Position numbers and translations under genes: made by a program. A stretch of DNA of 58,970 nt, the filler included, from Sphacelaria rigidula (lineage: Eukaryota), in assembly GCA_964200075.2 (NCBI GenBank). It is 8 parts of 8 records of this genome, joined end to end, with 100 filler letters (N's around TTAATTAATTAA, not from the genome) between each part and the next. Parts side by side here need not be neighbours in the genome. Positions count along the whole stretch, not along the records: positions 29,538 to 36,821 come from CAXNAA020015635.1; 7 more parts are not named here. One strand, given 5' to 3'. Shown here piece after piece: positions 1-58,970 of the stretch (position 1 is its first letter; every line of letters starts with the position of its first letter). The notes beneath the pieces are model-generated. The model was not told the DNA's origin. It worked only from the letters and a program-made list of their open reading frames with translations, and did not search any database.

Positions 1-1493
1 CCGTCAGCCCTTTTTTTTTCGGGGAACCTGTCCCCCCCCCCCCGTCCTCCACCCACGCCCTCCTCCCCCCCCCCAGGGTTGGCGTCGGTTGGCAACGACG
101 CTGTGAAACGCGGCACTCACTTCGCAAGCTAGGCAACCAGATTGCCGTGTTTGTTTGCGCTTGCGTTTTTTTTTTTTGCGGTAACCATGATGGTGGTCGA
201 GCCACATGATGTTGTGCGGGATGGGAGAACCTCAGCTCCGCGCGAAGGGTATGGTCATACTACGTGATGTTTAAATGGTAAGACACCCATTAGGTAGTTT
301 GTAGCGCGTGGCAGTCTCTGGAAGTGGTGATACCAGAAGATGAAGCAGCTCATTGAAGGTTGTCATCCATATGCAGGATAATCAGTACGCTTCGGGCCGA
401 GCAATCTCAGCAGGATGCAGCTAGCCCTTCATGCGACTGGCCGAACACATCACGGCGCTTCGCGCTTGGTGATTGACTGCGAGCCTGGTCCCGCGAAAAC
501 CCGGCGTGCTCAGTCTCGGTTTTGTATACATGCGAGGTGGGTGATCACATGATTACGGCATGCAACATCATGAGTACACCTTCCTATCGTAGCACGACTC
601 TGAGACAAGACTACCGTACGGACTTGTCTCTAGAAGGGGATGGGTGAGTGAGTTGACACTTTGACGGAACACGACGTCGCGTATATAAAGTATACATATA
701 TATATATATATATAAATATTTCGAATTCACGAGCGTCAAGCATACTTTGTAACAAGGCGTCCAGGAGGTTTATTGCTGATTTTAGTGTGCAAGTTCCTCC
801 GCACCCGCCCCGGAAGATGACTGTTCGGGCCAATGCCAATGCCAGGGTCCCGGTTAGCGAATTCGTGCTCGATTTTGTGCGGGGGTACACATGCGCTCGC
901 GACCGTGCGAACGGACGCGCGATCGCGGTGGTCCTGCAATGTTTCCGGCGGGCACCAACATTGCGGGAGAGGATCTATTCTCACGAGGGCTTGGCAAGGC
1001 AAGAATACCGAGACCCTCGAAGAAGACGGACGGGGCCGGGGCGCAGCCCCGGGTCCTGTGCGGCTTGTATAAATATACACTTTTATTTTTCTTTGACGGA
1101 AGGAGGAAACCCAACCCAGCACTTACCCCGCAGGCGAGTTCCGCAAGCGAGTTCGTGTGCCGATTACCCGAAGGCTCGGCTAGACCACCTCGCGGCAGTC
1201 ATGTGGGGAAGGCGCCTCAAGCGGTGGCTGAAGGCAGTGTGGGGGATGCTCTTACTAAAACCCCCCGTAAACTTGGCGCAGTGCACGCACCGCCCTGCCC
1301 TTGGGAGCTCCGGCCCTAGGTCGCGAAGAGAGGGAGCCCACTATACTCGTGTGCCGCGACAATCGATCCTTTCACATATCGGACAGCTCATGATCTACCT
1401 CGGTATCACTTCTTATGAGAGTTCTGTTCCGGATCATGAGCTGTAATAGCTAATTTGGCCCCTTTGGCCTCACTTTTTCTCCCTACAGCGCTA

Positions 1494-1839
1494 CCGCTGC
1501 GCCCCGGTGGTGTAATGGTCCGACTGTCGCCATTAGGGTGGGGGGGGGGGGGGGGGAAACGGGGGTTCGATTCCCGATGCGTTCGTTTTTTTTTGTTCGT
1601 GATCATCTGATCTCCACCGCGGAAAACGTGAGAACGTGCGTAAACCAAGTAATCGACTGAGTGTGTTTTGACGTGTTTTGACGTGAGTTGACGCGGTGCG
1701 GGAGTGCTGATGGTCATGATCCAATACGCGAGACCAAAATGCAAGGCGTGTATTAGGGGGAAGATGGCTCGATCCCTTGAGATCACGGACTCGTCCCGAG
1801 AAAGGGGAGGGGTTCAAAGTGCGACAAGAAAAAAAAAAA
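1494..1839 (+). mobile_element. tRNA-derived SINE, family A (full-length copy)
   Basis: Pol III A box (TGGTGTAATGG) and B box (GGTTCGATTCC), a ~250-bp body and an A-rich tail. Homologous copies at 2985-3291 (-), 58141-58440 (+) and partial at 6143-6290 (+). Confidence 0.8.
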
Positions 1840-2424
1840 GAAGCGCCGGACGTCGAGCACCTGGAGCAGCGCAAACGTAGCGCTTCGCCTTCTCGGACCC
1901 TGTTGTCACGTCACGTGTTTTTGTGTTCTCCGACAAGGGATCTGAGGGTCCTCTTCGATTAGTCAGTTTAAGTAGCTAAGGGGCTGCCCGGCGTGAGGAG
2001 CATTTGTTGAAGGAGCGGTCGCCAGGACAATTAACGTACACTGAGCTTAGAGCTGCAGCCCGGACGGGGATAGCGTCTGCACACTTGTATACAGAGCACC
2101 ATCGACTACAGGACCACCCAGCTAGTGAGAAAACAGTGATCGAAGTAAAAGTGGAGCAACCCTTTTTATTTTCTTGGACTCGCCCAAACGATGAGTAGTA
2201 CACGTAACCAAAATGTAGGGAGTAGTGCAGGGTCAATAACTTTAAGCCCTATCGTTCAACTGGTCCGAACAGTCTAACCTGAGTTTTTTTTTTTTTTTTC
2301 CATGTGATTATTCCCAGCGGACCGGTTCCATGCATGAACTTGGGATGCGGAGGTACGTATAAACGGCAATGGCAACATTTACCGCTGTTGCTGTGCTGTT
2401 GTTGTTGTTGTTGTTGTTGTTGTG

Positions 2425-2535
2425 TTTAGTTTTAGTTCTCCACCTTCCTCCTGCGGCATTTGCCTTGATTATTTTTTTTATCGCGAGAGGGGTTCAGCAG
2501 TCCATTTCCCTCGTCGACCATGAAGTCGAATTATA
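2425..2535 (-). mobile_element. SINE family B internal fragment
   Basis: Contains 'ttttatcgcgagaggggttcagcagtcc...cgtcgacc..gaagtcgaatt', matching the internal part of the full copies at 26670-27036 and 43208-43569. Confidence 0.65.
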
Positions 2536-2984
2536 TATACATAAATATGCAGTGAAAGGGACTTCCGAAAAAAAAAATCGCGTATTTCACGAGGCTGAAT
2601 CTCCCATCAATATCGACTCGCCGCGACCTTGCGCTTCCGTGCCCCCCTGATGTAACAAAAAATATAAGATAGTAGTTCCAGGGATCACCCTCCCCGCCCC
2701 CACTGGGCGTTGGGGCCAGAAGGTGTTAGACGTGAAGAAAGTTTGGAGGAGAAGGAAATAAGTTGCAGGGGACGGGTGTAGTGGGTAGTGCAGGACGTGA
2801 AAAGGGCTGTTTGAGTAAGGGAGACGTGCGGAACATGCTGCGCTGTTCGCGAAATGAATTTGAATGTATTCTACCGTTGATGATGACTACAAGTGGGCAT
2901 TATGTGTGCTATTGGTTAGGGTGGAGACAGTGTAGCAGGGGAGGAGGAGGAGCAGACTGGAGATGCGCGTGGTGTGCTGGCCAT

Positions 2985-3291
2985 TTGTTTTTTTCCCCTC
3001 ACACTTTAAACCCCTCCCCTTCCTCGGGATGAGTCCGTGGTCTCAAGAGATCGATCCTTATCTCCCCCAGTACGTGCCGTTCATTTCGCTCTCGAGGATT
3101 GGGTCAGCACTCCCGCACCGCGTCAACTCACGTCGCACGAACCCAGTCTACTATCTTTGTTTACTCACGTCCTCACGCTTTCCACGGTAGAAATCATACA
3201 TAACGAAGAAAAACCCGACGGATCGGGAATCAAACCCCCGTTCTCTCCACCCTGATGGCGACAGGGGGACCATTACACCACCGGCGCGCGG
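2985..3291 (-). mobile_element. tRNA-derived SINE, family A
   Basis: Reverse complement aligns along the length of the copies at 1494-1839 and 58141-58440. Confidence 0.8.
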
Positions 3292-4154
3292 AAGCTTGGC
3301 CATGAAGCATATATTTCTAAACGGAAGACATGAATTTCCCAAAAGAGGAATGCCCGAAGACTGAAGAGAGAAATAAATCGGGAAAGACATGAGGAAGGAG
3401 AACCTCGGCCGTTATAATTAACTGTAGGTGATGGGAAACCGAAAGTCAGATGCAAGGGGAAACCCGGGTATCGGGGAAAAACCCGTCGCGAACGAATATA
3501 CACAGAACCGAAAGCCACCCCAGATGCAAGGGTAAACCCAAAACGCCCAGGACGAAAAACGTCCTTGCCAAATGTAGTACCTATGTCATATAATCTCTCA
3601 AGTTCTAGAAGAAACAGAACAAAAAATGGGGAACCATGCTGATGGAAGACGGGAATGCAAAGAAAGACCGTCGACGGTAGAGCGCTAAATGGAACGTGGG
3701 CATGCTACCGCGGAAGCGGACAGTAGAAACGCGTATGCACCTTGTCCCTCGTCGTATTCGGACCGCCACCTCTACAAAGAACGGTGATGAGGGAGAGACC
3801 GATATTTGGAGTTGGGCACGGTTCAAATGCCCGAGAAAACACACACTTACCACGCAGCAGATCTACCAGACCAGCAGGGAAGCATTGCGCAAGAAGAGGG
3901 GTGTTGATTCGCTCACACAGCGACGAACGGGGTGACCCTTTACATGTGTATCACGTGGGATAACACCCTCCGCACATGGTTCGAAATCAATATCATTTTT
4001 GCGCCTATTCAAAAATCAAGATAAAACAGGCCATTTTGTGGGCGTCAATATCAAGGTTTGGGTTAAGATTTCCTGTACAAAATCCGGCTATATCAGTATA
4101 GGGCATTACGGAGAAGGGTGTGATGCGTGTTAGAACGTGCAGATCTGCTACTGG

Positions 4155-4810
4155 GGCGGAGTTATCGAGAGCCGCAGCAGTGGGTCAGAACTCCGCAAAT
4201 CTGGGCCGATGACAGGAAGCATCCACTGCTGTGCTCGCCACCACAGACCCCAACCTTCTAAATTACGGGTTCACAGCAGTAGCTGGTACCATTGGCTACT
4301 GCTGGAGACCCGTACTTGAGAAGGTTAGGGCCTGTGGTGGCGAGTACAGCACTGCAACATATTTGCTGTGGGTGCAGATTGCGGAGTTTTGGAGGAGGTA
4401 CTGCTGCGTACTGCTGCGGCTCTCGATAACTCGTTCCCTACAAGAGACCTAAGCATGTCAACACGCATCACACCGTTCTTCAGGCTGTCTTCTACTCATA
4501 GCACCCATTAAGGTACAGGAGAGGTCGGGTGGCGAGTACAGCAGTGACAAGGTTTGGGTTTGTCGTGGCGAAAACGGCAGCAGAAGATGTAGTCCGCTGC
4601 TGGCTTCCCGTGCGCAGATTGCGTAGTTCTGGAAGTACCGTACCTCTGCGGACTGCGGCTCTCCATAATTCACCCCCTGTGCGGGTCCACAGCAGTAGTT
4701 GGTACCACCAGCTACCGCTGTAGACCCGTATTTGAGGAGTCAGGGTCTGTGGTGGCGAGTACAGCAGTGGAAGATGTTTGCTGTCGTCGGTCCACATTGC
4801 GGAGTTCTTG
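4155..4810. repeat. Foldback/MITE-like palindromic repeat cluster
   Basis: Imperfect ~275-bp palindrome at 4158-4432 (gagttatcgagagccgcagcagt ... actgctgcggctctcgataactc) centred near GGTACC, followed by further partial arm copies at ~4525-4810. Confidence 0.7.
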
Positions 4811-5399
4811 CTCTCACGTTCGTTGTACAACAGCAGCGTGTCCCGTCGCCCGCACACCCGCAAACAGGTCACACCAGCATACCCCAGCACCTCGGCCGTT
4901 GTGTGGAGAGCTGTTTCTCTTTCTCTCTCAGGGGGTATGCATATACAAGGAGGGTATGTTTCACTTCTGACTCGGTGTTGTGCACTTACGGCGCGGCTTT
5001 GCGTTCCCTGGAGGAAGAAAAAAAAAGAAGCGTCCTATTCACTCTTCAAGAAAAACGACGGACGATAATCATTTCTGTCTGTAATATACTAACATGATAT
5101 CGCTGTTCCCTTTCTTTCCTTTCTGAGGCCGTTGCCTCCGTCTTCTTCTGTTTCCTTTCGTGTTTTTTCTTCTATTATTCTGTTTTATTTTCTGCTGCTC
5201 TTGACCACGGGCTGGATTGTTGCAATCAGCTAATGTGAGAAAATCAATCAATCAATCAATCAATGATGCGAGAGAGTGAAAGTTCCCACCCCATGCCCAA
5301 TAAATAGTAAGCAGCGCCGGTGATCAACGGCAGGACTCCAATTTTCCGAGAACACCTGCGCTGTGATCAAACACCGGCCGCCGCGGTAGCAACAATAAG

Positions 5400-5915
5400 G
5401 TAATTTTTTATGCGTTTTGAGGGGAAAAAAAAAGAAGCTGAAAACTACCTTTTGGGCCGGCCCTTCTCCGTCGTTTTACGGCCGAAAAGAGAGCTAGGCG
5501 GATGTTGATACTTTGGAATGACTTGCTGGACTCGTTGACATTCCCAGGTGTCAACATCCGCCTAGCCCTCTTTTCGGTCGTAAAACGGTGGAGAAGGGCC
5601 CAAAGGCAGTTTTCAACAGGATGTTTTTCCCAACACATAAGAATCGATCTTGTTGACCTTGTTGACCTTGTTACTTATGGGTTCGGGAAACAGATTCTGT
5701 TGAAATCTGCCTTTTGGGACCTTCTCCGTCGTTTTACGGTCGAAAAGACTGCTAGGCGGATGTCAACACCTTGGAATGTCAACGAGTCCAGCAAGTCATT
5801 TCAAGGTGTCAACATCCGCCTAGCCCTCTTTTCGACCGTAAAACGATGGGGAAGGGCCTGCCCAAAAGGCAGTTTTAGGCGTATTTTTTTCCCTCTCCAA
5901 ACCCATGAGAATTGG
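5400..5915. mobile_element. Foldback MITE made of two hairpins in inverted orientation
   Basis: Hairpin 1 (~5441-5617) and hairpin 2 (~5697-5880) each have ~80-bp arms, and their loops are reverse complements of each other. Related arms bound 31655-32075. Confidence 0.75.
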
Positions 5916-6142
5916 TCTAACAACAAAAGACTAGAGCAAGGCGTCGTCGTGCTCCCGTGGCGTGAATTAAAACGGTACAGTCGAAACCAGTATGGTCGGG
6001 ACAACCCCGGTGAGAACCTCGCAAGACTTTTTTTTTTGTCATTATGTCTTTTTCTTTGTTTCCGAGAAACAAAAAAAAACTGACCTTCGTCGCCAAGAAA
6101 TATAAGCGATGTGCGTAGCAGAGAGGAATTTTCTGTGACGAA

Positions 6143-6290
6143 TGTTGACGCGGTGTGGGGAGTTCTGATCGAATCCGCAATACCTGAACGTAAATCGTGA
6201 ACGTACGTGACGGGGAGGATATGGCTCGACTTCTTGAGACCACGGACTCTTTCCGAGGACGGGAGGAGGATGAAAGTGTGACGAAAAACA
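6143..6290 (+). mobile_element. SINE family A, diverged 3' fragment
   Basis: 'gttgacgcggtgtgggga...tggctcgacttcttgagaccacggactc...aaagtgtgacgaaaaa' matches the 3' half of family A. Confidence 0.6.
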
Positions 6291-6380
6291 GGGGGGGGGG
6301 GAAAACTCCCCATCTCGAATCTCGAGAAAGACCGACGATATGCAAAGTCATAAGACACGGTCTTCCACGTTCACGCTTAC

Positions 6381-6948
6381 CTTGGCAAAGCGCTTCCACG
6401 CCTCCTTGGGAAATACCCCATGTGCAACGAAAGCTTGAACAGCGTTTGCCCCCGCCGCTTTCAAAGCCACACCGCACTCGTACAACGTGCCCCCGGTCTG
6501 TAAGGAAACAAAATAGTGGGCATGAAATGATCGTGCGGAAAACACACAATACGCAAAAGCGCCCCCCTCCCCCCCCCCCGTCTCGAAAGGGATGCATGGT
6601 CAATGGTCAAACGACTAAGACCAGCAACAAATGAGTACGCACCCCCCGCCTCCCAAAAAAACAACAACAGCGACAGCAACAACAGCAACAGCAGCAACAA
6701 CGACAATAACAACAACAACGACAACGACACGACAACGGACGGACACAGCAAAATTGAACAGGAAAAAAACTCTCGTGGGTATTCACAACGCCCAAGGTTT
6801 AGCAACGTAATCCCCTCCCCCCGACCTCCCTCCTAAAGGCGGCGCTCATTTATGTACTCACCTGAACGAGGTCGTCGACGATTATGATATTCTTCCCCGC
6901 TGGGTCCCCATCCTGAATCGTGATTTGGCGTATGTCACCACTTCGTAC
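6381..6948 (-). CDS. PRS: Ribose-phosphate pyrophosphokinase (PRPP synthetase, plant PRS3/PRS4-like class II); two internal exons, partial gene
   Basis: Exon 6948-6862 (VRSGDIRQITIQDGDPAGKNIIIVDDLVQ) and exon 6497-6381 (TGGTLYECGVALKAAGANAVQAFVAHGVFPKEAWKRFAK). Both have AG/GT boundaries in phase 0 and join to give the PRT motif IIVDDLVQTGGT and the HGVF motif. Confidence 0.85.
6655..6735 (+). repeat. Imperfect (CAA/CAG)n microsatellite in the PRS intron
   Basis: aacaacaacagcgacagcaacaacagc... seen directly. Confidence 0.8.
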
Positions 6949-7285
6949 CTACTTTTCCCCGAAAAACAAGGCAGCGACGGGAGGGGTAGGGTACTCATTT
7001 ATTGCTTGCCTTAGTCATTTGTTCATTGATCACGCATACCTTTCGGGGCGGAGCAGCGAGGGGAGGGGGAGGGGTGATAGGGAAAGGGAATCATGCTTCG
7101 CATGCCTTGGGTGGTGCATCCTTCACCACGAGCATCGTCCAGAGGACGAGAACGGGAAGAATGAAGGGGGCTGCTGCGGGGAGGAGGAGGAGGAGGAGAA
7201 GAAGTGGAGGGGGGGGGGGGGGGGGGTAGTCACTATGCTGTCTCACCTCCTTCTAAGACCACCAACACCCCCTCACTCATAAGTC

Positions 7286-7385
7286 NNNNNNNNNNNNNNN
7301 NNNNNNNNNNNNNNNNNNNNNNNNNNNNNTTAATTAATTAANNNNNNNNNNNNNNNNNNNNNNNNNNNNNNNNNNNNNNNNNNNN
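7286..7385. other. Artificial 100-bp join spacer (N44-TTAATTAATTAA-N44)
   Basis: Identical spacers at 14670-14769, 22054-22153, 29438-29537, 36822-36921, 44205-44304 and 51588-51687. TTAATTAATTAA has stops in all six frames. Confidence 0.97.
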
Positions 7386-7560
7386 TTTTCTCGATATCAC
7401 ATACATGTACAGGTGAAAAAATACCAGACCCTCCGTTACATTGTAAGTCGAGATGTACCAGACCCTGCATTGTATATGAAAATGGAAATGTGCCCAACCG
7501 TGAACAAAAGATTTCTACCGTCAGTACGAACACGTTGTTGAAAGTGTAGTGCGCAAAGTC

Positions 7561-7630
7561 AGTGTGTTGTCGTCCCATCTATTCTGGACGCCGGTCTCCA
7601 CCTTTCGGTATATGTGGGCGCACCAGCCGC
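7561..7630 (-). mobile_element. SINE family B, 3' end fragment
   Basis: gtgtgttgtcgtcccatctattctggacgccggtctccacctttcggtatatgtgggcgcaccagc matches the tail of family B. Confidence 0.7.
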
Positions 7631-10289
7631 GGCTGTGTTACCATACAGCTTTGCCCAAGATACAGGCAGCCTTACAACGGCGCAGGCGGTCTTTCACTCC
7701 TGTGTGCGCCACCTGGGGCAAACGCACGCTGTAGCTGCAACACGGACAGCTTTACAAAGTGTGACGTAGCAATATACTGTAGCCCGTAGCCCGGCGTGAT
7801 ATCCTGCGTACAGGTTGGCCGCGGCACAAGCGGCTGGATTCATTATGTGGCGAACTGCAAAGGACAACGCGAAATCAATGCAGGACAGGGATAAGCTGAG
7901 GATGTGGCGTCCTGCGATGTGCTTTGTCACCCTGCACCCTGCACACTGTATGAGCGGTTGGTACACAGTGTTGGCTCCACACCCATGGGGTGACTAACCT
8001 CTGCATTGAACTGCATAAACGAACTGAAATAAATAAGACGCGCGGAGCGAGTTATTTTCGAGCAGCACGCGCACTTCTCGCAGCGCGTGCTTTTCCCGTG
8101 TTGTCGACATCGTGCCCGCGCGCCTGTTCACTACAACGTTGTACTGCCCTGTAGTAGCCCGCCATGGTATTGCTCCTCATGTTTCATCACGCTTTATTCG
8201 AAAACATGCACAAGAGATGCTTGCGAGTCCATCGTTGTTACACTTGGAGGTGTGGTGAACCAGTTTTTTTTCGATCTGATACTACTAACGATGCTGTGTG
8301 CTGTACCAAGTAGTATACCGTAACAGCTCAAAAACGGATATGTATGATATAAACGCCACCGACATGCTCTGATTCTCATGAACTGTGTACGAGGCGCGGG
8401 AAGCATAGTTCTTGTCAAGGTATGCAAGGACGCAACCAAACTGCAGTACAGGCAGTTTCTAGTATCAGCACGAAACACATGATTCGAACGAGACACAAGA
8501 CAAAGCATTTACATTATAATACCTGGGCGTTTTGGTACTGAAAAGAGTCCACCAGTCACTTCACCACCTACCGTGAGGAGATAGATACCACGTGTAAATA
8601 CAAGATAACTTACGGGCAGACCAAGGAGAAGACCTTCATTTCAGAGTAAAGGGGCCCAGCCGAGACCACCCCGGTTTCACCGCCGAAATCCGAGACCGCA
8701 ACGTCACATCACAAGCACCGAAATAAATTGAAATTGGAAGCGCCCTGAACACAGGGCAATCTATTCTATACAATTGGGTCTCCGCAAACGTGAGATTCAA
8801 CTCCAATACAGTGCTTTCTCCGCACTTACAGTTAATTTTTAGGTTGGTATGATGCTCCTCAATCGCGTATATAGTTGTTCGGAGCGTTTTACCAACTCCG
8901 TGAACTTCCGCCGTTGAGCGAATTTTTGTTGATATCTTGGGCGCGGGGCGGGGGGGGGTATCAGTGGTGGGCAAGGGTTTTGCCCAGCGGTGGAAGCTCA
9001 CAGAGTCGGTGAACGCTCCGAGTAAGCATGTACGCGGTTGAGGAGCATGATGCCAGCACAACAAGTCACTGCGAGTGTGGGGAAATCACTACTTTTGGGC
9101 TGGAGTTTCATTTTTGCGGCCAACCTCATCTCTAGAATGGGCTTATCTAAAGATGGACGTGAGGACACGCTGAGATGATGCCCCACCCCTTTAGACGGTG
9201 TTCCCGTCACGTACGCAGCCGACATGAAGACACAGGCTTCATGTATCAAGTGCCTGACCAATGTGATCAAGCGCCAGGGCACCGGTGGTTGCTTCGCCCG
9301 CTGCATACGTGCTTCGACAGCAGGCTTTTGCTTTTTATGCGCGCATATAATTTCGCATAGACGAGGTTTTGCGCATAACCTTACGCGTTTTTTCACAACA
9401 TGTGGGGATTTCAGCATAACGAAGGCATTCAAGCTAAGTTTTGCGCATAACTTGGCGCATATAGTGCTCCAACGGGATTATGCGCCCCATGCCCAGCAGC
9501 TGGTAGCTGCCCACGGGTGCTCCATGTGGCGTGGCTCGTCTAGCCGTGGTGTTTGTGTTCGTGGTCTCTTTTTCTGAAGTTTGTTGCGGGTCTGATGTTG
9601 GTTATTGTGCTGTATGTGAAGTACTTTACGTTTATGTAAAACTGATGAAAAATTAATGTGTCATATTTCACATCTGACGTGGGCTTTCGCTTTTTATCCC
9701 CATTTTCTTTTCATGCTGGAAGGTACGTTCCATAAGGAATGTCGCGAGGAACCGCCTCGAGAAGGACGCGACAATGGCGCATAAGTTATGCAAACTCTAC
9801 CAAAATATATATATCGGCGCATAATTTTCACCTTCGAGCATGAAAAAAAATAATAAAACGCATTACAGAAAAAAAGGCGCATACAAAGCAAAAGCCTATT
9901 CGGCAGTCGTAATTTTTCAGCTAGCAGCAATCGTGGTACACTCCTACAGACTGTATGGCACGGGCGCTGCGAATAAGACGGGCGGATCGGGGTGCAGCGC
10001 GTCTTGCAGCTCGTTCCCAACGGTGTTGGCGTGCGTCGTCACCCTCCGTGCGAGTCAATCAACGTATCATGGAGGTGTCCATGTCCAGCGCAGCGTACCG
10101 CATTGTAGCCAACACCACGCTACCTGACAGTTTGTGTATACGGGCACATAAAGACAGTAAGTACATCACGGTGCAGTGAGTGCAGCACAATAAGTAATGT
10201 ACAGTAAATACACTACAACCAAGTACTCCACACAAAATGCAGTACAGGAAGTAGTAAAGCGTGCAGCGGCGCATGACAGTGTTTGTATA

Positions 10290-10856
10290 CTTCATCTGTC
10301 CCATGAGTGAAGTCCGTTGTGATCACACGGACCCTTAACCTTGCCCAATGCCGTAGGCGATACGTTTCTTGGGATCTTCAGTTTTTTTAGTTGAATTGCG
10401 TTTTTATTTTCCTTCTGTTTGCGTAGCAGCCAGTGCGCCCGAACGGCCGATAAACGATCACTCGGCCCAGAAATGGCCATATTTCTCCCCTCCACCAGGA
10501 CACAGAGGACAACCCTGGAAACCCGAAAAACGGCAAAAAATCGCGAAAAAAAAGCATGACACTCTCCGGTTCATTTCTAGCATACCATAGCTACGCCGCA
10601 GCCTTCAACTACTTCAACACAAGCCAAATTCGTCTAAATTCGGTCGGAAATGTACATCTTTGACGGAATTTGATCGAAATTGGGCCCACCCGACGACTCT
10701 AAGGTTGTAGGTCGATTATTTTATTTTCGATTGTTCCAGGGGTCACCTCCACAACTATATATTCTCAACGAACCTGCCCATAAAGGTCGTAAGCACCTCC
10801 GTTGGCGAGGTACGACCTATCCCCCATAACGGACTTTACTTATGGGACAGCGGAAG
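10290..10856. mobile_element. Stowaway-like (Tc1/mariner) MITE
   Basis: ~32-bp TIRs: CTTCATCTGTCCCATGAGTGAAGTCCGTTGTG and CATAACGGACTTTACTTATGGGACAGCGGAAG. Flanked by TA on both sides (10288-10289, 10857-10858). Confidence 0.75.
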
Positions 10857-11379
10857 TAGGAATTTATGAAGAAACTGGTGCAATTGACGAATTCACATCG
10901 TCCAACTTCACCACCAGGTATGCCTCCGGATCATCGTGTCGTGCTTCTTACGCACCAAACCATTTGACGCAGTCCTTTTCCCCATGGAATCTATACATGA
11001 TGGGCAGCACCCTATTCGTGCTGCAGACCCGTCTGGATCTGCGTGGCCGCCACACATCGACATGCGATTGTGCCCACAGCATACGAGTACACAGCAACAC
11101 TATTCTCACCACCCATCTTTCCAGCCAGAAACCAGCACCGATGCTCCCACCTCCCTCTCAGCTTCCCCGTGGTGTAACGCGTCGGACCGCCACTCCTTTG
11201 TGGGGAGCTCCACGGTCGTGTGAAGTACGTCTACTTTGCGGCTGGTTTCACCTGAAATTGATTGATTGATTGATTTTTTTATCAATCAATCGGTCAATTT
11301 TATATTATGATTCTTGTGTGCGGGCATCGTCCTATTTTTGAGTTTTCTTCTTTCGGCGTGAGACTGCACCTTTGTGTAC

Positions 11380-12330
11380 GACCGATTGGTAAGTCCTACT
11401 TGTGGTTCGCAAAACCTACCCAATACAGTAGTCGCATACGTGTCATCATGGTGGACAGCTGAAGAGCGTGACATGGCCGGATTTGTGTTCGAGGCCATCG
11501 TGATGGCGCTAAGGGCGAAAAGGTCCCTCGAACAATCAGTACCCTTCAAACTGTTCTGAAATCGAAAATACGAATTCAAAGCCCAAATATCACCCCATCT
11601 CCACATGCTTCAAATCGCAGTATCACCATCAGCTCGGGAATCTAGCGGAAAAAACAGATTTAAAGGCGATTACTACGAGGTCGAGTTATTCCTGAAACCG
11701 TGGTGTTTCGCTGATGTGGGGTTTTGGCGTCGTCTTGTTTCCACGGTTGATACGCACCAAAGACTCAGGGAGCCTCGTGGCGGTTTCCCTTCGGAGAGAA
11801 GTTTAGATCACCCTTAAACTGGCAATCCCGTAGGTACTAACCCTTTTGGAACCCATTGACGATTCTTGTTTTTGTGAATCGGCATCCTTTTCAGTTATCT
11901 TCAATTCAAAATGATGTTGACTCACAAAACAAAAATCGTCAATGGCTTCCCAAAGGGTTGGTGCTCCAAATGAAAAATCGTATTCTTGACGTGTTTCAAA
12001 GTTTTTCCGTTCTCTATCGACTTCCAGAGGTCCCAATGTGAACACCCTCGGAAAACGGTGCAGGATGTCTCGAAAGAAAAATAATAACATGATGCATCAC
12101 GGGCTAGTCCAAGGAACATATGTACAAAGTTTGGTCAGGAAAATCGAAAACTCCATGCAGTTTTCTCCTCCTGAAGTTGAGCACACCAAAAAGAGACGTT
12201 TTAATACTAAGCCAAAGTACTTGGGAGTTTACACGTCTCAAGCTCACGTGATCGCACAAACGCGCAAATCTTCACGCCGTTTTTAGGAGCTCGACGTTGA
12301 AACTTTTCACAAATGTGCTATAGTTCATTA
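11380..12330 (+). repeat. Interspersed non-coding repeat (~0.9 kb), unclassified
   Basis: Colinear, diverged reverse-strand copy at ~22930-23790. Shared blocks include 'gtgacat.gccggattt.tgttc.aggc', 'cgaattc.aagcccaa' and 'ccaaggaacat.tgtac'. Confidence 0.7.
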
Positions 12331-13059
12331 CGCAGCTTTTAGTGAGAAGTATTTTCTTTTTACTTCCTGGCTTTTTCTCCGTTTTTCGGTGGTCTAACGG
12401 GATTCATGTTTCCCTCAAAGCCCTGGGACCTTGGAAGAACGGTGCAAAAGTCGAGAAAGCAATTACACCTCCACTTTCAAAAGTTGCGTAATGACCCGTA
12501 GCAAAATTGATCAAAATGCCAGGGCCTAACTCCAACAAACGGCGTGAAGCTTTGCGGATGAACGTTTTCATGTTGATAAGCGTGAACCAGCCTCCATCAT
12601 GCAGAGGATCACCACAGAGCACGAGAGTAGCTTTTTTAGCGAGAAGTAAAAGTGACCACCTCTGTCTGCGGTACACCGACGGTGAAAACATGCCGGGAAT
12701 ATGCCGTTCCGGTCGACCTTGTGGAACGATCAACCCTCAGTATACTTACGGCGTTGCCGAAACGTACAGAACGGAGCGCAATGCTGTGCATGCCGTGTGG
12801 TTACGAGCTGGGCCGACCTAGACGCGGGCTTGACCCTTTTGGAACCGTCGATGGAAAAGTGATGATTCACAACTGACGTTTTCTTGGGCAAGGTAAAGCT
12901 GTTTTTGTCCAACTGATGATGATGCAGCACACCAAAACGGCGCATCACTCTGACTTCAAGTCTACTAATGTGACAAATTCGTGCACCGAACTTGAAGTAA
13001 CATTTTCCCGATGACGAAAACTCGCACATGGGAATTTGTACTGTTTTTCGCGAGTTTCA

Positions 13060-13185
13060 GAAGGGTTAAGCTCTCAAAACAATGTCTCATCTACACAGAC
13101 GAGTTGGGCCGTGATCCGCATGTCGTATTAATCGTCTGATCAAGAGGAAGATGCCCATCTGCTCAAAAGTTTGAACCAATTTTCT
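13060..13185 (+). repeat. Interspersed repeat fragment
   Basis: 'gggccgtgatc.gca..tcgtattaa.cgtctgatca...ggaag.tgccc...tgctcaaaag' is shared with 29240-29380. The motif 'cgagctgggccg' also occurs at ~12805 and ~41368. Confidence 0.6.
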
Positions 13186-14769
13186 CGTTGACTAAACCCC
13201 ATCTCTAGTGACTTCTATACCGTACGGAGATAGCGTCTATACTAAAGTCTTCAGACTCTTTTGTCTTCGGTGAAAATTTCGGGGGATGTATGCAGTGAAG
13301 GTCCCGACCACAACGGGGCTGGTTCCAGCTGAAAAAATACGCGATGACTGATCTTTGCCGGTGTTCATCTATATACATGTTCAAGTTATTGCAGAACTAT
13401 AATATCCGACAAACTCAAGATTTTTTTCGTACACAGTCCGCCAAAATTCCTGTTGTGAAGTCTCGACCACAAGGCCACTTGTGATGTGCAAAATATTTAT
13501 TTTGTTGGCAGATGTCTTCTTGGCATTTCTCTGTCGATTTTCACCCGACAAGAGGGTTGGGCGGATGATGGCACCTCAGAATAACAAGCTTTATTCATTG
13601 ACACCGTTCTAGAGCACCTTGATCACCGCCGCAACACTTTTTTCAGCCGAACCTGCATTCTCAATCACGGTGGCGGTCACGTGACAAGAAAAAATAAGGA
13701 TCAACGCATCTTTGCGTTTAGTGTACGTGACAGTTTCGTTTACGGCCGAACTTGCAATTTTAATAACAAACGGTCAAGTTGTTGAAAAAACGGGCATTTT
13801 TTGCTTTATTCGTGTTACTGAGTTGACCGCTTCTTACTGAGATTTCGAGTTCGGCCACGAATAGAACCGTGACATGACCCTTGAACGGAAAAAGCGCTGT
13901 AGAACGACTGAATAAGTCGCGTTGACACACACCCACACTGAGGTGCCGTTTCGGATCTGCGCGATACCTCAGTCCACGTTGCTTATCGTTGTGGACACCG
14001 TTAGAACGAGTAACCATCGGAGGGTGAGGCACCGCACCCTAGACTCGACGCGCTCGCGGACCCTGCACATGTTGCCATCGTTCTAGGTGGCGGGTCGCCA
14101 AAGGAGTGCGGATAGGACGGCGGTAACTCACCGCATCTGTGATAGGCGGCGTAACCGCACCTCGTGTATCTTTCGACAGTTCCTGTTCGACAGTTCACTA
14201 CTGCATTGTCCACTTTTGAGGTGTTATTACTGTGTTTGTGGGTTTCTCCACCGTGTCTAAACCAGCCGGCTTCAAACTTGGCACAGAGGTAGAGCACAAC
14301 ACAGACACTATATACCCCGTTCGGCGGCACGTGTTGGGGGGTGCGCAGTAAGCACGGAGCGAATACGGATTTTGGGCAATGCCGTCCATACGCCCTCAAA
14401 ACAGCGTCTCCGCCGTCCAGACTGCTCGAGACATCGCTGGACGCATTTGTTGACACGCGGGGTGCGCTCACTTCGACGCCATGACCTACTAGGCGCCTTT
14501 TGCACCGCCAAAACAAACATCTGTCTGTAGTGACACACATACTGGATCACGACATCCTGCGCGGTACTAATATTCGCATTGCCTGTGACACTTTCTACGA
14601 TAGCCCCCCCCCAAAAAAACAGCTAAAAGTGTCACGAAAAAAATGGCCATACAGCGCCTGATGTTCGGGNNNNNNNNNNNNNNNNNNNNNNNNNNNNNNN
14701 NNNNNNNNNNNNNTTAATTAATTAANNNNNNNNNNNNNNNNNNNNNNNNNNNNNNNNNNNNNNNNNNNN

Positions 14770-17700
14770 TGCGAGTTGGTCTTCGGTCTTGACGTAACGA
14801 ATGCCGATCCTTCCCTCCTTGACTAATTCCTGAATGAAGAAGTACCGTAGAGCTACGTGCTTGACTCTCGAGCTGTAAGTTCGGTTGCCTGCGACGTGGA
14901 GAGTTGAAGTGTTGTCGATGTAGACCGGAACGGAGTCGAAGCGTGTGCCAAATCCCAGCTCCCGCATCATATTCGAGCAAAGTATGCCTTCCTTCATGGT
15001 GAGTGCAGCGGCCAGGAGTTCTGCTTCCATCGTCGATTGCGCCGTTAATCCTTGTCGTCCTATCTTAAAACTGAAGAAGCCATTCGAGCGAAAGAGAAGA
15101 TATGATGATGTTGATTTCCCGTTGTCGGGGTTGTCGCCCCAGTTCGCCTCTGAAAAAGCCGTCAATTGAAAACCACCCTGGTTGTAGGTGATCTTATGAT
15201 CCGTCATGCCGGCCGAATATCGAAGTAAGTGTTTTGCAGCTGCCACATGCGCCTTCGACGGTTTGGACGTTGCCCGTGCCAGTTGATTCACGCCGTATCC
15301 AATGTCGTAGCGGGTCACTCGAGCGAGATACATCACACTACCTGTGATGGGCTGGTAGCGCTGTTTGTCCTCCTCGTTGAGTATTTTTCCCCTCCGCTGG
15401 TCCAGTGACAGTGCTTGTCCCGCCCCAGGAGTGCACGCTGGGTTGCCGTTCGCTATCTCGTATCGTTCCTGGAGAGACTTGTTGTAATTTGTGTGGCTGG
15501 TGTTGACTCTCTTGCTATTACGGTCACGAACAGCCTCCATTCCCAGCACTAACGATACATCTCCCATACCCATCATGAAAAAACGTCCCATTAGTTTATG
15601 TGTGATTATTTCCAGCACATTCTTGTCAGTCTGCCACCGCTCCAGGTTGTACCCCCAAACTACTACCGACATCATGCGAATACGCTGAATCCTGCAGATC
15701 GGAATAACCCACGCAACCGAAACCGGGGACTTGTTCCCAGCCCAGCACTCCGACTCGAACCTTGTGGCAGCAGCAGCAGGAGCGGTAGCAGCAGCAGTAG
15801 TAGTAGTAGTAGTAGTAGTTGTTGTTGTTGTTGTTAATGGTGATGATAAGGATGATGTTGTTGTTGATGTTGTTGTTGATGATGTTGCCATCGTTGTTGT
15901 TGTTTCCTGTAGTTGCGGGTTGCCATGCGTACACATGTCACCATGAAGTGAGTGTCGATGATAATGGGTGAGCGATGGTTATGCGAGCCGTATCACCGTG
16001 TGTTCGCCAAATCCGTCCCGTGGGTGTGTCACGAGTTTCTCCGTCAGTGTACCACCCTGCGGAGGACCATCGTGCGGAAGCGTCCCTCTACGAGTCGGGG
16101 CACCGTCGTGCATATCTCGCCTGGTGATGACGCCGATTCTCCCCAGAAGCTCGCCCCCTTGTGAATGTTTAGTACCCCCGCTAACCAATCGTCCTCCGAT
16201 TGGCTCGGGAGATAGTTCCTGAGTGCCCCCATTGGTATGGATGAACGCCTTGGCCTCAATGACTCGAGGATGTCTTTGATCTGGTTTTCTCCCCAGCAGC
16301 ATCTTGCGCAGACACTGCATTCTTAGCCCGGAGTGCGGTGCCCTGTTTGCAAGGTAGTATGCCCTGAGCATTGATTCGCCCCAGGTAAAAGTCGGTAAAC
16401 CGCTGTCGGCAAGCATGCACCGGACCATGGCTGCAAGCGTCCTCCCTACGCGTTTTGATAGGCCGATTCGTTGTGGTGTATTGGTGCTCGCAAACTCTAG
16501 CAATATGCCTGTCTGCCGGCAGTACGTTCTGAGATCGTTGCCAATAACTCACTCCCTTTGTCTGCCCTGAGTCGTTCGAGCCGAACGCCGCCGGTCCCAC
16601 TCATGGTCATGACAAGTTGATGGCTTTTTCCAACAGCACGAATATTCCAGTCTGCGACAGTTCCACCCAAGCCCACCCCGTTACTTTCGACGGTTTTGAG
16701 AAGGTTCAAACTGTTGATAATCAAGTGCCCCATCCACCGGTGCCACAGCGTTGCGGCGTCTGCAGCTTGCATAGCCAGTACAGGCGCGTCGTTGCCGTTG
16801 CTTACTTCTAGAGGAAAGAAGTACAGGTCACTCTCCAGCTCCTGCAGCGGACTGGTGAAGTTGTCTGTCTCCAGTCTTGGGTTGTTTACTTCGAAAATAG
16901 ACACAACTCCGCTGCGTGTCGCTTGCTTGACGGAGGACAGATTCCGTCCCAAGCCAAACATCAAACCAGACATAATGAACCACGGCTGTTACGGCCAGCG
17001 CACGGACTATTGGGGAGAGTGCCTCCTTGATTCCCCCAAATATGTTGTGAGCCCTGCGCCGGAACTCCAGACCCCCGGCCTCCTCGGTCCCGTCCGTCCC
17101 TTCGAAGGCACCGAAAAGTCCACTGCTGTCAAATGAAGCAACGGCTTCGTTTGTTGGAGCAAACGGCCAAAGGTTGTCCGTTTCCCGGGGATCGTGTGTT
17201 CTGGGCGTCTCTAGGGCATTGAAGAAAATGGCCGGGGTCTGCTCCCTTGCATCGGTGACTGATGGATAACCTAACCATTGCGCGAGATTTGCTGCTTACT
17301 GGTTGTTTGCTGCCTGCTGGTTGCGCCGTTGGAAGAAACGGCACTCTTTGTCGCTGCGGGTTGTTGACATGTGGAAGGAGCACCACTTACTATATGTCCC
17401 CTTATTCTTGTCTCCCCTTCAGAGCTTGGGTCGCGTTTCGAGCGGGGCAATTTCTTTTGACGTGGCCTCGCTTTCCGCGGCGGAAACACACTGTGCGATT
17501 TCTTCTTCTGTCACCAGTTTCACCGGCCTGCATGACGACCCCGCGACCTGCGACCAATTTGATGGCATCTGGACGAGAGAGATAGTCGGTATACATGGTG
17601 CTGACCATGCATCGGAGATCCGCCAAATTAAAATCACGCCTCTCGCAGCTAGCAACACGAACCCTTTCGTACTCGGCAGGCGGGGCTCGGAGAATAATGT

Positions 17701-18400
17701 CCTCGTACCGCTCGTCGGGTATACGTTGTCCCATTTCATCTAGGCGATCACGGTAGCCGTCCATGATGAACAGGAAGTCTTCCGGGTCATCTCCGGACTG
17801 CATCGTTGTGTTGTGGAGTTTGTCGTGGAACTCTCTTCGTGCCTCTTTGCTGTTGCCGTCAAATTTGTTGTGCCGCGCTGCCCACGCTGCCTGTCCGTTC
17901 GCAATCCCACGCTGATTTTTCCGTGCTAAAAAACAGAATACTAAACAGTCACACGGTCCCACGCCACTGAAGTTGTCGTACAACAGGGTGGTTGATCACC
18001 ATTGATTACGGTGGGCCTGGGTCTTCGCCGCCCCTGCAGGATTTCTGCGGCCGCACTGTGGTGAAGGGACAGGATCAACCGGAGTTAATCTTTGAATTTC
18101 CGGAAACTCGCTTTGTCTCTGCCATCAAACTTTGGACAGAGTTTCAGTACCCCTCGAATACCCTCATTGCCCGCCATGTGAATCCTGTTCGTTGCTGTGC
18201 TCTAACGTCACGAGTAAAGATAAAAAGGGTGTTCAAGTACAGGTTCCCCACCACACAATCGGCTTGCTCACCGCCGCTTGAGTTGTCGGTAGCGCAAAAA
18301 CAAACGTATGCAGATGAGCAGCAATGGGAAAGGTCCCCCACCGCTGCAGCGTCCTCCGAAGATGCCACTTAACTTTAACACCTGGAATCTTCTCGACAGA
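14770..18400 (-). mobile_element. Degenerate Ty1/Copia LTR retrotransposon (gag, integrase, RT/RNase H), truncated at the spacer
   Basis: Gag with a decayed zinc knuckle (CFRRGKRGHVKRNCP, ~17450-17490), gag-pre-integrase LWHRWMGH (~16730), integrase RLRADKGSE and TPQRIGLSKRVGRTL (~16430-16580), then RT/RNase H GSVMYLARVTRYDI, FSEANWG, QSTMEAE, YIDN and KHVALRYFF (14770-15600). This is Copia domain order, with many frameshifts and deletions. Confidence 0.92.
15765..15905 (+). repeat. Compound trinucleotide microsatellite (GCA/GTA/GTT/GAT) inside the Copia element
   Basis: Seen directly. It produces the poly-T/A/N stretches in the ORF track. Confidence 0.85.
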
Positions 18401-19249
18401 ATATTGATACAGGATGTTGCAATCAGCGCAGCGGCTGTGCACTTAGCAACTACACGCTTACCATTTTCCCTACAAGGATCCGACTACTGACTGTCTCCCC
18501 AGGTCAGCCGTGATGTCAGGCGCGCTTTTGTCGATTCAAATTCCAAACATAGATCACGCACACTACTCGGTTCCGGTTGTGGTCCCCTTCTGTAGTGCCA
18601 GACGAGAACAGATGCGTGCCGTCGCTGTTGCAGGGTTACTACCGTACCGTATTCTACGATTGTCCCGCGTTTTCAAAATCACGTATATTACCAGGTGCGC
18701 ACAGAAAAGTGCCGATCCCACTTCATGACACACTGTCGCAGTGCCAGTGTCAGACCCACACAGGTGTAGTGCCGTCTTTACGTTGACTCAACTCACGTTA
18801 TTTTCCAGCAATTTGTTTTCCTTTTTGCTGCTGTCTTCCTTCTTTCAAAGTTCTCTCCGTGCATTCCAGCGACGAGGCTCATTAAACCTGTTAGAAAAGT
18901 GTCGCGATGATCCCTTTGACGTGATCGCTAGAATTTGCGCAATGGCACTTAAGCCAAGCAAGCAAACAAGCTGCTTTGGAGTGTAGACAGAAGATGATGT
19001 TCAAGGTGCCTCTTGCGGGCAAGACAGTCAAAACTAAACAGCTATAAAAACCGCTCTGGGCACGCAGACGCGTGTGTTATCTGATGTGCCGTGTTAAATT
19101 AATATTTGGAAATGGGTTCATTGCGGATTCGGCTCTGAAGGCGTTCGCGACCTGCACGCTCCTTTTTGCCTACCCCGCCTGCGAAAAGGCCGTGTCACCG
19201 AAGCGTGGCGCCCCATAAAAAGACGGGTGGCCAGGACTAATAATTCATG

Positions 19250-19760
19250 TTGTTCGAACAGAAGGTGGGTAACATTTACGTATGATCCTTGCCGCATGAA
19301 TGGGAATTGAGGAACATGTGCGCTTAATCCATCTCGTACAGTTGAAAGGTGGGGCACTTCTACGTACGATTTGTGCTGCATGAATGAAAATTGGGAAACA
19401 CGTACGCCTGATTAACCTCGTATTGATGGAAGGTGGGGAATATGCGCCAATAGTTCATGCTGCATGGATGGAAGGGGAGGAATATATACCTGTGATTCAC
19501 TGCGTATGAAAAGGAAGTGGGAAGTATGTGCTCATGACTCATGGTGCATGAACGGAAATCGGAAAACGCGCACCTATGATTCATACCATACGAATGGAAG
19601 GCAGGAAAAAACGTGTATCGACCTGCGACGGTGTACCGCACGAATCACGAACTGGGAATGTGTACATCCATTTAGCGTCGCAAGAATCACGGACCTAAAA
19701 CAGTTACGAGTTACAACCTGTGTACGAACCATGTGATTGATTCGTACACAGGTTTAATAT
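19250..19760 (+). repeat. Degenerate tandem array (~43-bp unit) belonging to an interspersed element
   Basis: Recurrent 'tgcatgaatggaa.gtggg.aa.a..t.cgc.tatgatt' units. The 3' end (acct.cgacg.tgta.cgcacgaa.cacgaactgg.aatgt) recurs at ~44880-45015. Confidence 0.65.
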
Positions 19761-20189
19761 GGATCGAATGGCGATTTAAGTCGTCCGTGTAATGCGTGAG
19801 AGGACCGCGTGCTTCGAGGACAGCGCCGTAGTCAATAACACCCCAGGATCGATGTTTTTCGAAACCAATCGGGCCAGTCCCTGCAGGAACCACGCCCCTG
19901 ACCCGAACCAAAACACTAACCCTAACCCTAACCCCAACCATAAGAATGTTCAAACTCAGATGCGGTCCCCTAAGCACGCGGTCCTCTCACGCAGTACAGT
20001 CCGAACCGTGAACACTTGTTCACTTTCTTGCTGGATTCAATACCCGAAACTATCGATCAAGCCGTCATCGAGAATATGTGCAACGAACGACAGCGCCGTC
20101 ACTTGGAGACCCACCAAGCCCAACTGAAACTAAGGACGCCCCAAACACTATATCTAACGGTAAAGCGACGAGCCCGTATGGTCTACTTG

Positions 20190-21600
20190 CTCAACGTTTC
20201 AGCCTCGGATGCGTCGAGGAGCCTTCGGATATCTGTACCACTTCCACGGCATCATCGCTGCGATCTGGACATCTGGTGAAATGCTGCAGGAGTGGAAAGA
20301 CGCCACTATCAAAATATTACACGAGAAGGATAAGGCCGGTTGTGGCAAGCACATGGGCATTTCCCTCGTGGCACATGCTGTCGAAGTTCTTCTCAAAATC
20401 GTGACAACAGGCTCGGTAGCTTCTGTCAGGAGGCGAGAGGTTTCGGCAAGAACCGTGCGGGTTGCGACGCCAATGATCGACCACCGACATAATGTTTGTG
20501 GTACACCGACTACAGTAGTTGGGACGGGCGAGCAAGGTGCAACTAAACATGTGCTTTATCGACCCACAAAGGGCCTAAGAATCAATAAACCACACGCTCC
20601 GGTAGGGGGTCTTGCCGCAGGTGATACAGGTTATCTGCATGTGTCACGATAGCATGCGATCTCGGGTACAGTTGGATGATGGCAAACTATGGACACGGTT
20701 CCATGTCTGTCGGGGACTCAGGCAAGGATGCGTTTTGTCCCCGTTATTGTTCAGCATCTTGGGCGCGAATTTGTTGGACGGGATCGTGCGGGGGTTCGCG
20801 ACGAACCCTGCCATCGTCTCAGACTTGGTTTTCTATATAATACTTCTGCGCCAGAAGGTGGCGATGGTGAATCTCTGAGGACGGTGCGGCGCGCGATGTG
20901 AGCAATACTATTTGCGGATGACACAGGTAATCCTCAGGTCCACAGACGAGCTTGCTAGAACGATGGCGGCTAGGTGGCATGTCAGGACTACGCAGACGAT
21001 ATCGGACAGCAAGACAGGGCTCATGCGCCTCTGGTCAGTACGCAGCTCCGCAGAGATTGCATGACACATCGAGGCAGCATGCCAACGGTATGGACAGACG
21101 ACTAAGTTTGTCAAACTTGTGGTGCTGCCAGCGCAGATGCGAATATTTCCATCGAAATCAACCGCTGCATCAGCGCTGCGTGCGCACACCTCCGAACATA
21201 TAGTTCTCAATCTATGATCGGCCCAACGCCCAGCTACCCCTGGCAATAATCCGGCTTCTTGAAACGAAGGTGATGGAACATAAGCTGTACGGATGTGTTG
21301 CATGGACGCTGGGTCCTGAGGGCTTCGAATGTCCGCGCTCTACTCTCGGCAAGATTTTGCTGCGAGTGCTTAGATTCCGCGGGAATGAGGGAACTGGCTA
21401 TGGTACTCTCTCGTACAGAGACGTGCTCGAGAGGGACTAGTGCAAACGTATCGAGACGACTATCCGCAAGCGCCAACTTTAGTTCGTGGGGGGGCTTGTC
21501 CAGCAGGACGGAACACCTCTTCCACAGCGCATCATGCCCGGACGGTTAGCCGAACAAGGACCCGAACAGGCTGGTCATACCCGCCAAATACTGGAGGGAC
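20190..21600 (+). mobile_element. Degenerate non-LTR retrotransposon (LINE, RTE-like) reverse transcriptase
   Basis: [40 protein letters not shown], then GLRQGCVLSPLLF (~20712-20752) and LFADD (~20908-20922), in shifting frames. Confidence 0.88.
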
Positions 21601-22369
21601 CACCTCCAGGAGACCCATGTGGCTCTCGTAAAGTAAGCTAGCGAAAGGTACCACTCGTTTCTGTAGACTGCGCGGTGGGTGAGTCAAAGAGATCCGAGGT
21701 TGGGCTAGAGAAACCCAAGGCCGTTATATCGTATTATGCCAAGATACTGTACTGTACCTTGAGGTACGGTCAAACAAAACGACGCCCAAGAAAAGGGTGA
21801 GCTATATGGGTTTTTGTTCTTTGCAAAATAGAGCAATAAACAGGAATACGGCGCTGAGTTATTTATTTACACCGACAGAAGTTGATCTGTCTGATGCAAC
21901 TGTAGCAATGCTGTCTCTCTTTCTCTGAGATTGGAGCTGGTTAACTCCTTGAAGACCCGGGCCCCTAGTTTGACGCGTTGAGGGTATTCCGTGGCCCGTG
22001 GCGAAGGATAGATAGTTTTGTCTTTTGTATTATTGGAGAGTGCCTAGACTGAGNNNNNNNNNNNNNNNNNNNNNNNNNNNNNNNNNNNNNNNNNNNNTTA
22101 ATTAATTAANNNNNNNNNNNNNNNNNNNNNNNNNNNNNNNNNNNNNNNNNNNNCCCCACGCCATACCGACAAGACCGGTCATGGCCTTCGTCGGAGGACG
22201 GGGAACGGAGGTTTATTACTGTATTATCATCGAGTGAAGAATTAAGTCAAACTTCGACGATTGACAACGGAGATGGGTGCGGGGTGCCGGGTTGACAAAA
22301 GTTGCGCGGGCTCCATCTGCGTCAGCGCGGCACCCCGCACGTAGAGGCCGCCAGAGACAGAATGAAAGA

Positions 22370-22460
22370 AGGCAGGATATACCCGGCAAAATACCCGGGT
22401 AAACAGAAAACCGTAACCTATAAAACAAAACCTTGGGAATATCCAACGCCGAGACTCTAA
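22370..22460 (+). repeat. Fragment of a CGGGTA-rich interspersed repeat
   Basis: 'atacccgg.aaaatacc..g.gta.acagaaaaccgta.ccta.a.aaca.aaccttgg' is shared with 50370-50450. Confidence 0.65.
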
Positions 22461-22730
22461 TACTATCACGGTGCAGTTGCAGGCAGCAGGGGCTTTGAGG
22501 GGAACGAGCTCACCGCTGCCGCTCCGTGTGCATTGATGTTGTGTGTGTGTATGTAAACTTGCGCTCGTCTTGGTCACTTGACTGTGAAGAGTGGGTGTAC
22601 TGTGAAGAGTGGGGGGGGGAATCTGTACACCTACCACAAGATCAAGACACTATTCAACCACGCCGCCGTTTCTCGCCGCCTGTACGAGCTAGTTCAGATT
22701 GAACGCCCGAGACTCATTCCCCGGGATTTT

Positions 22731-22997
22731 TTCACGCCGTTTTTTCGAGTTAGACCACGAAAATTTGCACACACGTTTTTGAGAGCACTATATAAAACTC
22801 GAAGACCGGAATTTTTTCGTTTTTTCTTGGTGTCGAGATAGTCGGAATCTGATCCCTCCCCCGGTCAAGAAGGTCAACCGCGACCTTGGATAAAAAGCCA
22901 CCAATTTTTTTTCAAAACCCCGGTCTTCAAGTTTTAGATAGTGCCCTCCAGAACATGTGTGCAAATTTTCGCGGTCTAACTCGAAAAAATGGCGTGA
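22731..22997. repeat. Inverted repeat (~80-bp arms) at the end of the 0.9-kb interspersed repeat
   Basis: Arm 22731-22809 (tcacgccgttttttcgagttagaccacgaaaatttgcacac...gaagaccgg) is the reverse complement of 22920-22997. Confidence 0.7.
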
Positions 22998-23790
22998 GGA
23001 AATGCCAAAACGTTCGCTGAAGTATAAAAAAGTCTGTAATTACTTGATTAAAGTACAGAATCGCCCTTTTGGGGGGTTGTTTTCACGGTAAAAGACCCAG
23101 CCGATTCAGTTTTTCGAGTAGAGCAACGAAAACTGGTACACATGTTCCTTGGGATACCACCTAACCCTGAGATGTCAAAGTTTTGGTGTTGTGGCATTCT
23201 GTACCGGTTTCCTGAGGTCTTTGTGCTGGGACCCCCGGAAGCCGGTACAGAACGGAGAACCTTTGAAATATTGCCAATAATATGATTTTTCCATTTGGAG
23301 CATCAACACCTACGGAACTGCCAAGTTTGAGGATGATCTGAGCTTTTCTCCAACAGATGAAAGGGAAATCGTCTCGAGGCTCGGTGGGTCTTTCGTACGT
23401 ATCATGAGTGGAAATTCGACGACGCCAAAGCTCCACATCACCGAAACATTACGGTTTTGGGCGAAATTCGACCCCGTTGGAACCGTTTTCAAATCTGTTT
23501 CTCCCAATAGATTCCCAAGCTGATGATGGTTACTACAATTTGAACCATGTGGGGATTTGGTGGAAATTGGGCTTGGAATTCGTGTTCTCAACTTCGGAAA
23601 AATTTGGAGGGCGCTGATTGGTCGAGACGTATTTTTGTCCATAGCGCCACCGCTACAGCCTTGAACAAAAATCCGGCTATGTCACCCTTTTCGTCCGTTC
23701 ATTGCGGTCAGTATGATACCGCATTTGTGCATATTGGCTGGGTATTGCCTTTGTCATTAGCCGGGGAATAAGTTTTGGGTATTCATTCTG
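22930..23790 (-). repeat. Second copy of the ~0.9-kb interspersed repeat
   Basis: Reverse-strand homology to 11380-12330. Confidence 0.7.
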
Positions 23791-25398
23791 AACCAGCTTG
23801 TTGCATGAACATTTACCGCCGAAGACGCCACGTGATTCAGTTTTCCAGCAATAGCTGGATGTGATGACCAGCATATATGTACGTACTACTGTCGAGGTCA
23901 TATTCTGCGTTTGTCCTGCGACGACAGGGCGCTGCTGATCGTGACTCACGCACATACAAGCACAACTCGTAGCGTATGCATGGCAACGGCCTGTTGTATG
24001 CTGGCGTTGCCTCGGCAAAGAAAGAATCTACTGGGAACCCCCACGACAGGCTGTCCGTTCAGCGTCCACCTAGGAGCCCCGGCGATGAAGAGGTCAACTT
24101 CCCAGTGTCACTCTAACGCCCGGCTTTTCATGTTTTGGATTTTGCCCTTGTGCTGTCCTTCCCGCCAGCTGCTGCCTGTGGTATGGAGTTTAGTGTGCAA
24201 TGACTTTCAAATTAGCAGCGGTATCTTGATGTTGATCGTACTTTGAAAATGTGGTGTATTTTGTCAATTCTTGTGCTAGGTACGTGCACGGTATGTGGAG
24301 TCTATGCAGTACGGCACAGTGTAGTGCATCACAGTACGCTGTAGTGCAAAATCAAGAAATGACTGACTGTGAGTGGACCCTCAGCCTACGTGGGACCACG
24401 GGCAATAAGGTCTTCCTCAAGGGTTTATGGGAGCGGTGATTCTTGTCATGGATGAGCATCGAAGGGGTGCTGCTGGAAAGCGGGAGTGCGTTGTCTAGTG
24501 GACAGGGTGGAGGACCTCGCCTCCCAGTAGGAAGCAGGACATACACCCTGAATAGCGACGGACAGTTATAATTGTTCAGGGCGGACGAGTGGTGGGCTTG
24601 TACGTAGACGTGGCCGACAAGACTTGGCGAAACCCTTGAACATTCGTGTAACTCCATCTATTGTATTCCTCTATAGTTGTCAGTATGACTTAATTATTGC
24701 CGTGCTCCGTTGAAGATTCGCTGCCATTCATTGACATTTTGATGTACGTTGTTGCGTGGGGACTCGGGAAGTCTGGTGGCGGAGGATCTGTGGAAGTTGT
24801 ACATCACTTCGAGGTATGCTGAGTTTTGTTCCCCCCCTTGAGTGTAGGTGTAAAGATATATATATATATATATATATTCACGTCATGAACGGGTTGTTCA
24901 TTCGTCGAGGCATTAATGCTGTGCCTATGAAAGGTATGTTGCTCAGAGTTGTTACTATCACAGGGAGGATCACGCGTGAAGGCGAGCGAGACTGCCAGTA
25001 CAGTACAGTAGAAACGAAACACAATATACTTTGCCCTTAATCTCCACACATCCCACACACGTGCACTCGTGCATAACGTGCAAAAAGTCGGTGGGATTTT
25101 TTTCTAAACCTGTAACTGTCTGGATGGTATTTAATTGATCGCCAACCGCGGAGTCTGAAGGTTTACTGGTAGATGGAATTTGTCGAAAAATGTACGAAGC
25201 ACGTGCCGCCGTTACATATATCGCCCCCACCGTTGCCTGACCTATATCCTTGTCATGGTGCAGCTACTACACTAGCTACGTACCCCACGCGAACCAGTTT
25301 CCACACTCTCGCCCCAACCCCCTACCGCAGCCGCACGCCCTGTGACCCTCTTCGTCCTGTGTGCTATTTTGATTGTGTTGCTTGCTTCTTTTCTCCAG

Positions 25399-26388
25399 CG
25401 TTGGTGTGGGCAGAATTCACGGATTGGTCAAGGCGAACAGTCAGTCGCAACGTTGCGGGTGTCCCGTTTCAATTTGATATCCGCCAGTGGTGTAGCAGCG
25501 CGCGAAAATGGTGGCTCCGTATGGTGGAGATGGATCTCCAGGCCAAGCCGGTGAGACACGGACAAAATGGTTACTGTACCTTTTTTGCTGCTGTACATTT
25601 CGTTCTTCTTCTCAAGTGCTTATTTCTGTTGCGCACGGGATTTTCGATACACACCAGCTGTACAATCTACGGCACCCTGGGTCTGACGTGGCGTCTAGTG
25701 TGAAATTAACTCTGTTGACACTGACCTTGACTTACTCTTGTACCGTAATTTTCAGACCAGTGAAGAATACGCTCTGAATGTTGCCTACGTGCTGTTGGGG
25801 GCCACGAAACCCAAATAATGTTGAATCCAACACGACGTCGGTCGTCGTCTTTGGTTCACGTTTCAATTTCAGGACTTCTTCCGATTATATGAGCAAGGTA
25901 TGCAGGAGCGGGATGCATGGAGCAATCAAGCGGTGAAGGTGGACGCGCGAGTCGAGGACGAATGGGACAGTATTTACGTAGAATGTCAGGACTGCGAGGA
26001 CAGCGGTGGCGGCGGAGGTACCCAGAGCGCACGAGGGCGACCGAGCGCGGCCGGCGCTGGTGCCGCTGCGGCTGCAGAGGGGTTGACGATGATGAAAAAC
26101 GGTGTCGCGCGAACAACAGCGGCGTATTTTTCGACGCCCTCACCTGCGACGAGGGCAGGTGGTGGCTCTGCACGAGATCGAGATTTTCCCCCGAGGTTTT
26201 CATTGTCGCAGGATTTGGATTTCGACGCTATTTTTGCTGGGGAGGAGGAAGAGGAGGAGGAAATGGAGGGCAAAGATGACGAGGATGGTGACGGTGATGG
26301 TGATGATGGAGAGGAGGGTGTGACAGACGGGGAGATTATCGACTGTGCGATTCGGGGGAAGTGGTATTTCAAGGACAATGACGATCAG
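25399..26388 (+). CDS. Two exons of an uncharacterised protein with an acidic low-complexity region, ending at the start of a possible GYF domain
   Basis: Exon 25399-25550 (ttctccAG / GTgaga; LVWAEFTDWSRR...MDLQAKP) joins in phase 0 to exon 25873-26388 (atttcAG / GTgaga; DFFRLYEQG...E/D-rich...GKWYFKDNDDQ). WYFKDxxxQ resembles the start of a GYF domain, but the expected GPF exon was not found. Confidence 0.65.
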
Positions 26389-26669
26389 GTGAGAGGCGAG
26401 ACCTTTCGAATGTTTGGGGAGGAAGAGGGAGGAAGGGGGGCGACGGTCGGCTATTTTTTGTGTCTGTGCATGGAGGGGGATGTGTTGTATGCGCCGTATT
26501 GAGCGAGTATGCTGTTGCGATGTTGCTGGAATGGCCTTCCTGCGAATTTCTCTGTTGATTCTGTTTCGGAATTGCGTGAAAAAAGGAGATGGTGATTGTC
26601 GCTGGTCGAGTACTTCACTAAGCTACTTCCATCTCTTTTCCTTGTGCATCGGTCAGGTGCTGACGCAGT

Positions 26670-27036
26670 TGTGTGTGTATGTGTTGTCGTCCCCTTTATT
26701 CTGGGCGCCAGTCTACCCTTTTCGGGATATGTGGGCGCATCAACCAGGGTCACACAGGAGGACGGTCAACACGGGAGCCTTTTTTTGTTTTGTTTTTGTT
26801 TTTAGTACCCCACCTTCCTTCTGCGATGCTTGCCTTCATTTTTTATCGCGAGAGGGGTTCAGCAATTCCTTTCCTTCGTCGACCGTTAAGTCGAATTATG
26901 TGTACCCACGACATGGTCGCTCTCCACTGATGGGCATGGTGTAAGAAAAAATCCCAGATCGCTCCGGGAATCGAACTCCGCAACTCAACCATCAGAAGGT
27001 CACGAGGTTACCAACTGAGTCACCGGGGCGACCGGC
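26670..27036 (-). mobile_element. tRNA-derived SINE, family B (full-length)
   Basis: Reverse complement of the 43208-43569 copy, with A/B boxes and a (CA)n tail. Confidence 0.85.
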
Positions 27037-29537
27037 TTCGTTCTGAACCTACTGAGTGTTACTCAGTGTTGCTCCCTGTCTCGAAAAGACCTGTGCATGT
27101 TGCCACAGCTTCGTTTTGTGGCTGCATTATGTTGTCAATTGGCTCCTGCCTTGTAGAAAACACGAATCGCCACTTCGTTCACGTGTTCCCTACTCTTGTC
27201 GATGGCCGATGCCGACCCACACCGTGCCGCGCGTATCTCGGTGTTCATCGGAGCAGTTTGAACTGTGCCATGCCCTTCATTGACCTACACCGTGTACACT
27301 GTCTTCGCGTTTTGGAACCCATGGCTTGTGTTGCGTCCGACATGTTCTTGAGGTCATCTCTGCCCGCGAATCAGTCTGTAAACACGTGACGGTAACGATC
27401 ATTTTGCACTTGTCGATATTATTTTCGTTTCGTATTGTGTGTGCATTTATGTATTTGCTCTATGTTTGCCCAGCCGCACTTTTCTCCGCAATGACGATGG
27501 TACGCCACGACTACGGTGGCACTCGACATCACGGGCGGATCTATCCAGGATCGTGGAAGGTTGCGTTGACATGGCACTTTTCTGCGGAGGAATTCAACTC
27601 TTCCCCGGCCTCTCGAATGGGCAGGACCCTTGAACGGCCGCTTCAGTAGGACATGATATCGTCATTTTGCGCCTCTACGTGGGTAATTTTTGGCCATACC
27701 TGTAGATACAAGAAACAAATTAATGTAATGTTTGTGTACAGCAGCGAAGTTGCAAAAGTGGAGTAGGATTTTGTCAATGCAAATACAGGAATGGGGCAAT
27801 TGCGATGCTGTCGTACTGAGTACTACCAACAGCACCATCAACCGCGGAAGTACGCAGGCTCACACACACGCCCGGGAGGAGCATTCTCGAGCTGTCGTGG
27901 ATGGAAACAGAAGCGCGATTTGCAAGCTGCTGTCCGTGACGGCCGTTTACTACTACGCTTGGTTTTGACATGTACGAAGTATATATGAGCCTAAGATGGG
28001 CTGGTCTGCCGATGTGTCTCGACTGGAATGTTGGCGTTGGAGCTGTAGAGACCCGAGGGTTTCGGGTTTACTTTCAGCATCTCGTTCGTGTCGTGGTATT
28101 TACGTAGGGCGCTCGCCCGTGTTGGACATATGCTGCTCCAATTTGTGATAAATAGATATGTTGGTTGCTTGTAGCTGTACCGAGTTCGGATACACGTGCC
28201 CTTTTATCATGTATTTTTTAAATCCAAAAACGATTTGGTGAGTTATTGAAAAGTGGATGAAATGCGCTACTACGAATTTTCCAAGCCAGAAGTCTTCGGT
28301 TAATATCCTTGAATGTGTGGACCCGTTATTGGACTCGAGACGCGCAGGCTTTTGTGAGGGGCCCGCCGTAGTTGGTCTCGGTTGAGCTAAAAATGTTGGA
28401 TGAAAAGGGCCAACATAATTCCTCGGGTGGAAACTATCTCACCGCCCTAGCCTGCTGCGGGCGCTACTTTTCCCAGGCTTGAGAAAATATTCAAGAGATC
28501 AAACAAAGGGGCCCTTGGCGACATTTTCCGGGAGTCGTACCCCCGAAATATTTTCAAATCGAGAAAAGAACTGGGGGGAGTGCTACGTAGTTTTCTAGCT
28601 TGTTGTCCAGGAAAATGAAAAAAAACGTCCTCGGGCTTGGCTCGGGTACTGCCCCAGCCCTACCCGAAGAAGGAGATGTCAGTTTTTTTGCCTTGGGAAC
28701 AACTGTAAGAACCTCGTATTGCTCCCGAAAAAGAGTGCTTGGCCGCTGTCTGGAATGTTTGAGATCCATATTTGGGCGGGAGACGACTGTGATCTTTCCT
28801 TACTTCGCCCCACAAAATCGGGGGCTCGCGGGAGGGCATATTCGTCTGTTGCTCGCGTAAGTCGTTTCGCCATTGACCACGTACCCTTTTCGAGACGAAG
28901 CTGGGGGCTCGCTAGAAGAATTATGGCTTCCCGAAGGGGAAAAGTTGTGGGCTTCCTTGAATCAAAACGAGGAATTCGGGCGGGCGAACAAGAACGAGCA
29001 GCGTTAAACCAGTGAAGCAACCATAACGTCACCAGGAGAAGGTGGCTTGTGCCTCGCGAAGCAGCGGCCCATTGACCTCGCCCGTGTGATCCTTCATTTC
29101 AAGATAATTTCCTTGTTGTTTGGTGATGCCCGGCACTGCGAAATACGCCCCGACTACCAAGAGTCTAACAATGGCGAGGAAAACTGTTCACTGCTAAGCT
29201 CTTGCGACGACAAAAGAGATCACAAAGTGGATCCCTATACGAGCTGGGCCGGACTAGATGCGGATTTGAGCTCTCAAAGCAATATCTCATCGACACACGA
29301 TTCGGGCCGTGATCTGCAGATCGTATTAACCGTCTGATCATGGGGAAGGTGCCCTTGTGCTCAAAAGCCTGGGCCATTTTTTTCTCCTTGGAGCAATGCT
29401 ACGGTAGGGGTGCACTTTTTTCGCGAAATTTTGTCTGNNNNNNNNNNNNNNNNNNNNNNNNNNNNNNNNNNNNNNNNNNNNTTAATTAATTAANNNNNNN
29501 NNNNNNNNNNNNNNNNNNNNNNNNNNNNNNNNNNNNN

Positions 29538-32500
29538 GATTCAGTGACACTGATGCCGTTGTTTACGATCCCGGAATAGTAAAATTGAAAGCTGTTGTCG
29601 TGGATCATCAAGAAGTCCGACTCCTCCGCATAGATCCCTGATCAAGGCGACGGACGTAATCCATCACTCGTTCGGCATACCCAGGAGAAAAGGAATGACA
29701 TAGCCATGTGCAAAGCAAAAAAAAATAATAGTCAACAGGGAGCGCCACAAAGGGCGGCGGGATGCCAGATCGTTTCTTGTCAGACGAATGAAACGTCTTT
29801 ACGAGGAAGACATGCGCCTAACCCTAACCCTAGGTACTGTCAAGTCAAGCGAACGTACAGCGGGCAACAATCGTCCACAGAAAACGTCGAACAAGGGAGG
29901 TAGGAAGTTGCTTGACCGATTGATTGATTAATTGATTGTCGCACTTTAACTGACCCCCCCAAGGGATCCAGCCGTGGTCACATGATAGACGTTAGAATAA
30001 TTATAGTCAAGTGCCAAATTTTGTTTTGACGATATAGAGATTTACCGCGGCCTCTTGTCACGTCATGTACCGTTATGGTGTCTGGTCACGTCGGGCTAGG
30101 TTGTAGCGAAAGCCAGGCGGTCTTCTGCACGTAACTCATGCTGTGGCCAATGAAATCTCCCGCGGGTACTAATGCTTGTAGGTGTTTGGGACCAACACAC
30201 CATTACCAACACTAAACGTGTTGCCCATCTCCGCCATACTGCATGTATAGCCTGGGCCGAAACTGAGACTTGTCAAAACAAAGTTGAAGGTGGCGTGGAG
30301 ATCCCGAAATACATGAATGCAAGCACAAACTTCCGAGCACAAAACACGAAAAACAGGAGACAGCGAGAAGGTAATAACCACCGCCGTCTTACCACGCGAA
30401 TTGTTGTATAGCACGTTTCCGCTGACGTCACCCTGCTTGTGCCCACGCGTGTCGACGGCGGTGAACATGTCGTGTAGCTCCGAGGAATAAATGTTGCCGT
30501 AGACGGAGGCCGACTTGTTTGAGCAGAAACCGGTAGCCTGCAGGATTTTGATTGACCCAAGTGAATCGACATCGATCACACGGGGAAATTCGTGAAACGG
30601 TTTTGTCATATCGACGACGCGACGATCAGTATGGGAGTTTATATCGGGCATGATTACCTGAACCGTGACACCTCCATACCTGTATCCCCACTACGCCGAC
30701 ACCATGACTAGAAGGGAGAAAACAAAGACATACCCTGACAGAAAGGCCGAGTATAGTTGCAACTAAGTTCGGCACTCTGACGTGCAAAGCTGGTAAGATA
30801 CGTCAAAACCAACTGAGCCGGACCGCTGGCGGAATCACCAGGAACGATGTCTAGTTGCTTACTTGGTCTATTCGTGTATCTAATTCACCTCCCACGTGAG
30901 GCCGCCCCACGCACTGGTGTAGCCCAAATACGCAATCTCAGAGTTGACGACGTCCTTCGTGTGGAAAGAAAAAAAGAGCAATAGAGGGAAAGTTCAAGGA
31001 AACGCGTCAGCGATTGAAAAGATACCGCATTCAGGCTCGGCCTGGCCTGGACACCTGGTCCACATCCGCATTGGCCTGGCGGAAAGACTGATTACGTTAT
31101 GGTACAATAGAAAATGAAGGCATTTATTGATAAGCTGCCATGGACGAAAGAGTGGATCCATCCATACCGGAGCACGATGACAATAGCAATATCTAGCTCG
31201 CCATGGGCGCTTCGCCCATGATGCAACAGTAGTATCTAACTCACCATACGTGCTTCGCCCTGGTCGCATGGGCTTCCGTCGGTGACTTCCGTGGTCGCGC
31301 TGATAAAGCTTCGTCCATCGCTTGTGTTCGTGTCGTAGGCGTTGTTCACCGTGTCCCATCCCACCACCTCAAAAAGGCCAACAAGCATTGTGCAGATGTG
31401 TACACTGATATCGGACATCCACTGTTTGAAACACATGTGCAATGAATTGGTTCGCGTATGGCGACATGTACGTTTCCCTTCGCCGATCAGGGCCGAGAAA
31501 CCTTTTGGCTTTGCATACAAGGGTTCTAAAGTATTTATCTTCTTGGACGACTTTCTATCCAACCCAAGGGGTCGGTACGTGTCGAAATCCAAACAACAGG
31601 GACAGTCGACAAAAACTTGCGGGCATGAAGCCGCTCCTTGTAAGAGAAAATAAAAAAATATGGAGAAGTGCCTTTTCGGAGCTTCTACGTCGTGTTACGC
31701 TCTAAAATAGAGCTGGGTGGATTTCGACACCTTGGAATGACTTGTTCCACGTACTCGTTGAGGCGTTCCCAGGACATCTTCGCGTTCTCCGGTGGCCGCA
31801 ATTGTGGTTTAGCCAACCAAGCATATTTGTCCGAAAACGGTCGAGAACGGTCAAATCGAGGAAAAATCGTCATTTTTCTCTGGACTTGACTTTTTCCGGA
31901 CGAAAAATGCTTGTTTGGCCAAAATAAAACTGCTGCGACCGGAGAATGCGAACATGCCCTCGAACCGCCTCAACTAGTAGGGCAAGTCATTCCAAGGTGT
32001 CAAACCCCACCTAGATCTTTATTAGGCGTAAAACGACGTAGAAGCCCCCAAAAGGCTCTTATTTCCGTTTATTTTAAGGAACGGCCTGACAGTGAAGAAT
32101 CCATACGTCGGACATTGGACACAACCCGGGAATATTGCATTGTAGACGAGAGACGGGTAAAAACTGTCGGGTACGGAAGATGAAGCAGGTATTTTGGGCG
32201 TTCGCTCTCACTCTACTTCGATGGATTGAATATTTCGCCATCGAGAGGAATCGTTAGATTCGAGGTAGCATCTATCTGACAAAATCTTGCGGTGACGTGG
32301 ATATGAAACTGAAACATCGACACACTCCGTTCACTGATTTGCAGTCCTTCAGGCCTTAAGGGCAAACGTGTGTACAGGTGGGTATTGATTGCCAAGAGTA
32401 CAAGTTGTGTGGCCAAATTCAGACATCGCTGGCCGCGATGAAGATCCGCTGTGTCACCAGCAGCAACATTGATGGCCAGGGTTCTGATTCCTTGTGATCA

Positions 32501-35146
32501 GAATATAGATTGATGCGCATCATTCGGAGTCAATGACAATTTGCACCTGGTACCACAATAACAAAACTCCCGAGACTCAATCCATCCATACATGCACACA
32601 AGCGTTCTGAGTCTGTAAAACCCTCACGTCATTTTCTTTCATGCACCATCGAGGTATCAATACAGTAGTTGCTACATACATGCGAGATCACATCGTTGGT
32701 ATGGCGAAATCAGACAGAGAATGTATATATATATATATAATATGTACTTATAGATGGGAATGGTGACCCACACGAGGTTCTGGGATGTGAGCATCATCGA
32801 CCACCGATTAAAATTGTCGATTTACAGCTTTACCGACGGCAATACCGGCTTCTTCTACAGTGGATCACACCGCGATCGCGGTCTCTACCGCTTATTTTCC
32901 AGGGTGTGAGCCCCAAACATGGTGTGTGCTGCATTCAGATGTCCACCTTTGTGTTCTCGAAGTCAAGGCTTCCTCCATACGCCTGCAGCTTGGTGAAGGT
33001 CGCGTCTGTGCCATCAGTGAGGGGGGTGCTCTTGAGTCGCAGCTCGTTGACGTTTCCCCCCGACGCGGGTCCCCACACCTGCAGCAGCGCACCATATTCA
33101 ATCAAGCACACGATAAGGGAGGCCGAGGTCACGGGCCGACGGGGAAAATAGCGGAACTGCAAAGCGGCGGGAGGAGATGGAAAACATTATGATATCAGAG
33201 CGGCGGGAAGCTTCGCCACACTTCTGCCGGAGAATTGGCGAAGATGAAGACAAACACACGCGGCCATCTGGCTACCCCCCAACATGTCTCCTGAGGGATG
33301 CGCGGCCCTCCAGAGGCAAAACAAGCTCCCGAGGCCTTCAATCCCTTTGCAGGAAACCAAACACTACCGACTTGGAGGGCCGCGCACCCCTCCGGAGGAA
33401 TTCGGGGGTAGCAACATGCCTCGGGAAGGGTGCGCGGTTCTCCAGCAGCAAAAACAAGCTGCCGGAGGCGCTTCATCCCCCTCTGGAGGAAACCAAACAC
33501 TACCGACCTGGAGGGCCGCGCACCCCTCCGGAGGCGTTCAATTCCTCTGAATGCTCGGAACGTTAACCACCCTGGAGGAAATGTGGGGGTAGCCAAATGG
33601 TCGCGTGTGAAGCGCGTGACGAGACTCTTGACCCACTAACCAAACCGCCTCCTACCCCAGTCGCGTCTATGATGCGATGGCTATTTCAGCTCGATATATC
33701 GAGCTATATGCACTTCCCCGACTTTGAGGTTTTGACCTCTCCTGGTCCGCGTACTACGTGTGTTGTGTGTGTTGTCGCCCATCTGTCCTGGTCGCCGGTC
33801 TGCACCTTTCGGTTTACCTGGGCGCACTAGCTGAGGTCACACAGGAGGAAGGCCAACCCAGGAGTTTTTTTTTTTGTTTGCTTTAGCTGTCCACCTTCCT
33901 TCTGCGGTGCTTGCCTTCCTTTTTATCGCGAGAGAGGTTCAGCAGTCCGTTTACCTCGTCGACCAAGAAGTCGAATTTTGTGTGCGCACGACATAGCCCG
34001 CTCTCCACCGTTGGGCATTGTGTGAGAAAAAAATCCAGGTCGTTCCGAGACTTAAACCCGCGACCCAACCGTCAGAACGTTTCGAGGTTACCAACTAAGC
34101 CCCCGGGGCGACCGGCACCGTGTCGGGGATTATTCTTCTAATTCGTAGTATGATTTCCTTTTATTCGCTGTTCGGGTGACGTAACATCGTGACCACGGGC
34201 CGTAGATTTGTGAAAATGACTGATGTGAGACACAACAACAGCAGCATTATATAGAAACCCAAAAAACAGACAAATAAAATACCGTGTGAGGTGTCTTATT
34301 TCACGGGGTGGGTGGGTGGGGGTGCAGAGGTGGGACGGGAGAAGGGGGAGCATGAAGAAGGCATGTCCATTTTGGAATTTTCGGCGAAGACTACTGCCAT
34401 GCTGATGTCTGAGAAAATGGCAGAACAAGCGGTCACAAACGGTGATGCAAACTACAAGAAAAAGAGAGATTCTCCGCGAGAGAGATAATTCACAGAACTG
34501 CCTATATATGTTGAGGTCACCAGGACGCAGTATCGGCAGAAACGAAATGCGAGCCTGTGGTAGCTCGAGTGAAGCTGATGACAGCCAGTCACCAGTGTGC
34601 AGAAGAAATCCCGCTCAATGCGGACAAAAAGATGTGAGCGTTGCTATAACGGCCGCTGGTTCTCGTAGTACGTTCGACCAATCCAACTGAAATGTTTAAC
34701 GTTTGCTTATGAAACCTCCATTTTATTGAATTAAGCCACACTGCACCATGGTAATGTGTTTTAGACTCATAGACCCGACATACCTGGAGAGTTACGCCGT
34801 CCTGGACATACAGATCCTCCCACAGCAGCCAGGTGCCTGTGATCTCGCTGTTGAAGGCACCTGAATCGGGGTCCACGGGAAAGAGGGGCGAAAAGAAGCC
34901 GAACGTGTTCCAGATCTCGGTGATGGTAATACATCCCCCGCGCTCCGCGGCAACGACATATAAGGGCTCCGTCGTGTTTCTCACTCCCGCACCGTTACTG
35001 GCGAACTCAAAGCTCACTTCCACACTGCCATTGCATTCAGGCTTCGCGATTGCCCCACTTGTCGCAGAATCTGTGCTGGAGGTGCTGCTTGAGCCCGGGT
35101 GCAGGAGGGCCGCGAGGATCACCCACCGCAAAAACTTCAAAGCCAT
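29538..35146 (-). CDS. Secreted mannuronan C5-epimerase family protein (alginate-modifying beta-helix); 5' six exons, catalytic motif divergent
   Basis: Exons 35146-34784 (signal peptide MALKFLRWVILAALL...GTWLLWEDLYVQDGVTLQ), 33078-32947 (VWG..ELRLKS..AYGGSLDFENTK), 31367-31245 (VVGWDT..DGRSFISA..GEARM), 30954-30889 (DVVNSEIAYLGY..GLTWE), 30537-30393 (ATGFC..VYGNIYSSELH..GHKQGD..NNSR) and 29637-<29538 (GIYAEESDFLMIHDN..). All junctions are AG/GT and phase-consistent. Motif order matches brown algal ManC5-E as recalled. Confidence 0.9.
31655..32075. mobile_element. MITE in a ManC5-E intron, with TIRs related to the 5400-5915 foldback
   Basis: Left arm gccttttcggagcttctacgtcgtgttacgc...gacaccttggaatgacttg pairs with right arm caagtcattccaaggtgtc...gcgtaaaacgacgtagaagcccccaaaaggc. 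Confidence 0.75.
33290..33600 (+). repeat. Tandem duplication with ~136-bp period
   Basis: ggaaaccaaacactaccgac(t/c)tggagggccgcgcacccctccggagg occurs at ~33352 and ~33488. Confidence 0.75.
33758..34116 (-). mobile_element. tRNA-derived SINE, family B (full-length, diverged)
   Basis: Aligns along its length to 26670-27036. Confidence 0.85.
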
Positions 35147-37802
35147 TGTAGAGTGCTCTTCTGAGGGGGTCGACGGCGGACAAAGGATGAGAAGGAAAAG
35201 GGGTACCGGACGTTGTAGGTATGGAGAAGAAAGAAGCGAAGGGAGGAACAAGCGAGGAGTGTGTTGAGGTGTTGTGGTTAGCGTGCGTTCGGTTCATGGG
35301 AAAGCGGTTTCTGAAATCAGTTCCTACAAAGTGGGTTGTGCATCTGAAGTGCCGCAAGAGCATCGTGCTACCGTTATTTCTCACCTCACCCCATCCTCTA
35401 CTAAACTTTATTCAGCGTTCGTGGTCACACAGCTGGGGCGAGAGAAACTCAAGTTTGTTGTTTTGCCCGACGCGCTGTTTCGGACAGCTCCGAATTTTTC
35501 GGACATTTTGAATTTGGGTTTCAACATTTCCGAAAATGAAGCAGCTTGATTTGTTCGCCGGGGCGTCCTGTATGGAGAAGTCCAAACGATTCGGACCGCA
35601 CCGCAGCACTTCGGGGGGCTGCCCTGTTTGTACGCCGTGGCGCTCGTAAGCGTTACAGAGTAACCAGAAACTCTGCCAGTGACACCCTGGCCCATATCTG
35701 AAAGTAGAAACCGCCGTCGGTTAGCAGTAGTGGCGTCCTTAGCGGCGAAAGCGAGCAAAAGACGAGGTCAGCACGTTGTCCGTGGTGAGAGTTCGAACGA
35801 CAGCTGGATTACTCACCAGTAAGAACGCCACCCTCTGCGCTGTTTCAGAACCTTTCCCAACGAAACCAAACGATAATGATGGGTCTTGGTCAAGTTAGGT
35901 TCAGGCTGGCGACGTAAATGCACCCGCGAATCATACATGGCACGCGGAAAGGGGCTCTATGAATACGTCCATGGAAAAAAAAAAAACGTTCGTACAAATC
36001 AACGTATGACTTGGGAACGAAGGAAACACAAAATGTTTTAGAATCGTGGATGGATTCTGTTGAGAAGTCGAGCGAGCGAGGCCATAGATTTCGGCCGAGA
36101 AGTGTATTTGCATTTTTTCCAGCAGCATTTTGATGCCTACGGAGGTTCCCACCATACTTTCGGCAGCGATCCCCCCCAAGTTGGTTTTGGTGTGCACGGG
36201 GGGGAACCGGCAACGGTTAGTCCTAAAGCTGCAATTTCAATATCTGTACGGTGCGCTAGTTGTGTCGCGCCCATCTATCCATACCGCCATGCGTGTAATC
36301 CAGTTTGTTCAGCTTCCATTTGCTCAGACAAGACGGCTGCTTTAACGTTAGCTGCGCTACGCTGCGCTGTGATGTTCGAGAATGCACGCACAGCCCACTA
36401 AGCTCAGTATAGTGGGGTGCTCAGAACTGCATACAGTACCCGACCCGCCCTCGGTACTCTTCTATTACTTGGGTGTCGGTCGAGCATCAAAGAACTCTGC
36501 CGAAAAAGAAGTCAGACGTTGTCACGAACCTCCTGAGCGATTTATTGAATACAAACTTGCAGAAGGACCAGCACTGATGATATTATAAATCAAACAACGA
36601 GAGTACCGGGGATGCACGCAAAAAACAAAATATACCCCACGTACCCATTTTTTCATCTTGGATGTCTCACGGGGGGGTATACTCATGATCATGCATGCCA
36701 TAGTCATAAGACCATAGACACCTCGCTCTCACGGGGGGGGGGGGGGAGGAAGTAGAGCCCCCCCCCCCCCCCCCCCCACCCCCCCCAAACCCCCCGAAAA
36801 AACCCCCCCCCCGGGGAAAAANNNNNNNNNNNNNNNNNNNNNNNNNNNNNNNNNNNNNNNNNNNNTTAATTAATTAANNNNNNNNNNNNNNNNNNNNNNN
36901 NNNNNNNNNNNNNNNNNNNNNCCCATCACCTTGCCACACAGCCCTTTGTGGTCGGGATGGGCCACTATTTCCTCCTTTGTTGCATGCGGCAAATTCTCTT
37001 CGGACGGGATCAGTGTTGCGGCACGCATGCATGCAACAGTATAGTACAGTACACTGTAGTACAGCGTAGTACGTCTCTCCGACTGAAGCAGCAGCTGCCG
37101 CTCCACACTCCCTTGCACGTTCTGGGCAATTCTCAGCTACCGAGATCAACTGCCTACACACCGCTTCTTCATCCTGCTACACCATATGAATTGCACCCTG
37201 CAAGTCATCGCCAGGGGGATAAGAAGAACTCATGACAGTAGATCCTCTTGTCTTTCCACAGCCCACCTGGTTTTAGGGCGTGGTGAAAATGACTACATTG
37301 TAGCATGTACACTCCCCGCTTTTCCGGTCGACCCCGTGTTAGTGTAAATTACCACGTTTTAGTAGGGAATTGAGACCCAAAAAACCCACCGGAAAACTCG
37401 GGAACGGTATACTGAGTGCAAGTCATATCATACAACCAAGCTCAAACCGCCCTGCGCTTGGAAACCTGCGAAGGCATATCTGGGCCAGGGATGGGGTCCC
37501 CACACGATCTTTACAGTGGCATCATACTCGCCGACATCCCTAGCACCGGTCGTTCGGGTCTGGTCGATAAATTCCGCCTCGCCGTGATTGAGCAGGTCGC
37601 TCGAAGACTTGTTTTTCTATCATTACACTAACACAGGGTCAACCCTGTGTTACTGGGGGGTCGGTCCCAAAAGGATTAAATCCGTTTCCAGGCTGGAGCT
37701 TCAACTTGCTCATACTTCCTGTTGTACGGGTTGGTGATGAAAATATCGTGTCAAAATTTCAGCGCCTAACTCTTCAAATTACCAATCGCATCGCCAGGAA
37801 TC

Positions 37803-38479
37803 CAGTCTTACGCCAAAAAAGAAAAAAAAAATACGGAACAGAATCCGACATATTTTCGCCCCAATACGCACGCACGCACCGCGCAGCCCCAGATTCAGCA
37901 AGATGAGGTGGTTGCCTGTAGTCTACGTGACATGTAGTCGGAATTTCAGCACGTAAAAGCACTAAGAGCGCTTGCACGGCCGTGTCTCCTGAAATGAGCA
38001 CCTGTACAGGCGATACCACGATAGGTACCGCGTAGAGTGACATCATCCAGAGTGTGCATAATACGGATCGATGTGTTCGTTTGCCGGGGCAGGAGCCACC
38101 CAGGAGGAAGTGAGCGTATCTGCGTATCAACATATGCATCCACTGACGTCTCACGCAGTCCGGGCCGAGGGGATTGCGTTTTGAGGGCGTATCGATGACA
38201 TTGCCCCGAACCCGTATTTTGCTTCTCGCGTCTAGCGCAACGCGTAAAACGTGCCGCCGCTCCGGGAATATGCTGTCTGTGTTGATCCACCTCTGTGCCA
38301 CGTTTCAGGCTTGATAGAACAGACACGGCGGAGAAATCCACAAGCAAAATAATCCTTGATTTGTACTGAAAATACAGTAGTAAATCCTGTTGAACCGTCG
38401 GAAGATACATGAGGTGCGTATAATTTTTGTATGCGGGAATCTTGGCAGTTGCCTTGTTTTTTTTTTTGGCGTAAGACTG
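37803..38479. mobile_element. Non-autonomous DNA transposon nested in an older repeat
   Basis: TIR CAGTCTTACGCCAAAAAA / TTTTTTGGCGTAAGACTG with a 4-bp duplication AATC. Internal ~200 bp is homologous to 14270-14480. The host repeat is uninterrupted at ~44790-44880. Confidence 0.75.
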
Positions 38480-40399
38480 AATCATTCAAATTTCACTGTC
38501 AGCTGGCCTAGCTCGTAGTATCAAATATGTCGCTGTTGATACTCGATACACAATCCTCCTAAATTGGGAAAATTCGAAGTACATTGGTCTTCCCCAGTGA
38601 AATTAAAATAAGGGTCAAGGGTTACTATCGTAGAAGGTACCTCGGACTCGGCGTCTACACCAAGTTTCGAGTCGGCGCACGTTCTTCACCTCGCTTCAAG
38701 TTAGCATAAGGCTTACGAGATTGCAGCCCGGATCATCGCGAAAATGCTTTCACAACATAATGCGCCATACACATCGTCCATGAGGATCGGCTACATAACA
38801 TCAAGAGACCCTCCTGTTCCATGTAGTGATTGATCCGTACGGATCTTGCCCAATTATTAGTTCGAAAGGGTGATGGGGTGTCCAGTGTGCATCCTTCGGG
38901 TCCCTTCGGTAAAACGCGATGCACGGCGATATGATGGCAACAAGCACATCGCAACAGGAACGACCAACCACTTCTAGGCCTTCAGCGTACCAGCATCGAC
39001 ATCAACATCTTCACACAGCTGTACTGCTGTCAAAAGAACAACAGCCATGTGTGGATACAGTACAGTAGGCAGCAGTACGCACATGTTTGTTCCACTCCTT
39101 CGAAGCTTCGGGTGGCATCACGATCACGCGAGGTGAACAGTCCTCACAGTGTATCTAATGTTGCAGATGCTTCATACTTGCCCTCTCCTGGCTGTACTGC
39201 CTGTATTGTACAGTGCCGACCGTACCAGACATCGAAGCGCCCAAGCCAGGGCTTCGACGTTGCAGTCACGCACACTTTTCCTGCCGACACAACAGTACAG
39301 TCAGTACAGTAGTACTCACTGACTTTTGTCGATATTTGGCGAAATTTGGTCGACAAGAAAGAACTGACTACCGACTATGATGGGCTGCCTGCCTGCCCGA
39401 AGGTGGGGAGGGTACTGAACTGTCCTTTGGTATTGCTAGTGTAGAGTTTTGTCTACAAACAAACGCGCATAATTTCGCACCCGTCCCTCTTGCACATATC
39501 CCCCGGGATACTGTTAATAGGTATAACTCGGGTGAATCCCTGTCTTGAGTGCGCTTCACTTTTGCTCATGGAAGCAACAGAGAATACAACATGAGCCCAA
39601 AGTCGCCACGCCCAACTGTACCAACAGTTGTACTAGAGTAACTCAGCGAGAACATGATCAAATGAATAATAATCGAAGATTTCGACGGCGGGTCAAACGG
39701 CAAACACGTCGCACCCCTTTCCTGAGCGGTGGATAACTTCGGAAATGAAACTATTTTGCAGCAGCCCTGACAACCTTTGTCGCGAGTTCACGACAATCGA
39801 CTGGACTGGATAAATAGGACAACACCATGACCGCCATCAATCCATATACAATCGACAACCACTGGCGAACGTGGTAGGGAGGGCAACGTATACGGCTACA
39901 TCATTGGTGATACTCAACTTGTGGAGAACATGAGATTTCGGTGCAACTAGGACTTTCTGAAGGGTGCAGACGCAGATCACCTTGAAAAAGTGGTTGCATG
40001 TGAACAATGACACGTTCCCCAATGAACCAGTAATGCAAACGTTCTAACATGCTCCACAACAACCCAGCCGCAACATTCTTTGGCATGTGGGTGGGGCTCA
40101 ACCCGTGGAACATAGGGTTGAGAAAGGGTGGGGGAGGGGGGGGGGTTGCAGTGCCAGCACTGTGAAGCTCAATTTGAAAACGTATTGCTTAGTTAGCGAA
40201 GAGAAACGTGCTAGCTGTTGAACAGAGTTAGTAGTAAATTCAGTTGGCGAAGAGAAACGTGCTGGTTGTTGAACACAGGCGGTCATGACAAGACACCTCC
40301 AACAGACACACCACGCGAATATGTGGAAGCCCTTAGACAGCCTATCAAGAATGAATATTGGTAGTAGCGCTGCTACTACCGCCACGATTTCTGCCGCAC

Positions 40400-40653
40400 C
40401 TCATCCTCCGGCATATACAGCTCCTCCTTGCAGCAGCTGGTGCAAAACACGCCACCACAGTATCGGCAGTGCGTTCGCCCGCTGATGGTGATGTCCAGGA
40501 AATTGCCCTCAAAGCTGCTCGCGCAAAGAGGACACTGCTTTACCTCGTGATCTTCAACCCATCGCTTCATCTCTCGCCGCGCGAGGCCTCGTCCACCGCT
40601 CAAAGTCATGGCAAAACGGCTGTGCCCGTGCTGCGCCGATGCTTGGACTCTCT
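40400..40653 (-). CDS. Exon encoding a FYVE-type zinc finger (partial gene)
   Basis: RWVEDHEVKQCPLCASSF...SGRTHCRYCGGVFCTSCCKEELYMPEDE contains WxxD, CxxC, HCRxCG and FCxxC, with cAG and GTgcgg boundaries. Candidate downstream exons at ~39178-39280 and ~37466-37616 are unverified. Confidence 0.75.
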
Positions 40654-40797
40654 CTGCAGTTTATATCTCCATCACAGGGAAACACCTGGGTTCGCACAGA
40701 AGAGTGCCACATTCGATCAACGTGTTGGGAAAGTGCCCGTTTGCTACTATGAATCGGGTGGGGGAACGCCACACCTTGGACAAAAAGTATATATTGT

Positions 40798-41032
40798 ATA
40801 CCGTGATTAATTGTGCGAGTCATCGCACACCCCCTTGACCGAATTTCAAAGCTCGATTACTCCACAACAAGAAGAGCATTAGTTCTGAAAAGGGTGACGC
40901 TGGAAAAATCTCGTCGATAGCTGCCCGAAAACGCGTCGTTTGGTATTCACACCCTCTTCGTCATGGAGTAATCGGGCTTTGAAATTCGGTCCACCAGGGG
41001 GTGTGTGATGACTCGCGCCATTATACGGTGTA
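40798..41032. mobile_element. MITE with ~75-bp TIRs
   Basis: gcgagtcatcgcacacccc..gaccgaatttcaaagctcgattactcca pairs with tggagtaatcgggctttgaaattcggtcc..ggggtgtgtgatgactcgc. Confidence 0.7.
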
Positions 41033-41516
41033 TGGTCAATAGTTGCAATAATAGAGAAGAAACGTCCTGCATAAAGTATAGGCATATTGCTACTACAGCA
41101 TTATCGGCCGGCAAAAGTTGCAACCGGCCTGTACTTTACGCAGTACACTTCTCCTCTACTGCATTTATTGACAAAATTTTCCAGGGCGTGAAAAATACCG
41201 ACAAAAAAGGGGCGCATATCCCACCATGGTGGATGGTGTGCTACTCGAAACCGTGATACATGCATCATGCAGAATAATGAGTTCGATGGTAGAGCGATGT
41301 AACTAGAAGACTCCTCCTGAACGAAATCAGCGACACGATCAAAGGATTCACTACGCTTATGTACCTACGAGCTGGGCCGGCCTAAGAGCGGATCTGTAGG
41401 TTGCGGACCCATTCTCGCCTTCATTTTGAGAGGTATTAGACATTCAAATTTGGTATGTATACTGTAGAGAATGAACGAACGCAACAGGGTGTAATGTTGG
41501 GGGAGGAGGTTGAGAT

Positions 41517-41665
41517 CTGGGGGTATACAAAATTGGGTACACTCTCATGTTTTTGGAATAAAAGGGGGGTATACTCTCATGTTTTGGAACAAAATGGGGG
41601 TACATTCTTATATTTTTGGAACAAAAAATGTACACTCCCATGTTTGTGGGACAAAAAAGGGTATA
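41517..41665 (+). repeat. Minisatellite, ~31-bp unit, about 4-5 copies
   Basis: gggtacactctcatgtttttggaa(t/c)aaaa repeated. Confidence 0.75.
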
Positions 41666-42205
41666 CCGCACTTTTCAATCTGCGGAGGGGCGCGCTGCAC
41701 GCGGGCTGGGTACCTCGAGAACATATAATATATGTTCCAGCGTATCAGCCCCACGCCCACAACAAGGTGCCTAGGCAGCATGCCCGACAATTTTGTTTTG
41801 TATTTTTCGACACAACATGACATTAAGCTTAACTACGGCGCGGAAAAGGAGAGCCTGCCAGTAGATCATTTTTTTGTGAACAAAGTAGGAGGAGGGCACA
41901 CCTGACTCTCTGCTAAAACTTCCACGGGAACCCTACAGGTACGGTACTTCCCCGAGCGTACCCCCGGTTTTTACCGGGGTATCCCACACCGTGGTATGCG
42001 TGGGTATCGTAGTTATGATTGTTGAAAATTCCTGACTGAGCGGTATGGTATGTTGTACTACTGGTGTCTCGAAACACCACCACCGTGGTATCGTAGGTAT
42101 CGTAGGTATGGCATTATTTGACAATATCCGATTGGGCGGGTATGGTAGGTACTGGTATCTTGAAATACCGTGGTATTATCGGAGGTATCGGGGGTATCTG
42201 AGGTG

Positions 42206-42303
42206 TGCGTGTGTGTGTGCATTGTGTGAGAAAAAATCCCAGATCGCTCCGAGATTCGAACCCACGGCCCAACCGTCAGAAGGTTTCGAGGTTTTACCAA
42301 CTG
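42206..42303 (-). mobile_element. SINE family B head joined directly to a (CA)n tract
   Basis: gtgtgtgtg..tgtgtgagaaaaaatcccagatcgctccgagattcgaaccc...aaccgtcagaagg...ttaccaactg. Confidence 0.7.
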
Positions 42304-42688
42304 CATGTATGTATGCAAGCCGGTTGCCTACACTACCCCGCGTGGTTACTTCGCCGCGATGCCGACCATGAATGAAGATGTTAAAGTTTTCACCAACGAG
42401 AAATGCATCATACATACCAACTATGGCAGTGTATATCTGTATCCCTGGTCCCCACTCGTGCTTTTTGCTGCAGGGTTGGTTGCAGTTGTAGCTGGGAATA
42501 ATAAGTTGTGTGGGGTATGCGTGATGATTCGATCTGTGAACGGCGGGTGATATATCTGGCGTCGTAGTCGATACTGTAATATTGTTGATAGAGTCCCAAA
42601 AGTGCCCTTGAGGCAGTTAGGACACAACAAGTGTTGTTCAGAGGCTTGAGTGTGGTGCGAACTCCAGACGTAAATTTACACACTGGAC

Positions 42689-42893
42689 CAAGGGCAGGTC
42701 GAGTAGAGTATACTCAATTGCGGGGTATTTTGAAAGACGTGCTTGAGGTACTCAAATTAGGGTAGAGTGTTAGGAGTCGTACCAAGGAAGTAGCTGGAAA
42801 GCGATCCCTTGAACCCTAGCCCCAATATGTGTACTTTAAGTAGGACATTGAAAATACCCCGCAATTGAGTATACTCTACTCGACCTGCCCTTG
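42689..42893. mobile_element. hAT-type MITE (205 bp)
   Basis: Near-perfect ~45-bp TIR CAAGGGCAGGTCGAGTAGAGTATACTCAATTGCGGGGTATTTT, with an 8-bp TSD CACTGGAC / CACTGGGC (one mismatch). Confidence 0.85.
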
Positions 42894-43207
42894 CACTGGG
42901 CATAACTGTTTTCGCGAAATTCCCCGGAGGCACCCTCAGTAAAATCATGTGCCCGTCGGGATCATGTGCTCTCTAGCGGCTTCGTTTACTACTGTACATT
43001 CCAGAGGCATAATGACGCACCAGAGGGTATTTCATCTCCCGGAGGGTCATTTTGCCCTCTAGAAGAGAAAAAAAAAAAGCGATGATGGGATTTCAAGGAG
43101 GAGCCGATTGGCCGCGTGTGCAGCGAAACTGGCTCACTGCGAACGGGAGAGACGCCAACCAGTGGTCTATACTGCCTATTGCTGCGAATTACTAATAGTA
43201 TATTTGA

Positions 43208-43569
43208 GCTGGTCGCCCGGGTGGCTCAGTTGGTAACCTCGTAACCTTCTGATGGTTGAGTTGTGGGGTTCGATTCTCGGAGCGATCTGGAAATTTTTCT
43301 TACACCATGCCCAACGATGGAGAGCTATGTCGTGGGTACACAAAATTCGACTTCACAGTCGACGAGAAAGAGGGACTGCTGAACCCCTCTCGCGATAAAA
43401 AATAAAGGCAATAAGCACAGCAGAAGGAGGGTGGAGTACTGTAGACAAATAAAAAAAGAAAAAGCTCCTGCGTTGACCTTCCTCCTGTGTAACGCCGGTT
43501 GATGCGCCCACATATCCCGAAAGGGGCAGACTGGCGCCCAGAATAAAGGGGACGTCAACACACACACAT
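43208..43569 (+). mobile_element. tRNA-derived SINE, family B (full-length)
   Basis: A box TGGCTCAGTTGG, B box GGTTCGATTCT, stem-loop AACC-TTCTGAT-GGTT, ~250-bp body and an ACACACAC tail. Confidence 0.85.
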
Positions 43570-44481
43570 ATTCGCGATTAGCGAATTAAGAATAATTCGA
43601 GTAATTCGAAGATTCGTGAATTTCGTAGTTCGCGAAATAATTCGAATCACGACTTCAATTTAATTCGAAACCTGAAAACGCCGAAAAGTCCACAAACTAC
43701 AACAACTCTACCGAAAAAACACATGTTATTACTTGAAACAGTTTTGCAAAAACAGCCAACTGATTATTTCGATTGTCTGTTGAAACATCCCCTAGCTTTC
43801 CTTGTCGCGCACTGTTGCTCTGGTGTCTACAACTCCTTTAGTACATTCGAAATGTCTCTCTACAGGTGAGGTGAGGCGCTGTTCATTGGACTCCCTCATC
43901 TTGGAAAAAACTAGTGCCAGAGTTTTTTTCGGGTTCTGGAATTATTCGCAAGGGGCCGGAAGTTTCCAAGCTATGAAATTTCCTATTTTAATGTCTATAA
44001 ATCACTTCTAGCAGCGGGAATATTTTTCCGAGACATAATTAGCAGCACTTTACTTCTCACGACAGTATTCTCTATTAAACAGCGGATCCTGAAAAATGGG
44101 GTCCATCTCAAAAATGAGGTTGAAGTGGCATTTCTTTTTTGCAGGGATGACGCGAAACACTGATAACCGAGCGAAGCCATCTTCCCCCCCAAATGTGCGC
44201 GCCANNNNNNNNNNNNNNNNNNNNNNNNNNNNNNNNNNNNNNNNNNNNTTAATTAATTAANNNNNNNNNNNNNNNNNNNNNNNNNNNNNNNNNNNNNNNN
44301 NNNNCAAAATCACACTGGTACGAGTAGTGCTGCAAGATGGCATCAAGGTTGTCAACAGCTCCATCATGGGAGAGAACCTCCCAGCAGGTGGTCATTTACC
44401 ACCCTAAGAGGGAGAAGTACTACCTCAAACCGCGCTTTACAGCCCCCAGATGCAAGGCGCTATAGCAGATTATGCGCAAAA

Positions 44482-44562
44482 ACAAAATGGTCGTGTCGGG
44501 ATTCTAACTCGTGACCTCTGAAATAAGAGGCGGTTAAACCAGTTTGATCACCGGGTGCCACA
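44482..44562 (-). mobile_element. Possible third tRNA-like SINE head (single copy in window)
   Basis: Reverse complement GTGGCACCCGGTGATCAAACTGG...GAGTTAGAATCCCGACACGACCATTTT has A- and B-box-like motifs. Confidence 0.4.
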
Positions 44563-45538
44563 CGAAAAAATGGATGCTGTGGGTAATTCGAAGAGTTAGG
44601 CGTTGAAATTTTGACACAACGTTTTTATCGTCACTACGCAAAACATTTTCGGAGGTGCATCCGTATTTCTTCCATTTTTCACGGAGTTATAGCATTTCCC
44701 TAGTCTTTACAGAAACTTCAAAATCGCTCCAACTTTGTTTTTTTCTTCAATGCACCTCGAGAAATGTTGTGCGTAGTGATGATACCAAACTTGTGTCAAA
44801 ATTTCAGCGCCCAACTGTTCGAATGACCCACAGCATCGCCAAAATACACTCAAGAATTACTGTCAGCTGGCCCAGCCTGTACCTTCGACGTTGTATCGCA
44901 CGAAGCACGAACTGGAAATGTATGCACCCCAAGTAGTGTACGAATCGTATGATTGATTCGTCCAAATGTTGAATATGGGTCGGATCACAATTTCATGCGT
45001 CCGAACCGTGAATCCATCCGGCAGGGGACAAGTTTCATCGCCCTGCTTACTTCTCACGGTCATGACTTGGTTTCGTCTGCTTTGGTCCCTCCAATCCTCA
45101 GCTTTACGCCCGTTCCAGTCCTATCATGTCGGGTGGTGTTCCGTCTGGCTCGCAACAACGCAACAATCGAATACCGGGGCCTGTCCGTCACATGATAGCT
45201 GGAAAATATCGAGCCTGCCTCTCACCTCGGTCATTGGCAGGGGGGGCGACAGGCACATCTTGGCCGGTACTACTAGCCACTGTTTCTGCAATTTCGACGT
45301 GACTCCGTTCCCTTAGAAAAACCTCGTTCCGTTTTTTCAAGATGCCGTGTTATCAGTGACAAATATGAGGCGAGTAACAAGAAAAAGTCACAGACATGTC
45401 ACCAGAAACACGAGGCTCATATTGAAGGAAGATATGAACATGGAAGAAACACAATTGTAACAAGCTCGATATTGTTCTCAGGTCAGTCTGCCCCGGCGCA
45501 AATCGCGCGCGCGCAAAAAAAAACGCAGTGAGATTCAC

Positions 45539-48500
45539 CGTCGCAAGGAAGTAGATGACCACAGCGCAGATGGACATGACCCTCAGATAGTTAATTGCGT
45601 CCTTCCAAGTGGTATCCTCGAACGAAGCCATGAGTATCTTCGGGGCGAAGAACAGTAGCATCAAGCGGTCCCATATGAAGGCAGCTACGATGTCCAACAC
45701 CAACACGATGAGCATCGCGTTGCGGAAGCTGTCGTCGGGCAAGGGCTCCAGCTGCAGCCACTTGTTCAACTGCGTTTTTTTTTCAGTAAAATCACGTCTC
45801 AGCCTCAGGTCGTATATGTTAAAAATGCAAAATGGGTATACTGTGCACGAAAAAGCTATGCAAAAAAATACAATATTACAAGGTCGTTGTTCAATGGAGA
45901 AAATCCTGCGACCAAGGTAGACACTGGCCACATGCGCAGGGAGTTGTGCATGTGAACAGATCACACGTGCGTTATGCCAAGCTCGGTTTATCACGGGTGG
46001 TCCAAGCGACTGGTGGCAAAAGCAAGTCTCGAGAAAAAAGTGTGCGAAACACCGGTCACGCTCACTCTTGGGGACGCAAACCAGCAAATCGCGCGGACGG
46101 TTCAATCCAGTTTACGCCCGATGATACAAAATGACTAGCTCCGACTCAGCATAGGCACCAAGAACGAAGGAGGCAAGGGATTAGTTCCCACTACGACCGG
46201 TCAACCCAACAACACCACAACTAGAAGCCGAACACGCGGCAACGAGATTGGCACATTTTATACGAATCAGTGCTACTGACTACACTGCAGGCAACTCACT
46301 CTCGGGATGGTTTCGCTGGCAGCCATGAAGGTCAGCGCGAAGGTAGCCGCCAGGGAGTAGAGGAGGGGGCGGTTCTGGGAGAGACCGCCCATGAACGGCC
46401 GGCCCTTGAGGTTGACCACGAACACACTAACCTACGACATAGCACGATGGCCGCCACGCGATGCTGGTCAGGAGAAGAGCAAACGAGACAGCCGTAGCTT
46501 CGGCCCGAAGCGCCGTGGGACAGCGTGTGAGAGTTTGTGATGCTCACCTCACGCAAGCAGTATCGTTTCGTGCTTGTTTTCAACAGCATTCCGACACAAT
46601 GTGCTGAACTATCAAGTGAAAATAAGCGCGGCGGTGGTACCAGGCCTGGCGAACAAAAGCCATTTGTTTTCGTTACACACGATAATGTAGGTGATTCCAA
46701 GGGTTGGGCAAATAATGATTCGTCTGTAAATTACTTGGTTTTATTATGAATGATTCGACTCGTACGAATCAATCCCTGGGCTTTGTTTTCAGCGTCGCAA
46801 CCCAGGTACACGCAGCCTAGAGACGTGGAATGGCGCAAAAGTTGTGTGGATACTGCTTGGACCAGCGGTCAGCTTTTTTTTCCTTTTTGGGCAATCAGGC
46901 CGAAGAAATCGTGGATTTGGTCCTTCTTAGTCGTAATTATTCGTCTTAACCGTGCTTGATTCTCGTCGCCATGTGGACCTCAGGGCCACCACAGTCTCCG
47001 GTCTGCACGCAAGCCACATAAGAAAGTTTCTAACTGTTGAAGAACGCACAGAAAGCATTGGACTCTAAAAACAATTTGAACAGGTATGGACACAGCCTAG
47101 CGAAGATACAAATCACAACATATGGCGCAATCTCAAGATACCTGCTGCACAGCTCCAACCAAAAACACGACCGAGTTTATCATGTTGGGCGCGAACTCTC
47201 CGTCCAGGTCCGGGTGGTAGTCATCGTCTAGATGCTCCTTGCTTCGCGCTACGGCGTACACCATGCACCCCATGTGCAAGGCGAACTGTTAGTACGTGAA
47301 GAACAAGAGAACCAATCAGACACAGAGAGGCAGGAAACTCGTAGATGAGCGGCAGGCCAGTTGAGCACCTGACAGAGGTTAAAAGCCACTTTCCAGCAAC
47401 AGTCCACCGTTCGTAGTCACGGCCCATGTTTTCACGTGGGAGGCCTATGTCCTGTAAGGCATCCGAAAACAGCGTCCTTAGCAATTCACGGTAACGCCAC
47501 CTGTTCCACACAAAACATCTGCGGAAAACATGCAGCATCCACCCTTTGCCAGGCGAGAAGCTGAAAAATGAATATATCTACTGTCATTTCCACATAATGC
47601 ACTACGGGGAACTGCACAAAAAGCAAGAGCCGTGTGCGGTTCAAGCTCTCGAATCATCTAAATCGAACCGATCTACAGCACTGCGCGCCCAGAACCGGAA
47701 AAATATTGGGGCCGCGAGGCGAACCCATGACGAACATCCCTCGAAAAAACATCGAACTTTCACCTGTCCCAGAATTGAGAAAAACAGAGCCGGGTGGAAG
47801 AAGGATGTGATGGGTCGGACGCAGCTGAGCTTATCCAAGGGCTTTGACCGACTTATCGTCACGAATGAAACAGACATGAGCATGCCCAACGCCGTCATCT
47901 GTCTGTCCCCGTACTTGACCCCGTCAAGGTACAGCACCGACAACGAGTAGGCCGAGATGAGGCAGTTAAGAGCCAGGATCTGGGGATGGCGGAAACCAGC
48001 GAGGGCAGGGAACGGACAGAGTGTGGACGAGGCGGAATAAAGAAGTAGGGGGCGCAATCAGACGAGTTGCCACTTTTGCTGCGGCCCATGGTCTACATAG
48101 TGCGTGTATACCTGCGAGCATAATACTCCTACCAAACTGCCGCGCGTCCTGGATAGCCCGCGAACTCAACAGGCAGGAACTCCAATAACCGCAAAGCCAT
48201 AATCGTCGCCAAGCAATTTAGCCGCAGCACCCGCAAAAGAGGTATGACCAATACCACTCAGGTGTGCGGGAAAATTAACCAGAACGAAACGCCTGGTTCG
48301 TACAGCACTTTCTTCACTGTTTGGCACACTTTTTTTTAACCCCATCTCATTCCCTTCCTCGGGATAAGTGTGCAGTCTCAAGGCATGAAGGCATCAACAC
48401 ATATTTGCTCTCGTGCAGGCCTCACACGACTACTCGAATTCCCAGGCAGAAACGGTTCCGCCGGTCATGAAGTCAGGGAAATACTCGAGTGCCCGTACAG

Positions 48501-51339
48501 CACACGAGAAAAAAAAAAAGAAGCCACACTTGGCGCCCCTCACCTGGTACATTTGTATGGAAGTGATGAGGGTGCATCTGCCCTGCCGGATGATGTCCAC
48601 CGTACCCTTGATGGACGGCAGCTTCGACGTGAAAGGCGCTGCCACACTCGCGTCTCCGATCTGCCGGGGTTCACACCAAAACGTGATAAATTAAAATTTA
48701 TCCACCGATACACACGCGGCGTCAGACCTCAACAAACACGGCACTGTCCTACTACGAGACGGCAACGGCCACCAACCGTGTTTAGCGACAGTTCCGACAT
48801 GGAACATGATGGGAACGGGTACACAGACGGACTAAATGCGAGAATAAAAAAATCAACAAAAACCCGCGATCCGAGTTCGGCAAACGGTACACAGTACCTT
48901 AACCATCGGCACGTCCCCGCCAGCCTCCCCTCCGCCAGCCTCGTCCATCATAGCAGCCATCTTGGCCGCCGACATCTCGATGGTGCCGTGCTTTTTTCGC
49001 TCTGCAACCATTTTCTTGGCCTTCTCGGCGTCCTTCGCGTATATCTCCCTGATAGCCTGTTTAACAAAAAACACAATGATTCCAAAATATAGACATATGA
49101 ATTAGAAACGAAACGCACGGATAAGGATGCGAATCTCCTTCCATGGCGTAACCTGCTGGACAAACTGAACAACACGACAGCGTAAAATACCGCCCCCCGA
49201 CGTCTCCCCGACGTACCCGCACACAGACGGAGTTGCAGCGGGCGACGCTATGGTGCATGAGATAGAAAAAGCATTCAGCGGTGGATTGTACAGTACCTCG
49301 TGTAACATTTTCCACCACAAATGCTGCCAAATACTGTTCACCACAGTTTAGGCACAAAGCAAAGCTTGCACAGAATTGGCACCGCGACTAAACTGTCTCA
49401 GGAGCCGACTTTCACCGATAGCAGTCCAGTACATTCAATAGTGATACAGTGGCATATGCCTAGTGCCATTCAAGCGCGGCGATCGCGCGTCTTCGCTTGA
49501 GGCGCTCGCAACATGACAACACAGCGATGGGCAAAACACAGCCGAACGAATGACACACCATACCGCCATGCGAAACGGCGGAAAGAAGCCACCTTACCTT
49601 TAGACTCGCCCAACTCTCTCCCTGCGCAGTCAGCTCGGCTACACGTCGTTGATACTCCTCCACCTGCGATAAAAAAATGAGCAGCGGGAGAAGGACCGAG
49701 GTCCCTAACAACGCCAGAATAATCACTTGAGTTCACGCCGGAATTACAAACGTTTCGGTCGTACGATGCTCCCCGTCGACGTTTTACAGTCTTACACGGC
49801 CGCGGCATCGATTCGCCTTTGCTTAACCTACGTATCGCTACATGAAGATCGCGCAGCACTCAAGACTGGGCCTGGATAATCGCATGGACATACCGTCAGG
49901 GTCACTGGTGCTTCTGAGGCCATGAGATGATAAAAGTGACCACGAACAACCCTCTGACCGCCCCGGGGTGTCGACCTATGGAATCGATCTCACTATCGCT
50001 CGAAAAAAGACGGCTAGGCTCGGGTGTCCATCTAGGGAATAAAGGAGTAAATGACTGAATGACTCATTTCATGACTCGCGACTGCGACTTTTTCAAAAAA
50101 GCACGTGAATCAGAAACTCAAGTGAATTCTTCAAGGTTGCGTTCCGTAGGGTATGGGATTCCTTCCCGAACTTACAGAGCTTGTCGGGTACGGTATGGGA
50201 GGCTTACAGAAAACCGTACCGGCAATCGGGTATCATATCAAGAACATACCTGTGTCCCCGGTAACGATACGGGAGGCTTACGGAACTCACAGAACTATCG
50301 GGTAAGGGCATGAAAGTCTCACAGAGTTTACAGAACTGTCGGGTACCGGTATGACAGTGTCGGGTACGGTGAATACCCGGGAAAATACCCCGAGTATACA
50401 GAAAACCGTACCCTACAGAACACAACCTTGGAATTTTTCGATACCCCTAGTATTGCGCTCAGGTGCAGTCGACACTTGTCACATGCCACCGCACCTTCTC
50501 TTTCTGCGCCACTGCTCTCCGGCGAGCAATCTCCTTCTTCCTCTCCGCAGGAGTCATCTTCGCCAGGTCTGCATTGCTGCCCGCTGCTGGCGTGGCACTC
50601 CCTGCCCGAGTCATCGTTCCCGCCTTCCCACCCCCATTCTTCATCGCTTTCACGTACAATTCTACCAGATCCTGCCACAGGCGGGATCCAAAAGGATGAC
50701 AAGCACGCGGTCACACATAGAGACACACACGGGTCCAATATCCTGTCCGTCGCTATTTTTAGATCATGCACCACACTGCACACGGGCGATAGTACCCTGT
50801 GTATCTTGGATTAGTCACATTTTGGCCGACTGTCAACAAGCAACATCTGGACTACCAACGCTATTCCCGCGCCGAAAACGTGCAGTACCGTTCAGAAATA
50901 GCACGGAAACATTTGATTCAGCAAAGCATTAACACTGCAGGTAGGTCAGAAAACCTGCGAAATCGGATGGAAAAAAATTGCAGGTCCACCACAGGTATTC
51001 TCGGTTCGATCGGATGTTCAGGTATCTGACCTGGCATATATATATACATATTTCACCTCCCACGCATGAGACACAGGCCACGCCAAGCGGAACCAGCACC
51101 CTGGAAAAATTCGGCGAGAAACATCTACGAACCTTCTTCTCCACGGCTGCGGGGTGCTTGGCAAGGTTTACTCCAGCACTCTTGAGCTTTTGTTTCAGTT
51201 CCGGCACCTTGAGCCTGAGCAGGGCAGATGGCTTGAGCGCCAGCGCCGTAGAGCTACCGTCCTTGCCAGCGGCATCCGCACCCTGATTGTTGCGCTCCAC
51301 GTTGAGGTCGCCGAAACCTCCCAGAAGTGCAACTCCCAC
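45539..51339 (-). CDS. ATP13A1: P5A-type ATPase (Spf1/ATP13A1-like ER transmembrane-helix dislocase); C-terminal nine exons, partial
   Basis: Phase-0 AG/GT exons at 51339-51133, 50671-50495, 49663-49598, 49056-48898, 48660-48544, 47979-47764, 47285-47142, 46431-46300 and 45769-45539. Diagnostic motifs: VGVALL, KIGDASVAAPFTSK, DIIRQGRCTL, ILALNCLISAYSLSVLYLDGVK, F.PNMINS.VFL and F.VN.KGRPFM. Confidence 0.93.
50140..50450 (+). repeat. CGGGTA/ACAGAA-rich repeat element in a P5A intron
   Basis: Repeated 'cagaact.tcgggta' units. The 3' end is shared with 22370-22460. Confidence 0.65.
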
Positions 51340-52121
51340 CTGCAAGTTCATGACGTAAGTTTGGTAGAGATACCGCGACATTTCGTCAATGTCCATGGTT
51401 CATGGAGCATGACACGGAGGGGAGGGTGGGGCAGCGGGATAATCCCATACCACAATGTTTAGTGTGAAGAGGGCTTTCAAAAGACTGCCGAGAAATGAGG
51501 TGACCTGTGACGGTTTAACCCTTAGACCGCGAGATTAGTCTTTCTGGGCCATGCATACTTTTTTTCACTTGAAATTGATGCCGATTCNNNNNNNNNNNNN
51601 NNNNNNNNNNNNNNNNNNNNNNNNNNNNNNNTTAATTAATTAANNNNNNNNNNNNNNNNNNNNNNNNNNNNNNNNNNNNNNNNNNNNCGCAGGAGGCAGC
51701 GGGGCCAGGCCGAACGCGGCAGCGAAAACAAACAAAGAACATCCCCCCCCCCCCCCCCCCCCTCTATTGTAGTATGACTCGTACGTGAACACACACGTAC
51801 AATGCAGGATACCAACTACCGCGGTTTCCCGTGACAGGAGACGAGAGTTTCAGATTCCCGCAGTTCCCGCGACATCTTTATCTTGATGCGTAGGTACCAC
51901 ATCTGTCCGGCCTCGTAACGTCCGTACCGCCATTTTGGGAAACCAGGCACCGGGGTACAGTATAATCCAAACACCTCATCGTACATCCCGCCGCACTGCA
52001 CAGGTACCGCAAACATCGTGCGCCGCGGCGATACCGCGAAAACCAAGTCAATACAAAAGTGAATGGTTATTTTCCAAACACCAGTTCCGAGGCTAGCCCG
52101 GAAATCTGTAGTGTTTGGGTC

Positions 52122-52373
52122 TGTGACGAAATCACGCCGTCACGTTGAGTATGTAGTGATGATCGGATGATGACTTGGGATCTGTAGTGATTATATGATT
52201 ACATGGACACAGGGGTTATACCCTAATGTGGTTTATGGAGCACGTGCCTGTGTGGCGCTCCAGGATAGTAAAAGGTGTTGCGAAGGCTAATAACTGAAAC
52301 CTGAGGCCAGTGGAACTGGCGAGTCCCTCAATAGCATTAGAAGCTGCAGTACTAGCAACCCGCTGGCGTTACA
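52122..52373 (+). repeat. 5' LTR
   Basis: TGTGACG...CGTTACA. Roughly 92% identical to the 3' LTR by manual count. Confidence 0.93.
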
Positions 52374-52709
52374 ATATCGATATTAGTGCTAGTCGTGCTA
52401 GTAGTGCTATCGTTAGTGACTGCTGGAAATTTCTCAGTAGAGAGGAGTCTGGACAGCTTCGGACATATTGCTTCATGGACGCTTGAGAGGGTTCGAGCTG
52501 AGGTAGCTGCAAAGGCGGCTGGCCCGTGATTGATCCAGACTGGAGCCTTGCTGGAGCTGCGTGCAGCGGGAGCTAATAGGACCCCACGGCCGTGTGGTGC
52601 GGCGACGAAGGCAGGTGTGAACTGTAGAGTTCGAGAAGATTCAGAAGTCTTCGATTAGGTCCGCTCGGAAATGCCGACTACAGAAGTACCGACCGAATAG
52701 CCAGCGGAG

Positions 52710-53603
52710 ATGACCGTAACCCCAGTTGTTCTGAGAGAAGAGTTGCGGCCTCCCAGTTACGGGAATGTGTATTCTGAGTGTGCTTCTCGTTCGTTTTACA
52801 CGAAATATGTGGAATATAAGAAGCGGGTGGAACATTCGAATGCCGGGGGTGCGGTAAGGCATCAGGTGGTATCCACGGCGCAACTCGTGCCTACCCCCCT
52901 CCAACGCGTTTTTGTGAGAAGATTCCATGAGAAGAACACAATACCGCCGCCGCAGTTGGCTGCAGCGATCAAGAAGCATGCTGAGCATGCGGCGGGCGCT
53001 GAGGTAGAGCTAACCCAGGCGTCCGCGGTCGTGGCGAAGGCTGTCGCCTTGAACCATATGGAGAAGAACATGCGTGAGAGGGTGGAGCCAATCATGGGAA
53101 AGTTGGAGACATATTTTTCGGAAAATCCCAACGTCGAGATGGTTAATCGTTTCTCTGATGGGAAATATCGTCCAGGGCCCGCTGCGGTGATCACGAAAGC
53201 GATGGTGGAGGGTCTAGCACCGGCGGAATTCAAACAGGCCGTGCTTGTGCAATTACAGCACGAAACCAATTGGAAGTCAGACCCGTACTTAGTTATGGAT
53301 ACCGTGGTGGCTGAGGCTCAGGCATGGCGGAAGATTGAAGTACTCGGGAAATCATCCACTTCGTCGCCGCAGTCTTCGAGCTCGCGTAACCGCGGATCAG
53401 AACCCGCAGGCAGTGCTGCCGCCAACATCACTTGCTTTCAGTGTGGCCAGGTAGTCCGCTACGCACGCAAGTGCCCAACGCCTTCCGAGGGGGAGTCTGG
53501 GCAGACAAGTGCCGCGCGCCCTCGCAATCACAAAGGAGGAAAAGGTAATCGGGGTGGTGGCGGGGGCGGATCCTCCAGCGGTGGAGGTGCGCAGTCGAGT
53601 TCC

Positions 53604-53641
<38 letters not shown>

Positions 53642-53654
53642 GCAGCAGGGGTAG
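52710..53654 (+). pseudogene. gag: Gypsy gag
   Basis: 314-aa ORF with a decayed zinc knuckle (CFQCGQVVRYARKCP) and a poly-Q (CAG) tract at ~53603-53647. Confidence 0.8.
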
Positions 53655-54039
53655 CGGTGTTACCAGGGGTCCGGGTTTAGGTCCGGCTCAGCCGCAGCGG
53701 CTGCTGCTCCGCAACGGACGGTGCGGGTGGGACCGACCACTCTAGTGTCGGGCTCGGTGCCGGCCGGCGGCAGCAGAGCAAGGCGAGACGCCTGCTGCTG
53801 AGCCGGTCGGATTTCAGCTGAAATTTGGATCCGCTGCTGCGTCGGCCGGAGTGCCGCTGCAATTTGGTTCTGCGGGCGGGGCTTCGTACCCGCCGGCGGT
53901 GCCGTTTACCCCAGCGGGGGCGTCTATGCCTGCGTCGCACGCGCAGCCGTGGCGCCAAGTGGGGATCACGACAAATCAGTCGGCGGAGCAGGTGCCGGTC
54001 GAGGATAAATATATATATATATATATTCCTGCAGAGTTA

Positions 54040-57000
54040 TATCTCCCAAATCAACGGGCGCGGGGAGCCATATCGATCAACGCTGTTTTGGATTCAGGCG
54101 CCCATTTCACGAGGTGTCGGTGCTGATTGTGGAGATGCTGGAGCGTCTACTCCCTGGTGAGAAAATCCGCATTCCGTCCTCGCTCGGGGCGCGGCAGGCC
54201 ATCACCGCATCGGGGCAACGTGTAAATGTCACGGAGCGTACGATTCCCCTGCAGTTGGCGTTCAGAATGACCTGGGGGTCAGCGAAATTACCCCCGATAT
54301 CGTTTGCGATCATGCCGGGGATGGATGGTGTCGATCTGTTGGGCTTACCGATGCTTCGGGAACTCGGAGTCAACCGGTATGATCGGCTGTTAGAGTCCCT
54401 ACAAACGCAAATGCCGTCACCCGGTTCGAGTGTCGAGACGCCTGATTTTTTGGCCAGTCGCAGATTGAGCTTGTCGGTTGATGCTCTCCAGGAGGCGGGG
54501 GGGCAGGTGTCCGAGGAGCGTGATGAGGCGGCGGAACGCTCAGTCGAGCGTGGCGCCTATATATTTATGGAGCCGGCAGAAGAGGAGTCCGCGCGAATGG
54601 TTGCGCTGGAGGAAAGCGTGACGGATGCTGTAGCAAATGGCCTCAACGTCTCAAAAGCGGAGCGCCTGCGTAGCATATTGTATCGCCACGTTAACGCGTT
54701 TCGTCGTGCGCTGATGGGTGATCCCCCTGCGCTCGTGGAACCCATGAGGGTTACACTGAAGCCAGGGGCGGCCGCGGTGAAGGCAAAACCGAGGAGGTAT
54801 GATCCGGCAAAGTCCAGTTGGTTAGCTTCTTGCATGGGAGCTCTTGAGGCGTTTGGGTTGGTGTTCAGGGATCAACAGGCGGTGTGGTCCAGTCCAGCGA
54901 TGGCGGTGCCGAAGAAGGACGCTTTCCGTCTTGTCAGCGATTACGGAGCCGTCAATGATCAGGTGGAGAAGTCGCCGGGTGTCATGTCCAATCAGGAATC
55001 CGATATGATAGACCTGTTGAGCGCGCGATGCTTTGGTAAGTTGGACCTCCTACAGGGGTACTGGCAGATGCCGTTGACCGAAGAGGCTCAGGAGATATTC
55101 ACCATCACGACTCCGTTTGGCATGTTTACCCCGCAACGAGTACCGAAAGGCCTGTTGAATGCTACTTCCTTTTTTCAAGGTGTCATGGTGGACCTTTTAG
55201 ATGGCTTGAAATGCAAGATCTGGGTGGATGATGTATTTCTCTTCGCGGATACGGAAGACGAACTGGTGGATACGCTTGATGCAATCTTGGCTCGCTTAGA
55301 GAGTGTTGGTCTGTTTGTAGCGGCCCACAAGTGTACCTTTTTTGCTAGTGAATTAGTGTGGTGTGGGAAAGTATATTTACACGGCGGCGGCTCGCATGAC
55401 CCGGTCAGCTTGCAAGGTTTGTCTGACACGCGGCGTCCAGAAACAGTAGTAGAACTAATGCAATTCCTGCACGCAATGAACTGATTGCGTACCTCGTTGC
55501 CACGTATGGCCGAAGTAGTGGCGCCTTTGCGTGTTTTCCTAGAAGAACTCATGGTGGGGGCTGCAAGGCGCACGAAGCGAGTGGCCAAAAACTGCGTTAT
55601 TCCGCCCGCATCGTGGACGGAGGACAGGCTGCAGGCATGGGCGGAAGCGAAGGATCTGGTGGCTCATGCCGTGACGCTGTTCTATCCCCGCCCCGGTTGC
55701 CAGGTGCTGATGTTTCCGGATGTATCCGGGTGTCATTGGGGTAGTTTTGTAACGCAGGTACCTGATGCAGAAATGCAACAACGGTTGCCGGTTGAAGACA
55801 TGACGCATGAACCGCTGGCCTTTCTTAGTGGTAAGTTGAAGTGTTCACAGATGCGTTGGGCAACCATTGACAAGGAAGGTTTTGCTATCGTGAGCACTTT
55901 TCGTCGTCTCGAGCATCTGTTGTGGAATGGCGTGCACATTTTCATGGATCACCGAAATCTAGCGTACATTTTCAACCCGGAGGCATGCGTGACGTATGTG
56001 TCGAAGGCGTTGGCACAGCGATTGGACGGGTGGAAAGGTGTATTAGGCCAGTATCGGTACACAATTTGTCATATTTTGGGTGAACGTAACGCGTGGGGTG
56101 ACTTGCTGTCGCGCTGGGTAAATCTTCGCACTATGCCCGCGCGAGCTGTGACTGTACCTGGTCCGTGTGAAGCGGATGATTCGATGCCGTCGAAATCTGT
56201 GGTCCGCCAAGCTCAACGGAAAGAACTCGCGGCCACTGATGCGGATGTGCAATCCTTCGAGTCGGATGTTGGTACTGCGATTTTGGACAATGAAGGTTTG
56301 TTTCGTGTGCATGTACGTGGCCGAAACGTGTTGTGGATTCCCAGCTCCGACAAACGATTGCACATACGTTTGATGATTTGTGCCCCCATGCGCGATGCCG
56401 GGCATCGTGGTGTGGCTGCGACGCTCGTGCGCTTGCATGAGTTTTGTGTTTGGCAGGGAAAGGAAACTCAGGTGCGCGAGTTTGTCCGACAGTGTCTTCT
56501 TCACTGTGCTGATTCGAGGGCGGGCGATGTTGTCCCCCGCCCGCTCGATGAAGCGGTCCATGGGACCACGCCGAATGAAGTCGTTCATTTTGACTTCTTG
56601 TACGTGGGCGAGAGTGGCCCGCTAGCTTCCCAAGGTTTGTCGGAGGATGCTGGGTTTCGATACATTTTGGTAATCATGGATGATTTGAGCAAATTTGTGA
56701 CTCTGGAACCAGTAGCAGTGTGTACTGCCAAACCGACCGCTGCATCTTTGCTGAATTGGTGCAAAACTTTGGGGGTACCGCGTGTGTGGGTGAGTGGTAC
56801 CGCCACGCATTTCAAGAACACGATCTTGACCCGCTTGCGAGAGGCATTACACGTTGATCACCGGTTTGCGGTGACATATTCTCCGTGGTCTAACGGCACG
56901 TGCGAACGCGTAGTTAAGGAAGTAGTCCGTGCTCTTCGATCTATTCTTCTCGAGCAGCGTCGAGAGGTGACCGAGTGGGTGGACGTGCTGCCCGCTGTGC

Positions 57001-57760
57001 ATGGGCGCTAAATACAGCATATCGCCGTCGGTACGATAGTACGGCGTATCACGTGATGTTTGGTCGTGCACCTCGGACGTCTTTCTCGGTGTTGGCGTCC
57101 TCATCGGCGGGGGAGTGGAACTGTGATGTCTTGGACGATGCGCAACTGAAGCGTGCGTTGCAAAGAGTTTTGGAGTTGCAGGAAAGTTTCCACGTTCAAG
57201 TTCAGGAGCGTGTTGCCGCTGAACGTGCGCGTAGACGTGAGGGGTCTTCGTCGGGGCTGGAGTTGCCGAATTTCGAGGTAGGCGATTATGTGTTGTATGC
57301 ACGCGTGCGTCGCCAGGGAGTGACACCAAAATTGATGACGATGTGGACTGGTCTGTGGAGGGTGGTTGGTGCTCATCACCCGCACGTGTTTGAGATCCAA
57401 AACATTGTTTCGGGTCCAAAACATTGTTTCGGGTCGTGTTCAAACCGCCCGTGTAGCTCGTCTGCGTTTTTATGCAGACTCACAGCTTAATGTAACGGTA
57501 GACGTGAAGGATGTGTTTTAGCACGCCTTCAACCAGGAGCAATTTCAGATGGCTGCGATTGTTCGCGTGGCAGAGGCAGAGGATCGGTCGTTGATCGTGT
57601 TGGTCGATTGGGTTGGTTTTGAAGTCGAGGAGTGGCGTACGTGGGAGCCTATTAAAAATATTTTTGAGGCCGCTCCGGAATTTCTCAAAAGGAGTTGCGT
57701 AAGGTGCGAGTGACTCGTTCCATTGCTGCTCGCATTACGCGTGAGTTTGGTATCCAGTTG
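54040..57760 (+). pseudogene. pol: Gypsy pol (protease, RT, RNase H, integrase, chromodomain), disrupted
   Basis: AVLDSGA, KLDLLQGYWQ, WVDD, DKEGFAIV, DHRNL, GHRG..CxxC, HFDFL, SNGTCER and chromodomain VLVDWVGFE..TWEP..NI (~57595-57680). Premature stop at 55482-55484, plus further stops and frameshifts. Confidence 0.92.
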
Positions 57761-57842
57761 TGACTTGCTCGATCGTTTTGGCGATATTTTTCTGAGTGTC
57801 AAGCTTGTTGCTCGATTCTCGTCCAACGCGCTTTCGGGGTGC

Positions 57843-58098
57843 TGTGACGAAATCACGCCGTCACATTGAGTATATAGTGATGATCGGATGATGACTTGGG
57901 ATCTGTAGTGATGATATGGATGATGACATGGACACAGGGGTGATACCCTGATGTGGTTTATGGAGCATATGCCTGTGTGGCACTCCAGGATAATAAAAGG
58001 TGTTGTGAAGGCTAACAACTGAAACCTGAGGCCAGTGGAACTGGGGAGTCTCTCAACAGCATTAGACGCTGCAGTACTAGCAACCTGCTGCCGTCACA
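57843..58098 (+). repeat. 3' LTR
   Basis: TGTGACG...CGTCACA, followed by the TSD GGTC. Confidence 0.93.
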
Positions 58099-58140
58099 GG
58101 TCTTGAACGTCGAGTGAGGAAGCCATCGCAGGACATGATG

Positions 58141-58440
58141 GCCGCCGCGCCCCGGCGGTGTAATGGTCCGACTGTCGCCATTAGGGTGGAGAGAACGAGG
58201 GTTCGATTCCCGATGCGTTGGGTTTTTTCTTCGTGATGTCTGATTTCCACCGTGGAAAGCGTGAGGACGTGAGTACACAAAGTAGTTGACTGAGTTTGTT
58301 TGACGAGAGTTGACGCGGAGCGGGGGGGCTGACCCAATCTGCGAGACCAAACTGCAAGGCGTGTACCAGGGAGAGATGGGTTAATTCCTTGAGACCACGG
58401 ACTCGTCCCGAGGAAGGGGGAAGGGTTCAAAGTGCGACAA
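58141..58440 (+). mobile_element. tRNA-derived SINE, family A
   Basis: Full-length match to 1494-1839. Confidence 0.82.
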
Positions 58441-58823
58441 CCGAATCATGAATATAATAATAAAAAATAAGTATACGTTCCGAAGGGCGTGAAATGGCGT
58501 AGTACATGAGACTGCACACATTTTCCCCGAAATGCAGAAAAAGTTTGTCGTTCGAACGACTGCGAGTCGGCACCGAAAGAGGTATATGCTCATGACGTCT
58601 CGCGCCGTAAGTGTCAGCACTGCGGACACCCAGTTCAGGACACTCGAGCAAGAACTCAGCCATTTTGATTTTAGTAAATCAATCCCATCCTCCCCCAACT
58701 AACTGCAGCCATCACGGCTGAATGCGCAAAAACACTTGAAGTTTTCGAATGAGTGAACGGTCGACGAGACCACCCGGGCCACTCCGGGGCGGTTGTATGT
58801 TAATAGGTGACCTAAATTGTATA

Positions 58824-58970
58824 TTATACATTCTTGGTGCCGCTCGGGATGTTGCTCTGGAGGCACTCTCTCCGCTCAATCGAGTAGTACTCTTCATGAT
58901 TACCACGAGCTGGTTCAAACAGCCAATCATCTATGTTGAGGATGGTGCTTTTGATTGAGGATGAGAACCC
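58824..58970 (-). CDS. Possible coding exon of an unknown gene, running off the window edge
   Basis: Open frame from the window end: GFSSSIKSTILNIDDWLFEPARGNHEEYYSIERRECLQSNIPSGTKNV*. Protein-like composition is the only support. Confidence 0.3.
   Translation of the reverse strand, partial: GFSSSIKSTILNIDDWLFEPARGNHEEYYSIERRECLQSNIPSGTKNV

What the first reader, a model, noticed from the sequence alone, without database searches (positions are those of the whole stretch)
29538..30537. Mannuronan C5-epimerase homologue lacking the catalytic DPHD motif
Seen: six exons splice cleanly with no stops and begin with a signal peptide. The exon 5/6 junction reads ...VLYNNSR-GIYAEESDFLMIHDN. Established: alginate C5-epimerases (AlgE, AlgG and brown algal ManC5-E) carry YG(F/I)DPH(D/E) at this position, e.g. 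NxxYGFDPHDDSDFLTIHDN, supplying the catalytic Tyr/Asp/His. Here the flanks (SDFLxIHDN, GHxQGD, VYGNIY) are kept while the Tyr, Asp and His are gone. Basic residues nearby are also changed (recalled consensus WKVRG versus WEATG here). Inference: an intact pseudo-enzyme or neofunctionalised cell-wall beta-helix, such as an alginate binder, scaffold, regulator or an enzyme with a different substrate, hidden within the expanded ManC5-E family.
Basis: partly seen in the sequence, partly recalled or inferred. Interest (0 to 1): 0.75.

Follow-up and report, generated by a model that had tools for sequence, protein, structure and literature searches.

The report
Dead alginate epimerases with hypervariable grooves
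This brown-algal gene is a spliced member of a small family of alginate-epimerase copies that have lost all their catalytic residues but kept the secreted protein scaffold, while the old sugar-binding groove changes faster than neutral DNA, as expected of proteins that recognise a variable partner.

Summary
The six exons join into 309 open codons, and spliced contigs from three runs of one study cross the 30393/29637 junction with nothing between. No DPHD exon is skipped. The gene is cut by a contig end, and its 3' half was not found.

The gene is not alone. Three paralogues in the same genome have homologous introns, open frames and no DPHD, and the four form a clade nested among canonical ManC5-E. 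They have lost the catalytic Tyr/Asp/His and also the Tyr, His, Lys and Arg of neighbouring coils.

Selection is inverted. Groove-facing codons differ at p = 0.60, against 0.26 at four-fold sites and 0.08-0.09 for core groove sites in canonical paralogues. Codon models give omega 1.7-2.9 for the groove core (p < 0.01 in 5 of 6 fits) and about 0.2-0.3 for inward positions.

Best reading: secreted pseudo-epimerases whose groove is under diversifying selection to bind a variable ligand, probably in defence or recognition, and probably not alginate. The ligand and the loss of activity are inferred, not assayed. No description was found in the papers searched.

The parts
34784..35146 (-). Coding exon 1: start codon, predicted signal peptide, Ser/Thr linker, N-terminal part of the ManC5-E fold
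   Evidence: hydropathy. Of 4 RNA-versus-genome differences, the 3 that were listed are all synonymous.
32947..33078 (-). Coding exon 2, with the loop insertion shared with the canonical P0030/P0071/P0074/P0075 group
31245..31367 (-). Coding exon 3
30889..30954 (-). Coding exon 4: first groove coil, with Y210 and K215 replaced
   Evidence: Model. Not listed as its own piece, but the gap of about 63 record letters between the flanking pieces fits it. Residues.
30393..30537 (-). Coding exon 5: second groove coil (F248, Y251, Y253 replaced); ends with the codon at the catalytic Tyr position, here Arg
29538..29637 (-). Coding exon 6, cut by the contig end: the former DPHD coil (D274 to Tyr, H276 to Glu) and the next coil (H295, S300, K301 replaced)
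29638..30392 (-). Intron 5 (GT-AG here; modelled as GC-AG in the three paralogues). Holds a high-copy repeat and no DPHD exon.
35147..35160 (-). 5' untranslated part of exon 1, behind an AG acceptor. About 29 unplaced transcript letters suggest a further non-coding exon upstream.
   Evidence: inference
35468..35839 (-). Upstream non-coding stretch homologous (68-71%) to the upstream DNA of two paralogues; candidate promoter or 5' UTR exon
29438..29537 (.). 100-nt spacer between unrelated contigs; not biology

Best explanation
A canonical ManC5-E gene of the P0030 group was duplicated. The copy lost the epimerase active site and expanded to at least four genes (shown by tree and gene structure). 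The products keep a signal peptide and the inward-facing and Asn-ladder residues of the right-handed beta-helix, so they are most likely folded, secreted wall proteins without a membrane anchor (inferred). The face that held alginate has become a variable binding surface: its residues and the loops around it differ between all paralogues and change faster than neutral DNA (shown statistically). Each paralogue therefore most likely binds a different or changing partner. The likeliest partner is a microbial or viral molecule met in the wall, such as a wall-degrading enzyme to be blocked or a surface molecule to be sensed; a self/non-self or gamete ligand is the alternative (inferred; no ligand known).
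For: Spliced transcript. Three paralogues open through exon 9, one of them complete at 487 aa. About 9-14 stops per paralogue (6 for the window gene's part) would be expected under neutrality, and none is seen; pairs differ by 4-12 indels, all in frame. Clade support 1.0, stem 0.585, nested among DPHD proteins. Groove positions: amino-acid identity 0.18 and p(codon positions 1+2) 0.60 [0.52-0.67], against inward 0.15, outer PB2 face 0.16, four-fold sites 0.26 (98 of 378) and introns 0.24-0.34. Codon model: omega 2.88 for 18 core groove sites (p 2.8e-6), 0.25 inward, 0.32 PB2. It stays at 2.0-2.4 with p < 0.01 in four of five harsher fits. Control: in two groups of canonical paralogues from the same genome the same core sites differ at 8 of 96 and 14 of 164, at similar four-fold divergence. 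Across 59 canonical proteins core groove identity is 0.81 and PB2-outer identity 0.35.
Against: No ligand, activity assay, expression context or phenotype. The harshest fit (exon 4 onward with double-nucleotide changes) gives omega 1.68, p 0.053. Whole-region Nei-Gojobori ratios for the groove exons are 0.68-0.93, not above 1. Only four sequences and 18 core sites; the model is my own code, not PAML. Site classes follow the canonical register but were set after I had seen the alignment. Facing is inferred from strand alternation, since no coordinates could be read and no clade member could be folded. Synonymous divergence varies along the gene, so conversion or recombination is possible. The window gene's own 3' half is unseen, and expression of the paralogues was not tested.
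Confidence: 0.58

Rival explanations
1. Structural or accessory wall proteins that work through the conserved outer face or by bulk. The groove is simply unconstrained, and its apparent excess of change comes from mutation clusters or small samples.
For: The PB2 outer face is conserved within the clade (omega 0.21-0.32). One fit of six is not significant. Region-wide ratios are below 1.
Against: Groove p of 0.60 is twice the intron and four-fold values, and its interval excludes them. Five of six fits reject omega = 1. The fit that does not reject it needs a doublet rate of 0.68 relative to single transversions, which looks high.
Confidence: 0.2
2. Neofunctionalised enzymes, each acting on a different wall polymer or linkage with newly recruited acidic residues.
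For: Beta-helix folds host many lyases and hydrolases (list, for the canonical sister). Acidic residues occur in the grooves. Duplicated diatom alginate lyases gained new activities (PMC11960938, abstract and passages).
Against: No polar groove residue is shared by all four paralogues: position 274 is Tyr/Gly/His/Trp and position 276 is Glu/Glu/Ile/Ile. A new active site should be fixed and then conserved.
Confidence: 0.1
3. Non-catalytic alginate binders or regulators of epimerisation.
For: Descent from an alginate enzyme; fold and signal peptide kept; C16212 carries several Arg on the groove.
Against: Y251, Y253, Y271, H295, K301, R327, R370 and Y396, which are 0.69-1.0 identical among canonical proteins, are lost or kept in at most one paralogue. 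A constant host polymer would not drive diversification.
Confidence: 0.08
4. Decaying duplicates or transcribed pseudogenes.
For: Overall omega 0.53-0.70 is high; the window gene's 3' half is unseen.
Against: No stops, only in-frame indels, and inward omega 0.18-0.25 (p 5e-16 against 1). The 3 listed allelic differences are all synonymous. The transcript is correctly spliced.
Confidence: 0.04

Closest known systems
Brown-algal mannuronan C5-epimerases, group of P0030 (Hapterophycus canaliculatus CAM9370594.1), P0062 (Scytosiphon promiscuus), P0071 (Ectocarpus sp. 6), P0074 (Undaria gene model), P0075 (Pylaiella littoralis)
   Same: Same domain along the whole length, signal peptide, shared loop insertion in exon 2, several shared intron positions; nearest database proteins by tree and BLAST.
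   Different: All of these keep DPHD and the conserved groove. The clade has lost both, and its groove is the most variable surface rather than the most conserved.
Pseudomonas syringae AlgG (PDB 4NK6) and Azotobacter AlgE4 A-module (2PYG/2PYH)
   Same: The canonical sister P0030 matches AlgG by sequence (E 6e-14) and by fold (model pLDDT 95.7, Foldseek E 9e-14).
   Different: The His of DPHD and Tyr314, described as catalytic in PMC4444821 (passage), have no counterpart in the clade. The clade's own fold was not predicted.
Plant XIP-type xylanase inhibitors (GH18 chitinase-like); an analogy of function, not kinship
   Same: Secreted wall proteins of a carbohydrate-enzyme fold redeployed against microbial enzymes (starts of abstracts, PMC12329526 and PMC9739030). 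That XIPs lack chitinase activity is recalled.
   Different: Unrelated fold and organism; no inhibitor activity is shown here.
Nitzschia sing1 PL7 alginate-lyase families with substituted catalytic residues
   Same: Duplication followed by loss of catalytic residues in an alginate enzyme of a stramenopile (PMC11960938, passages).
   Different: Lyase jelly-roll fold in an alginate-eating diatom, membrane-anchored forms; no hypervariable groove was seen in the passages read.

Membership tests
Mannuronan C5-epimerase (ManC5-E / AlgG type) | Homology to the ManC5-E domain | tested here: met
   41% identity over 241 aa to a canonical copy, E 2e-49; nested in the family tree
Mannuronan C5-epimerase (ManC5-E / AlgG type) | DPHD catalytic motif with the preceding Tyr | tested here: not met
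   Absent in 4 of 4 clade genes; junction confirmed in transcripts for the window gene only
Mannuronan C5-epimerase (ManC5-E / AlgG type) | Conserved aromatic and basic groove residues on neighbouring coils | tested here: not met
Mannuronan C5-epimerase (ManC5-E / AlgG type) | Right-handed parallel beta-helix | tested here: inconclusive
   Shown for the canonical sister only. For the clade it is inferred from conserved inward and Asn-ladder positions.
Mannuronan C5-epimerase (ManC5-E / AlgG type) | Secretion signal | tested here: inconclusive
   Basic N-terminus and hydrophobic core in four exon-1 copies, no later membrane span; no signal-peptide predictor available
Mannuronan C5-epimerase (ManC5-E / AlgG type) | Converts M to G in polymannuronate | not testable with these tools
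   Needs recombinant protein and NMR
Pseudogene | Disrupted frame or neutral evolution of the whole coding sequence | tested here: not met
   the window gene's 3' half is unseen
Diversifying recognition or inhibitor protein (XIP-like role) | Positive selection concentrated on one surface of a conserved scaffold | tested here: met
   (one of six fits borderline)
Diversifying recognition or inhibitor protein (XIP-like role) | Binds or inhibits a non-self molecule; induced on challenge | not testable with these tools
   No ligand or challenge data

The most novel reading that the evidence does not exclude
A brown alga has turned an alginate epimerase into a small repertoire of secreted beta-helix recognition proteins whose former active-site groove works as a variable binding site in an arms race with pathogens or wall-degrading microbes: an innate-immune family built from a wall enzyme.
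Probability: 0.35. Interest if true: 0.88.

Novelty: new variant of a known kind. Interest (0 to 1): 0.74.

Why it matters
The most recent survey of brown-algal wall enzymes states that all its ManC5-E sequences have DPHD (PMC11468063). A transcribed, conserved clade without it means that gene counts can include non-enzymes. Groove-restricted positive selection would also give a concrete, testable candidate family for extracellular recognition in brown algae. The four natural variants on one scaffold tell an experimenter which positions set specificity.

Tried and rejected
Hidden or alternative DPHD exon: none in any frame of the contig, and the transcript joins exon 5 to exon 6 directly.

3' half of the window gene: five searches of G000 found only the three paralogues, canonical genes or repeats. 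One search was crowded by a repeat (40 of 859 candidates scored), so absence from the assembly is not proven.

Orthologues in other species: exon 1 against longer proteins gave 0 hits among 1467 candidates (insensitive, it also missed P0030). With P0030 as query, only the best 120 of 457 hits were shown; the region search showed all 63 hits. None of 143 stored proteins of 250 aa or more looked like a clade member, although the window gene and C5494 share 25 and 22 five-letter words with that region. One 68-aa exon-1 fragment from an unnamed assembly (P0002) groups with the clade at support 0.985.

An alignment of separate exons on P0030 was misaligned and was not used. Exon 5 alone found nothing in the PDB. 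No RNA holder was on record as RNA. Two rows (P0116, P0168) were dropped from the tree for coverage under 55%. A tenth coil included was out of register in one paralogue and was left out. Ice-binding role: rejected by eye, since no regular Thr ladder lies on the conserved face.

Fischl et al. 2016 (Ectocarpus family) is not held; it may mention motif-less members. Three look-ups of earlier findings gave nothing that bears on this.

Full report
Setting. The window has seven identical 100-nt spacers about every 7.4 kb and is a row of separate contigs. Positions 29538 onward are G000:C15635 from base 1. The gene lies on the minus strand and its sixth coding exon is cut by the contig start. The organism is taken to be a brown alga because its proteins group with named brown-algal sequences.

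Observation. The six exons give 929 nt and 309 open codons with GT-AG introns. Eight runs held the stretch, none on record as RNA; I laid four of them. In X1, X2 and X3 (one study) a single spliced contig covers the exons. In X1, record letters 782-880 match exon 6 and 881-1028 match exon 5, with no gap. A further 781 letters continue past the contig end, enough for the roughly 180 codons and stop seen in a complete paralogue. X6 runs through the introns. Four letters differ from the genome in exon 1; the three that were listed are synonymous. Against the canonical protein P0030, Y271, D274, H276 and D277 are Arg, Tyr, Glu and Glu, with two short deletions. PMC4444821 (passage) assigns proton abstraction to the His of DPHD and the proton-donor water to Tyr314 of AlgG. 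PDB titles list a D317A mutant. Epimerase activity is therefore very unlikely; this is inference, not assay.

A family. Exon 5 found three further loci in G000: C5494, C16212 and C16108. Models built from coordinates are open to a stop: 487 aa complete, and 318 and 317 aa from exon 3 onward. Their intron 5 is modelled as GC-AG and has no transcript check. Two more contigs, C21308 and C23768, carry matching first exons, probably those of the two partial genes. Introns align between all four genes at p 0.24-0.34, so they are duplicates of one gene. In a tree of 127 sequences (2 dropped) they form a clade with support 1.0 on a stem of 0.585 inside a 31-sequence group whose other members were mostly screened as DPHD-bearing. 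In the N-terminal tree they are sister to P0030, P0062 and P0071-P0074 (support 0.88). The same genome has canonical genes: 21 of 40 contigs examined show DPHD, one of them split by an intron. Of 129 aligned sequences, 116 have DPH[DE]. The 13 without are the four clade genes, two truncated records, three with DPHH and four unnamed, probably viral, proteins. That set was chosen by similarity to a canonical query, so it is biased toward the motif.

Anatomy. The model of P0030 (pLDDT 95.7, 59 sequences) matches AlgG best. It has strands at 211-217, 248-253, 273-276, 297-300, 323-325, 345-350, 367-372, 391-396 and 425-433, the coils in register with the catalytic strand. I took positions in register with D274 and H276 as groove-facing and the alternating ones as inward; this is inferred from strand alternation. 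Among 59 canonical proteins the groove core is 0.81 identical and the outer PB2 face 0.35. Among the four clade genes the groove is 0.18 identical, inward positions 0.72 and the PB2 face 0.71. Position 274 is Tyr, Gly, His or Trp; 251 is Asp, Lys, Ser or Tyr; 298 is Ser, Thr, Arg or Tyr. Most indels fall in loops flanking the groove strands.

Selection. First and second codon positions of groove sites differ at 0.60 [0.52-0.67], twice the rate of four-fold sites (0.26) and introns. Local alignment may bias the intron figure downward. A fixed-sites codon model written here gives omega 2.88 for 18 core groove sites (p 2.8e-6 against 1), 1.66 for groove edges, 0.25 inward, 0.32 PB2, 0.79 PB3 and 0.67 elsewhere. 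Restricting to exon 4 onward gives 2.39 (p 0.0003); coils 1-7 give 2.24 (p 0.002); the four coils that the window gene covers give 2.16 (p 0.0099). Allowing multi-nucleotide changes gives 2.04 (p 0.005) on the whole gene and 1.68 (p 0.053) on exon 4 onward. Whole-gene Nei-Gojobori ratios are 0.53-0.70, and 0.68-0.93 for the groove exons, as expected from a mix of constrained and fast sites but also compatible with relaxation. In two groups of canonical paralogues from the same genome the core groove differs at 8 of 96 and 14 of 164 positions, with four-fold p of 0.22 and 0.19. Neutral decay would have left about 6-14 stops per gene, and none is present.

Mechanism. Shown: descent from a ManC5-E, loss of the catalytic and conserved groove residues, splicing of the window gene, purifying selection on the scaffold, and excess change on the groove (strong, with one borderline fit). 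Inferred: secretion and folding, absence of activity, and binding of a variable partner through the groove. A constant host polymer would not drive such change, so defence (blocking microbial wall-degrading enzymes or sensing a microbe or virus) or self/non-self recognition is the most economical cause. PMC8307928 (passages) notes that ManC5-E genes rise after oligo-alginate signals in Laminaria digitata; that is context only. No membrane span is evident, so an inhibitor, decoy or agglutinin role fits better than a signalling receptor.

What is known. PMC11468063 (passages; supplement search) says that all its ManC5-E sequences possess DPHD; its alignment figure shows selected sequences and could be read only as garbled text. 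The Phaeoexplorer preprint 10.1101/2024.02.19.579948 (passages) describes expansion of the family and no motif-less members in those passages. Searches listed no paper on DPHD-less brown-algal ManC5-E. Fischl et al. 2016 is not held, and most subscription papers and bioRxiv supplements were out of reach, so earlier mention of single degenerate copies cannot be excluded. XIP inhibitors (abstract starts) and diatom PL7 variants (abstract and passages) are analogies. The clade was not found in annotated proteins of other species; one unnamed exon fragment (P0002) joins it, so it may be lineage-restricted.

Verdict. A real feature and a new variant of a known family: homologous to ManC5-E but failing its defining catalytic test, and behaving like a diversifying binding protein. 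Interest 0.74.

Noticed in passing
window 7286-7385, 14670-14769, 22054-22153, 29438-29537, 36822-36921, 44205-44304, 51588-51687: Seven identical spacers. At least two pieces were shown to be separate contigs (C15631, C15635), so neighbours across a spacer are not genomic neighbours.
   Followed up: yes
G000:C21237, C17492 (L035, L043), probably also C21832 (L036): A second, more distant ManC5-E-like lineage with NPQD in place of DPHD in two contigs; another candidate altered enzyme.
   Followed up: no
G000:C21542 (L050): An otherwise canonical exon with DPDD, lacking the catalytic His.
   Followed up: no
G000:C1093:8964-10862 (L009 454-2352): Intronless 632-aa ManC5-E-like ORF with DPHD among other intronless ORFs and a short-repeat protein; probably an endogenous phaeovirus segment (inference; PMC9614988 passage says EsV-1 encodes a predicted alginate epimerase).
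   Followed up: partly
P0049, P0053, P0054, P0069, P0047, P0107, P0132: Unnamed ManC5-E-like proteins from short contigs, probably viral, with a deleted or altered motif: independent losses outside the clade.
   Followed up: partly
G000:C8416, C25302, C13849, C6591, C15529: A set of near-identical ManC5-E copies, several at contig ends, one with a frameshift-like break (C25302). C2267 is an intronless copy split over three frames.
   Followed up: no
window 29781-30023, 31725-32210, 33183-34154: High-copy repeats inside introns 5, 2 and 1. The element near 33183-33550 resembles one in intron 8 of paralogue C5494.
   Followed up: no
window 52701-57000: Long plus-strand ORFs (317, 491, 508 aa) that look like retrotransposon gag/pol pieces (by eye). 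Another gag-like piece lies near 17995 on the minus strand.
   Followed up: no
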